Source of the DNA: Christensenellaceae bacterium
GTDB taxonomy: Bacteria; Bacillota; Clostridia; Christensenellales; Christensenellaceae
Direction: 5' to 3'
Length of the DNA stretch: 25,386 nt
NCBI GenBank assembly: GCA_045644225.1
Contig: JAZRGP010000465.1
Coordinates: 1 to 25,386 of the forward strand
Position numbers and translations under genes: made by a program. Below the pieces are notes generated by a model. It made no database searches and had not been told where the DNA came from. It worked only from the letters and a program-made list of their open reading frames with translations. This document shows, in pieces, positions 1 through 25,386 of the stretch; position 1 is the first letter of the stretch, and the number at the start of each line of letters is the position of its first letter.

Positions 1-2
1 AC

Positions 3-827
3 GGCAAGTGGTTCCGATGGTCGCAGGGTGTGGGCGGCGTCAGTGCTCTCGACTTCCTTGTAAAGGTGCGGAACATGGACTTTGTAAGCGCGGTAAAAAC
101 GCTCAATGAATCTTGTATTTCTATTTCTCAGACAGAACCAACACCTAAAGAACGAAAACCATTCACCCTGCCAAAGCAAAACGAGGATAACGACCGCGTT
201 ATGCAGTATCTCTCGGCAAGAGGGATTCACCGCGGACTGATTATCTCCTGCATCAAGATGCGGCTTCTGTATGAAGATCTGCGGCACAACTGTGTGTTTG
301 TGGGATATGACGGAGAAACCGCAAAGTATGCGTATCTTAGAAGCACAGATCCCGCATCCACCTTTATGCAGGAAGCAGCGGGCAGCGATAAGCGATACTC
401 TTTCTCTCTGCCCGTGCAAAGCAGTGATACCTTGAATGTCTTTGAGAGTGCGATAGATTCCCTTTCTCTTGCATCTATGGATCTGAATAACGACAAACCT
501 CTCAGCAACTATTTAAGTCTTTCGGGGATCTACCAGCCAAAGAAAGAGATCCTGCAGACTCCGATCCCCGTTTCTCTCGATCATTATTTGAGGAAAAATC
601 CACAAATTGCAAAGATCCACCTTTGCTTTGACAATGACTTTGCAGGAGAACGCGCGGCGCATACGATCCAAGAACAGTTAAAGAACAGCTACAGTGTTTC
701 TTACACACCTCCGCCGAGAGGTAAGGACTACAATGAATGGCTGATGAAAGAAAGTGGTCTCGACGGAATACGGGTAAGAGCATCTGCAAAAGGACTTCTG
801 CACCGATGTTCTTCTCTCGGAGAGTAG
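3..827 (+). CDS. Toprim-domain protein (DUF3991/toprim-type ICE primase-like protein), 5'-truncated
   Basis: Frame is open from base 3 (GKWFRWSQGVGGVSALDFL). Toprim motifs VFESAIDSLS, LCFDNDFAGERAA and PPRGKDYNEWL are present. Confidence 0.8.
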   Translation, partial: GKWFRWSQGVGGVSALDFLVKVRNMDFVSAVKTLNESCISISQTEPTPKERKPFTLPKQNEDNDRVMQYLSARGIHRGLIISCIKMRLLYEDLRHNCVFVGYDGETAKYAYLRSTDPASTFMQEAAGSDKRYSFSLPVQSSDTLNVFESAIDSLSLASMDLNNDKPLSNYLSLSGIYQPKKEILQTPIPVSLDHYLRKNPQIAKIHLCFDNDFAGERAAHTIQEQLKNSYSVSYTPPPRGKDYNEWLMKESGLDGIRVRASAKGLLHRCSSLGE

Positions 828-831
828 ATAA

Positions 832-913
832 GGGGGATGCTTTCTGCATCTCACTAACGAGCATTGGATTTGATTAACCAAATCCGCCCGTAAGGGAGAA
901 CCCTTAACCCCCC
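832..913. promoter_or_regulatory. Candidate origin of transfer (oriT), clustered inverted repeats upstream of mobC
   Basis: Three inverted repeats: GATGC/GCATC (836-850), GGATTTG/CAAATCC (866-885) and TAAGGG/CCCTTA (891-906), in the 100-bp gap directly before mobC. The nic site is not identified. Confidence 0.45.
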
Positions 914-927
914 GAAAGGAGAAAGCA

Positions 928-1263
928 ATGCGAAAAAGAAATATACAGGTGATGATCCACCTAAATGAAAAAGAATACAATGACTTGATGCGGCACGTTC
1001 GCAAAACAGGCCTTTCAAGAGAAGCCTACATCCGAAAACTGCTGCAGGGTTATGTTCCGCGAGAGCTCCCGCCCATTGATTATTACGGTATGATGCGAGA
1101 GCTCAACGCTATTGGCAATAACCTCCACCAGATCTCAGCCCGAGCTAATAAGACGGGCTTTTTTCTTGCAGAGAAGTATGATGAGAACTACAAGCAGTTA
1201 ATGGAAAAGGTGTTGGAGATACAGGCGGCGGTGATTTTACCTGAAAAAGTCAATCAACCCTAA
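928..1263 (+). CDS. mobC: Plasmid mobilization relaxosome protein MobC
   Basis: Ribbon-helix-helix-like N-terminus (IHLNEKEYNDL...GLSREAYIRKLL), ELNAIGNNLHQIS motif, RBS AAGGAG. Confidence 0.9.
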   Translation: MRKRNIQVMIHLNEKEYNDLMRHVRKTGLSREAYIRKLLQGYVPRELPPIDYYGMMRELNAIGNNLHQISARANKTGFFLAEKYDENYKQLMEKVLEIQAAVILPEKVNQP

Positions 1264-1280
1264 AAGTCACTTTTCTATAT

Positions 1281-1308
1281 AAAAAATCCTCCTTGTATTA
1301 GGAGGATT
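1281..1308 (-). terminator. Rho-independent terminator of the PBECR4 gene
   Basis: 9-bp stem AATCCTCCT/AGGAGGATT (1285-1308) with a U-tract on the minus strand, just past the PBECR4 stop. Confidence 0.75.
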
Positions 1309-1329
1309 GCAATGTGGTTTATTGAAAAA

Positions 1330-1968
1330 TTATGTGATCTTTAATAGATACGAATATTCATCAGGATATTTAATTTTACTCCAATCTGCTTTGGGGGATT
1401 TGTAAGTAAGTTCCTGATACTTTTCGTCCCTTATGTTTTTTCTGTAAGTCGCAATGATTTGAAGTTGATTTGATATGATATTTCTCATATCTTCTCTTAA
1501 AATAGTATTTGGAACATATTCCGAATCATCTTCGTTATACTGGAAACCCATACACATTTTAATGTTTCCGGCAAGTTTATCTGTTGTCAGTTTGGGTTTT
1601 AAAGAGTTATGGTCTCCAATCATTTTCGCTTGCAAATTTTTGCAGATTATATTGGGAAGTATCAAAAGTTTGAGCTGTGTGGTTCCATCTTCAGCAAACA
1701 TAAAATCTGCTTCACTAAGTTTATGGTTAAGACACTTTTGATAAAAATCATTTGCAAATAATTTTGCATTCGGATCATCCGCCGTATTTGCTTTTAATCC
1801 TGTTAAATGCATAAAATTATGTGCATGAAACGAAAACTCAAAAGCAAAAACTTTCTTGTGTTTGTCCGTGCATAGAAACAGTAACTTTTTACCATTTAAT
1901 TCTGTTTCATATTTATGAGCGCAATCTACAACGATTGAAATTGCCTCTTTTTTTGTTAAATTCCCCAT
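1330..1968 (-). CDS. PBECR4-domain protein (predicted Barnase/EndoU/ColicinE5-D/RelE-like RNase)
   Basis: Motifs recognised as PBECR4-like: KKEAISIVVDCAHKY, NFMHLTGL, FYQKCL, DGTTQLKL, LTTDKLAGN, YVPNTILREDMR. RBS AAAGGA. AT-rich relative to the backbone. Confidence 0.75.
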   Translation of the reverse strand: MGNLTKKEAISIVVDCAHKYETELNGKKLLFLCTDKHKKVFAFEFSFHAHNFMHLTGLKANTADDPNAKLFANDFYQKCLNHKLSEADFMFAEDGTTQLKLLILPNIICKNLQAKMIGDHNSLKPKLTTDKLAGNIKMCMGFQYNEDDSEYVPNTILREDMRNIISNQLQIIATYRKNIRDEKYQELTYKSPKADWSKIKYPDEYSYLLKIT

Positions 1969-1986
1969 TACACTTCGTCCTTTAGT

Positions 1987-2032
1987 AAAAAAGAGAAGAC
2001 TGCAACACCGCAGTGTTACTCGTCTTCTCTTT
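1987..2032 (-). terminator. Intrinsic terminator between the RNA leader and the PBECR4 start codon
   Basis: 11-bp stem AAAGAGAAGAC/GTCTTCTCTTT plus inner AACAC/GTGTT stem, ending in a U6 tract on the minus strand about 19 nt before the ATG. Confidence 0.8.
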
Positions 2033-2042
2033 GGTTGACTGG

Positions 2043-2149
2043 TTTTTCTGTCGTCCGCCGACGCTCAGTTCCATCTGGTCGAAAACCATTCTACTGCATC
2101 TATTTCGGATTTTTCTGTTGTCCGCCAACACCCCAGCCCAATGTCTGGT
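2043..2149 (-). repeat. Two imperfect direct repeats (37 and 40 nt) with a covarying hairpin and AGAAAAA tail
   Basis: RNA sense: ACCAGACAUUGGGCUGGGGUGUUGGCGGACAACAGAAAAA (2149-2110) and ACCAGAUGGAACUGAGCGUCGGCGGACGACAGAAAAA (2079-2043). Confidence 0.8.
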
Positions 2150-2208
2150 ATCAGTATCGGATTAAAGTGCCAGTCGCACTAGAGGAATGACGTCCTCTAT
2201 CCAATTTC

Positions 2209-2238
2209 ATTATATGCAAAACTAGCCTGCTATGTCAA
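2209..2238 (-). promoter_or_regulatory. SigA-type promoter driving the RNA repeat-PBECR4 unit
   Basis: Minus-strand TTGACA (2238-2233), 18-bp spacer, TATAAT (2214-2209). Both hexamers are perfect consensus. Confidence 0.75.
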
Positions 2239-2350
2239 TAGCTATCTTTAGCACATAATTAACGACTTTCAGTCAACCAAGAACAATTAAGTTCTCTCTT
2301 ATACTATGTGTCAATCCAATTAAAATAAACAAGAAATAAATGGAGGATTT

Positions 2351-3697
2351 ATGGCAACCACGCGAATATGGAAAGTTCAAAGTAATTTGCTCCGTGTTGT
2401 AAATTATGCAAAAGATGAAAACAAAACAGAAAATCCGAAATGGAATGAAGAGCAATATCAGGTTTTGCAGGATGTTATGGATTATGCTATGGATGATTAT
2501 AAGACCGAGAAACAATACTATGTTACGGCTCTTAACTGTAATGCAGATTATGCACGAACACAAATGCAGATGACGAAAAAACAATTTGAGAAAGAAGATA
2601 AGATCCTTGCATGGCACGGGTATCAGAGCTTTGCAGAAAATGAAGTGGATGCGGATACAGCGCATGACGTTGGTGTAAAACTTGCGCAACAACTATGGCC
2701 GGAATATCAGGTAATCGTTGCAACGCATCTCAACACAAAGTGTTTTCACAACCATTTTGTGCTAAACTCAGTCTCGTTTCTTGACGGGAAGAAGTTTAAC
2801 GCCTGCAAAGAAAGCTATCGTAAAATGCGAGCCGAATCGGATCGGTTGTGCAAAGAATATGGACTGTCCATTATAACAGAACACAAAGCATATTATCCGA
2901 AACATTATGCAGAATGGGATGCAGAGCAAAAGGGGCTGCCTACATGGCGCAGCGCAATTAGAGTGGATGTAGATGCAGCATTAAAAAGTTCTATGACATG
3001 GAGTGCTTTCCTTCACAATCTGCAAGCCCGAGGATATGAAATAAAATACGGGAAGCATATTGCAATACGCCCCCCGGGGAAAGAGCGATTTGTTCGGCTG
3101 AGATCTCTCGGGGAGAATTATACTGAGGAAAAGATTCGGGATAGAATCCTTGGGAAGAAATCAGTAAAATCATATCCAACCATCAATGAAAAAAAGATAT
3201 TATCTCTGAAATGGTCGGAAGATTTTCGCTTATCCAAGGTTACTTGGAAAGGATTGAGAGCATTATATTTCTTTTATTTACGCAAATTGCGTGAAGCCCA
3301 GAAGAATCCAGAAAGCGTGTCATACCTTATTCGGGATGATTTGCGAAGGTTAGATGAAATTAGTGAACAAACCATGTTTTTATTTAATAATAGAATTGAT
3401 AAGATGGAACAACTCCAAACATTAAAACATAGTTTGGAATCGCAAATATCAGCATTATCAACAAGGCAGAAAGAGTTTTATAAAGAAAAGCGACGCGGAG
3501 AAACTGCTGCTAATCAGAGAGAAATAATAATAACATTAAAAGGCATTTCGACTCAAATTAAAAGATTGCGGGATGATATAAAAATGTGTGAAAACATAGA
3601 ATCTTTCTCTACGCGCTTAAATAAAACATATAAAAAATTAAAAACAACTAATAAATGCATATCCGAAAATCAGCGTTCATCTCGAGCGCTTTTTTAA
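2351..3697 (+). CDS. MOB_P-family relaxase (relaxase/mobilization nuclease domain)
   Basis: N-terminal Tyr (VVNYAKD), AWHGYQSF motif, HLNTKCFHNH 3H motif, RBS GGAGG. Confidence 0.9.
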   Translation: MATTRIWKVQSNLLRVVNYAKDENKTENPKWNEEQYQVLQDVMDYAMDDYKTEKQYYVTALNCNADYARTQMQMTKKQFEKEDKILAWHGYQSFAENEVDADTAHDVGVKLAQQLWPEYQVIVATHLNTKCFHNHFVLNSVSFLDGKKFNACKESYRKMRAESDRLCKEYGLSIITEHKAYYPKHYAEWDAEQKGLPTWRSAIRVDVDAALKSSMTWSAFLHNLQARGYEIKYGKHIAIRPPGKERFVRLRSLGENYTEEKIRDRILGKKSVKSYPTINEKKILSLKWSEDFRLSKVTWKGLRALYFFYLRKLREAQKNPESVSYLIRDDLRRLDEISEQTMFLFNNRIDKMEQLQTLKHSLESQISALSTRQKEFYKEKRRGETAANQREIIITLKGISTQIKRLRDDIKMCENIESFSTRLNKTYKKLKTTNKCISENQRSSRALF

Positions 3698-3717
3698 TAC
3701 AACAAAGGAGGTTAAAT

Positions 3718-4476
3718 ATGCCGCACACAGGCGAAGCAGCAGAGCAGATCGTCAATATGGCGACGGGAATGACAGTAAAAGGAGTGGAGTTTGCTACAAA
3801 CATGGTTGGCAAGGGAGCGTTATCCCTTGCCACTTTTTTGTTAGCGGCACTCAAGGATCAGAAAAGGACAAAGGGAAAGGCGCGGATGCAGGCTTTTAAC
3901 GGGAAACCCACAAAAGTCTTCGTGATCCGCCGAGAGGACTTTAAGCAATTTGCAGAGGAGGCGAAAAAATATGGTGTATTGTATGCCGCCGTAGTAAGTA
4001 AGAAGGATCGAAATGGCGTGGTGGATGTCGTGGTAAATGCCAACGATGCAGCAAAGGTGAACCGCATCGCAGAGCGTTTTGCCATGCCGGCGGAGGAAGT
4101 GGAACAGCTTCGCAGTTCCATCCTGAAAGCACGGGAGGAAAAGGCGCAGAAAGCTGCGGAGGAACCGCCCGAGAAGAACGGAAAGTTTACCGTGGAGGAT
4201 CAGGCACTTAATGAAATGCTCGGAGAAAAACAGCGGGACCCAGAAACTGCGCAGACGGAGAAAAGCAGTCCGTCCGCGCATATATCCGGGAACAAAGAGC
4301 GTTCAGAAGAGGTTTTTTCTGAGCCGGAGCATACCCGCAGTTCTGTAAGAGCGCAGATCAAAGAGATGAAAGCGGAGCGCAAAGAAAAACAGGAGCAGAA
4401 GTCTGTGCCGGATCGTTCTGTGAGACAAACCGTACACAAGCAACCAAAGAAAAAGAGAAAAAAGAAAGAGAGATGA
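3718..4476 (+). CDS. PcfB-family (DUF3801) conjugation protein
   Basis: GEAAEQIVNM start, FAEEAKKYGVLY and DAAKVNRIAERF motifs, charged C-terminal tail. Start placed at ATG 3718 after RBS AAGGAGG. Confidence 0.8.
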   Translation: MPHTGEAAEQIVNMATGMTVKGVEFATNMVGKGALSLATFLLAALKDQKRTKGKARMQAFNGKPTKVFVIRREDFKQFAEEAKKYGVLYAAVVSKKDRNGVVDVVVNANDAAKVNRIAERFAMPAEEVEQLRSSILKAREEKAQKAAEEPPEKNGKFTVEDQALNEMLGEKQRDPETAQTEKSSPSAHISGNKERSEEVFSEPEHTRSSVRAQIKEMKAERKEKQEQKSVPDRSVRQTVHKQPKKKRKKKER

Positions 4477-4480
4477 CACA

Positions 4481-5335
4481 ATGGAAAATTATGATGCAAT
4501 CATTGCAAACACAAGCTTTACAAAACTTTCCACGGAAGAATGGATCCAGAAGAAAAAGGAAGAGCGCGAGAGCCTTTACAGTATGGCAGAACAGATGGCG
4601 AATGAGGTATTATCCTCCCCGGAAAAGCTGAATCAGTATCTGCAGCTGCAGGCAAACCTCGGCAAAGCGAGCACGAGGAATGTTCTGCTTGCAGCAGCAC
4701 AAAAGCCCGAAGCAACTTTTATTCTCTCCGCAGAAGAATGGGGCGAGCGCGGACGCGGGATCCGCAGGGGTGAAGGATCAAAAGCAATCAAGCAGTTCCG
4801 TGCAGATAAGGAATACACCAAGGAAAACGGCGATGTGGTCATGGGTTACAAAGTGGAGCGCTGCTTTGATGTTTCCCAAACCTACGGTACCCCCACTTCC
4901 GAACGTGCATCCTTGGGTATGCCCATGAGAAGCAAGATCAAGGCGTTAATGAAAGATACTGCCGTACCCGTGAAGCTGTCCGAGAAAGTGCCGCAGAATC
5001 TTGGTGCACTGTATTCCGACAAAGAGGATACCATCTTCGTCGCGCCCAATATGGAGGGAGAAGCTCTGTTCTTCACTGTTGCCCGTGAACTGGCGAGAGC
5101 AGACGGATGTGACAGTACATTTCTCTGCGAATGTGCGGCGAGTGTCACTTGCAGGAGGTTTGGGATTGAACCAAAGCCCATCAATGACATCCCCACAGAT
5201 TATGTTGTTATGGACAGCAAAGACAAGAAATATCTGTTGGATGAAGTGCGCGAAGCTGCCACGGAGCTCAATACCCGCATCGATCGCAATCTGTATGCAG
5301 AGCGCCTGCAGAAAAAAGAACAGCCGGAGAGATGA
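4481..5335 (+). CDS. ArdC-like ssDNA-binding (antirestriction-type) protein with a degenerate metallopeptidase motif
   Basis: STRNVLLAAAQKPEAT...EEWGERGRGIRRGEGSKAI matches the ArdC N-terminal pattern. The C-terminal VARELARA sits where HExxH is expected. Confidence 0.6.
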   Translation: MENYDAIIANTSFTKLSTEEWIQKKKEERESLYSMAEQMANEVLSSPEKLNQYLQLQANLGKASTRNVLLAAAQKPEATFILSAEEWGERGRGIRRGEGSKAIKQFRADKEYTKENGDVVMGYKVERCFDVSQTYGTPTSERASLGMPMRSKIKALMKDTAVPVKLSEKVPQNLGALYSDKEDTIFVAPNMEGEALFFTVARELARADGCDSTFLCECAASVTCRRFGIEPKPINDIPTDYVVMDSKDKKYLLDEVREAATELNTRIDRNLYAERLQKKEQPER

Positions 5336-5338
5336 TGT

Positions 5339-5527
5339 ATGGGAGGAAAGCGAATCATTGAAGTAGATGAGTATGCGCGCAATGTCATTATTTCCTCTCT
5401 GAATGACAAACGCAATGCGCTTATAGAGAAAGGCGCGGAGACGTTCCATGTAGACGATGTTTTGCTGGATGTCATAGACGCCCCGACAAAAAAGGAAAAG
5501 AGAAGGCATCGGGAGCAGGAACGATGA
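5339..5527 (+). CDS. Small ICE hypothetical protein
   Basis: 62-aa ORF filling the gap, with ATGA overlap into virD4. The DEY...LNDKRN...DDVLLDVIDAPTKK pattern resembles small proteins preceding VirD4 in such ICEs. Confidence 0.65.
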   Translation: MGGKRIIEVDEYARNVIISSLNDKRNALIEKGAETFHVDDVLLDVIDAPTKKEKRRHREQER

Positions 5528-7302
5528 ACAGCGACAACAAAACTGTAAGAGTCGTGCTCATCGTCATCGGCATCATCCCCGTTACATGGGCGGCCCTTGT
5601 GGTCGCCCCTTTTACTTCTCAAGGACTCTCAGGGATCATTGCAGGATTCACCGAAGCGATGAAGCATCCAACACCGCTGACATGGTGTGAGGATTCTATG
5701 AAAACAATCGTTATTTGCCTTATGTGCTACGGTCTCGGGCTGGGAGTATATTACTCCTCTCGGCATAACTACCGACGCGGTATGGAACACGGCAGCGCAA
5801 AATGGGGATCCCCGAAAGCATTGTACAGAAAGTATGCAGATAAAATGGAAAGCGAAAATGTAATACTTACGGAAAATGTGCGTATTGGTCTGAATGGCAG
5901 AAAGCACAGAAGAAACTTAAATATTCTCTGCGTCGGCGGCAGCGGATCAGGCAAGACACGGCACTATGCCAAGGTCAACATCCTGCAGGCGAATACTTCC
6001 TTTCTTGTACTGGATGTCAAAGGAGAGATCCTGCGGGATACGGGAAGACTCCTCGAGGAAAAGGGATATGAGATCCGAGTCTTTGACCTCGTTAATATGG
6101 AGAAAAGTCACGGGTACAATCCCCTGCAGTATCTGCGGGATGAAAAGGATGTGCTGAAGCTTGTAACCAATCTCGTGCGGAATACCACTCCCAAAGGCGC
6201 ACAAAGCAACGATCCCTTTTGGGAACGAGCGGAAACCGCACTCTTGGAAGCGCTCATCCTGTATCTCAAAAGCGAAGCCCCTGCAGATGAACAGAACTTC
6301 CCCATGATCATGGAGATGATCAGCGCAGCGGAAGTAAGAGAAGAAGATGAGGGGTATGCTTCCGTATTGGATGAACTCTTTGAACGCCTTGAAATGCGGG
6401 ATCCCGAAAACCTTGCGGTCAAGCAGTATCATATCTTCAAATTAGCTGCAGGCAAGACCGCAAAATCTATCCTCATTTCCCTTGGTGTCCGTCTGGAAAA
6501 GTTCAACCTTTCACAGATCGTGAGTATCGTCACCCACGACGAGCTCGACTTACCCTCTCTCGGCACAAAAAAAGTTGCGCTCTTTGCCATTATCCCGGAT
6601 AACGACAGCAGCCTTAATTTTCTTATCGGGATGTTATATACTCAGCTCTTTCAGGAACTCTTTTATCTTGCAGATCATTCCAAGGACGGAAGACTTCCCA
6701 TTCATGTACATTGCGTAATGGACGAGTTTGCGAATGTCGCACTCCCCGACGACTTTGACAAGCTGCTCTCCACTATGCGAAGCCGCGAAGTCAGTGCATC
6801 CATCATCCTGCAGAACATCGCGCAGCTGAAAGCACTCTTTGAGAAGCAATGGGAGAGTATTATCGGGAACTGCGACGAGTTTCTGTATCTCGGGGGAAAT
6901 GAGCAGTCGACCCACAAGTATGTAGCAGAGCTCTTGGGCAAAGAAACTATCGATGTGAACACCTATGGGAAAAGCTCAGGCAGAAACGGGAACTATTCCA
7001 CAAACTACCAACTTTCAGGACGAGAGCTCTTGGATCCATCGGAGGTGCGGATGCTGGATAACCGCTATGCGCTGCTCTTTATCCGCGGGGAGAGACCTAT
7101 TAAAGACGAGAAGTATGACATCTTAAAACATCCCAATATTGCACTTACAACAGATGGAGGTGCTCCCGCATACATTCACGGGCAGGCACCTTTTTCTTTT
7201 GAACCCGAAAGCATCTTTCTTGGCGGTGAGTATGAAGAATATGAAGTGCTCTCCGAGGAAGATGTAAATGAATTATTTGAAAAGGAGAACAACAATGAGT
7301 AA
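5524..7302 (+). CDS. virD4: VirD4-like type IV coupling protein
   Basis: Two N-terminal TM segments, HGSAKW motif, Walker A GGSGSGKT, LDVKGE, MDEFANV, STMRSR. Confidence 0.93.
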   Translation: MNSDNKTVRVVLIVIGIIPVTWAALVVAPFTSQGLSGIIAGFTEAMKHPTPLTWCEDSMKTIVICLMCYGLGLGVYYSSRHNYRRGMEHGSAKWGSPKALYRKYADKMESENVILTENVRIGLNGRKHRRNLNILCVGGSGSGKTRHYAKVNILQANTSFLVLDVKGEILRDTGRLLEEKGYEIRVFDLVNMEKSHGYNPLQYLRDEKDVLKLVTNLVRNTTPKGAQSNDPFWERAETALLEALILYLKSEAPADEQNFPMIMEMISAAEVREEDEGYASVLDELFERLEMRDPENLAVKQYHIFKLAAGKTAKSILISLGVRLEKFNLSQIVSIVTHDELDLPSLGTKKVALFAIIPDNDSSLNFLIGMLYTQLFQELFYLADHSKDGRLPIHVHCVMDEFANVALPDDFDKLLSTMRSREVSASIILQNIAQLKALFEKQWESIIGNCDEFLYLGGNEQSTHKYVAELLGKETIDVNTYGKSSGRNGNYSTNYQLSGRELLDPSEVRMLDNRYALLFIRGERPIKDEKYDILKHPNIALTTDGGAPAYIHGQAPFSFEPESIFLGGEYEEYEVLSEEDVNELFEKENNNE

Positions 7303-7591
7303 AAAAACAAAGAAGATCCTCGTGATCTTCTCCATCATGGTACTGGTATTTTCTACAACGGCAACAGCTTTTGCTGCGGACGATCCGCTTCAGGTCGTAA
7401 ACAACCTCTCTGAGTTTATCTTCGGTCTTATACGCGCAATCGGCATTATTCTGCTTGCCTTTGGTATCGTGCAGGTGGGTCTTTCTCTCAAATCCCACGA
7501 CCCCTCTCAGAGGGCAAATGGTTTCCTTACCCTTGCGGGCGGGATCATCATCACCTTTGCAAAAGAGATCCTTAACCTTATTACGGGGTAA
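7295..7591 (+). CDS. VirB2/TrbC-like pilin-type conjugation membrane protein
   Basis: Signal peptide ending TAFAA followed by two hydrophobic helices. Lies between virD4 and virB6. RBS AAGGAG before ATG 7295. Confidence 0.65.
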   Translation: MSKKTKKILVIFSIMVLVFSTTATAFAADDPLQVVNNLSEFIFGLIRAIGIILLAFGIVQVGLSLKSHDPSQRANGFLTLAGGIIITFAKEILNLITG

Positions 7592-7621
7592 GCGAGCGCA
7601 TCATAGAGAGGAGGTGAAAGA

Positions 7622-8464
7622 TTGGGAAGCGGAAAATGGATCATAGACAACATTTGCTATGCAATAGAGATATGGAACGAGAAACTGGCGGAAATATGGC
7701 TTATCATTACCCAGTCTCCCCAAAACTTTAAAGGAGGCGGAATATGGCAGATCGTTCTGAGCATTAACGGAGCATTGAAAGCCATCGGGTATGCGTTATT
7801 GGTTCTGTTCTTCCTTATGGGTGTTGTGAAGACCGCGGGATCCTTCACAGAAATAAAGCGCCCGGAACACGCATTGAAGCTGTTCGTGCGCTTTGTTTTG
7901 GCAAAAGCCGTTGTAACATACGGGTTAGATCTCATGTTGGCGTTGTTCCGCATTGTGCAGGGTGTGATCTCCACGGCGATGAACGCCGCAGGAGTAGCAA
8001 CACAGGCAGCCGTTACACTTCCTGCGGAAATGGGTACGGCGATCGAAGCATTGACCTTCTCGCAGACCATCCCTGCATGGGCAGTAAGCTTGATCGGGAG
8101 CCTTATAGTGATCGTGTTGTCCTTCGTCATGATCATGAGCGTATATGGCAGATTTTTTAAGCTATATCTTTACACCGCCATAGCACCTATCCCCTTGGCG
8201 GCATTCGCAGGAGAGCCTACGGCAAACATCGGTCGGAGCTTCCTGAAATCCTATGCAGCGGTGTGCCTGGAAGGTGCGGTGATCATCTTAGGATGTATCA
8301 TTTTCAACGAATTTGCATCATCCCCTCCCGTAGTAGATACCACGGCTACGCCTGTCACGATGGTTTGGTCGTATATGGGGGAACTCATATTCAACCTGCT
8401 TGTGCTGACAGGATCCGTAAAAATGGCAGACCGCGTGGTGCGGGAGATGTTCGGGCTGCATTAA
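7622..8464 (+). CDS. VirB6/TrbL-like polytopic conjugation membrane protein
   Basis: Multiple TM segments, YGRFFKLYLYTAIAPIPLAAF and IGRSFLKSYAAVCLEG motifs, TTG start after GAGGAGGTG. Confidence 0.8.
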   Translation: MGSGKWIIDNICYAIEIWNEKLAEIWLIITQSPQNFKGGGIWQIVLSINGALKAIGYALLVLFFLMGVVKTAGSFTEIKRPEHALKLFVRFVLAKAVVTYGLDLMLALFRIVQGVISTAMNAAGVATQAAVTLPAEMGTAIEALTFSQTIPAWAVSLIGSLIVIVLSFVMIMSVYGRFFKLYLYTAIAPIPLAAFAGEPTANIGRSFLKSYAAVCLEGAVIILGCIIFNEFASSPPVVDTTATPVTMVWSYMGELIFNLLVLTGSVKMADRVVREMFGLH

Positions 8465-8856
8465 AGAAGGATCTGCTTGTGTGTTCTGCTGTCCCTCATG
8501 TGTCCTTCTTCATCAAAAAAGATATCTTCATCGCGGTATCCGAGTTCATGTGCTTTTTCTCTCTGCCAGAGGATGTAATCCAGTCGTGCTTCTGCGGCAC
8601 TTTGCTCGGCCCTACGGTCGCAGATGCGCTGTACAAGCGAGCAGATCCAGCGGATGATGCAGAACAAGGTAAGCGCAGCGAGAATTCCGAGGGAAAGTGC
8701 TTCATGCTCGGATGCCCATTTATGAAATGGGATCGTCATAAGCAGAAACCAGATCACAGGGAGTGTCAGGCGAAGCTTCCCTGATACGCGGAACACAAAG
8801 GACAGGATCATCATGAGCATGGAAAATGCGAGAGAAAGGATGGGAATAATCATCAT
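8461..8856 (-). CDS. Hypothetical membrane protein (about 3 TM segments), convergent on virB6
   Basis: 131 aa, hydrophobic N-half and charged C-tail, RBS GGAGG. Its stop overlaps the virB6 stop in a shared TTAA (8461-8464). Confidence 0.7.
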   Translation of the reverse strand: MMIIPILSLAFSMLMMILSFVFRVSGKLRLTLPVIWFLLMTIPFHKWASEHEALSLGILAALTLFCIIRWICSLVQRICDRRAEQSAAEARLDYILWQREKAHELGYRDEDIFFDEEGHMRDSRTHKQILL

Positions 8857-8862
8857 AATACA

Positions 8863-8904
8863 AAACCTCCTTTTTTAGAATTGTACTCTAAAAAAAGGAG
8901 GTTT
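8863..8904 (-). promoter_or_regulatory. 17-bp hairpin whose 3' arm contains the RBS of the membrane-protein gene
   Basis: AAACCTCCTTTTTTAGA / TCTAAAAAAAGGAGGTTT with one bulge. The minus-strand GGAGG lies inside the stem. Confidence 0.6.
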
Positions 8905-8917
8905 CCAAATGTGCGGA

Positions 8918-9154
8918 TTATAATAAAAGATCTTCAAACGAAACATCTAAGGCTTGTGCGAGAATCACGATCTCATAATCCTGCACCAAGCGCTGTTGCC
9001 CCTCTAATCTGGAAAGGCTTGTCGCACTGATGTCCATTCCGAGTGTTTGCAACTTGGCAAGAAAGTCTTTCTGTTTTAAATTCTTCATTTTTCGAATAGT
9101 ATACACTTTTTGCCCAACGATATTCTTAACCCCGACGATTTGACGATGTTTCAT
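8918..9154 (-). CDS. XRE/Cro-C1 family helix-turn-helix regulator
   Basis: KNIVGQKVYTIRKMKNLKQKDFLAKLQTLGMDISATSLSRLEGQQR...LAQALDVSFEDLL. Confidence 0.85.
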   Translation of the reverse strand: MKHRQIVGVKNIVGQKVYTIRKMKNLKQKDFLAKLQTLGMDISATSLSRLEGQQRLVQDYEIVILAQALDVSFEDLLL

Positions 9155-9197
9155 AAATCACCACCACAGTTGTATATATATCAAAATATTATTGGAT

Positions 9198-9262
9198 AAC
9201 GCAGTTGTTTTACTGCGAGTTACGCATTAAAATAGAAAAATAAACCGAATTTCGCAGTAAAA
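9198..9262. promoter_or_regulatory. Candidate operator array in the divergent XRE/SLOG promoter region
   Basis: 11-bp inverted repeat TTTTACTGCGA (9208-9218) / TCGCAGTAAAA (9252-9262), plus CGCAGT/ACTGCG inverted pair (9200-9217). Confidence 0.5.
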
Positions 9263-9276
9263 AGGCGGTGATTACA

Positions 9277-9798
9277 ATGTATGCAGAGATCAGTTGTTGT
9301 TTTACAGGTCACAGACCATCCAAACTACCGTGGGGGTATGATGAGAACAACGAAAAATGCTTGGGTTTAAAGCAAATCCTTAAAGAACAGATAGCCGGAC
9401 TAAGCCAAAAAGGAGTCCGACTTTTTTTGACAGGCATGGCAGACGGCATAGATATCTATGCTGCAGAAGCTGTAATGGAACTGAAAAGAGAACATCCCGA
9501 ATGGAAAATAAAGCTCATAGGGATCATTCCTTATACAGGGCAAGAAGGACATCCGGGAACCAAATATTATTCCAGATACCAAAACATTCTTCAAAATGCA
9601 GACAGATATTTCGTTCTTTCTCCTCATTATACCCGAGAATGTTTATTGGAACGGAATAGATTTATGGTGGATCACTGCAAATATATTATAGCGGTGTACA
9701 ACGGAAAGAAAGGAGGTACGGGATACACAATAGATTACGGAAAAAGAAAAGAACGGAAGATTACTGTCATCAATCCCGAAACATTGGAAATTGTTTAA
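9277..9798 (+). CDS. SLOG-superfamily DUF1273/YspA-like protein
   Basis: CCFTGHRPSKLP, TGMADGIDIYAAEAV, ERNRFMVD and GGTGYTIDY motifs. Confidence 0.85.
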   Translation: MYAEISCCFTGHRPSKLPWGYDENNEKCLGLKQILKEQIAGLSQKGVRLFLTGMADGIDIYAAEAVMELKREHPEWKIKLIGIIPYTGQEGHPGTKYYSRYQNILQNADRYFVLSPHYTRECLLERNRFMVDHCKYIIAVYNGKKGGTGYTIDYGKRKERKITVINPETLEIV

Positions 9799-9821
9799 CA
9801 GCACCAATCAGTGCTGTTTTT
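9797..9821 (+). terminator. Intrinsic terminator after the SLOG gene
   Basis: AACAGCAC-CAATCA-GTGCTGTT followed by a T run. Confidence 0.65.
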
Positions 9822-9836
9822 ATTTAGGAGGAATTT

Positions 9837-10193
9837 ATGGAAGTAAAAATAAACCGTGAAATACGGGACTACAAAGAAAACATCTTCTTTGGGCTGAACC
9901 TGCGTCAGCTCATTTTTTCTGTGTTGTCAATGGGTGCAGCTGTGGCAATATATTTCGGCTGTAAGGATGCCGTAGGGACAGAAGTGGTATCGTGGCTGTG
10001 TATCTTAGGTGCTGCGCCTTTTGCGGCACTCGGATTTATCCAATACAACGGCATGACGGCGGGAGAGTTGCTAGTGGCATATCTCCGTTCGGAGTGGATT
10101 ATGCCGAAACACTTATGCTTTAAGAGTGAAGATATTTACCATGCTGTCTGCGGCGAAGATATGGAAAAAGAAAGGAAACAAAAGAATGTTTGA
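9837..10193 (+). CDS. prgI: PrgI-family (VirB3-like) protein
   Basis: EVKINREIRDYKENIFFGLNLRQLI, two TM segments, YNGMT motif. Overlaps the virB4 start. Confidence 0.9.
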   Translation: MEVKINREIRDYKENIFFGLNLRQLIFSVLSMGAAVAIYFGCKDAVGTEVVSWLCILGAAPFAALGFIQYNGMTAGELLVAYLRSEWIMPKHLCFKSEDIYHAVCGEDMEKERKQKNV

Positions 10194-12525
10194 ACAGTTA
10201 AAAAGCAAGTTTGTAAGAGATAAGGATCGCATGAAGCTCCCGCACTCTGCGCAGGAGTGTATCCCCGTAGAGCGGATCTGGCTGGACGGGATATGGTTTG
10301 CAGACGGGAAGTATTCCAAGTGCTGGAGGTTTGAAGATATTAACTATGAGATCGCATCGCAGGAAGATAAGGAAGCGATGTTCTGGAACTATGCGGCACT
10401 CCTTAATTCCTTTGACAGCAATGCCAATACCAAGATCACCATCTGCAACAGGAAGATCAACAAAAAAGCCTTTGAGGAATCCGTGCTTACGAAGCTCAAT
10501 GGAGATGAGCTGGATGTGTTCCGCAAAGAGTACAACGAGATGCTTTATGACAAGATCACCTCAACCTCCAACTCCATTGTGCAGGAGCGGTATATTACCG
10601 TATCTGCTCCCGCAAAGGACATTGAAGAAGCACGGAGCTACTTTAACCGCATGACCGCAGAACTGTCGGGACATTTGGGAAAGCTCTCATCAGCGTGCGT
10701 TCCCTTAAATAGCACAGAACGGCTGAGGATCTTCCATGACTTCTATCGTGCAGGAGAAGAAAATCACTTCTCTATGGATCTCAAAACAATGATCCGTCAG
10801 GGCAAATCCTTTCGGGATCATATCTGCCCCGACACTTTTGAATTTAAGAGTGATCACTTCGCGATGGGAGATCGCTACGGGCGGGTACTGTTTGTAAAGG
10901 ACTTTGCAAACTTCTTAAAAGACCGCTTTCTCTTCGATCTGTATTCCTTAAACCGCAATATGTTTCTCTCCATAGACATGGTTCCCGTCCCTACGGAAAA
11001 GGCGGTACGGGATGTGCAGAATAAGATCCTCGGTATTGAGACGAACATCACAAACTGGCAGCGCAGACAGAACCAGAACAACAACTTCTCTGCGGCACTT
11101 CCGTATGATCTGGAACTGCAAAGAAAGGAAACAAAGGAGTTTCTGGATGATATTGTATCCCGCGACCAGCGAATGATGTATGCGCTCGTTACCCTTGTAC
11201 ATACGGCGGACACCAAAGAGCAGCTGGATGCGGACACAAAGAGATTGACCGCAACCGCACGAAACAGAACTTGTCAGTTATCTGTGCTGAAGTTTCAGCA
11301 GATAGAGGGATTAAACACCGCACTTCCTGCAGGGACACGGTATATCCATGCCTTGCGCACATTTACAACGGAATCTCTCGCGGCACTTATGCCGTTCTGC
11401 GCGCAGGAGATCATGCATCCCGGTGGGATCTATGCAGGGGTAAACACCATTACGGGGAACCTCATCATTGTAGATCGAACGGGACTCATAAACGGCAATG
11501 GATTTGTCTGCGGTGTCAGCGGCTCGGGCAAATCTTTTTATGTGAAAGAATACGTTATTGCCGTAAAGCTGAAGCGTCCGCAGGACGAGATCCTGATCTT
11601 AGATCCGCACAATGAATATGCTCCGCTTATCCTTGCATTGGGCGGCAGAGCAATTAACTTCTCTCCCTCGTCTCCGCACCATATAAATGCGCTGGATCTC
11701 TCGGAAGGATACGGCAGCGGCGTAAACCCGCTCATTGCAAAGAGTGAATTTGTGCTCTCTCTGGTAGAGCGTGTTGTCGGCTCGGGGAAACTGGATGCCG
11801 CAGACAAATCCCTTATTGACGAGAGCCTGACGAGGATCTATGGAAAATATCTTGCGAGCAATTATACAACAACTCCTCCCACTCTTGCAGAGCTCTATGA
11901 AGATCTGAAACAGTACAAAACTCCGAGAGCAGATAACCTCGCACTTGCCATCCGCATGATCTCCACGGGCAATCTCAATATGTTTGCGCATCAGACAAAC
12001 ATTGACGTAGACAACAAGCTCATTTCTTTTGGCATCCGTGATCTCGGAAGTCAGATGCAGGAGATCGGAGAAACCGTGCTCTTTGACGCGATCCGCAACC
12101 GCGTCGCACGAAACAGCGAACGCGGGATCCGCACCCATGTCATCGTGGATGAGATGCACATCTTCTTTACTCATGAATACTCCGCACAATTCTTTGCGGG
12201 TGTATGGAAGCAGTTCCGCAAATACGGCGCACTTGCTACAGGCATCACGCAGAATGTGGAGGACTGCATGAAGAGCGTTACAGGCAGAACACTTCTCGCG
12301 AACAGTGAATACCTCGCTATGCTGAATCAGGCGCCGACAGACCGCATGGAGCTTGCACGGCTGTTAAACATCTCGGAAGAACAGCTTTCCCATATTACCA
12401 ACTCCGGCGTGGGAAAAGGACTCTTAAAGTGCGGAAATGCCATTGTGCCATTCATAGACGAGTTTCCCAAGAACACTTCGCTGTATAAGCTGATGACAAC
12501 GAGAATGGAGGATGACGGATCGTGA
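10186..12525 (+). CDS. virB4: VirB4-like conjugation ATPase
   Basis: Walker A GVSGSGKS, ILILDPHNEY, Walker B VIVDEMH, KQFRKYGALATGITQNVED. Start placed at ATG 10186. Confidence 0.93.
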   Translation: MFEQLKSKFVRDKDRMKLPHSAQECIPVERIWLDGIWFADGKYSKCWRFEDINYEIASQEDKEAMFWNYAALLNSFDSNANTKITICNRKINKKAFEESVLTKLNGDELDVFRKEYNEMLYDKITSTSNSIVQERYITVSAPAKDIEEARSYFNRMTAELSGHLGKLSSACVPLNSTERLRIFHDFYRAGEENHFSMDLKTMIRQGKSFRDHICPDTFEFKSDHFAMGDRYGRVLFVKDFANFLKDRFLFDLYSLNRNMFLSIDMVPVPTEKAVRDVQNKILGIETNITNWQRRQNQNNNFSAALPYDLELQRKETKEFLDDIVSRDQRMMYALVTLVHTADTKEQLDADTKRLTATARNRTCQLSVLKFQQIEGLNTALPAGTRYIHALRTFTTESLAALMPFCAQEIMHPGGIYAGVNTITGNLIIVDRTGLINGNGFVCGVSGSGKSFYVKEYVIAVKLKRPQDEILILDPHNEYAPLILALGGRAINFSPSSPHHINALDLSEGYGSGVNPLIAKSEFVLSLVERVVGSGKLDAADKSLIDESLTRIYGKYLASNYTTTPPTLAELYEDLKQYKTPRADNLALAIRMISTGNLNMFAHQTNIDVDNKLISFGIRDLGSQMQEIGETVLFDAIRNRVARNSERGIRTHVIVDEMHIFFTHEYSAQFFAGVWKQFRKYGALATGITQNVEDCMKSVTGRTLLANSEYLAMLNQAPTDRMELARLLNISEEQLSHITNSGVGKGLLKCGNAIVPFIDEFPKNTSLYKLMTTRMEDDGS

Positions 12526-14105
12526 AGTTAGAGCGGAAAGTCAAAACAAAGGCGCGGTATTCTCCTACCATACGGACAGACAAGATCTCTTTTTCCAACG
12601 CTCACAGGATCATTCCACAAGAGAACAACTCCTACGAAGATAATGCTGCGCGGTATGCAGAAGAAAAGACAACCGACACAGTAAATCGTACCTCAGAAGA
12701 TATTATGAGCAGTATGCGAAACGGGCGAAAGGATATTGTTCGCAGTATACGAAAGCATCATGCTAATACAATGAAAACGGCAAAGAATACCGTAAAAACA
12801 GCGAAGCATACCGCAAAAGCTACGGCGAATGCAACAAAAAAGACCGCAGAAGCATCCGCAAAAGCGGCAAAGACCTCCGCAAAGGCGGCAGAAGCAGCAG
12901 CGAAAGCTGCTTCCGCTGCCGGCAAAGCGGTCGCAAAAGTAGTCGTCAAAGTGATAAAAGCAATTATTGAAGGGATTAAGGAGCTTATTGCACTCATCAT
13001 CGAAGGAGGTTGGGTCAGCGTGATCATTATTGCTGTGATCGCGGTGGTCATAGCGCTCATGGCGATCTTCGGGGTATTCTCCTCCAATGAATCCGCGGAC
13101 GGGAGCAAACCCATGACGGAAGCGATTGAGCAGATAAATTCAGAATACACCAAAGTCATCGAGAAGCAAATACGGGAATTGTCTCGAAGCGATGCTGACA
13201 AAGTTGAGATCATCTACGAGGGAGATATGGAGAGCGCAGAAAGCACAGTTCCCAACTGGGCGGATGTTATCTCTGTCTACTCCGTAAAGTATGCGATGGA
13301 TGAAGAAAACCCCATGGACATTACCACCATAACCGAAGAGAACATACTGGCTCTTGAAACGGTTTTTCATGATATGAATGAGGTTTCCTATCGTACATCC
13401 CGCAGAACGGAAGAAATCCCCACAGAAGATCCAACCGCTGAGCCCGAAACAAAAAACATACTCAGTATTTCCATAAACACTGCAAGTCTGGATTACCGTG
13501 ACGGAGCAGAGCTTTATGGCTTTAGTAAAGATCAGAACGAGATCCTTGCAGAGCTCATGCAGCCTGAGTTCTATCCTCTCTTTGCGGAGCTCATTGGAGA
13601 GACGATTGGTGACGGCGGTGAATATGGTATGGGGCTGAATATTAACCCTGATCTCCCGCCGAATACCCTTGGCGCGCAGATCGTGGAAGCGGCAAAGAGA
13701 TACATCGGGCGAAGCTATTCCAGTATGGATTGCTCAAATCTCGTAAGAACGGCGCTGAAAGACTGCGGACTGAATTCTATGAATGGACTAAACTCTACTG
13801 CCATGGCAAAGAAGTGCAAGGATATGGGGATCCTCTTTACGAATGCAGACGAGCTGCAGGCGGGAGATCTTATTTTCTTTGCAAGAAAAAATCCCTCCAA
13901 AGGAGAGGGATACTGCACGGATACCCGAAGATGCGGTTCAGGAAAATGCAAACGCTGGATGCAGATCCATCATGTCGCGATCTATATCAATGACGAATAC
14001 CTCATTGACAGTACCGGCGGAAAGAACAGCGTACAGATACGAAAACATTGGGGCATAAACGACTCGGAATGGAGCTGGGTATGCTTTGGGAGAGTAACAG
14101 AATAA
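12522..14105 (+). CDS. Conjugation cell-wall hydrolase with C-terminal NlpC/P60 domain
   Basis: Ala/Lys-rich stalk, TM segment, MDCSNLV catalytic Cys, LQAGDLIFF and HHVAIY. Confidence 0.85.
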   Translation: MKLERKVKTKARYSPTIRTDKISFSNAHRIIPQENNSYEDNAARYAEEKTTDTVNRTSEDIMSSMRNGRKDIVRSIRKHHANTMKTAKNTVKTAKHTAKATANATKKTAEASAKAAKTSAKAAEAAAKAASAAGKAVAKVVVKVIKAIIEGIKELIALIIEGGWVSVIIIAVIAVVIALMAIFGVFSSNESADGSKPMTEAIEQINSEYTKVIEKQIRELSRSDADKVEIIYEGDMESAESTVPNWADVISVYSVKYAMDEENPMDITTITEENILALETVFHDMNEVSYRTSRRTEEIPTEDPTAEPETKNILSISINTASLDYRDGAELYGFSKDQNEILAELMQPEFYPLFAELIGETIGDGGEYGMGLNINPDLPPNTLGAQIVEAAKRYIGRSYSSMDCSNLVRTALKDCGLNSMNGLNSTAMAKKCKDMGILFTNADELQAGDLIFFARKNPSKGEGYCTDTRRCGSGKCKRWMQIHHVAIYINDEYLIDSTGGKNSVQIRKHWGINDSEWSWVCFGRVTE

Positions 14106-14115
14106 GGAGAAAGAG

Positions 14116-14760
14116 ATGATAAAGAAGATTTTAATTGTAATGGGAGTACTGTTAATTGTTGCTGGGCTTATTGGGATAAACCGACCAAAGGATTATTATG
14201 CTGAAACGATAACTCCGAAAGTAACGGTAACACATACGGAAGAACAAACAACATCAACAGTTTCGCAGTTAATGGAGGAAGTATTCGAAGAAGAGATTCA
14301 GCCAACTGAAGAAGTTGAGATTGTTGCCAACCTAGAAGAACACAATTCACAAAAAAAGAAAACAGATAAGGCAGAATTCACCTTATCTGTTGGAGAAAGC
14401 TCGGTAAGAATATTAAAAGGGATAGACGAAGCAACACTTGAAAAGGCACCGGGATGGATGCCATCATCTGCTGCTCCGGGAGAGAATGGTGTTTGCGTGA
14501 TCTATGGTCACAGGAACAGGAAGCATCTGCGGCTGCTGAAGGATGTAAAAATTGGGGATGATTTAACCGTTGCTTATGAGGGAAAGAATTATGTTTACAA
14601 GATCGAGGAGATACAGATCTATGACAAGAAAAATACGATAACGATTCCAAGTGCAGACGAACCGATGCTTATGATAATGACTTGTTACCCGTTCAGTTAT
14701 GAAGGAAAAGCGCCAAGGCAGATAATAATTAAAGCAACAATAGAAAAATTCAATTTTTAG
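14116..14760 (+). CDS. Class D-like sortase
   Basis: N-terminal anchor, GENGVCVIYGHR (His), LMIMTCYPF (Cys), downstream Arg. Confidence 0.85.
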   Translation: MIKKILIVMGVLLIVAGLIGINRPKDYYAETITPKVTVTHTEEQTTSTVSQLMEEVFEEEIQPTEEVEIVANLEEHNSQKKKTDKAEFTLSVGESSVRILKGIDEATLEKAPGWMPSSAAPGENGVCVIYGHRNRKHLRLLKDVKIGDDLTVAYEGKNYVYKIEEIQIYDKKNTITIPSADEPMLMIMTCYPFSYEGKAPRQIIIKATIEKFNF

Positions 14761-14793
14761 AACGTGGTTTTTCGATGCTTTCAAACATTTTTC

Positions 14794-14862
14794 GACTTTT
14801 TATGTGATTTCAGACCCGTTTCATATAAGGTTAAGATCCATTCTATTTTTTTGGAGTATTAT
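14794..14862 (+). promoter_or_regulatory. Putative LytTR(AgrA)-type activated promoter, homologous to the agrD promoter
   Basis: 30 of 38 bases match 19333-19370. Imperfect 9-mers spaced 21 bp (GACTTTTTA, CCCGTTTCA). TATTAT -10 at 14857. Confidence 0.45.
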
Positions 14863-14895
14863 GGATATGTAATAATACACAAAGGAGAAGAGGTT

Positions 14896-15870
14896 ATGGA
14901 CCGCATAAAAAAACCGTGGTATTTTCTTTCAGTTTTTGGTGGATGGATTATCGAGCAAATTATCGAATATTTTTTGAATCATGTTTTCTCTATTTCGGAG
15001 GGAATAATAATACGATTTCTTAATATAAGAATTACCGTATTAGATCTTATTCCATGCTTGATTGCCGCAATATGTTGTTTGATTTATATACAGCAATTGC
15101 ACAAAGAAATAAACAAAACTATATACCCCGAAGATACTCAAAAAATGTTTGAATTATTATCGGAAGTTCTTAATAAAAACGAATATGTAGAAAGTATTCA
15201 GGCATATCAGTATCAAGTAAAAAATGATAAAAGTGGTAAATACATTAAATTAAACTATGTATGTGGTGTTGCAGATGAGCGAATTGAAATTAATTCTATC
15301 ATGCAAACTTATTTTTATTTTCCTTATTCAATTTATAAAAAAATTTGTGCAGTTTCTGGATATTATGGCGATTACAAGCGAGAAAAAGATCCCATTAAAA
15401 AAGAACATAAATTTGACACATTTAGGGAAGAAGGTGAAAAATTAGCAAAAGAATTATTAGATAGCTTAAAACAAATAAATACATCACAAGAAATTGAAGA
15501 ATACCATTGCGAGATGTATCGGGTAGCACTGAGAATACTTTCTGCAATCCAAGACAAGGCAGTCTTGAGTATTTTAAACAATAAGGAGGTAGAACAGACA
15601 TTAATAAAAAGGAAAAAGACCGGAATACTAGGATCTGTTGTGCTAAGTGATATGTATGTGTTTAGGAACCAAAATAGTCTTGAAAAAACAGACCGGCTCT
15701 ACATAACAATGCCTTTTGATAAAGAAAAAAACATTGTGCTTCTTGCTTCTTTAACAGGCAGCAATATTGTAGGCAATAACTCTAAACCTAATGAAAATGA
15801 TTTAGAAAAATACTGTATTGAAATAGGTAAGCAGATTCTTGAATATGTTACCGAGATAAACCATAAATAA
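14896..15870 (+). CDS. Hypothetical protein with N-terminal membrane segments
   Basis: 324 aa from ATG 14896 (RBS AAGGAG/GAGG), AT-rich. No family recognised. Confidence 0.75.
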   Translation: MDRIKKPWYFLSVFGGWIIEQIIEYFLNHVFSISEGIIIRFLNIRITVLDLIPCLIAAICCLIYIQQLHKEINKTIYPEDTQKMFELLSEVLNKNEYVESIQAYQYQVKNDKSGKYIKLNYVCGVADERIEINSIMQTYFYFPYSIYKKICAVSGYYGDYKREKDPIKKEHKFDTFREEGEKLAKELLDSLKQINTSQEIEEYHCEMYRVALRILSAIQDKAVLSILNNKEVEQTLIKRKKTGILGSVVLSDMYVFRNQNSLEKTDRLYITMPFDKEKNIVLLASLTGSNIVGNNSKPNENDLEKYCIEIGKQILEYVTEINHK

Positions 15871-15895
15871 TTCTTAAATATTAGGAGGCAAAAGC

Positions 15896-16090
15896 ATGAA
15901 ACTTCTTATTAAAAAACGACGTCGTTTTACAAGTAAAGAAAGAGAACTTTTAGAAAAATCAATACAAGATCTTATAAGGGAATATAACATAGTTACATCA
16001 AATGAAAAACAAATCAATAGAATTTGTAAAATGGAAAGCTTTAATCAATCTATACGAATCATAGAAATAAAGCATAATAATGCATATTAA
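15896..16090 (+). CDS. Small basic hypothetical protein
   Basis: 64 aa, strong RBS AGGAGG, directly downstream of the previous ORF. Confidence 0.55.
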   Translation: MKLLIKKRRRFTSKERELLEKSIQDLIREYNIVTSNEKQINRICKMESFNQSIRIIEIKHNNAY

Positions 16091-16140
16091 AAGTGCATTA
16101 CAATTAACATGTTTCTATGCATTGCAATGTCTTTTTTCAC

Positions 16141-16169
16141 TTGACATTCAAGAATAGGAACAATAAAAT
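16141..16169 (+). promoter_or_regulatory. SigA-type promoter for the structured RNA
   Basis: TTGACA (16141-16146), 17-bp spacer, TAAAAT (16164-16169). A 10-bp palindrome CATTGCAATG (16120-16129) lies upstream. Confidence 0.7.
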
Positions 16170-16175
16170 AAAAGC

Positions 16176-16432
16176 AGGGAGGGAATTTCCCCCAAATATA
16201 GAAAAACGCGACAGGATCAATGTGTTGGCGCACATTGAATCCCTACTCAAAGGTGTCACTACCACCCTCAAGCAATCCCATATGGGACACCGCGGTTCAA
16301 TTATCATTATACAATTCCTTGAATTGTGATGCAATGAGAATTTTTTGCGCGAGGGCTTTGGATTATTATCCATACACCTCGCGTTTTCTATACCAAAGGA
16401 AATTCCCGACTGTTTTACAAATAGTCGGGAAT
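16176..16432 (+). ncRNA. Unassigned highly structured RNA (~230-260 nt)
   Basis: Closing stems GGGAATTTCC/GGAAATTCCC and TATAGAAAAACGCGA/TCGCGTTTTCTATA, at least four internal hairpins, and a 3' 10-bp hairpin. Starts right after a consensus promoter. Confidence 0.6.
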
Positions 16433-16448
16433 GGAGAAAACTAAAAAT

Positions 16449-16694
16449 ATGGATGAACGAGATAGGAGCAGCCTAAGAGAAAAACGGGATCAGGCCGAAC
16501 GAAAAATGGAAAGATTGCGCCGCGAGCTTGCAGAAATCACCGCCGTGATAAAAAAAGATCCCAACCGTGAGTTGGGATATGACAAAGAGGCCTGTGATAA
16601 AAATATGGAGTTAAGTGCTGCAATACAAGATTTTCTAATTGCAGAAAGGGAATATAACGGAGATAAGTCTGAATATTATTGCTTGTGGAAATGA
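16449..16694 (+). CDS. Small charged, coiled-coil-like hypothetical protein
   Basis: 81 aa from ATG 16449 (alternative start 16431), GGAG upstream. The 3' end overlaps the agrB stop convergently by 19 bp. Confidence 0.45.
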   Translation: MDERDRSSLREKRDQAERKMERLRRELAEITAVIKKDPNRELGYDKEACDKNMELSAAIQDFLIAEREYNGDKSEYYCLWK

Positions 16695-17236
16695 CCAATC
16701 AATGTGGAAATGGTGGAAGACAAAATCCCCAACAGTGCCGCAAATGGCAACGCATTATCCATAAGAAAATGCATAATCAAAACTAAGGCAGTTTCGATCA
16801 GTATGATGATACGAGCTGCTTTTTTTGTTCTCTGGATTTTTTCTTCGGATAACGGATGATTCGAGTGGATTACAGGAGCAAATGCAAATATTATTGCTAT
16901 GCTGAGCACCAAGCCCACATAAATGATCCAATCATAAGAGGACAGCCATGATGCAGCAAACATACATAACGTGCCGATTGATACAGAAAAAATAACACAG
17001 CCAATGTGATTAGATGCATGAAGGCCTCCCGAATGGTGTCTGATTGGCAAGAAGAATATAATCCAAAACAAAGTAATAAGAAAGCGACTAAAAATTGCTC
17101 CCAAGATCAATAGAATACTAAAAATAAAAGTCGTATTTAATAAGCATTCTATTGCGTAGGCGTAAATTTCTACATTTTCAAGGTCCGCACCGTTATTTAC
17201 CAATTTTTCTGCAAGACGATTTGCCAACTTATTCAT
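16676..17236 (-). CDS. agrB: AgrB-family autoinducing-peptide processing membrane peptidase
   Basis: EIYAYAIE, RHHSGGLHASNHIGC (catalytic His and Cys pattern), FAPVIHSNHPL, multiple TM segments. Confidence 0.9.
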   Translation of the reverse strand: MNKLANRLAEKLVNNGADLENVEIYAYAIECLLNTTFIFSILLILGAIFSRFLITLFWIIFFLPIRHHSGGLHASNHIGCVIFSVSIGTLCMFAASWLSSYDWIIYVGLVLSIAIIFAFAPVIHSNHPLSEEKIQRTKKAARIIILIETALVLIMHFLMDNALPFAALLGILSSTISTLIGHFHKQ

Positions 17237-17243
17237 AAAAACC

Positions 17244-17954
17244 TCAACTATATAAATAGATCCACTTGTCTTTTACCTGCTTTGAAAAAGATTCTCCTAT
17301 CGGAATAGATTCTCCATTTATTAGCTGTAAGGAATCCGGTTGAATGGACTGAACCGCATCAATATTAACAATAAAAGATCGATGGCATCTAACAAATTCT
17401 ATTGGTAAAACTTCATCTAAATCCTTAAGTCGTTTCCACTCTTTGTATTTAGCATTTTTCGTATGGATCTCAATATGCTGTGTATAGTTTGTGAAATACA
17501 AAATATCGCGGAACAGAATTTTTGCGCTCTCTTTTTTGCTTTTATAAAAATAGTGAGCTGGTTTTCGATTTTCAATTATGGTATACACTTTATCCAAGTA
17601 TTGTTTAATGCGAGGCGGTCGAAGGGGCTTAAGAAGATATTTCAATGCATGCACATCATATCCTTCACTCATGTATTCGACATTACTGGTTAAGAAAATA
17701 ATAATCACATCATTATCTTTTTTGCGAATTGTTTCAGCCACTTCCATCCCGTTAGGACCGCCGGGAAGCACAATGTCCAAAAATAACAAATCAAAAGAAT
17801 TCTCCTCATCATATTCAAATAAGAAAGTTGAACTCGAATAATACTCCTTAATTTCTACAATACATCCGTTGTCTTTTGACCAAGCCTTTATAATCTTTTT
17901 AAGCTGATCACTCAAAACCTGTTCATCTTCCAGTATTCCGATCTTAATTTTCAT
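17244..17954 (-). CDS. agrA: LytTR-family response regulator (AgrA-like)
   Basis: Receiver domain ILEDE...DLLFLDI and LytTR motif FVRCHRSFIVN. Start placed at ATG 17954 after AGGAG. Confidence 0.88.
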   Translation of the reverse strand: MKIKIGILEDEQVLSDQLKKIIKAWSKDNGCIVEIKEYYSSSTFLFEYDEENSFDLLFLDIVLPGGPNGMEVAETIRKKDNDVIIIFLTSNVEYMSEGYDVHALKYLLKPLRPPRIKQYLDKVYTIIENRKPAHYFYKSKKESAKILFRDILYFTNYTQHIEIHTKNAKYKEWKRLKDLDEVLPIEFVRCHRSFIVNIDAVQSIQPDSLQLINGESIPIGESFSKQVKDKWIYLYS

Positions 17955-17965
17955 AAACACTCTCC

Positions 17966-19267
17966 TTATATGGTGGGAATAAACAATTTAATTTGAAAAT
18001 AATCTTCTCCGGGTTCTATTTGATAAAATGCATTATATTTTTTCAAACAGCGTTCCATACCGGCTAATCCTTTTCCGTGGTTTGGCTCGGTTTTTATGGT
18101 TTTGAGCCGATTTCTGCTGTAAGAATAGGTACCATTACTGCTGTTAAGTATATCAATATGAATCATATTCTTTATCTGTTGTACGGAAATATCTATATAT
18201 CTCGAATTCTCATCAATAATTCCTTGGCAGGCTTCGATTGCATTCGTTAATAGATTCCCCAATACAATGCTGATTTCTGAATCACTGATAACACAATTAC
18301 CGATTCTTGAAATGCTAACTATTGTTTGAATTTTATTAGCACGAGCAATAATAAGTTTGCTTGCAATACAAGCATCTATTGCCGGGTTTCCGGTTGATTG
18401 AACCTCAATGATTTCGTCAATATTGCGATGCATCTCCCCTAACCGCTTATGGAGATTATCCATGTCGTTATTATTGGCATATTGCTGTAAAACTTCGATA
18501 TGATTATTTACATCATGATGCCAAGCAGCAATCAGTTCCTTCGATCTTTTAATACTCTCCTCTTCCATTGCTGCTATCTTTAATTGATTCTCTATTTCAG
18601 CTTTTTCATAACTGGATCGCCCAATCTTTTCAAAAAGAAAAATAATAGCAATCAGCATAGCAAGAATGGCAAAACTGATCGTAATTAAAATGTTCCGGTC
18701 TTGTGAAGATCGTTCAATCCTGATTGCAAAACCGACAATTTGGCCGACAGCAAAAACTCCGACTCCCATAATTATTATCAAAACAAGGTGATACACCATA
18801 GGCGTTTCTATTTTTGTATTCTTTTTAGGAATTCTTGAAAGAAGCCAATGAAGCGAAATTACAATGAGAATATAGAAAACCTGGACACCAAAACGTGCTG
18901 GAGATGGAGATAATGTATCGACAATATCAATGCCGCTAAATAAGGGAAGTAGATTTGAAACAATAAGATTAGTAATCTGGGATACGCCAGGCCCAATGAT
19001 TCCCCAAAATATTTTCAAAGTTGCAGAGCCCTCAAAGCAAACAATTGCATATAAAAGCGACACAAAAAATCCAACCATAATCGCATAGATAAAAGAAAGA
19101 TTTGCAAGGTTTATAGTTGTCATTGTCACAACCATAATAATCAATCCTAAAATCACAGGCTTTCTTTTGTTTGGAGAATATCCTAATTGTTTTCTAAACA
19201 AATAAGATATAAAAAAACACTCCAAAAAATTTACTACTATTTCCCACACACTCCAAAGTATTTGCAT
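17966..19267 (-). CDS. agrC: GHKL sensor histidine kinase (AgrC-like)
   Basis: About 6 N-terminal TM segments, H-box WHHDVNNH, N-box LGNLLTNAIEA, G-box HGKGL. Confidence 0.85.
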   Translation of the reverse strand: MQILWSVWEIVVNFLECFFISYLFRKQLGYSPNKRKPVILGLIIMVVTMTTINLANLSFIYAIMVGFFVSLLYAIVCFEGSATLKIFWGIIGPGVSQITNLIVSNLLPLFSGIDIVDTLSPSPARFGVQVFYILIVISLHWLLSRIPKKNTKIETPMVYHLVLIIIMGVGVFAVGQIVGFAIRIERSSQDRNILITISFAILAMLIAIIFLFEKIGRSSYEKAEIENQLKIAAMEEESIKRSKELIAAWHHDVNNHIEVLQQYANNNDMDNLHKRLGEMHRNIDEIIEVQSTGNPAIDACIASKLIIARANKIQTIVSISRIGNCVISDSEISIVLGNLLTNAIEACQGIIDENSRYIDISVQQIKNMIHIDILNSSNGTYSYSRNRLKTIKTEPNHGKGLAGMERCLKKYNAFYQIEPGEDYFQIKLFIPTI

Positions 19268-19296
19268 ATTATCAATCCTTACATATTTTTTCTATA

Positions 19297-19324
19297 ATTA
19301 TAGTATAAAGGCTATATTTATCAA
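19297..19324 (-). promoter_or_regulatory. Candidate promoter of the agrC-agrA-agrB operon
   Basis: Minus-strand TTGATA (19324-19319), 16-bp spacer, TATAAT (19302-19297). Confidence 0.5.
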
Positions 19325-19331
19325 TGGCAAA

Positions 19332-19401
19332 AACTTTTCGTGTGATTTCGATGCCGTTTTATATAATGTTGCGACACAAGAATTTTTTCTTGTGATATAC
19401 T
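19332..19401 (+). promoter_or_regulatory. Candidate AgrA-activated agrD promoter
   Basis: Extended -10 TGaTATACT (19393-19401) with no good -35. Imperfect 9-mers spaced 21 bp (AACTTTTCG 19332, GCCGTTTTA 19353). 8-bp inverted repeat CACAAGAA/TTCTTGTG (19375-19394). Confidence 0.45.
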
Positions 19402-19441
19402 CCAATCATCCAATTACTACTCTTTATAAAGGAGCAATAAA

Positions 19442-19585
19442 ATGAATAAGGAAAACAAGAATCTCAAAAAATCCATTGTAAAAACAACGGAAAAATCTTT
19501 GATGAGTATTGCGGATCTTTTCGCAACGATGCCTTGCATGGGTCCGTGGTACGAGGTAAAAGTGCCTCAGAAAATTCAGAAGTAA
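19442..19585 (+). CDS. agrD: AgrD cyclic thiolactone autoinducer precursor (47 aa; absent from the ORF track)
   Basis: MNKENKNLKKSIVKTTEKSLMSIADLFATMPCMGPWYEVKVPQKIQK. Has Cys plus 4 residues followed by YEVKVP, RBS AAGGAG, and sits next to agrC/A/B. Confidence 0.88.
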   Translation: MNKENKNLKKSIVKTTEKSLMSIADLFATMPCMGPWYEVKVPQKIQK

Positions 19586-19598
19586 TATGAGGCGAAGC

Positions 19599-19650
19599 GT
19601 ATAAGAGGCTATATATAGCCTCTTATACCCCATAGCTATGGGGTATAAGA
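19599..19650. repeat. Two overlapping perfect 30-bp palindromes
   Basis: GTATAAGAGGCTATATATAGCCTCTTATAC (19599-19628) and TCTTATACCCCATAGCTATGGGGTATAAGA (19621-19650) share TCTTATAC. Confidence 0.9.
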
Positions 19651-19653
19651 AAC

Positions 19654-19743
19654 GGGGGGGATGTTATGATTGAATAAAAAAATCCTTGATAATCAAGAGT
19701 GCGGACTCACATCAGCATAAAACTGATGACGATCATCAAGGAT
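19654..19743 (+). promoter_or_regulatory. Conserved leader copy 1: SD plus M-I-E-stop micro-ORF plus predicted three-stem RNA
   Basis: ATG ATT GAA TAA (19666-19677) after a G-run. Stems ATCCTTGAT/ATCAAGGAT, GAGT/ACTC and CATCAG/CTGATG. 53 of 62 bases are identical to copy 2. Confidence 0.55.
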
Positions 19744-19806
19744 AAAAAAAGTATAACACAAAGAAACAAAAAAATCAAATGAACAAAATATGAAAGGAGA
19801 ATAACA

Positions 19807-20199
19807 ATGAAAAAGGCACTGAAAAGATTGGTCGCATGTGTTGCTGTCGTTGTGATGGTTTTCGCGATGAGCACAACGGTTTTTGCGGCAGGCGAAGAAT
19901 TGATTCACTCTGGAACATCCACATCGGGTTATTATACATCCCAGAGTGTTCCTCAGAAAAATGATACTCAGCTCAAATGCCTGAGTTATGAAACCTCTGG
20001 TAACATCAAAGTCTATGCCGTTTATCACAACGGATCTCAGTATATTGCTCTTTCGGATCACGAAATTTTACACACGAAACCCACATTAATTTTACCCAAA
20101 AGTAGTAGTCTTAGAAATGTTAAACTTCGCGTTTACAACTATGGTAGCTCCTCTGGTGTAAGCACATATTCTAGAGGCCACTGGAGACTTTACGCATAA
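19807..20199 (+). CDS. Secreted protein, paralog 1 (Sec signal peptide)
   Basis: 130 aa, signal MKKALKRLVA...TTVFAA, RBS AAAGGAG. 94 of 130 residues are identical to paralog 2. Confidence 0.85.
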   Translation: MKKALKRLVACVAVVVMVFAMSTTVFAAGEELIHSGTSTSGYYTSQSVPQKNDTQLKCLSYETSGNIKVYAVYHNGSQYIALSDHEILHTKPTLILPKSSSLRNVKLRVYNYGSSSGVSTYSRGHWRLYA

Positions 20200-20216
20200 T
20201 TGCAGATTCGAACCGG

Positions 20217-20243
20217 AAGGCAGGGTAACACCTGCCTTTTCTT
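20217..20243 (+). terminator. Intrinsic terminator after secreted paralog 1
   Basis: AAGGCAGG-GTAACA-CCTGCCTT followed by TTCTT. Confidence 0.65.
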
Positions 20244-20271
20244 AAAAAAGAGTAGAAAGAAGAATGCCGAT

Positions 20272-21654
20272 ATGATAAACAAATATTTTAAAAATGCAAT
20301 AAGTCTCTTCTGGGTTGTAGCTTCACTTATCACCATCACTGCATGCCAACCGACTCCTGAAAAACCAATTATTATAAGTAAAAATGACAACCTTGAAGAA
20401 AAAATACTTTCAGAAGAAATGGAATCCAGTTTCGATAATTTAGACGAAAAATGGTGCTTTGAAAAAGAATATGATGAAGGAAAAAAACTAAGAATTAATG
20501 CCTCTGTTTTTAACAACAATACATCCAATATACCTGTTGTTTCAATTGCAGAGAATCCTTATTCGGGAAATATTGGTTTAATTAAAAAAATTATTGGTTA
20601 TTTCTGCGATGAAAGTTTTGAGTTGCTCGAGGGAGTCAATGAACCAACAAAAGCAGATATCCAAAAAGAAATAATTAGAATGAAACAAGCGTTACAGGAA
20701 GCAAAACAAGAAGGCGATCCTGAAGATGTTATTACCACTTATGAAAATACAGTAAAAGAATTAGAACGTCAATTTAAAGAAGCACCTGCTGCATCAGAGG
20801 CAACAAAAACAGATTATAAACTGAAAGAAGCAGATGATGGTTCTTATCAATTAAACATAGTAGCAACACAAAACGGAGAATCCAAGTATGAAATTGATTT
20901 TGTAGACTGGATTAATACAAAAGGCTCATTGTTACTAATACAAGATAAAAAAACAGATAACTATAGTAGCGAATACACTTTTAAATATGTGCCACAGGAT
21001 TATTTAGAAAGCGATGAGAATTTTCAGAACGGCAAAAAAATTATTGATAGTTATTTGTCCGAGATTGGTTTGGATTATCTTAACCTAAATCTTGTTTCCG
21101 GTAACATTGAAGAAAACACATATGAATATTATTTCACCAGATCTGTAAATGGTTTAAATGAAGGATATGTAAATAGTTATTTCGGATCCATGCAAAGTGA
21201 TGAAGATATTATGATGGATTTGTGGTATGCAGAATCTATGCTGGTGAGAGTTACAGACGGTAAGATTACTTATATTAAATGGGATAACCCTTCTTTGGTA
21301 ACTGGAGTTGATAATGATAATGTGAGAATAATCTCATTTGAAGAAGCAAAAGAAGCATTTTTAAAGCAGATTGGTTATATGCTTGCGCCTAATATTGATG
21401 ATGAGATTGGCAAAGCCAATTATGAATTTTTTAAAGCAAATACAGCTATTAATATTACAAGAATTGAACTATCTTTGACCAAATTACTTATGAAAGACAG
21501 TGATGATTCTTATAAATTGATTCCTACATGGAATTTTTATGGCTATGAGTCCTTGAGCAGTCATAAATTTGATGAAAATCGAGGAGCCGAAATTTGCTAT
21601 GTAGCGGTCAATGCATTGGATGGAAGTATTGTTAACTACACAGCATTAAATTAA
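20272..21654 (+). CDS. Acidic lipoprotein (DUF6034-like)
   Basis: Lipobox ITA-C followed by QPTPEKPIIISK, and C-terminal LIPTWNFYG...INALDGS-type motif (VNALDGS). Start placed at ATG 20272. The family call is from memory only. Confidence 0.65.
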   Translation: MINKYFKNAISLFWVVASLITITACQPTPEKPIIISKNDNLEEKILSEEMESSFDNLDEKWCFEKEYDEGKKLRINASVFNNNTSNIPVVSIAENPYSGNIGLIKKIIGYFCDESFELLEGVNEPTKADIQKEIIRMKQALQEAKQEGDPEDVITTYENTVKELERQFKEAPAASEATKTDYKLKEADDGSYQLNIVATQNGESKYEIDFVDWINTKGSLLLIQDKKTDNYSSEYTFKYVPQDYLESDENFQNGKKIIDSYLSEIGLDYLNLNLVSGNIEENTYEYYFTRSVNGLNEGYVNSYFGSMQSDEDIMMDLWYAESMLVRVTDGKITYIKWDNPSLVTGVDNDNVRIISFEEAKEAFLKQIGYMLAPNIDDEIGKANYEFFKANTAINITRIELSLTKLLMKDSDDSYKLIPTWNFYGYESLSSHKFDENRGAEICYVAVNALDGSIVNYTALN

Positions 21655-21686
21655 TTCTCTTTGAGTAGGTATTATGTTGATAAAAA

Positions 21687-21776
21687 AGGGGTGATGCCAT
21701 GATTGCGTAGAAAATTCCTCGATAGTCATGAGTGGGGACTCACATCAATATATAACTGATGTCGATCATCAAGGAT
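21687..21776 (+). promoter_or_regulatory. Conserved leader copy 2: SD plus M-I-A-stop micro-ORF plus predicted three-stem RNA
   Basis: AGGGGTG then ATG ATT GCG TAG (21699-21710). Stems TCCTCGAT/ATCAAGGA, TGAGT/ACTCA and ACATCA/TGATGT. Confidence 0.55.
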
Positions 21777-21835
21777 AGAAGTATTGCATTTCAAAAAGAA
21801 GAATCAGATGAATTATTCATGAAAGGAGAAAAACA

Positions 21836-22228
21836 ATGAAAAAGACACTGAAAAGAATAATTGCATGTGTGGTAACAATTTTATCAATCTTTACATTTTC
21901 TACCACAGCTTTTGCAGCAGCTGAGGAATTGACACACTCTGGATACTCTACTTCAGGTTATTATACTTCGCAAAGTGTTCCACAAAAAAATGATACCCAG
22001 CTTAAATGCTTAAGTTATGAAACTACAGGAGATATTAAAGTTTTTGCATGTTATCATAACGGTTCCAACTATATTGCACTCTCCGCCTCTAAAGTATTAA
22101 CCGATAAACCCACTTTGGTTTTGTCAACAAGCAGTATCGTTCGACATGTAAAGCTTCGCGTTTATAACTACGGTAACTCCGTAGGAGTTAGAACATATTC
22201 CGCTGGACACTGGAGACTTTACGCGTAA
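21836..22228 (+). CDS. Secreted protein, paralog 2 (Sec signal peptide)
   Basis: 130 aa, colinear with paralog 1, shares the C-terminus GHWRLYA, RBS AAAGGAG. Confidence 0.85.
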   Translation: MKKTLKRIIACVVTILSIFTFSTTAFAAAEELTHSGYSTSGYYTSQSVPQKNDTQLKCLSYETTGDIKVFACYHNGSNYIALSASKVLTDKPTLVLSTSSIVRHVKLRVYNYGNSVGVRTYSAGHWRLYA

Positions 22229-22237
22229 CTAACATAC

Positions 22238-22281
22238 CTCAATAGTATGAAATGGGTAAATCCCCGTTTCATACTATTGAG
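22238..22281. terminator. Long hairpin after secreted paralog 2 (terminator or mRNA stabiliser)
   Basis: 15-bp perfect stem CTCAATAGTATGAAA/TTTCATACTATTGAG, extended by 4 bp. No clear U-tract. Confidence 0.55.
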
Positions 22282-22418
22282 TCTATCACATTTTACATAT
22301 AACAAATGAGAGATTTTTTCGAACATTTTTTGAAACATAATTGTTGGAAAAATTAAAGCAATAAATAAAAGCTTTTTAATAATAGATATAGACATAAGGT
22401 TATCAAAAGGGCAAAGAC

Positions 22419-23177
22419 ATGATACAAACAATAAAGGCTCATATTAAACAAGCATTAGGCGGTAAAGGCTTTTTGATTGGATCAATAAGCATTGCTATTG
22501 TATTACTATTATCTGTTATTGAACAAATAATTAGCGGTTTCCGCGCAGAAGATCTGCTAGGATATGGATTTCATCATTACATGATCCTCGATGCACTGAC
22601 GTCAGATGCCATGACGCTGGTTTTGCCCATCGCCGCGGCACTGCCCTTTACGGCATCGTTTCTCGATGATTACAAAAGCGGATTCATCAAGGGATACCTC
22701 CCGAGAACGAATATCGCAGGATACCTGGGCGGAAAGATTGCAGGTTGTATTATCTCAGGTGGGTTGGTACTAGCCGCAGGGGTGTTCATGGCGTATATCG
22801 TTGCAGCGTTGATGTTCACGCCCATGGAGGCGGTCGCTCCGCCATTGCAGGAGCCGCTCTTCCTCGAGATCCTCGGGAGATTGGGATTGTTCTTCTGTGC
22901 AGGCGCGTTCTGGGCGCTCATCGGGATGCTCTTCGCGACGCTCACGGGCAGCAGATATATGGCGTATGCTTCGCCTTTCGTGGTGTATTATGTGCTGATC
23001 ATCCTCTATGAGCGGTATTTCGATAAGATGTATGTGCTTTACCCGAAAGAGTGGGTCGCGCCCTCGGCGCAGTGGATCTACGGGAATGCAGGTGTGGTTA
23101 TCTTCCTCGTTGAACTTATTATTCTCGCGGCGATTGGTTGTGGGATCGCGATGCGAAGAAAGATCCGTAACATATAG
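22419..23177 (+). CDS. ABC transporter permease
   Basis: About 6 TM segments, LPFTASFLDDYKSGFIKGYLPR motif, in an operon with an ABC ATPase. Confidence 0.75.
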   Translation: MIQTIKAHIKQALGGKGFLIGSISIAIVLLLSVIEQIISGFRAEDLLGYGFHHYMILDALTSDAMTLVLPIAAALPFTASFLDDYKSGFIKGYLPRTNIAGYLGGKIAGCIISGGLVLAAGVFMAYIVAALMFTPMEAVAPPLQEPLFLEILGRLGLFFCAGAFWALIGMLFATLTGSRYMAYASPFVVYYVLIILYERYFDKMYVLYPKEWVAPSAQWIYGNAGVVIFLVELIILAAIGCGIAMRRKIRNI

Positions 23178-23186
23178 GAGGTTATG

Positions 23187-24080
23187 ATGAAAATAGGACA
23201 AGTGATCGCCGTTGCGAGGAATAACTTCCGCGGATGGCACAGAAATGCGCGAATCATCATAACCTTCTGCCTTGCGTTTATACTGTGCTTCCTGCTTTCG
23301 GATAAGGCAGTGAAGTTCGCCAAGGAATACGAAACGACGATGCAGCTTGTGGAAGCATTCGTCTGGACATTTGGTGATGCGAACTCGATTCTGCTCTCGT
23401 CGCTTCTGCTGCTTTTGCTCTTTGCGGATATGCCCTTTATCTCAGGTGCAACGCCTTTCTACCTCATGCGCATCGACCGCAAAACGTGGATCTCGGGGCA
23501 GGCGCTGTATATTATCGTTGCTACAGGAATCTATCTGCTGTTCATTCTTATCTCCACTGCGGTGGTCTGCATGAGTCAGAGCTTTATCGGGAATATGTGG
23601 AGTGAGACAGCGGCGATTCTCGGATACTCAGGTGCTGGTAAGGCAGTTGCGCTGCCTGCGCTCGTAAAGACGTTGGAAATGTCTACCCCATATCAGTGCA
23701 TGGCGACGATCTTTCTGCTGATGCTGTTGTATGCGCTGTTGATGGCGTTTGTTATGCTGGTCTGCAACCTCTGGAAAGGACAGAGAGCAGGCGTGATCGG
23801 TGCGTTTGCATTCAGCTTGTACGGCTTCCTGCTGAATCCGCAGACGCTGAAGAATATCTTTCAGCTGCCGGATGAGCTGGTATATAAGGCGAATGTTGCA
23901 GTGGGGTGGCTCTCTCCGCTCAATCATGCAACCTATCATATGCACAACTTCGGTTATGACTTATTGCCGAGGCTGTGGCAGACCTATGCAATATTCGGAT
24001 TGCTCATTGCGGTATGCTTTATTTTATCCCTTGTGGCAGTCAGAAAATATAATTTCGCATTTATCGGGACGGAGAAGTAA
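23187..24080 (+). CDS. ABC transporter permease
   Basis: About 6 TM segments, LLLFADMPFI...YLMRIDRKTW. The second ATG fits RBS AGGAGG (alternative start 23184). Confidence 0.75.
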   Translation: MKIGQVIAVARNNFRGWHRNARIIITFCLAFILCFLLSDKAVKFAKEYETTMQLVEAFVWTFGDANSILLSSLLLLLLFADMPFISGATPFYLMRIDRKTWISGQALYIIVATGIYLLFILISTAVVCMSQSFIGNMWSETAAILGYSGAGKAVALPALVKTLEMSTPYQCMATIFLLMLLYALLMAFVMLVCNLWKGQRAGVIGAFAFSLYGFLLNPQTLKNIFQLPDELVYKANVAVGWLSPLNHATYHMHNFGYDLLPRLWQTYAIFGLLIAVCFILSLVAVRKYNFAFIGTEK

Positions 24081-24091
24081 GGAGAATACCT

Positions 24092-24736
24092 ATGGATATA
24101 TCGATCAGCGTACAGAATGTGTGCAAGGACTTCGGGCAGGAGCGTGTGCTCAAGAGTGTTTCGAGGGACTTTGAAAGAGGGAAAATACACGGCATCGTTG
24201 GCAACAACGGCTCGGGTAAGACCGTGCTGATGAAGTGTATTTGTGGATTTCTCATCCCTACGGAGGGCAAGATTTTCGTGAATGGCAAGCAGGTGGGAAA
24301 GGATATGGATTTTCCGCCCGACCTCGGGATCATCATCGAGACTCCTGGTTTCCTGCCGAACCTCTCGGGTATCAAGAATCTTGAAACATTGGCAGCACTC
24401 AATAAAAAGATCGGCTTAAAAGAAATTGCCGACAGCATCCGCAGAGTTGGTCTCGATCCTATGATGAAAAAGCCCGTGGGGAAATACTCTCTCGGTATGC
24501 GTCAGAGATTGGGTATCGCGCAGGCGATCATGGAAGATCCGTCATTACTGATCCTCGATGAACCTTTGAATGGCCTTGATAAGCACGGCGTAAAAGAAAT
24601 GCGCGAGCTCATAAAGGCACTGAAAGCGAGCGGCAAAACCATCCTTCTCGCAAGCCATAATCAGGGCGATATCGATGAACTGTGCGATACGGTATGTGAA
24701 ATGGATGCGGGTGTTATGACGATGATAAGGGAATGA
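24092..24736 (+). CDS. ABC transporter ATP-binding protein
   Basis: Walker A GNNGSGKT, signature YSLGMRQR, Walker B LILDEP, H-loop SH. Confidence 0.93.
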   Translation: MDISISVQNVCKDFGQERVLKSVSRDFERGKIHGIVGNNGSGKTVLMKCICGFLIPTEGKIFVNGKQVGKDMDFPPDLGIIIETPGFLPNLSGIKNLETLAALNKKIGLKEIADSIRRVGLDPMMKKPVGKYSLGMRQRLGIAQAIMEDPSLLILDEPLNGLDKHGVKEMRELIKALKASGKTILLASHNQGDIDELCDTVCEMDAGVMTMIRE

Positions 24737-24745
24737 GGTGACGAT

Positions 24746-25386
24746 ATGATGAAACGGTTTTTAATAATTCTTTTGTGTATAGCGATTGTGCTGCTTCCGA
24801 CAATGGCTTTTGCGGAAGGAGATACAACAGAGCCTAAGAAGGAAGAGTCTAAGGCAGAAACAACGGTTCAGGAAGAAAAAAAGGAAGAATCCGCTGAAAA
24901 AGAAGAGTCTTCTAAGAAAGAATCGGACAAGACCGAGAAGCCAAAAGAAGAACCCGAAGAAGCTCCGCAGGAAGAGCTTCCGCAGGTTACGGTCACTGCA
25001 GGTCAGCTTTCCATCGACAGCGAAAAGCTCTATGAGGGGATGAACAAGACTTACAAAAAAGGATATATTCCCACGATCGCAGACGGCAAAGTGACGATCA
25101 TTTTGCCGCTTGTGGGAAAGACATTTGATAATATCGTTACGCTTACTGCTGACCTCGGCGCACCGACGGACAGTCCATTTGTATTCGGGAACTATTCGCA
25201 GACCGCAAAGAAGGGTGAGCCTTATGTATTTACCATTACGATTCCGCTTGCGAAAGGTAGGCTCAACGGAACCTATCCCGTGATGCTGAATGCGAGCTAT
25301 ATCGATGCGACGGGTAATCTCACAAGTCAGAGCTTCACGATCTATGTGACGATCACAGACGGCAAAGAGCCTGCTGTAGAGACTAT
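24746..25386 (+). CDS. Secreted/surface protein with an E/K-rich linker and beta-rich (COG1361/S-layer-like) domain, 3'-truncated; absent from the ORF track
   Basis: Read by hand: MMKRFLIILLCIAIVLLPTMAFAEGDTTEPKKEES...LYEGMNKTYKKGYIPTI...NGTYPVMLNASY...FTIYVTITDG. The frame is open to the window end. RBS GAGGTG. Confidence 0.75.
   Translation, partial: MMKRFLIILLCIAIVLLPTMAFAEGDTTEPKKEESKAETTVQEEKKEESAEKEESSKKESDKTEKPKEEPEEAPQEELPQVTVTAGQLSIDSEKLYEGMNKTYKKGYIPTIADGKVTIILPLVGKTFDNIVTLTADLGAPTDSPFVFGNYSQTAKKGEPYVFTITIPLAKGRLNGTYPVMLNASYIDATGNLTSQSFTIYVTITDGKEPAVET

What the first reader, a model, noticed from the sequence alone, without database searches (positions are those of the whole stretch)
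1330..2238. PBECR4 RNase behind a promoter, covarying RNA repeats and a terminator: candidate new type III-like (RNA antitoxin) system
Seen in sequence, on the minus strand: a perfect TTGACA-N18-TATAAT promoter, then a ~215-nt leader, then an intrinsic terminator ending ~19 nt before the PBECR4 ATG. The leader holds two related units, ACCAGA-N5/7-CUG-N3/4-GUYG-GCGGA-CRAC-AGAAAAA. The GUUG/CAAC stem becomes GUCG/CGAC in the second copy, a compensatory change. In the first unit the loop CGGA can pair with the UCCG that follows the A-rich tail, giving an H-type pseudoknot. Established knowledge: type III TA loci (ToxIN/AbiQ, CptIN, TenpIN) have exactly this promoter-repeats-terminator-RNase layout, with pseudoknotted antitoxin repeats cut at A-rich sites. 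PBECR4 is a predicted BECR-fold RNase that I do not know as a type III toxin. Inference: an RNA-neutralised PBECR4 toxin for ICE addiction or abortive infection.
Basis: partly seen in the sequence, partly recalled or inferred. Interest (0 to 1): 0.88.

Follow-up and report, generated by a model that had tools for sequence, protein, structure and literature searches.

The report
Double-pseudoknot RNA partner of PBECR4 nuclease
In front of a predicted RNA-cutting enzyme gene on a conjugative element lies a real, uncatalogued folded RNA made of two knotted repeat units, which travels with that gene in many gut Clostridia and is most likely its RNA antidote, though nobody has tested this.

Summary
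On the minus strand there is a 12/12 promoter (2238-2209), a ~215-nt ORF-less RNA, a strong terminator (2031-1987), then a 212-aa PBECR4 gene (1968-1330).

The two "units" are real but belong to one fold: a closing helix, two hairpins, two GUYG/CRAC stems and two pseudoknots. The second joins the unit-2 loop to UCCG upstream of unit 1. Over 68 distinct sequences, 98.6% of cells pair and 17 of 21 pairs show double changes.

The RNA is absent from Rfam 15. A scan for the RNA alone found PBECR4 behind 86 of 108 evaluable copies. No other flanking protein recurs. Other PBECR4 clades carry different RNAs in the same layout, mostly the orphan "drum" RNA, and RNA class follows protein clade. Unit number varies from 1 to at least 3.2 perfect 54-nt repeats. 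No antiterminator is conserved. Orphan RNAs are common. The one RNA-less PBECR4 has a unique substitution at a conserved Arg.

This favours a type III-like RNA antitoxin/RNase toxin pair (about 0.55) over a riboswitch. The protein is not ToxN-like. Toxicity, binding and processing are untested. Earlier notes of this scan describe the same RNA class on other DNA.

The parts
2209..2238 (-). Sigma-70-type promoter TTGACA-N18-TATAAT of the RNA. It is the only promoter available to the PBECR4 gene.
   Evidence: 12 of 12 matches. A promoter scoring at least 10 of 12, ending about 28 nt before the RNA core, is found in 42 of 70 distinct related loci.
2181..2198 (-). P0: 5' hairpin AGAGGA/UCCUCU with conserved loop CGUCAU
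   Evidence: The stem covaries (AU/GC/UA/CG types at every pair). The loop GCGWCAU is conserved in most of the 24 aligned sequences.
2034..2180 (-). Core of the structured RNA (double-pseudoknot RNA, model R1)
   Evidence: Match to model R1 of 126.7 bits, E = 3.7e-28. Over 104 matches (68 distinct), 98.6% of cells pair and 17 of 21 pairs have changes on both sides. No Rfam 15 family matches at E <= 10.
2170..2175 (-). P1 5' strand GACUGG. It pairs with 2037-2042 and closes the whole RNA.
   Evidence: All 6 pairs show changes on both sides and 97.1% of cells pair. Variants include GGUUGA/UCAACC, GACCGG/CCGGUC and GAUUGA/UCAAUC.
2158..2161 (-). a1: UCCG, 3' of an A-rich run. It pairs with the loop of unit 2 (pseudoknot PK2).
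   Evidence: 99.2% paired over 68 rows, with UCUG/CAGA, CUCG/CGAG, UUCG/CGAA and CUCA/UGAG variants. The rival pairing with the unit-1 loop reaches only 86%.
2133..2148 (-). H1 hairpin (CCAG/CUGG) of unit 1
   Evidence: All 4 pairs have changes on both sides and 97.8% of cells pair.
2106..2129 (-). Unit 1 H-type pseudoknot: stem GUUG/CAAC (2129-2126 / 2120-2117), loop GCGGA, A-run AGAAAAA (2116-2110), UCCG (2109-2106) pairing back to the loop (PK1)
   Evidence: RNAalifold chose PK1 on its own. PK1 is 99.3% paired with 36 cells changed on both sides, against a shuffle maximum of 17.
2066..2096 (-). H2 hairpin (CAGU/ACUG) of unit 2, with an inserted inner hairpin UGGU/ACCA. This is the long form, giving unit spacing 67.
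   Evidence: The outer pairs covary and 99.5% of cells pair. Short (spacing 50-53) and long (64-69) forms occur among relatives.
2043..2062 (-). Unit 2: stem GUCG/CGAC (2062-2059 / 2053-2050), loop GCGGA (pairs with a1), A-run AGAAAAA (2049-2043)
   Evidence: 20-nt repeat, 18 of 20 identical to unit 1. The stem is 100% paired, with UA to CG swaps in 12 of 66 rows.
2037..2042 (-). P1 3' strand CCAGUC
   Evidence: See the P1 5' strand.
1987..2031 (-). Intrinsic terminator: two-tier stem with a UGCG (UNCG-type) loop and a U-run, ending 18 nt before the ATG
   Evidence: The stems covary in 24 relatives. A hairpin of -12 kcal/mol or stronger plus a U-run is found in 58 of 70 distinct loci. No conserved alternative pairing with the RNA core.
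1330..1968 (-). PBECR4 gene (212 aa, predicted BECR-fold RNase), preceded by an AAGGA ribosome-binding site at 1982-1978
   Evidence: PF18813, E = 3.5e-30. 136 homologues. K100 and P153 are invariant and H54, T56, G57, T155 nearly so in 111 homologues. AF2 model pLDDT 90.6.
1285..1308 (-). Terminator after the PBECR4 gene. The gene is therefore monocistronic, with no protein partner in the unit.
   Evidence: 9-bp stem plus T-run. The next gene, nikA-like at 928-1263, lies on the other strand.

Best explanation
This is a self-contained two-part cassette carried on a conjugative element.

A strong constitutive promoter makes a ~215-nt structured small RNA. The RNA has two repeat units, each a hairpin plus an H-type pseudoknot with an A-rich third loop. 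In this class the units are locked into one closed fold by a terminal helix and by a long-range second pseudoknot.

Most transcripts stop at a strong stand-alone terminator. The fraction that reads through is the only source of mRNA for the PBECR4 RNase, so the RNA is always made in excess of the enzyme.

The RNA is the enzyme's cognate partner. Most likely it binds the enzyme and keeps it inactive, as a type III-like RNA antitoxin would. The pseudo-twofold RNA may hold two protein copies. The module would then act in addiction or abortive infection when RNA supply fails.

Shown: the RNA structure, its own promoter and terminator, its exclusive and co-diversifying association with PBECR4, and the variable repeat number.

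Inferred: toxicity, direct binding, neutralisation, any processing by the enzyme, and the biological role.
For: 1. Real structured RNA. 98.6% of cells pair, 17 of 21 pairs have compensatory changes, and the slide controls collapse. Both pseudoknots are about 99% paired with several compensatory variants.

2. Association found from the RNA side. 84 of 108 evaluable copies found by an RNA-only pattern have PBECR4 directly downstream, plus L084 and L089 by Pfam.

3. Association found from the protein side. 30 of 31 evaluable clade members have the RNA.

4. No other partner. No flanking protein family recurs; the largest cluster covers 2 of 20 loci. Only 18 nt separate the terminator from the ATG, so there is no separate promoter.

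5. RNA class follows protein clade. Other PBECR4 clades have the same promoter, RNA, terminator, gene layout with different RNAs: drum RF02958 in 10 loci and at least three further classes. The labelled tree needs the minimum of 7 changes, and drum forms one clade with 96/93 support. A ligand-sensing RNA would not be swapped in this way.

6. Repeat number varies as in type III arrays. One unit in L044, L050 and L100; two free-standing units in L119; at least 3.2 copies of a 54-nt repeat with 98% matches in L089.

7. Asymmetry of loss. Intact orphan RNAs without any PBECR4 remnant are common, for example where an IS replaced the gene. The single RNA-less PBECR4 (L001; no RNA match anywhere in its genome) alone carries Trp at Arg162, which is Arg in 104 of 111 homologues.

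8. Stand-alone terminator. No conserved antiterminator helix was found.

9. Mobile and toxin-antitoxin-rich settings. Relaxase, coupling protein and primase-like genes here. Doc, ParE, MazEF and Panacea genes beside relatives. Seven viral contigs.

10. Experimental precedent. The two-motif RNA RCd22 upstream of AbiF neutralises that toxin by direct binding (PMC12373285).
Against: - No experiment exists on any PBECR4 protein or on this RNA.
- Toxicity is inferred only from the BECR-fold assignment (Pfam; Iyer et al. 2017, PMC5512222). Foldseek gives no significant PDB match, only faint RelE resemblance.
- The protein is unrelated to ToxN, AbiQ, CptN and TenpN.
- In the main class the RNA is one closed fold whose closing helix covaries. 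This suggests the unprocessed molecule is the functional form, unlike processed ToxI repeats.
- The invariant A-runs may be structural rather than cleavage sites.
- One intact-looking homologue (L001) lives without the RNA.
- Metatranscriptome contigs are too shallow to show transcript ends or processing, and no RNA run was listed for the window itself.
- PADLOC has no model for the protein.
Confidence: 0.55

Rival explanations
1. The RNA is a cis-acting leader or attenuator only. It sets how much PBECR4 mRNA is made, for example by PBECR4 or a host factor binding it and changing termination or mRNA stability. It does not neutralise the protein's activity.
For: The RNA is always upstream, on the same strand and in the same transcription unit. 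The terminator sits 18 nt from the ATG. RCd22 also lowers abiF expression at the level of transcription (PMC12373285). The closed fold suggests an intact, unprocessed RNA.
Against: No conserved alternative pairing links the RNA core and the terminator. Orphan RNAs with their own promoter and terminator persist without the gene, which a pure leader would not do. Repeat number varies from 1 to at least 3. Two metatranscriptomes have contigs over the RNA only (weak).
Confidence: 0.2
2. The RNA is a working partner of PBECR4 rather than its inhibitor: a scaffold, specificity factor or activator of a ribonucleoprotein. The mobile element would use this, for example, against host RNA-based defences, as Iyer et al. 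proposed for PBECR domains.
For: Tight co-diversification of RNA class and protein clade. Sophisticated, highly conserved folds. PBECR domains were proposed as offensive RNases of phages and conjugative elements (PMC5512222). The cassette sits among conjugation genes.
Against: Orphan RNAs are frequent while orphan proteins are rare, and the one orphan protein carries a unique substitution at a conserved Arg. This fits a protective RNA better than a cofactor. Tandem repeat expansion is typical of antitoxin arrays. The H1/H2 loops differ between loci, but whether they could act as guides was not examined.
Confidence: 0.15
3. The RNA is a riboswitch, a small-molecule-sensing aptamer with a terminator as its expression platform, controlling PBECR4.
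For: A complex pseudoknotted fold in a 5' leader followed by a terminator. Pseudo-symmetric tandem architectures occur in some riboswitches (my own knowledge).
Against: Only one gene family follows it. Related PBECR4 genes carry unrelated RNAs in the same place. There is no antiterminator and no overlap with the terminator. Unit number varies. No Rfam riboswitch matches. Weinberg et al. reasoned in a similar way for drum (PMC5737381).
Confidence: 0.05

Closest known systems
Type III toxin-antitoxin systems (ToxIN/AbiQ, CptIN, TenpIN)
   Same: The layout is the same: promoter, pseudoknotted repeat RNA, intrinsic terminator, endoribonuclease gene. The RNA is made in excess of the protein. Repeat number varies. 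The setting is mobile elements and prophages. A two-unit, pseudo-twofold RNA recalls the CptIN heterotetramer (my own knowledge of Rao et al. 2015).
   Different: The protein is PBECR4 (BECR fold by Pfam), with no sequence or fold match to ToxN-type toxins. In the main class the two units are not free repeats. They are interlocked by a covarying closing helix and a long-range pseudoknot. Processing, binding and toxicity are untested.
drum RNA (Rfam RF02958; Weinberg et al. 2017, PMC5737381) with its associated PBECR4 genes
   Same: It occupies the same position and layout in front of PBECR4 genes of a sister clade. It has its own promoter and terminator and an A-rich GAAAGAAAA element before the terminator. 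Its function is unknown. The 2017 paper reports a compelling association with a nearby protein.
   Different: The sequence and fold differ, and the window RNA does not match the drum model at E <= 10. Drum is not built from repeat units.
AbiF/RCd22 of Clostridioides difficile (Saunier et al. 2025, PMC12373285)
   Same: A non-coding RNA with two conserved motif copies lies upstream of a toxin gene on a prophage. [quoted passage not shown] It is a precedent for a 2017 'protein-associated RNA motif' turning out to be a type III-like antitoxin.
   Different: The toxin there is Abi_2/HEPN-like, not BECR. The RNA motif is unrelated.
DUF3800-I to -XI RNA motifs (Weinberg et al. 2017, PMC5737381)
   Same: One protein family is accompanied by many unrelated RNA structures, several of them with 3' terminators. 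PBECR4 shows the same pattern here: drum, the double-pseudoknot class and at least three others.
   Different: The protein family is different, and no function is known for either set.

Membership tests
Type III toxin-antitoxin system (generic definition) | Gene layout: promoter, non-coding RNA, intrinsic terminator, toxin gene in one transcription unit | tested here: met
   for the window. Conserved across loci.
Type III toxin-antitoxin system (generic definition) | The RNA is made of tandem direct repeats | tested here: met
   The window has two units whose cores are 18 of 20 identical, 67 nt apart. Relatives have 1, 2 or at least 3.2 units. In the window the units are interlocked rather than independent.
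Type III toxin-antitoxin system (generic definition) | The protein is toxic and the RNA neutralises it by direct binding | not testable with these tools
   Only indirect support: exclusive association, co-diversification, and asymmetry of loss.
Type III toxin-antitoxin system (generic definition) | The toxin processes the repeat RNA into units | tested here: inconclusive
   Metatranscriptome contigs of rumen relatives cover the RNA, but at depth 2-7 and without read ends. No RNA run was listed for the window.
ToxIN / CptIN / TenpIN families | The toxin belongs to the ToxN/AbiQ/CptN/TenpN protein superfamily | tested here: not met
   The only Pfam hit is PBECR4. A profile search of PDB sequences finds none of them. 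None of them is among the 50 listed Foldseek PDB matches, and no match reaches E <= 0.001.
drum RNA (RF02958) | Match to the Rfam covariance model | tested here: not met
   No hit at E <= 10 on 1200-2500 or on 1975-2215. The same search finds drum at 65-91 bits (43 bits, the gathering score, in L184) upstream of PBECR4 genes of the other clade.
Riboswitch | One aptamer class upstream of several gene families linked to a ligand | tested here: not met
   Downstream genes are PBECR4 or nothing (decayed loci). Other neighbours have their own promoters.
Riboswitch | An expression platform whose alternative pairing overlaps the aptamer | tested here: not met
   An exhaustive helix scan of the 24-sequence alignment found no conserved helix of 5 or more pairs between the core and the terminator arms.
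PBECR4 (PF18813) | Match above Pfam's gathering score, with the predicted His in the N-terminal part and a C-terminal Thr/Ser conserved | tested here: met
   106.2 bits against a cut-off of 27. H54 in 109 of 111 and T155 in 110 of 111 homologues. The active-site proposal comes from PMC5512222.

The most novel reading that the evidence does not exclude
PBECR4 RNases and their upstream RNAs form a large, unrecognised superfamily of type III-like toxin-antitoxin or abortive-infection modules with a BECR-fold toxin. At least five unrelated RNA folds would have been recruited as cognate antitoxins: this double-pseudoknot repeat RNA, the orphan drum RNA, and at least three further classes. Orphan copies of the RNAs on phages and beside IS elements would act as antidote decoys. 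This would also assign a function to drum RNA, which has had none since 2017.
Probability: 0.4. Interest if true: 0.85.

Novelty: new variant of a known kind. Interest (0 to 1): 0.72.

Why it matters
Three ToxN-like toxin families (ToxIN, CptIN, TenpIN) have long defined type III toxin-antitoxin systems. The papers retrieved here add AvcID, with a deaminase toxin, and a type III-like AbiF/RCd22 pair. A BECR-fold toxin with its own repertoire of cognate RNAs would add a further, widespread lineage in gut and rumen Clostridia, on conjugative elements and prophages.

It would also give a testable function to drum RNA, one of the conserved orphan RNAs of 2017. And it would offer a natural case of several RNA folds evolving to control one protein family.

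The RNA itself is of structural interest. It is a compact, pseudo-symmetric double pseudoknot in which the two knots use different, co-varying sequences.

Tried and rejected
- Rfam 15 at E <= 10 on the leader: only noise, so no known riboswitch, drum, skipping-rope or DUF3800 motif.
- MFE folding of the single sequence gave a different, misleading long hairpin in the 5' half. Comparative data overrule it.
- Alternative pseudoknot partners (a1 with the unit-1 loop, a2 with the unit-2 loop) were rejected: 86% and 79% paired, against about 99% for the accepted ones.
- Search for an antiterminator: none conserved.
- A 49-aa ORF (2131-1982) overlaps the RNA. I rejected it as coding because unit spacing varies by non-multiples of three (50-53, 64-69) and the variation follows base pairs.
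- PADLOC, PHROGs (one weak hit at E = 0.006) and PDB sequence and fold searches gave no functional handle on the protein.
- RNA-seq: no run was listed for the window. Rumen runs laid on a relative (L030) gave only shallow contigs.
- The first attempt at a locus search with a 34-sequence alignment failed because no stretch was conserved enough. It worked with 11 sequences.
- The supplementary text of Weinberg et al. 2017, which names drum's partner protein, is not held.
- A BECR classification preprint could not be read.
Full report
**What is in the window**

On the minus strand a perfect sigma-70-type promoter, TTGACA-N18-TATAAT (2238..2209, 12 of 12), precedes about 215 nt without a credible ORF. 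A two-tier intrinsic terminator follows. Its outer stem is 2031-2022 / 2000-1991 and its inner stem is 2018-2012 / 2009-2003, with a UGCG loop and a U-run to 1987.

Eighteen nucleotides later comes the ATG (1968) of a 212-aa ORF. The ORF matches Pfam PBECR4 (PF18813, E = 3.5e-30) and ends at 1330. A second terminator follows at 1308-1285.

The cassette lies in reverse orientation between a NikA-like gene (928-1263) and a relaxase gene (2351-3697). A Toprim/DUF3991 primase-like gene, DUF3801 and a type IV coupling protein are nearby. The setting is therefore a conjugative element.

**The RNA structure**

I collected PBECR4 homologues (136 proteins) and 37 genome loci. The leader is conserved upstream of homologues down to about 35% protein identity, with a divergent copy at 30% (L032).

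An alignment of 24 leaders (A3) was folded by RNAalifold. Without guidance it returned the following, with 35 of 40 pairs showing compensatory changes:
- a 5' hairpin, P0;
- a closing helix, P1 (window GACUGG 2175-2170 with CCAGUC 2042-2037);
- hairpin H1;
- the unit-1 pseudoknot;
- the unit-2 stem;
- the terminator.

My own pair counts added a second pseudoknot. The loop of unit 2 (CGGA 2057-2054) pairs with UCCG (2161-2158), which lies upstream of unit 1.

A covariance model (R1) then aligned 104 matches, 68 of them distinct.
- On the nested structure 98.6% of cells pair and 17 of 21 pairs change on both sides.
- No shuffle of 500 reaches the observed percentage paired or covariation score.
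- Sliding the partners by 1 to 3 columns drops pairing to 11-40%.
- PK1 and PK2 are 99.3% and 99.2% paired, and the alternative partner assignments reach only 86% and 79%.
- Most sequences use different tetranucleotides for the two knots, for example CAGG/CCUG and CGGA/UCCG, which would prevent mispairing.

The shared 'ACCAGA...CUG' is not homologous between units.

**Is it known?**

Rfam 15 gives nothing for the leader at E <= 10. PBECR4 appears in the held literature essentially only in the paper that defined it (Iyer et al. 2017, PMC5512222). That paper predicts a metal-independent RNase with a His and a C-terminal Thr/Ser. It notes solo copies in phages and type IV secretion elements and mentions no RNA.

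**Association with PBECR4**

- Of 108 evaluable copies, 84 have PBECR4 directly downstream by my HMM. Two more have it by Pfam (L084, L089).
- The others are mostly full-length RNAs with no PBECR4 remnant.
- Examples are a common gut element with two divergent orphan copies, where an IS transposase replaces the gene, and copies followed by Doc, Panacea or MazEF genes, those in L153 and L156 with promoter-like sequences of their own.

*From the protein side.* 30 of 31 evaluable clade members carry the RNA.
- The exception is L001, a chromosomal gene of Pseudoflavonifractor sp. MSJ-37. It has no RNA match anywhere in its genome.
- On the tree L001 is the sister of the window's protein.
- It alone has Trp at Arg162, which is Arg in 104 of 111 homologues.

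*Neighbours.* No flanking protein family recurs in 20 loci; the largest cluster covers two loci.

*Promoter and terminator.* A promoter scoring at least 10 of 12 is found in 42 of 70 distinct loci. A strong terminator is found in 58 of 70.

**The wider family**

I took a sample of 400 genomes of the class without regard to the RNA. It gave 24 further PBECR4 loci, and only five of them carry this RNA.

The rest have the same layout with different leaders. Ten are the orphan drum RNA, RF02958, at or above its gathering score. Three form a drum-like group. Two share another large fold (class D). One has two short direct repeats (class E).

On a maximum-likelihood tree, RNA class follows protein clade. 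The labels need 7 changes, which is the minimum possible, and drum forms one clade with 96/93 support.

Weinberg et al. 2017 (PMC5737381) reported that drum has a terminator, is an improbable riboswitch and has a compelling association with a nearby protein. For the related DUF3800-associated motifs they stated that no specific functional hypothesis was obvious to them.

**Repeat behaviour**

In divergent sub-branches the same unit (a hairpin plus GUUG-loop-CAAC-RGAAAAA-tail) occurs in several arrangements:
- once, in L044, L050 and L100;
- twice as free-standing tandem pseudoknots, in L119;
- as at least 3.2 copies of a 54-nt repeat with 98% matches, cut by the locus end, in L089, where it precedes a PBECR4 gene.

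The closed two-unit form is by far the commonest (156 clusters).

**Mechanism**

No conserved helix connects the RNA core with the terminator arms, so the terminator looks constitutive. With 18 nt between the terminator and the ATG, the enzyme can be made only by read-through from the RNA's promoter. The RNA is therefore always in excess.

The following points favour a type III-like RNA antitoxin:
- RNA class co-diversifies with protein clade.
- No protein partner is conserved.
- Losses are asymmetric: orphan RNAs are common and orphan proteins are rare.
- Repeat number varies.
- Relatives sit in toxin-antitoxin-rich and mobile settings.
- There is an experimental precedent, RCd22/AbiF, in which a two-motif RNA neutralises its toxin by direct binding (PMC12373285).

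What remains inferred is toxicity, binding, neutralisation and any processing. The covarying closing helix suggests that in this class the intact RNA is the functional form. The invariant A-runs may be structural.

**The protein**

The AF2 model is confident (pLDDT 90.6, pTM 0.86). It has no significant PDB neighbour; the best E is 0.2, with faint RelE resemblance. No PDB sequence relative and no PADLOC model was found. The protein is not a member of the ToxN-type toxin families.

**Transcription data**

No RNA run was listed for the window. For the rumen relative L030, 24 runs held 6-26% of the sampled words. In two of the four runs laid, contigs cover only the RNA. One contig ends exactly at the 3' end of the core. 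Depth is only 2-7 and DNA carry-over cannot be excluded. This is weak support for an abundant, separate RNA.

**Earlier notes of this scan**

After finding drum by my own Rfam search, I saw that earlier follow-ups had described drum-PBECR4 cassettes many times. At least one had described this same two-repeat pseudoknotted RNA on other DNA. These notes agree with my results. I did not use them as evidence.

**Verdict**

The RNA is a new class and the system is a new variant of the type III idea.

Noticed in passing
L001:2501-3211 (Pseudoflavonifractor sp. MSJ-37, chromosomal, between NUDIX and PepSY genes): The closest genome relative of the window's PBECR4 (57% identity) has no upstream RNA and no RNA match in its whole genome. 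It alone carries Trp at the conserved Arg162 (Arg in 104 of 111 homologues). It may be a disarmed, domesticated copy.
   Followed up: partly
L134:6198-6799 (also L043, L045, L048, L057, L073, L088, L106, L115, L121): A common human-gut element carries two divergent, full-length orphan copies of the RNA about 320 nt apart and no PBECR4. An IS (rve transposase) sits where one gene should be. Fic/Doc, ParE, a LexA-like repressor and phage-integrase genes are nearby.
   Followed up: partly
L089:3925-4098: At least 3.2 copies of a 54-nt tandem repeat (98% matches) of the pseudoknot unit, cut by the locus end. A terminator and a 309-aa PBECR4 gene follow.
   Followed up: partly
L173, L175 (class D); L183 (class E); L181, L189, L190 (class C): Further PBECR4 genes are preceded by other long leaders with a promoter and terminator. 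These match no Rfam family, or match drum only weakly. L183 has two direct repeats of about 25 nt, spaced 34 nt. All classes show an A-rich GAAAA(C/U)-like element shortly before the terminator (seen by eye).
   Followed up: no
L162, L164, L165 (IMG/VR viral contigs); L160: Three viral contigs carry a full-length RNA without PBECR4. L164 and L165 keep only a few PBECR4-like start codons, and L162 is followed by a Doc-family gene. L160 has a single unit beside what looks like a tRNA gene. Phage-borne decoy antidotes are conceivable.
   Followed up: partly
window 2031-2041 and 2270-2280: A perfect 11-nt inverted repeat joins the 3' end of the RNA (CAGUCAACCAA) to a site just upstream of its promoter, in the relaxase-proximal intergenic region. 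Rough chance expectation is about 0.02. Conservation elsewhere was not checked.
   Followed up: no
L030:2292-2436 in run X7: A 199-nt rumen metatranscriptome contig (depth 7.4) covers the RNA and stops exactly at the 3' end of the RNA core, before the terminator hairpin. It may reflect a processed 3' end or only an assembly break.
   Followed up: no
window 928-1263 and 2351-3697: The PBECR4 cassette sits in reverse orientation between a NikA-like accessory gene and the relaxase gene, two genes that often lie next to each other (my own knowledge). This suggests insertion into the mobilisation region.
   Followed up: no
L179:2916-3017: An ordinary THF riboswitch (87 bits) lies near a drum-PBECR4 cassette. 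It is unrelated to the finding.
   Followed up: no

Follow-up and report, generated by a model that had tools for sequence, protein, structure and literature searches.

Introduction

RNA-OUT of IS10 is a cis-antisense hairpin RNA of 50-70 nt with a U-tail, and its promoter lies in the leader of the target and points upstream. The bar minigenes of phage lambda (AUG AUA UAA) have a strong Shine-Dalgarno (SD) sequence and a stop codon followed by A-rich sequence; they are known for the toxicity of peptidyl-tRNA drop-off and not as partners of antisense RNAs. The STAB-SD of Firmicute mRNAs, found in the leaders of cryIIIA, aprE and ermC, is a ribosome-mediated 5' stabiliser that needs no start codon. 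RNAII of plasmid pMV158 is reported to be a minimal cis-antisense RNA of 50-70 nt built from a hairpin and a U-tail, with a promoter that is located inside the leader of the target and points upstream (PMC4485353). The antisense RNA CopA of plasmid R1 inhibits translation of the leader peptide tap (PMC12361487).

The DNA analysed here, referred to as the window, is a stretch of 25,386 nt from contig JAZRGP010000465.1 of a Christensenellaceae bacterium (assembly GCA_045644225.1). Christensenellaceae are among the most heritable, health-associated bacteria of the human gut. A literature search retrieved no papers on sRNAs or RNA regulators of Christensenellaceae and none on DUF6034, a protein family encoded at the locus. 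Judged by its sequence, the element in this window is an uncatalogued module of a predicted cis-antisense sRNA and a micro-ORF.

Results

Two copies of a conserved block precede paralogous genes for secreted proteins

An agr-type module on the minus strand is followed by a cluster of genes on the plus strand, in which the block occurs twice.

16676-17236, minus strand: AgrB (Pfam), part of the agr-type module
17244-17960, minus strand: LytTR response regulator (Pfam), agr-type module
17966-19267, minus strand: GHKL kinase (Pfam), agr-type module
19442-19585, plus strand: AgrD-like ORF of 47 aa, followed by two interlocked palindromes and then by block copy 1
19807-20199, plus strand: target gene 1, 130-aa protein with Sec signal peptide and no Pfam family, 3' of block copy 1
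20272-21654, plus strand: DUF6034 lipoprotein gene (Pfam PF19499, E = 7e-37)
21836-22228, plus strand: target gene 2, paralog of gene 1, 3' of block copy 2

Membrane proteins and an ABC ATPase, encoded after gene 2, close the cluster. The proteins of gene 1 and gene 2 share 94 of 130 residues. The source genome, a fragmented MAG, contains the block in these two copies and no others.

A preliminary description of this DNA had reported a G-run resembling an SD, a spacer of ~5 nt, a micro-ORF reading M-I-x-stop and a subsequent 62-nt block upstream of both paralogs. All of these parts are present in both copies:

19654-19662, plus strand: extended SD of copy 1 (G-run, then AT; from sequence)
19666-19677, plus strand: micro-ORF of copy 1, ATG ATT GAA TAA (M-I-E-stop), the stop ending 4 nt before the stem (A4 spacer)
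21686-21695, plus strand: extended SD of copy 2 (AAGGGGTGAT; from sequence)
21699-21710, plus strand: micro-ORF of copy 2, ATG ATT GCG TAG (M-I-A-stop), the stop ending 4 nt before the stem (A4 spacer)

The two blocks share 53 of 62 nt and the whole 90-nt stretches 74 of 90, compared with 71% nucleotide identity of the two coding sequences. Among the 94 codons with the same amino acid in both paralogs 43 differ synonymously, and 12 of these fall into an invariant stretch of 26 aa; both the block identity and the 12 synonymous differences agree with the earlier count. Since the non-coding block is conserved beyond the neutral (synonymous) sites of the paralogs, we consider it to be under constraint.

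The Rfam search that had been suggested for the block was carried out using cmscan on positions 19000-22500 of both strands (Rfam 15, E up to 10), and neither block was overlapped by any match. The nearest one is DapZ at 19596-19663 with 29.8 bits versus a gathering score of 56; it covers the palindromes upstream of the block.

The element recurs upstream of small secreted proteins

SD, micro-ORF, A-spacer and a stem with hairpins are found upstream of every full-length homolog of the 130-aa protein (17 loci compared, from three other Christensenellaceae genera, one of them Guopingia tenuis NSJ-63, and from 14 metagenome contigs). The shared arrangement consists of a strong SD, a start codon, a tiny ORF, an A-run and the outer stem. 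The arms of the outer stem are conserved as CCTTG/CAAGG and the hairpins enclosed by them are unrelated in sequence. A scan of GTDB genome contigs with the protein alignment gave only three loci, all of which had been found already.

A covariance model of homologous leaders, another suggestion of the preliminary description, was built (model R1) and detected the element in 21 of 56 Christensenellaceae genomes, most of them without the 130-aa protein. Beyond the family, a sample of 150 genomes covering 42 families of the order contained four with the element. The window copies score 84.1 bits (copy 1) and 76.3 bits (copy 2). The model matches listed at E above 1e-4 include plain hairpin-plus-U-run terminators (loci L045-L048), which are not family members; four of these weak matches sit in alignment A5, where they contribute to helix 1 only. 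The recurrence of the motif far exceeds chance, with dozens of loci in other genera carrying compensatory changes.

In the 31 instances examined a small gene with a Sec signal peptide is located on the plus strand 3' of the element, except for locus L062, where DUF6034 follows directly instead. Between the stem and the downstream gene with its own SD lie 55-122 nt, and the stem does not overlap this SD. The encoded proteins of 90-200 aa have similar Sec signal peptides (often ending STAFA) and diverse mature parts. Pfam assigns a PG_binding_1 domain to two of them and no family to the remainder. DUF6034 is within reach in 18 of 31 oriented loci, usually after the gene for the secreted protein and sometimes before the element, as for copy 2 of the window.

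The selected structure appears to belong to the minus strand

In the preliminary description the block was read as a three-way junction of the plus strand. Folding of the 62 nt supports this for copy 1 (-21.5 kcal/mol, z = -5.5); the fold of copy 2 is not significant (-15.4 kcal/mol, z = -1.3). The reverse complement gives lower energies in both cases, and its predicted core is arranged as follows:

19682-19743, minus strand: predicted antisense sRNA core of copy 1 (MFE -26.2 versus -21.5 kcal/mol on the plus strand; covariance model R1; covariation)
19743-19730 paired with 19695-19682, minus strand: outer stem of the copy 1 core (predicted fold)
19728-19722 paired with 19716-19710, minus strand: hairpin A of the copy 1 core (predicted fold)
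19708-19705 paired with 19700-19697, minus strand: hairpin B of the copy 1 core (predicted fold)
21715-21776, minus strand: predicted antisense sRNA core of copy 2 (MFE -21.2 versus -15.4 kcal/mol on the plus strand; weaker fold, same architecture)

The 90-nt stretches behave in the same way, with minus-strand energies of -26.3 (copy 1) and -21.5 kcal/mol (copy 2), both better than on the plus strand. Throughout the family, alignment-free folding gives the minus strand the lower MFE in 20 of 24 instances and the plus strand in a single one, the mean difference being -5.2 kcal/mol. Plain MFE folding of the cores predicts a near-identical architecture sequence by sequence. The outer stem of the minus strand follows the consensus GUCCUUGC...GYAAGGAC. 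In the internal hairpins pairing is kept while the sequence changes completely, and a single internal hairpin is all that is found in L040, L043, L044 and L056. The plus-strand fold is as stable as that of the minus strand in L054, L041 and L042, and in L025 the plus strand was slightly more stable in one folding run. Given these folds the sense structure may matter too.

In the 32-sequence model alignment, which comprises related and not independent sequences, changes on both sides are found at 24/24 pairs. Paired cells amount to 89.9% versus 35-47% with slid partners, none of 500 shuffles reaches the observed values, and over all pairs 70 G·U cells on the minus strand stand against 16 A·C cells (equivalent to G·U on the plus strand), whereby pairing and G·U counts are inflated as this alignment was fitted to the model structure. 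RNAalifold on a MAFFT alignment shows the same tendency at one pair of the outer stem, which is U·G in 9 of 16 minus-strand sequences; on the plus strand it is C·A and the pair is dropped. The T-to-C mismatch noted earlier in the plus-strand outer stem of copy 2 is real, and it represents a G·U pair when read on the minus strand. An A-to-G change that keeps a G-U pair on the plus strand, also noted earlier, does occur in copy 2; it is a minority pattern, most non-Watson-Crick positions being C·A on that strand. Covariation at 24/24 pairs together with the lack of an Rfam match for either block bears out the earlier view of an undescribed conserved element at the RNA level.

These data allow two other explanations to be weighed. 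The block could be a leader of the sense strand, either ligand-sensing or a ribosome-coupled attenuator, in which the outer stem is opened when the micro-ORF is translated, without participation of an antisense RNA. Such a leader would account for a conserved micro-ORF 2-5 nt before the stem, for the mirror structure on the sense strand with its z-score of -5.5 in copy 1 and for the loci L054, L041 and L042 with equal folds, but it conflicts with the better minus-strand folding in 20/24 instances and with the prevalence of C·A at non-Watson-Crick positions of the plus strand. Together with the transcription signals described below, this leads us to consider it rather unlikely. Secondly, the inverted repeat CCTTG...CAAGG might be a double-stranded DNA operator bound by a regulator, e.g. 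the neighbouring LytTR response regulator. The outer arms are indeed conserved in sequence and not in pairing alone, and the agr module adjoins copy 1. A dsDNA site, however, does not require compensatory changes at all 24 pairs, and strand asymmetry would be meaningless for it. Direct repeats of the LytTR type (two imperfect repeats of ~9 bp, spaced ~12-13 bp) are absent from both blocks, which contain the inverted repeat only. An operator is therefore highly improbable.

A sigma-70-like promoter and a U-tail flank the minus-strand structure

The minus strand carries the following signals on either side of the predicted core:

19773-19778, minus strand: -35 box TTGATT of the sRNA promoter of copy 1 (TTGATT-17-TATACT with TG)
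19750-19758, minus strand: extended -10 box TGtTATACT of copy 1, ending 6 nt before the first base of the outer stem
21780-21788, minus strand: doubtful promoter element TGcAATACT of copy 2, 3 nt from the stem and without a good -35 box
19673-19681, minus strand: U-tail of copy 1, TTTTTTATT (8/9 T; complement of the A-spacer and the TAA stop)
21706-21714, minus strand: U-tail of copy 2, TTTTCTACG (5/9 T)

In nearly every lineage the predicted promoter sits between the block and the gene for the secreted protein and reads away from this gene. In 29 of 31 instances a gap of 6-10 nt separates the end of the -10 box of this near-consensus sigma-70 promoter from the stem; the spacing between -35 and -10 is 16-18 nt, and A2 and T6 of the -10 box are invariant. 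Examples are TTGACA-17-TATAAT, TTGAAT-17-TATAAT and TTGTCA-17-TGcTATACT. Promoter scores average 10.0 here; the plus strand of this region averages 7.2, and the best sites within 120 nt upstream 8.1-8.4. In a position-restricted shuffle test, values below 0.05 were obtained for 16 of 24 lineages taken singly. The score of window copy 1 (10) is reached by a fraction of 0.002 of the shuffles. The corresponding site of copy 2 (score 7) is reached by 0.55 of them and is not significant, and L032 is likewise without a good sRNA promoter.

The first stem pair covaries between G-C and A-U, and hence the predicted RNA must start at or before this pair, in agreement with the position of the promoter. 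After the stem, the tail contains a mean of 6.5/9 T on the minus strand versus 2.5/9 on the plus strand. As promoter, a structure of 55-75 nt and U-tail occur together on the minus strand, we interpret this arrangement as a putative small RNA gene. A scan for consensus terminators, which restricts loops to 3-8 nt, did not pick up the element.

As a side observation, the branched structure is unusual for an intrinsic terminator.

Taken together, MFE folding, the asymmetry of G·U and A·C, the fixed sigma-70-like promoter and the U-tail all favour the opposite strand, so that the selected structure appears to be part of a separate predicted small transcript of the minus strand. The earlier reading of the three-way junction as a sense leader or attenuator is thus not upheld. 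Moreover no attenuator logic is visible on the sense strand, because the stem is not followed there by a terminator U-run (2.5/9 T) and no helix sequesters the SD of the gene, which the stem does not overlap. A sense attenuator would also leave the minus-strand promoter at its fixed position unexplained.

The promoter could alternatively act by itself, as a roadblock to incoming polymerase in the sense of transcriptional interference or an insulator, with the RNA being a mere compact terminator and a functionless product. It does face incoming sense transcription, the predicted transcript ends after about 70 nt, the element lies between cistrons of the same strand in several loci, and L040, L043, L044 and L056 manage with a single internal hairpin. 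A terminator could make do with a plain hairpin, however, whereas here as many as four helices covary and the outer stem keeps its sequence from genus to genus; nor does the model account for the SD and micro-ORF that are conserved beside the terminator. We regard interference alone as unlikely. A further alternative is that the block acts as folded single-stranded DNA, for instance as a single-strand origin of a mobile element or an attC-like site of recombination. This would be compatible with an imperfect inverted repeat of 55-75 nt, with strand-specific G·T pairs and with several copies placed next to small genes that resemble cassettes. The sequences compared show no evident integron-type core sites (GTTRRRY), the fixed sigma-70 promoter and the U-tail indicate transcription, and SD and micro-ORF would again have no explanation, which makes a DNA element of this kind barely credible.

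Predicted sense transcription across the block

A plus-strand ORF ends 3-35 nt before the SD in L029, L043 and window copy 2. Transcriptional read-through from upstream would consequently cross the element in these loci, and sense transcription across it is, as judged from the gene arrangement, very likely there. The upstream unit of copy 1 is agrD. Between block and gene, or straddling the 3' arm, no plus-strand promoter was found that is consistent in position or quality. One sub-clade has a TATAAT-like box on the plus strand directly 3' of the stem, and the TSS of the gene could be downstream of the block in this sub-clade.

A plus-strand promoter using the 3' arm of the stem (TTGCAA/TTGTAA) as -35 box, or a bidirectional promoter, was evaluated as well and rejected as a general feature (mean score 7.7, inconsistent positions). 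When the shared TATA core is read on the plus strand, it often lacks the final T that is always present in the minus-strand reading. The minus-strand RNA was also considered as the leader of a minus-strand gene; this was discarded as about half of the loci have a plus-strand gene as the neighbour on that side.

The micro-ORF is conserved on the plus strand

The extended SD (GGAGGTGAT-like) starts 12-14 nt upstream of the start codon in all lineages. SD and start of the micro-ORF are placed beyond the U-tail and are thereby outside the predicted sRNA. Most lineages start with ATG and three with TTG, at an identical position. Micro-ORFs of 3 codons encode MIE, MIA, MIV, MGK, MGI, MGN, MEN, MDK, MDI, MKI, MGY or MRV, those of 5 codons MIDHT, MIVHT, MIVCT, MIVRT, MIAHT or MIVHI, so the length varies by whole codons. 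All three stop codons (TAA, TAG, TGA) are used, and in about 16 of 20 lineages 2-5 nt separate the stop from the stem. The short in-frame stop is missing in four or five lineages: Guopingia has no early stop, the group of L036, L037, L055 and L042 has one A fewer, resulting in 9 codons with the stop inside the stem, and in L063 TAG is changed to TTG in an otherwise degenerate copy.

The micro-ORF is thus conserved as an ORF in several genera, with its ATG or TTG start, 3 or 5 codons and varying stops, which supports this part of the earlier reading. A U-tract on the minus strand needs no complement of a stop codon at a fixed phase, which argues for selection on the plus strand. Hence the micro-ORF looks selected as an ORF, and its translation is predicted. 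The geometry envisaged earlier is right as well, since with the stop 2-5 nt before the outer stem a ribosome located there must cover the 5' arm of the sense stem. From the stop of the micro-ORF it is about 120-190 nt to the start of the gene, and the gene is preceded by an SD of its own; translational coupling of the classical type is unlikely for this reason. An sRNA alone leaves the conservation of SD and micro-ORF beyond the U-tail unexplained.

Discussion

We consider it probable that the element is a two-strand module, in which a cis-antisense sRNA of about 65-80 nt acts on a sense leader bearing the micro-ORF. We infer the functional link between the two strands from sequence features. 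On the minus strand, the sigma-70 promoter would fire away from the gene for the secreted protein and make an sRNA of ~65-80 nt. This RNA would consist of the outer stem, one or two internal hairpins of free sequence and the U-tail as intrinsic terminator. On the plus strand, the block would belong to an mRNA that encodes a small Sec-exported protein and, in most cases, DUF6034 after it, as part of the leader or of an intercistronic region. The micro-ORF with its very strong SD would be located immediately 5' of the region complementary to the sRNA, with the stop overlapping the complement of the U-tail. Complementarity between the sRNA and the sense leader would thus be complete, beginning with the stop codon and A-spacer and extending to the far end of the outer stem.

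A ribosome on the 3-codon ORF would be expected to cover roughly 15 nt past the P site, i.e. the A-spacer and the first bases of the stem. Because of this coverage, ribosome occupancy and pairing of the sRNA (or folding of the sense stem) would be mutually exclusive, and the ribosome on the micro-ORF and a constitutive sRNA would compete for the same 15-20 nt. If the sRNA wins, a long duplex would block the micro-ORF and/or RNase III would cut. The message would then lose its ribosome-protected 5' end, comparable to the STAB-SD type, and decay. The outcome would be a threshold below which leaky or read-through transcription is silenced; strong induction of the sense promoter would overcome it by titrating the sRNA. 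For this window the sense promoter is probably the agr-controlled promoter of agrD.

In its full form, the proposal is an undescribed family of paired elements of gut Christensenellaceae in which a constitutive, branched antisense sRNA and a translated 3-codon micro-ORF build a threshold switch that gates cassettes of Sec-exported (possibly bacteriocin-like) proteins and DUF6034, here downstream of an agr signal gene. We put this forward tentatively and with some doubt. If true, it would provide an uncomplicated natural example of a 3-codon ORF that is translated and cooperates with an antisense RNA, with a bearing on the function of the many very short ORFs known from ribosome profiling. The element offers a defined and testable module with a covariance model, about 30 instances, a predicted promoter and terminator and a micro-ORF, and it would control a whole set of functionally uncharacterised small secreted proteins together with the DUF6034 proteins that accompany them. 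For annotation, the lesson is that what looks like a conserved 'leader' structure may be encoded by the opposite strand.

Comparison with known systems

The element resembles riboswitch and attenuator leaders of Rfam by having a conserved, covarying multi-stem structure upstream of a gene. It differs from them as the structure is assigned to the opposite strand, with its own predicted promoter and terminator. In common with a STAB-SD, the SD is very strong and remote from the gene, and a ribosome retained on it could shield the mRNA against decay in the 5'-to-3' direction; unlike there, a start codon and an in-frame stop are conserved and a predicted antisense RNA gene abuts.

The micro-ORF itself is similar to lambda bar and other minigenes of 2-3 codons, which also combine a strong SD, AUG, one or two codons, a stop and A-rich sequence. 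In about 16 of 20 lineages SD spacing, start and in-frame stop are retained despite sequence change, as would be expected of a translated minigene.

With respect to the cis-antisense class, a predicted promoter of its own on the opposite strand is found at the structured RNA (not for window copy 2), the structure seems to be selected on the antisense strand and a U-tail follows it. RNAII of pMV158 and RNA-OUT of IS10 cover the RBS of their target gene, whereas the predicted sRNA ends at the stop of an upstream micro-ORF and is usually branched.

CopA/CopT-tap-repA of plasmid R1 and Inc RNA/repY-repZ of IncI/IncB plasmids direct a small, structured and strongly expressed antisense RNA against the leader of the target, beside a translated leader ORF, and a similar arrangement is predicted here. 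Several differences are apparent. The leader ORF described here has 3-5 codons only and is positioned 5' of the antisense target. Stop-start coupling as in tap/repA of R1 is not seen, the two sites being 120-190 nt apart and the gene having its own SD. Finally, the targets are genes for secreted proteins and not replication genes, and there is no relationship to CopA or Inc RNA in sequence or Rfam. By analogy of arrangement, CopA would nevertheless be the nearest precedent for the predicted module.

Secreted-protein genes behind the element and their partners

The small secreted-protein genes that follow the conserved element (loci L032-L063, window 19807-22228) encode near-alike Sec signal peptides, which start with MKK, continue into a hydrophobic core and often end in STAFA. 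The mature domains are unrelated among these proteins, two of which contain PG_binding_1 while the remainder is without a Pfam family. Judged from the sequences, leader and signal peptide look like a conserved 'head' to which the mature part is attached as swappable cargo.

The secreted-protein genes are accompanied by DUF6034 lipoprotein genes, both in the window (20272-21654) and in the homologous loci L020, L028, L034, L035, L038, L041, L043, L060 and L062. At times they form tandem arrays with a repeat unit of element, secreted protein and DUF6034. No mention of DUF6034 was found in the literature searched.

Lineage-specific features around the element

In Guopingia tenuis (L034/L015/L019) the micro-ORF upstream of the gene has no early stop, and the bases around its start, GGGCAT...ATGCCC, are able to pair as a hairpin. 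The 3' arm of this hairpin shares bases with the 5' arm of the element's outer stem, which may represent an alternative pairing specific to the lineage. L028/L029 exhibit additional ~60 nt between the element and the RBS of the gene, comprising one more small hairpin (GTCCTTGGAGAGGGAC) in which the GTCCTTG motif is reused.

The sub-clade with GTCCTTRC...GYAAGGAC (L035-L044, L055-L062) shows a conserved TATA directly adjoining the stem. On the minus strand it precedes GTCC on the 5' side, the plus strand reading GGAC-TATA. It could be either the start region of the predicted antisense sRNA, i.e. the minus strand of the element, or a -10 box of the plus strand.

Region upstream of copy 1

Two features precede copy 1 of the element (19682-19743):

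19442-19585, plus strand, AgrD-like ORF of 47 aa with a good RBS
19599-19650, two perfect 30-nt palindromes with an 8-nt arm in common, between agrD and copy 1

A U-run following the palindromes was not found on either strand, and palindromes of this kind are present neither at copy 2 nor in the homologous loci examined. Their sole Rfam neighbour is DapZ on the minus strand, which is sub-threshold (29.8 bits compared to a gathering score of 56).

The ORF is transcribed divergently from the minus-strand kinase-regulator-AgrB operon and is directed toward copy 1. It resembles AgrD by sequence: the motif CMGPW, with its Cys, precedes YEVKVPQKIQK, a stretch similar to the EVEVPKEL tail of staphylococcal AgrD.
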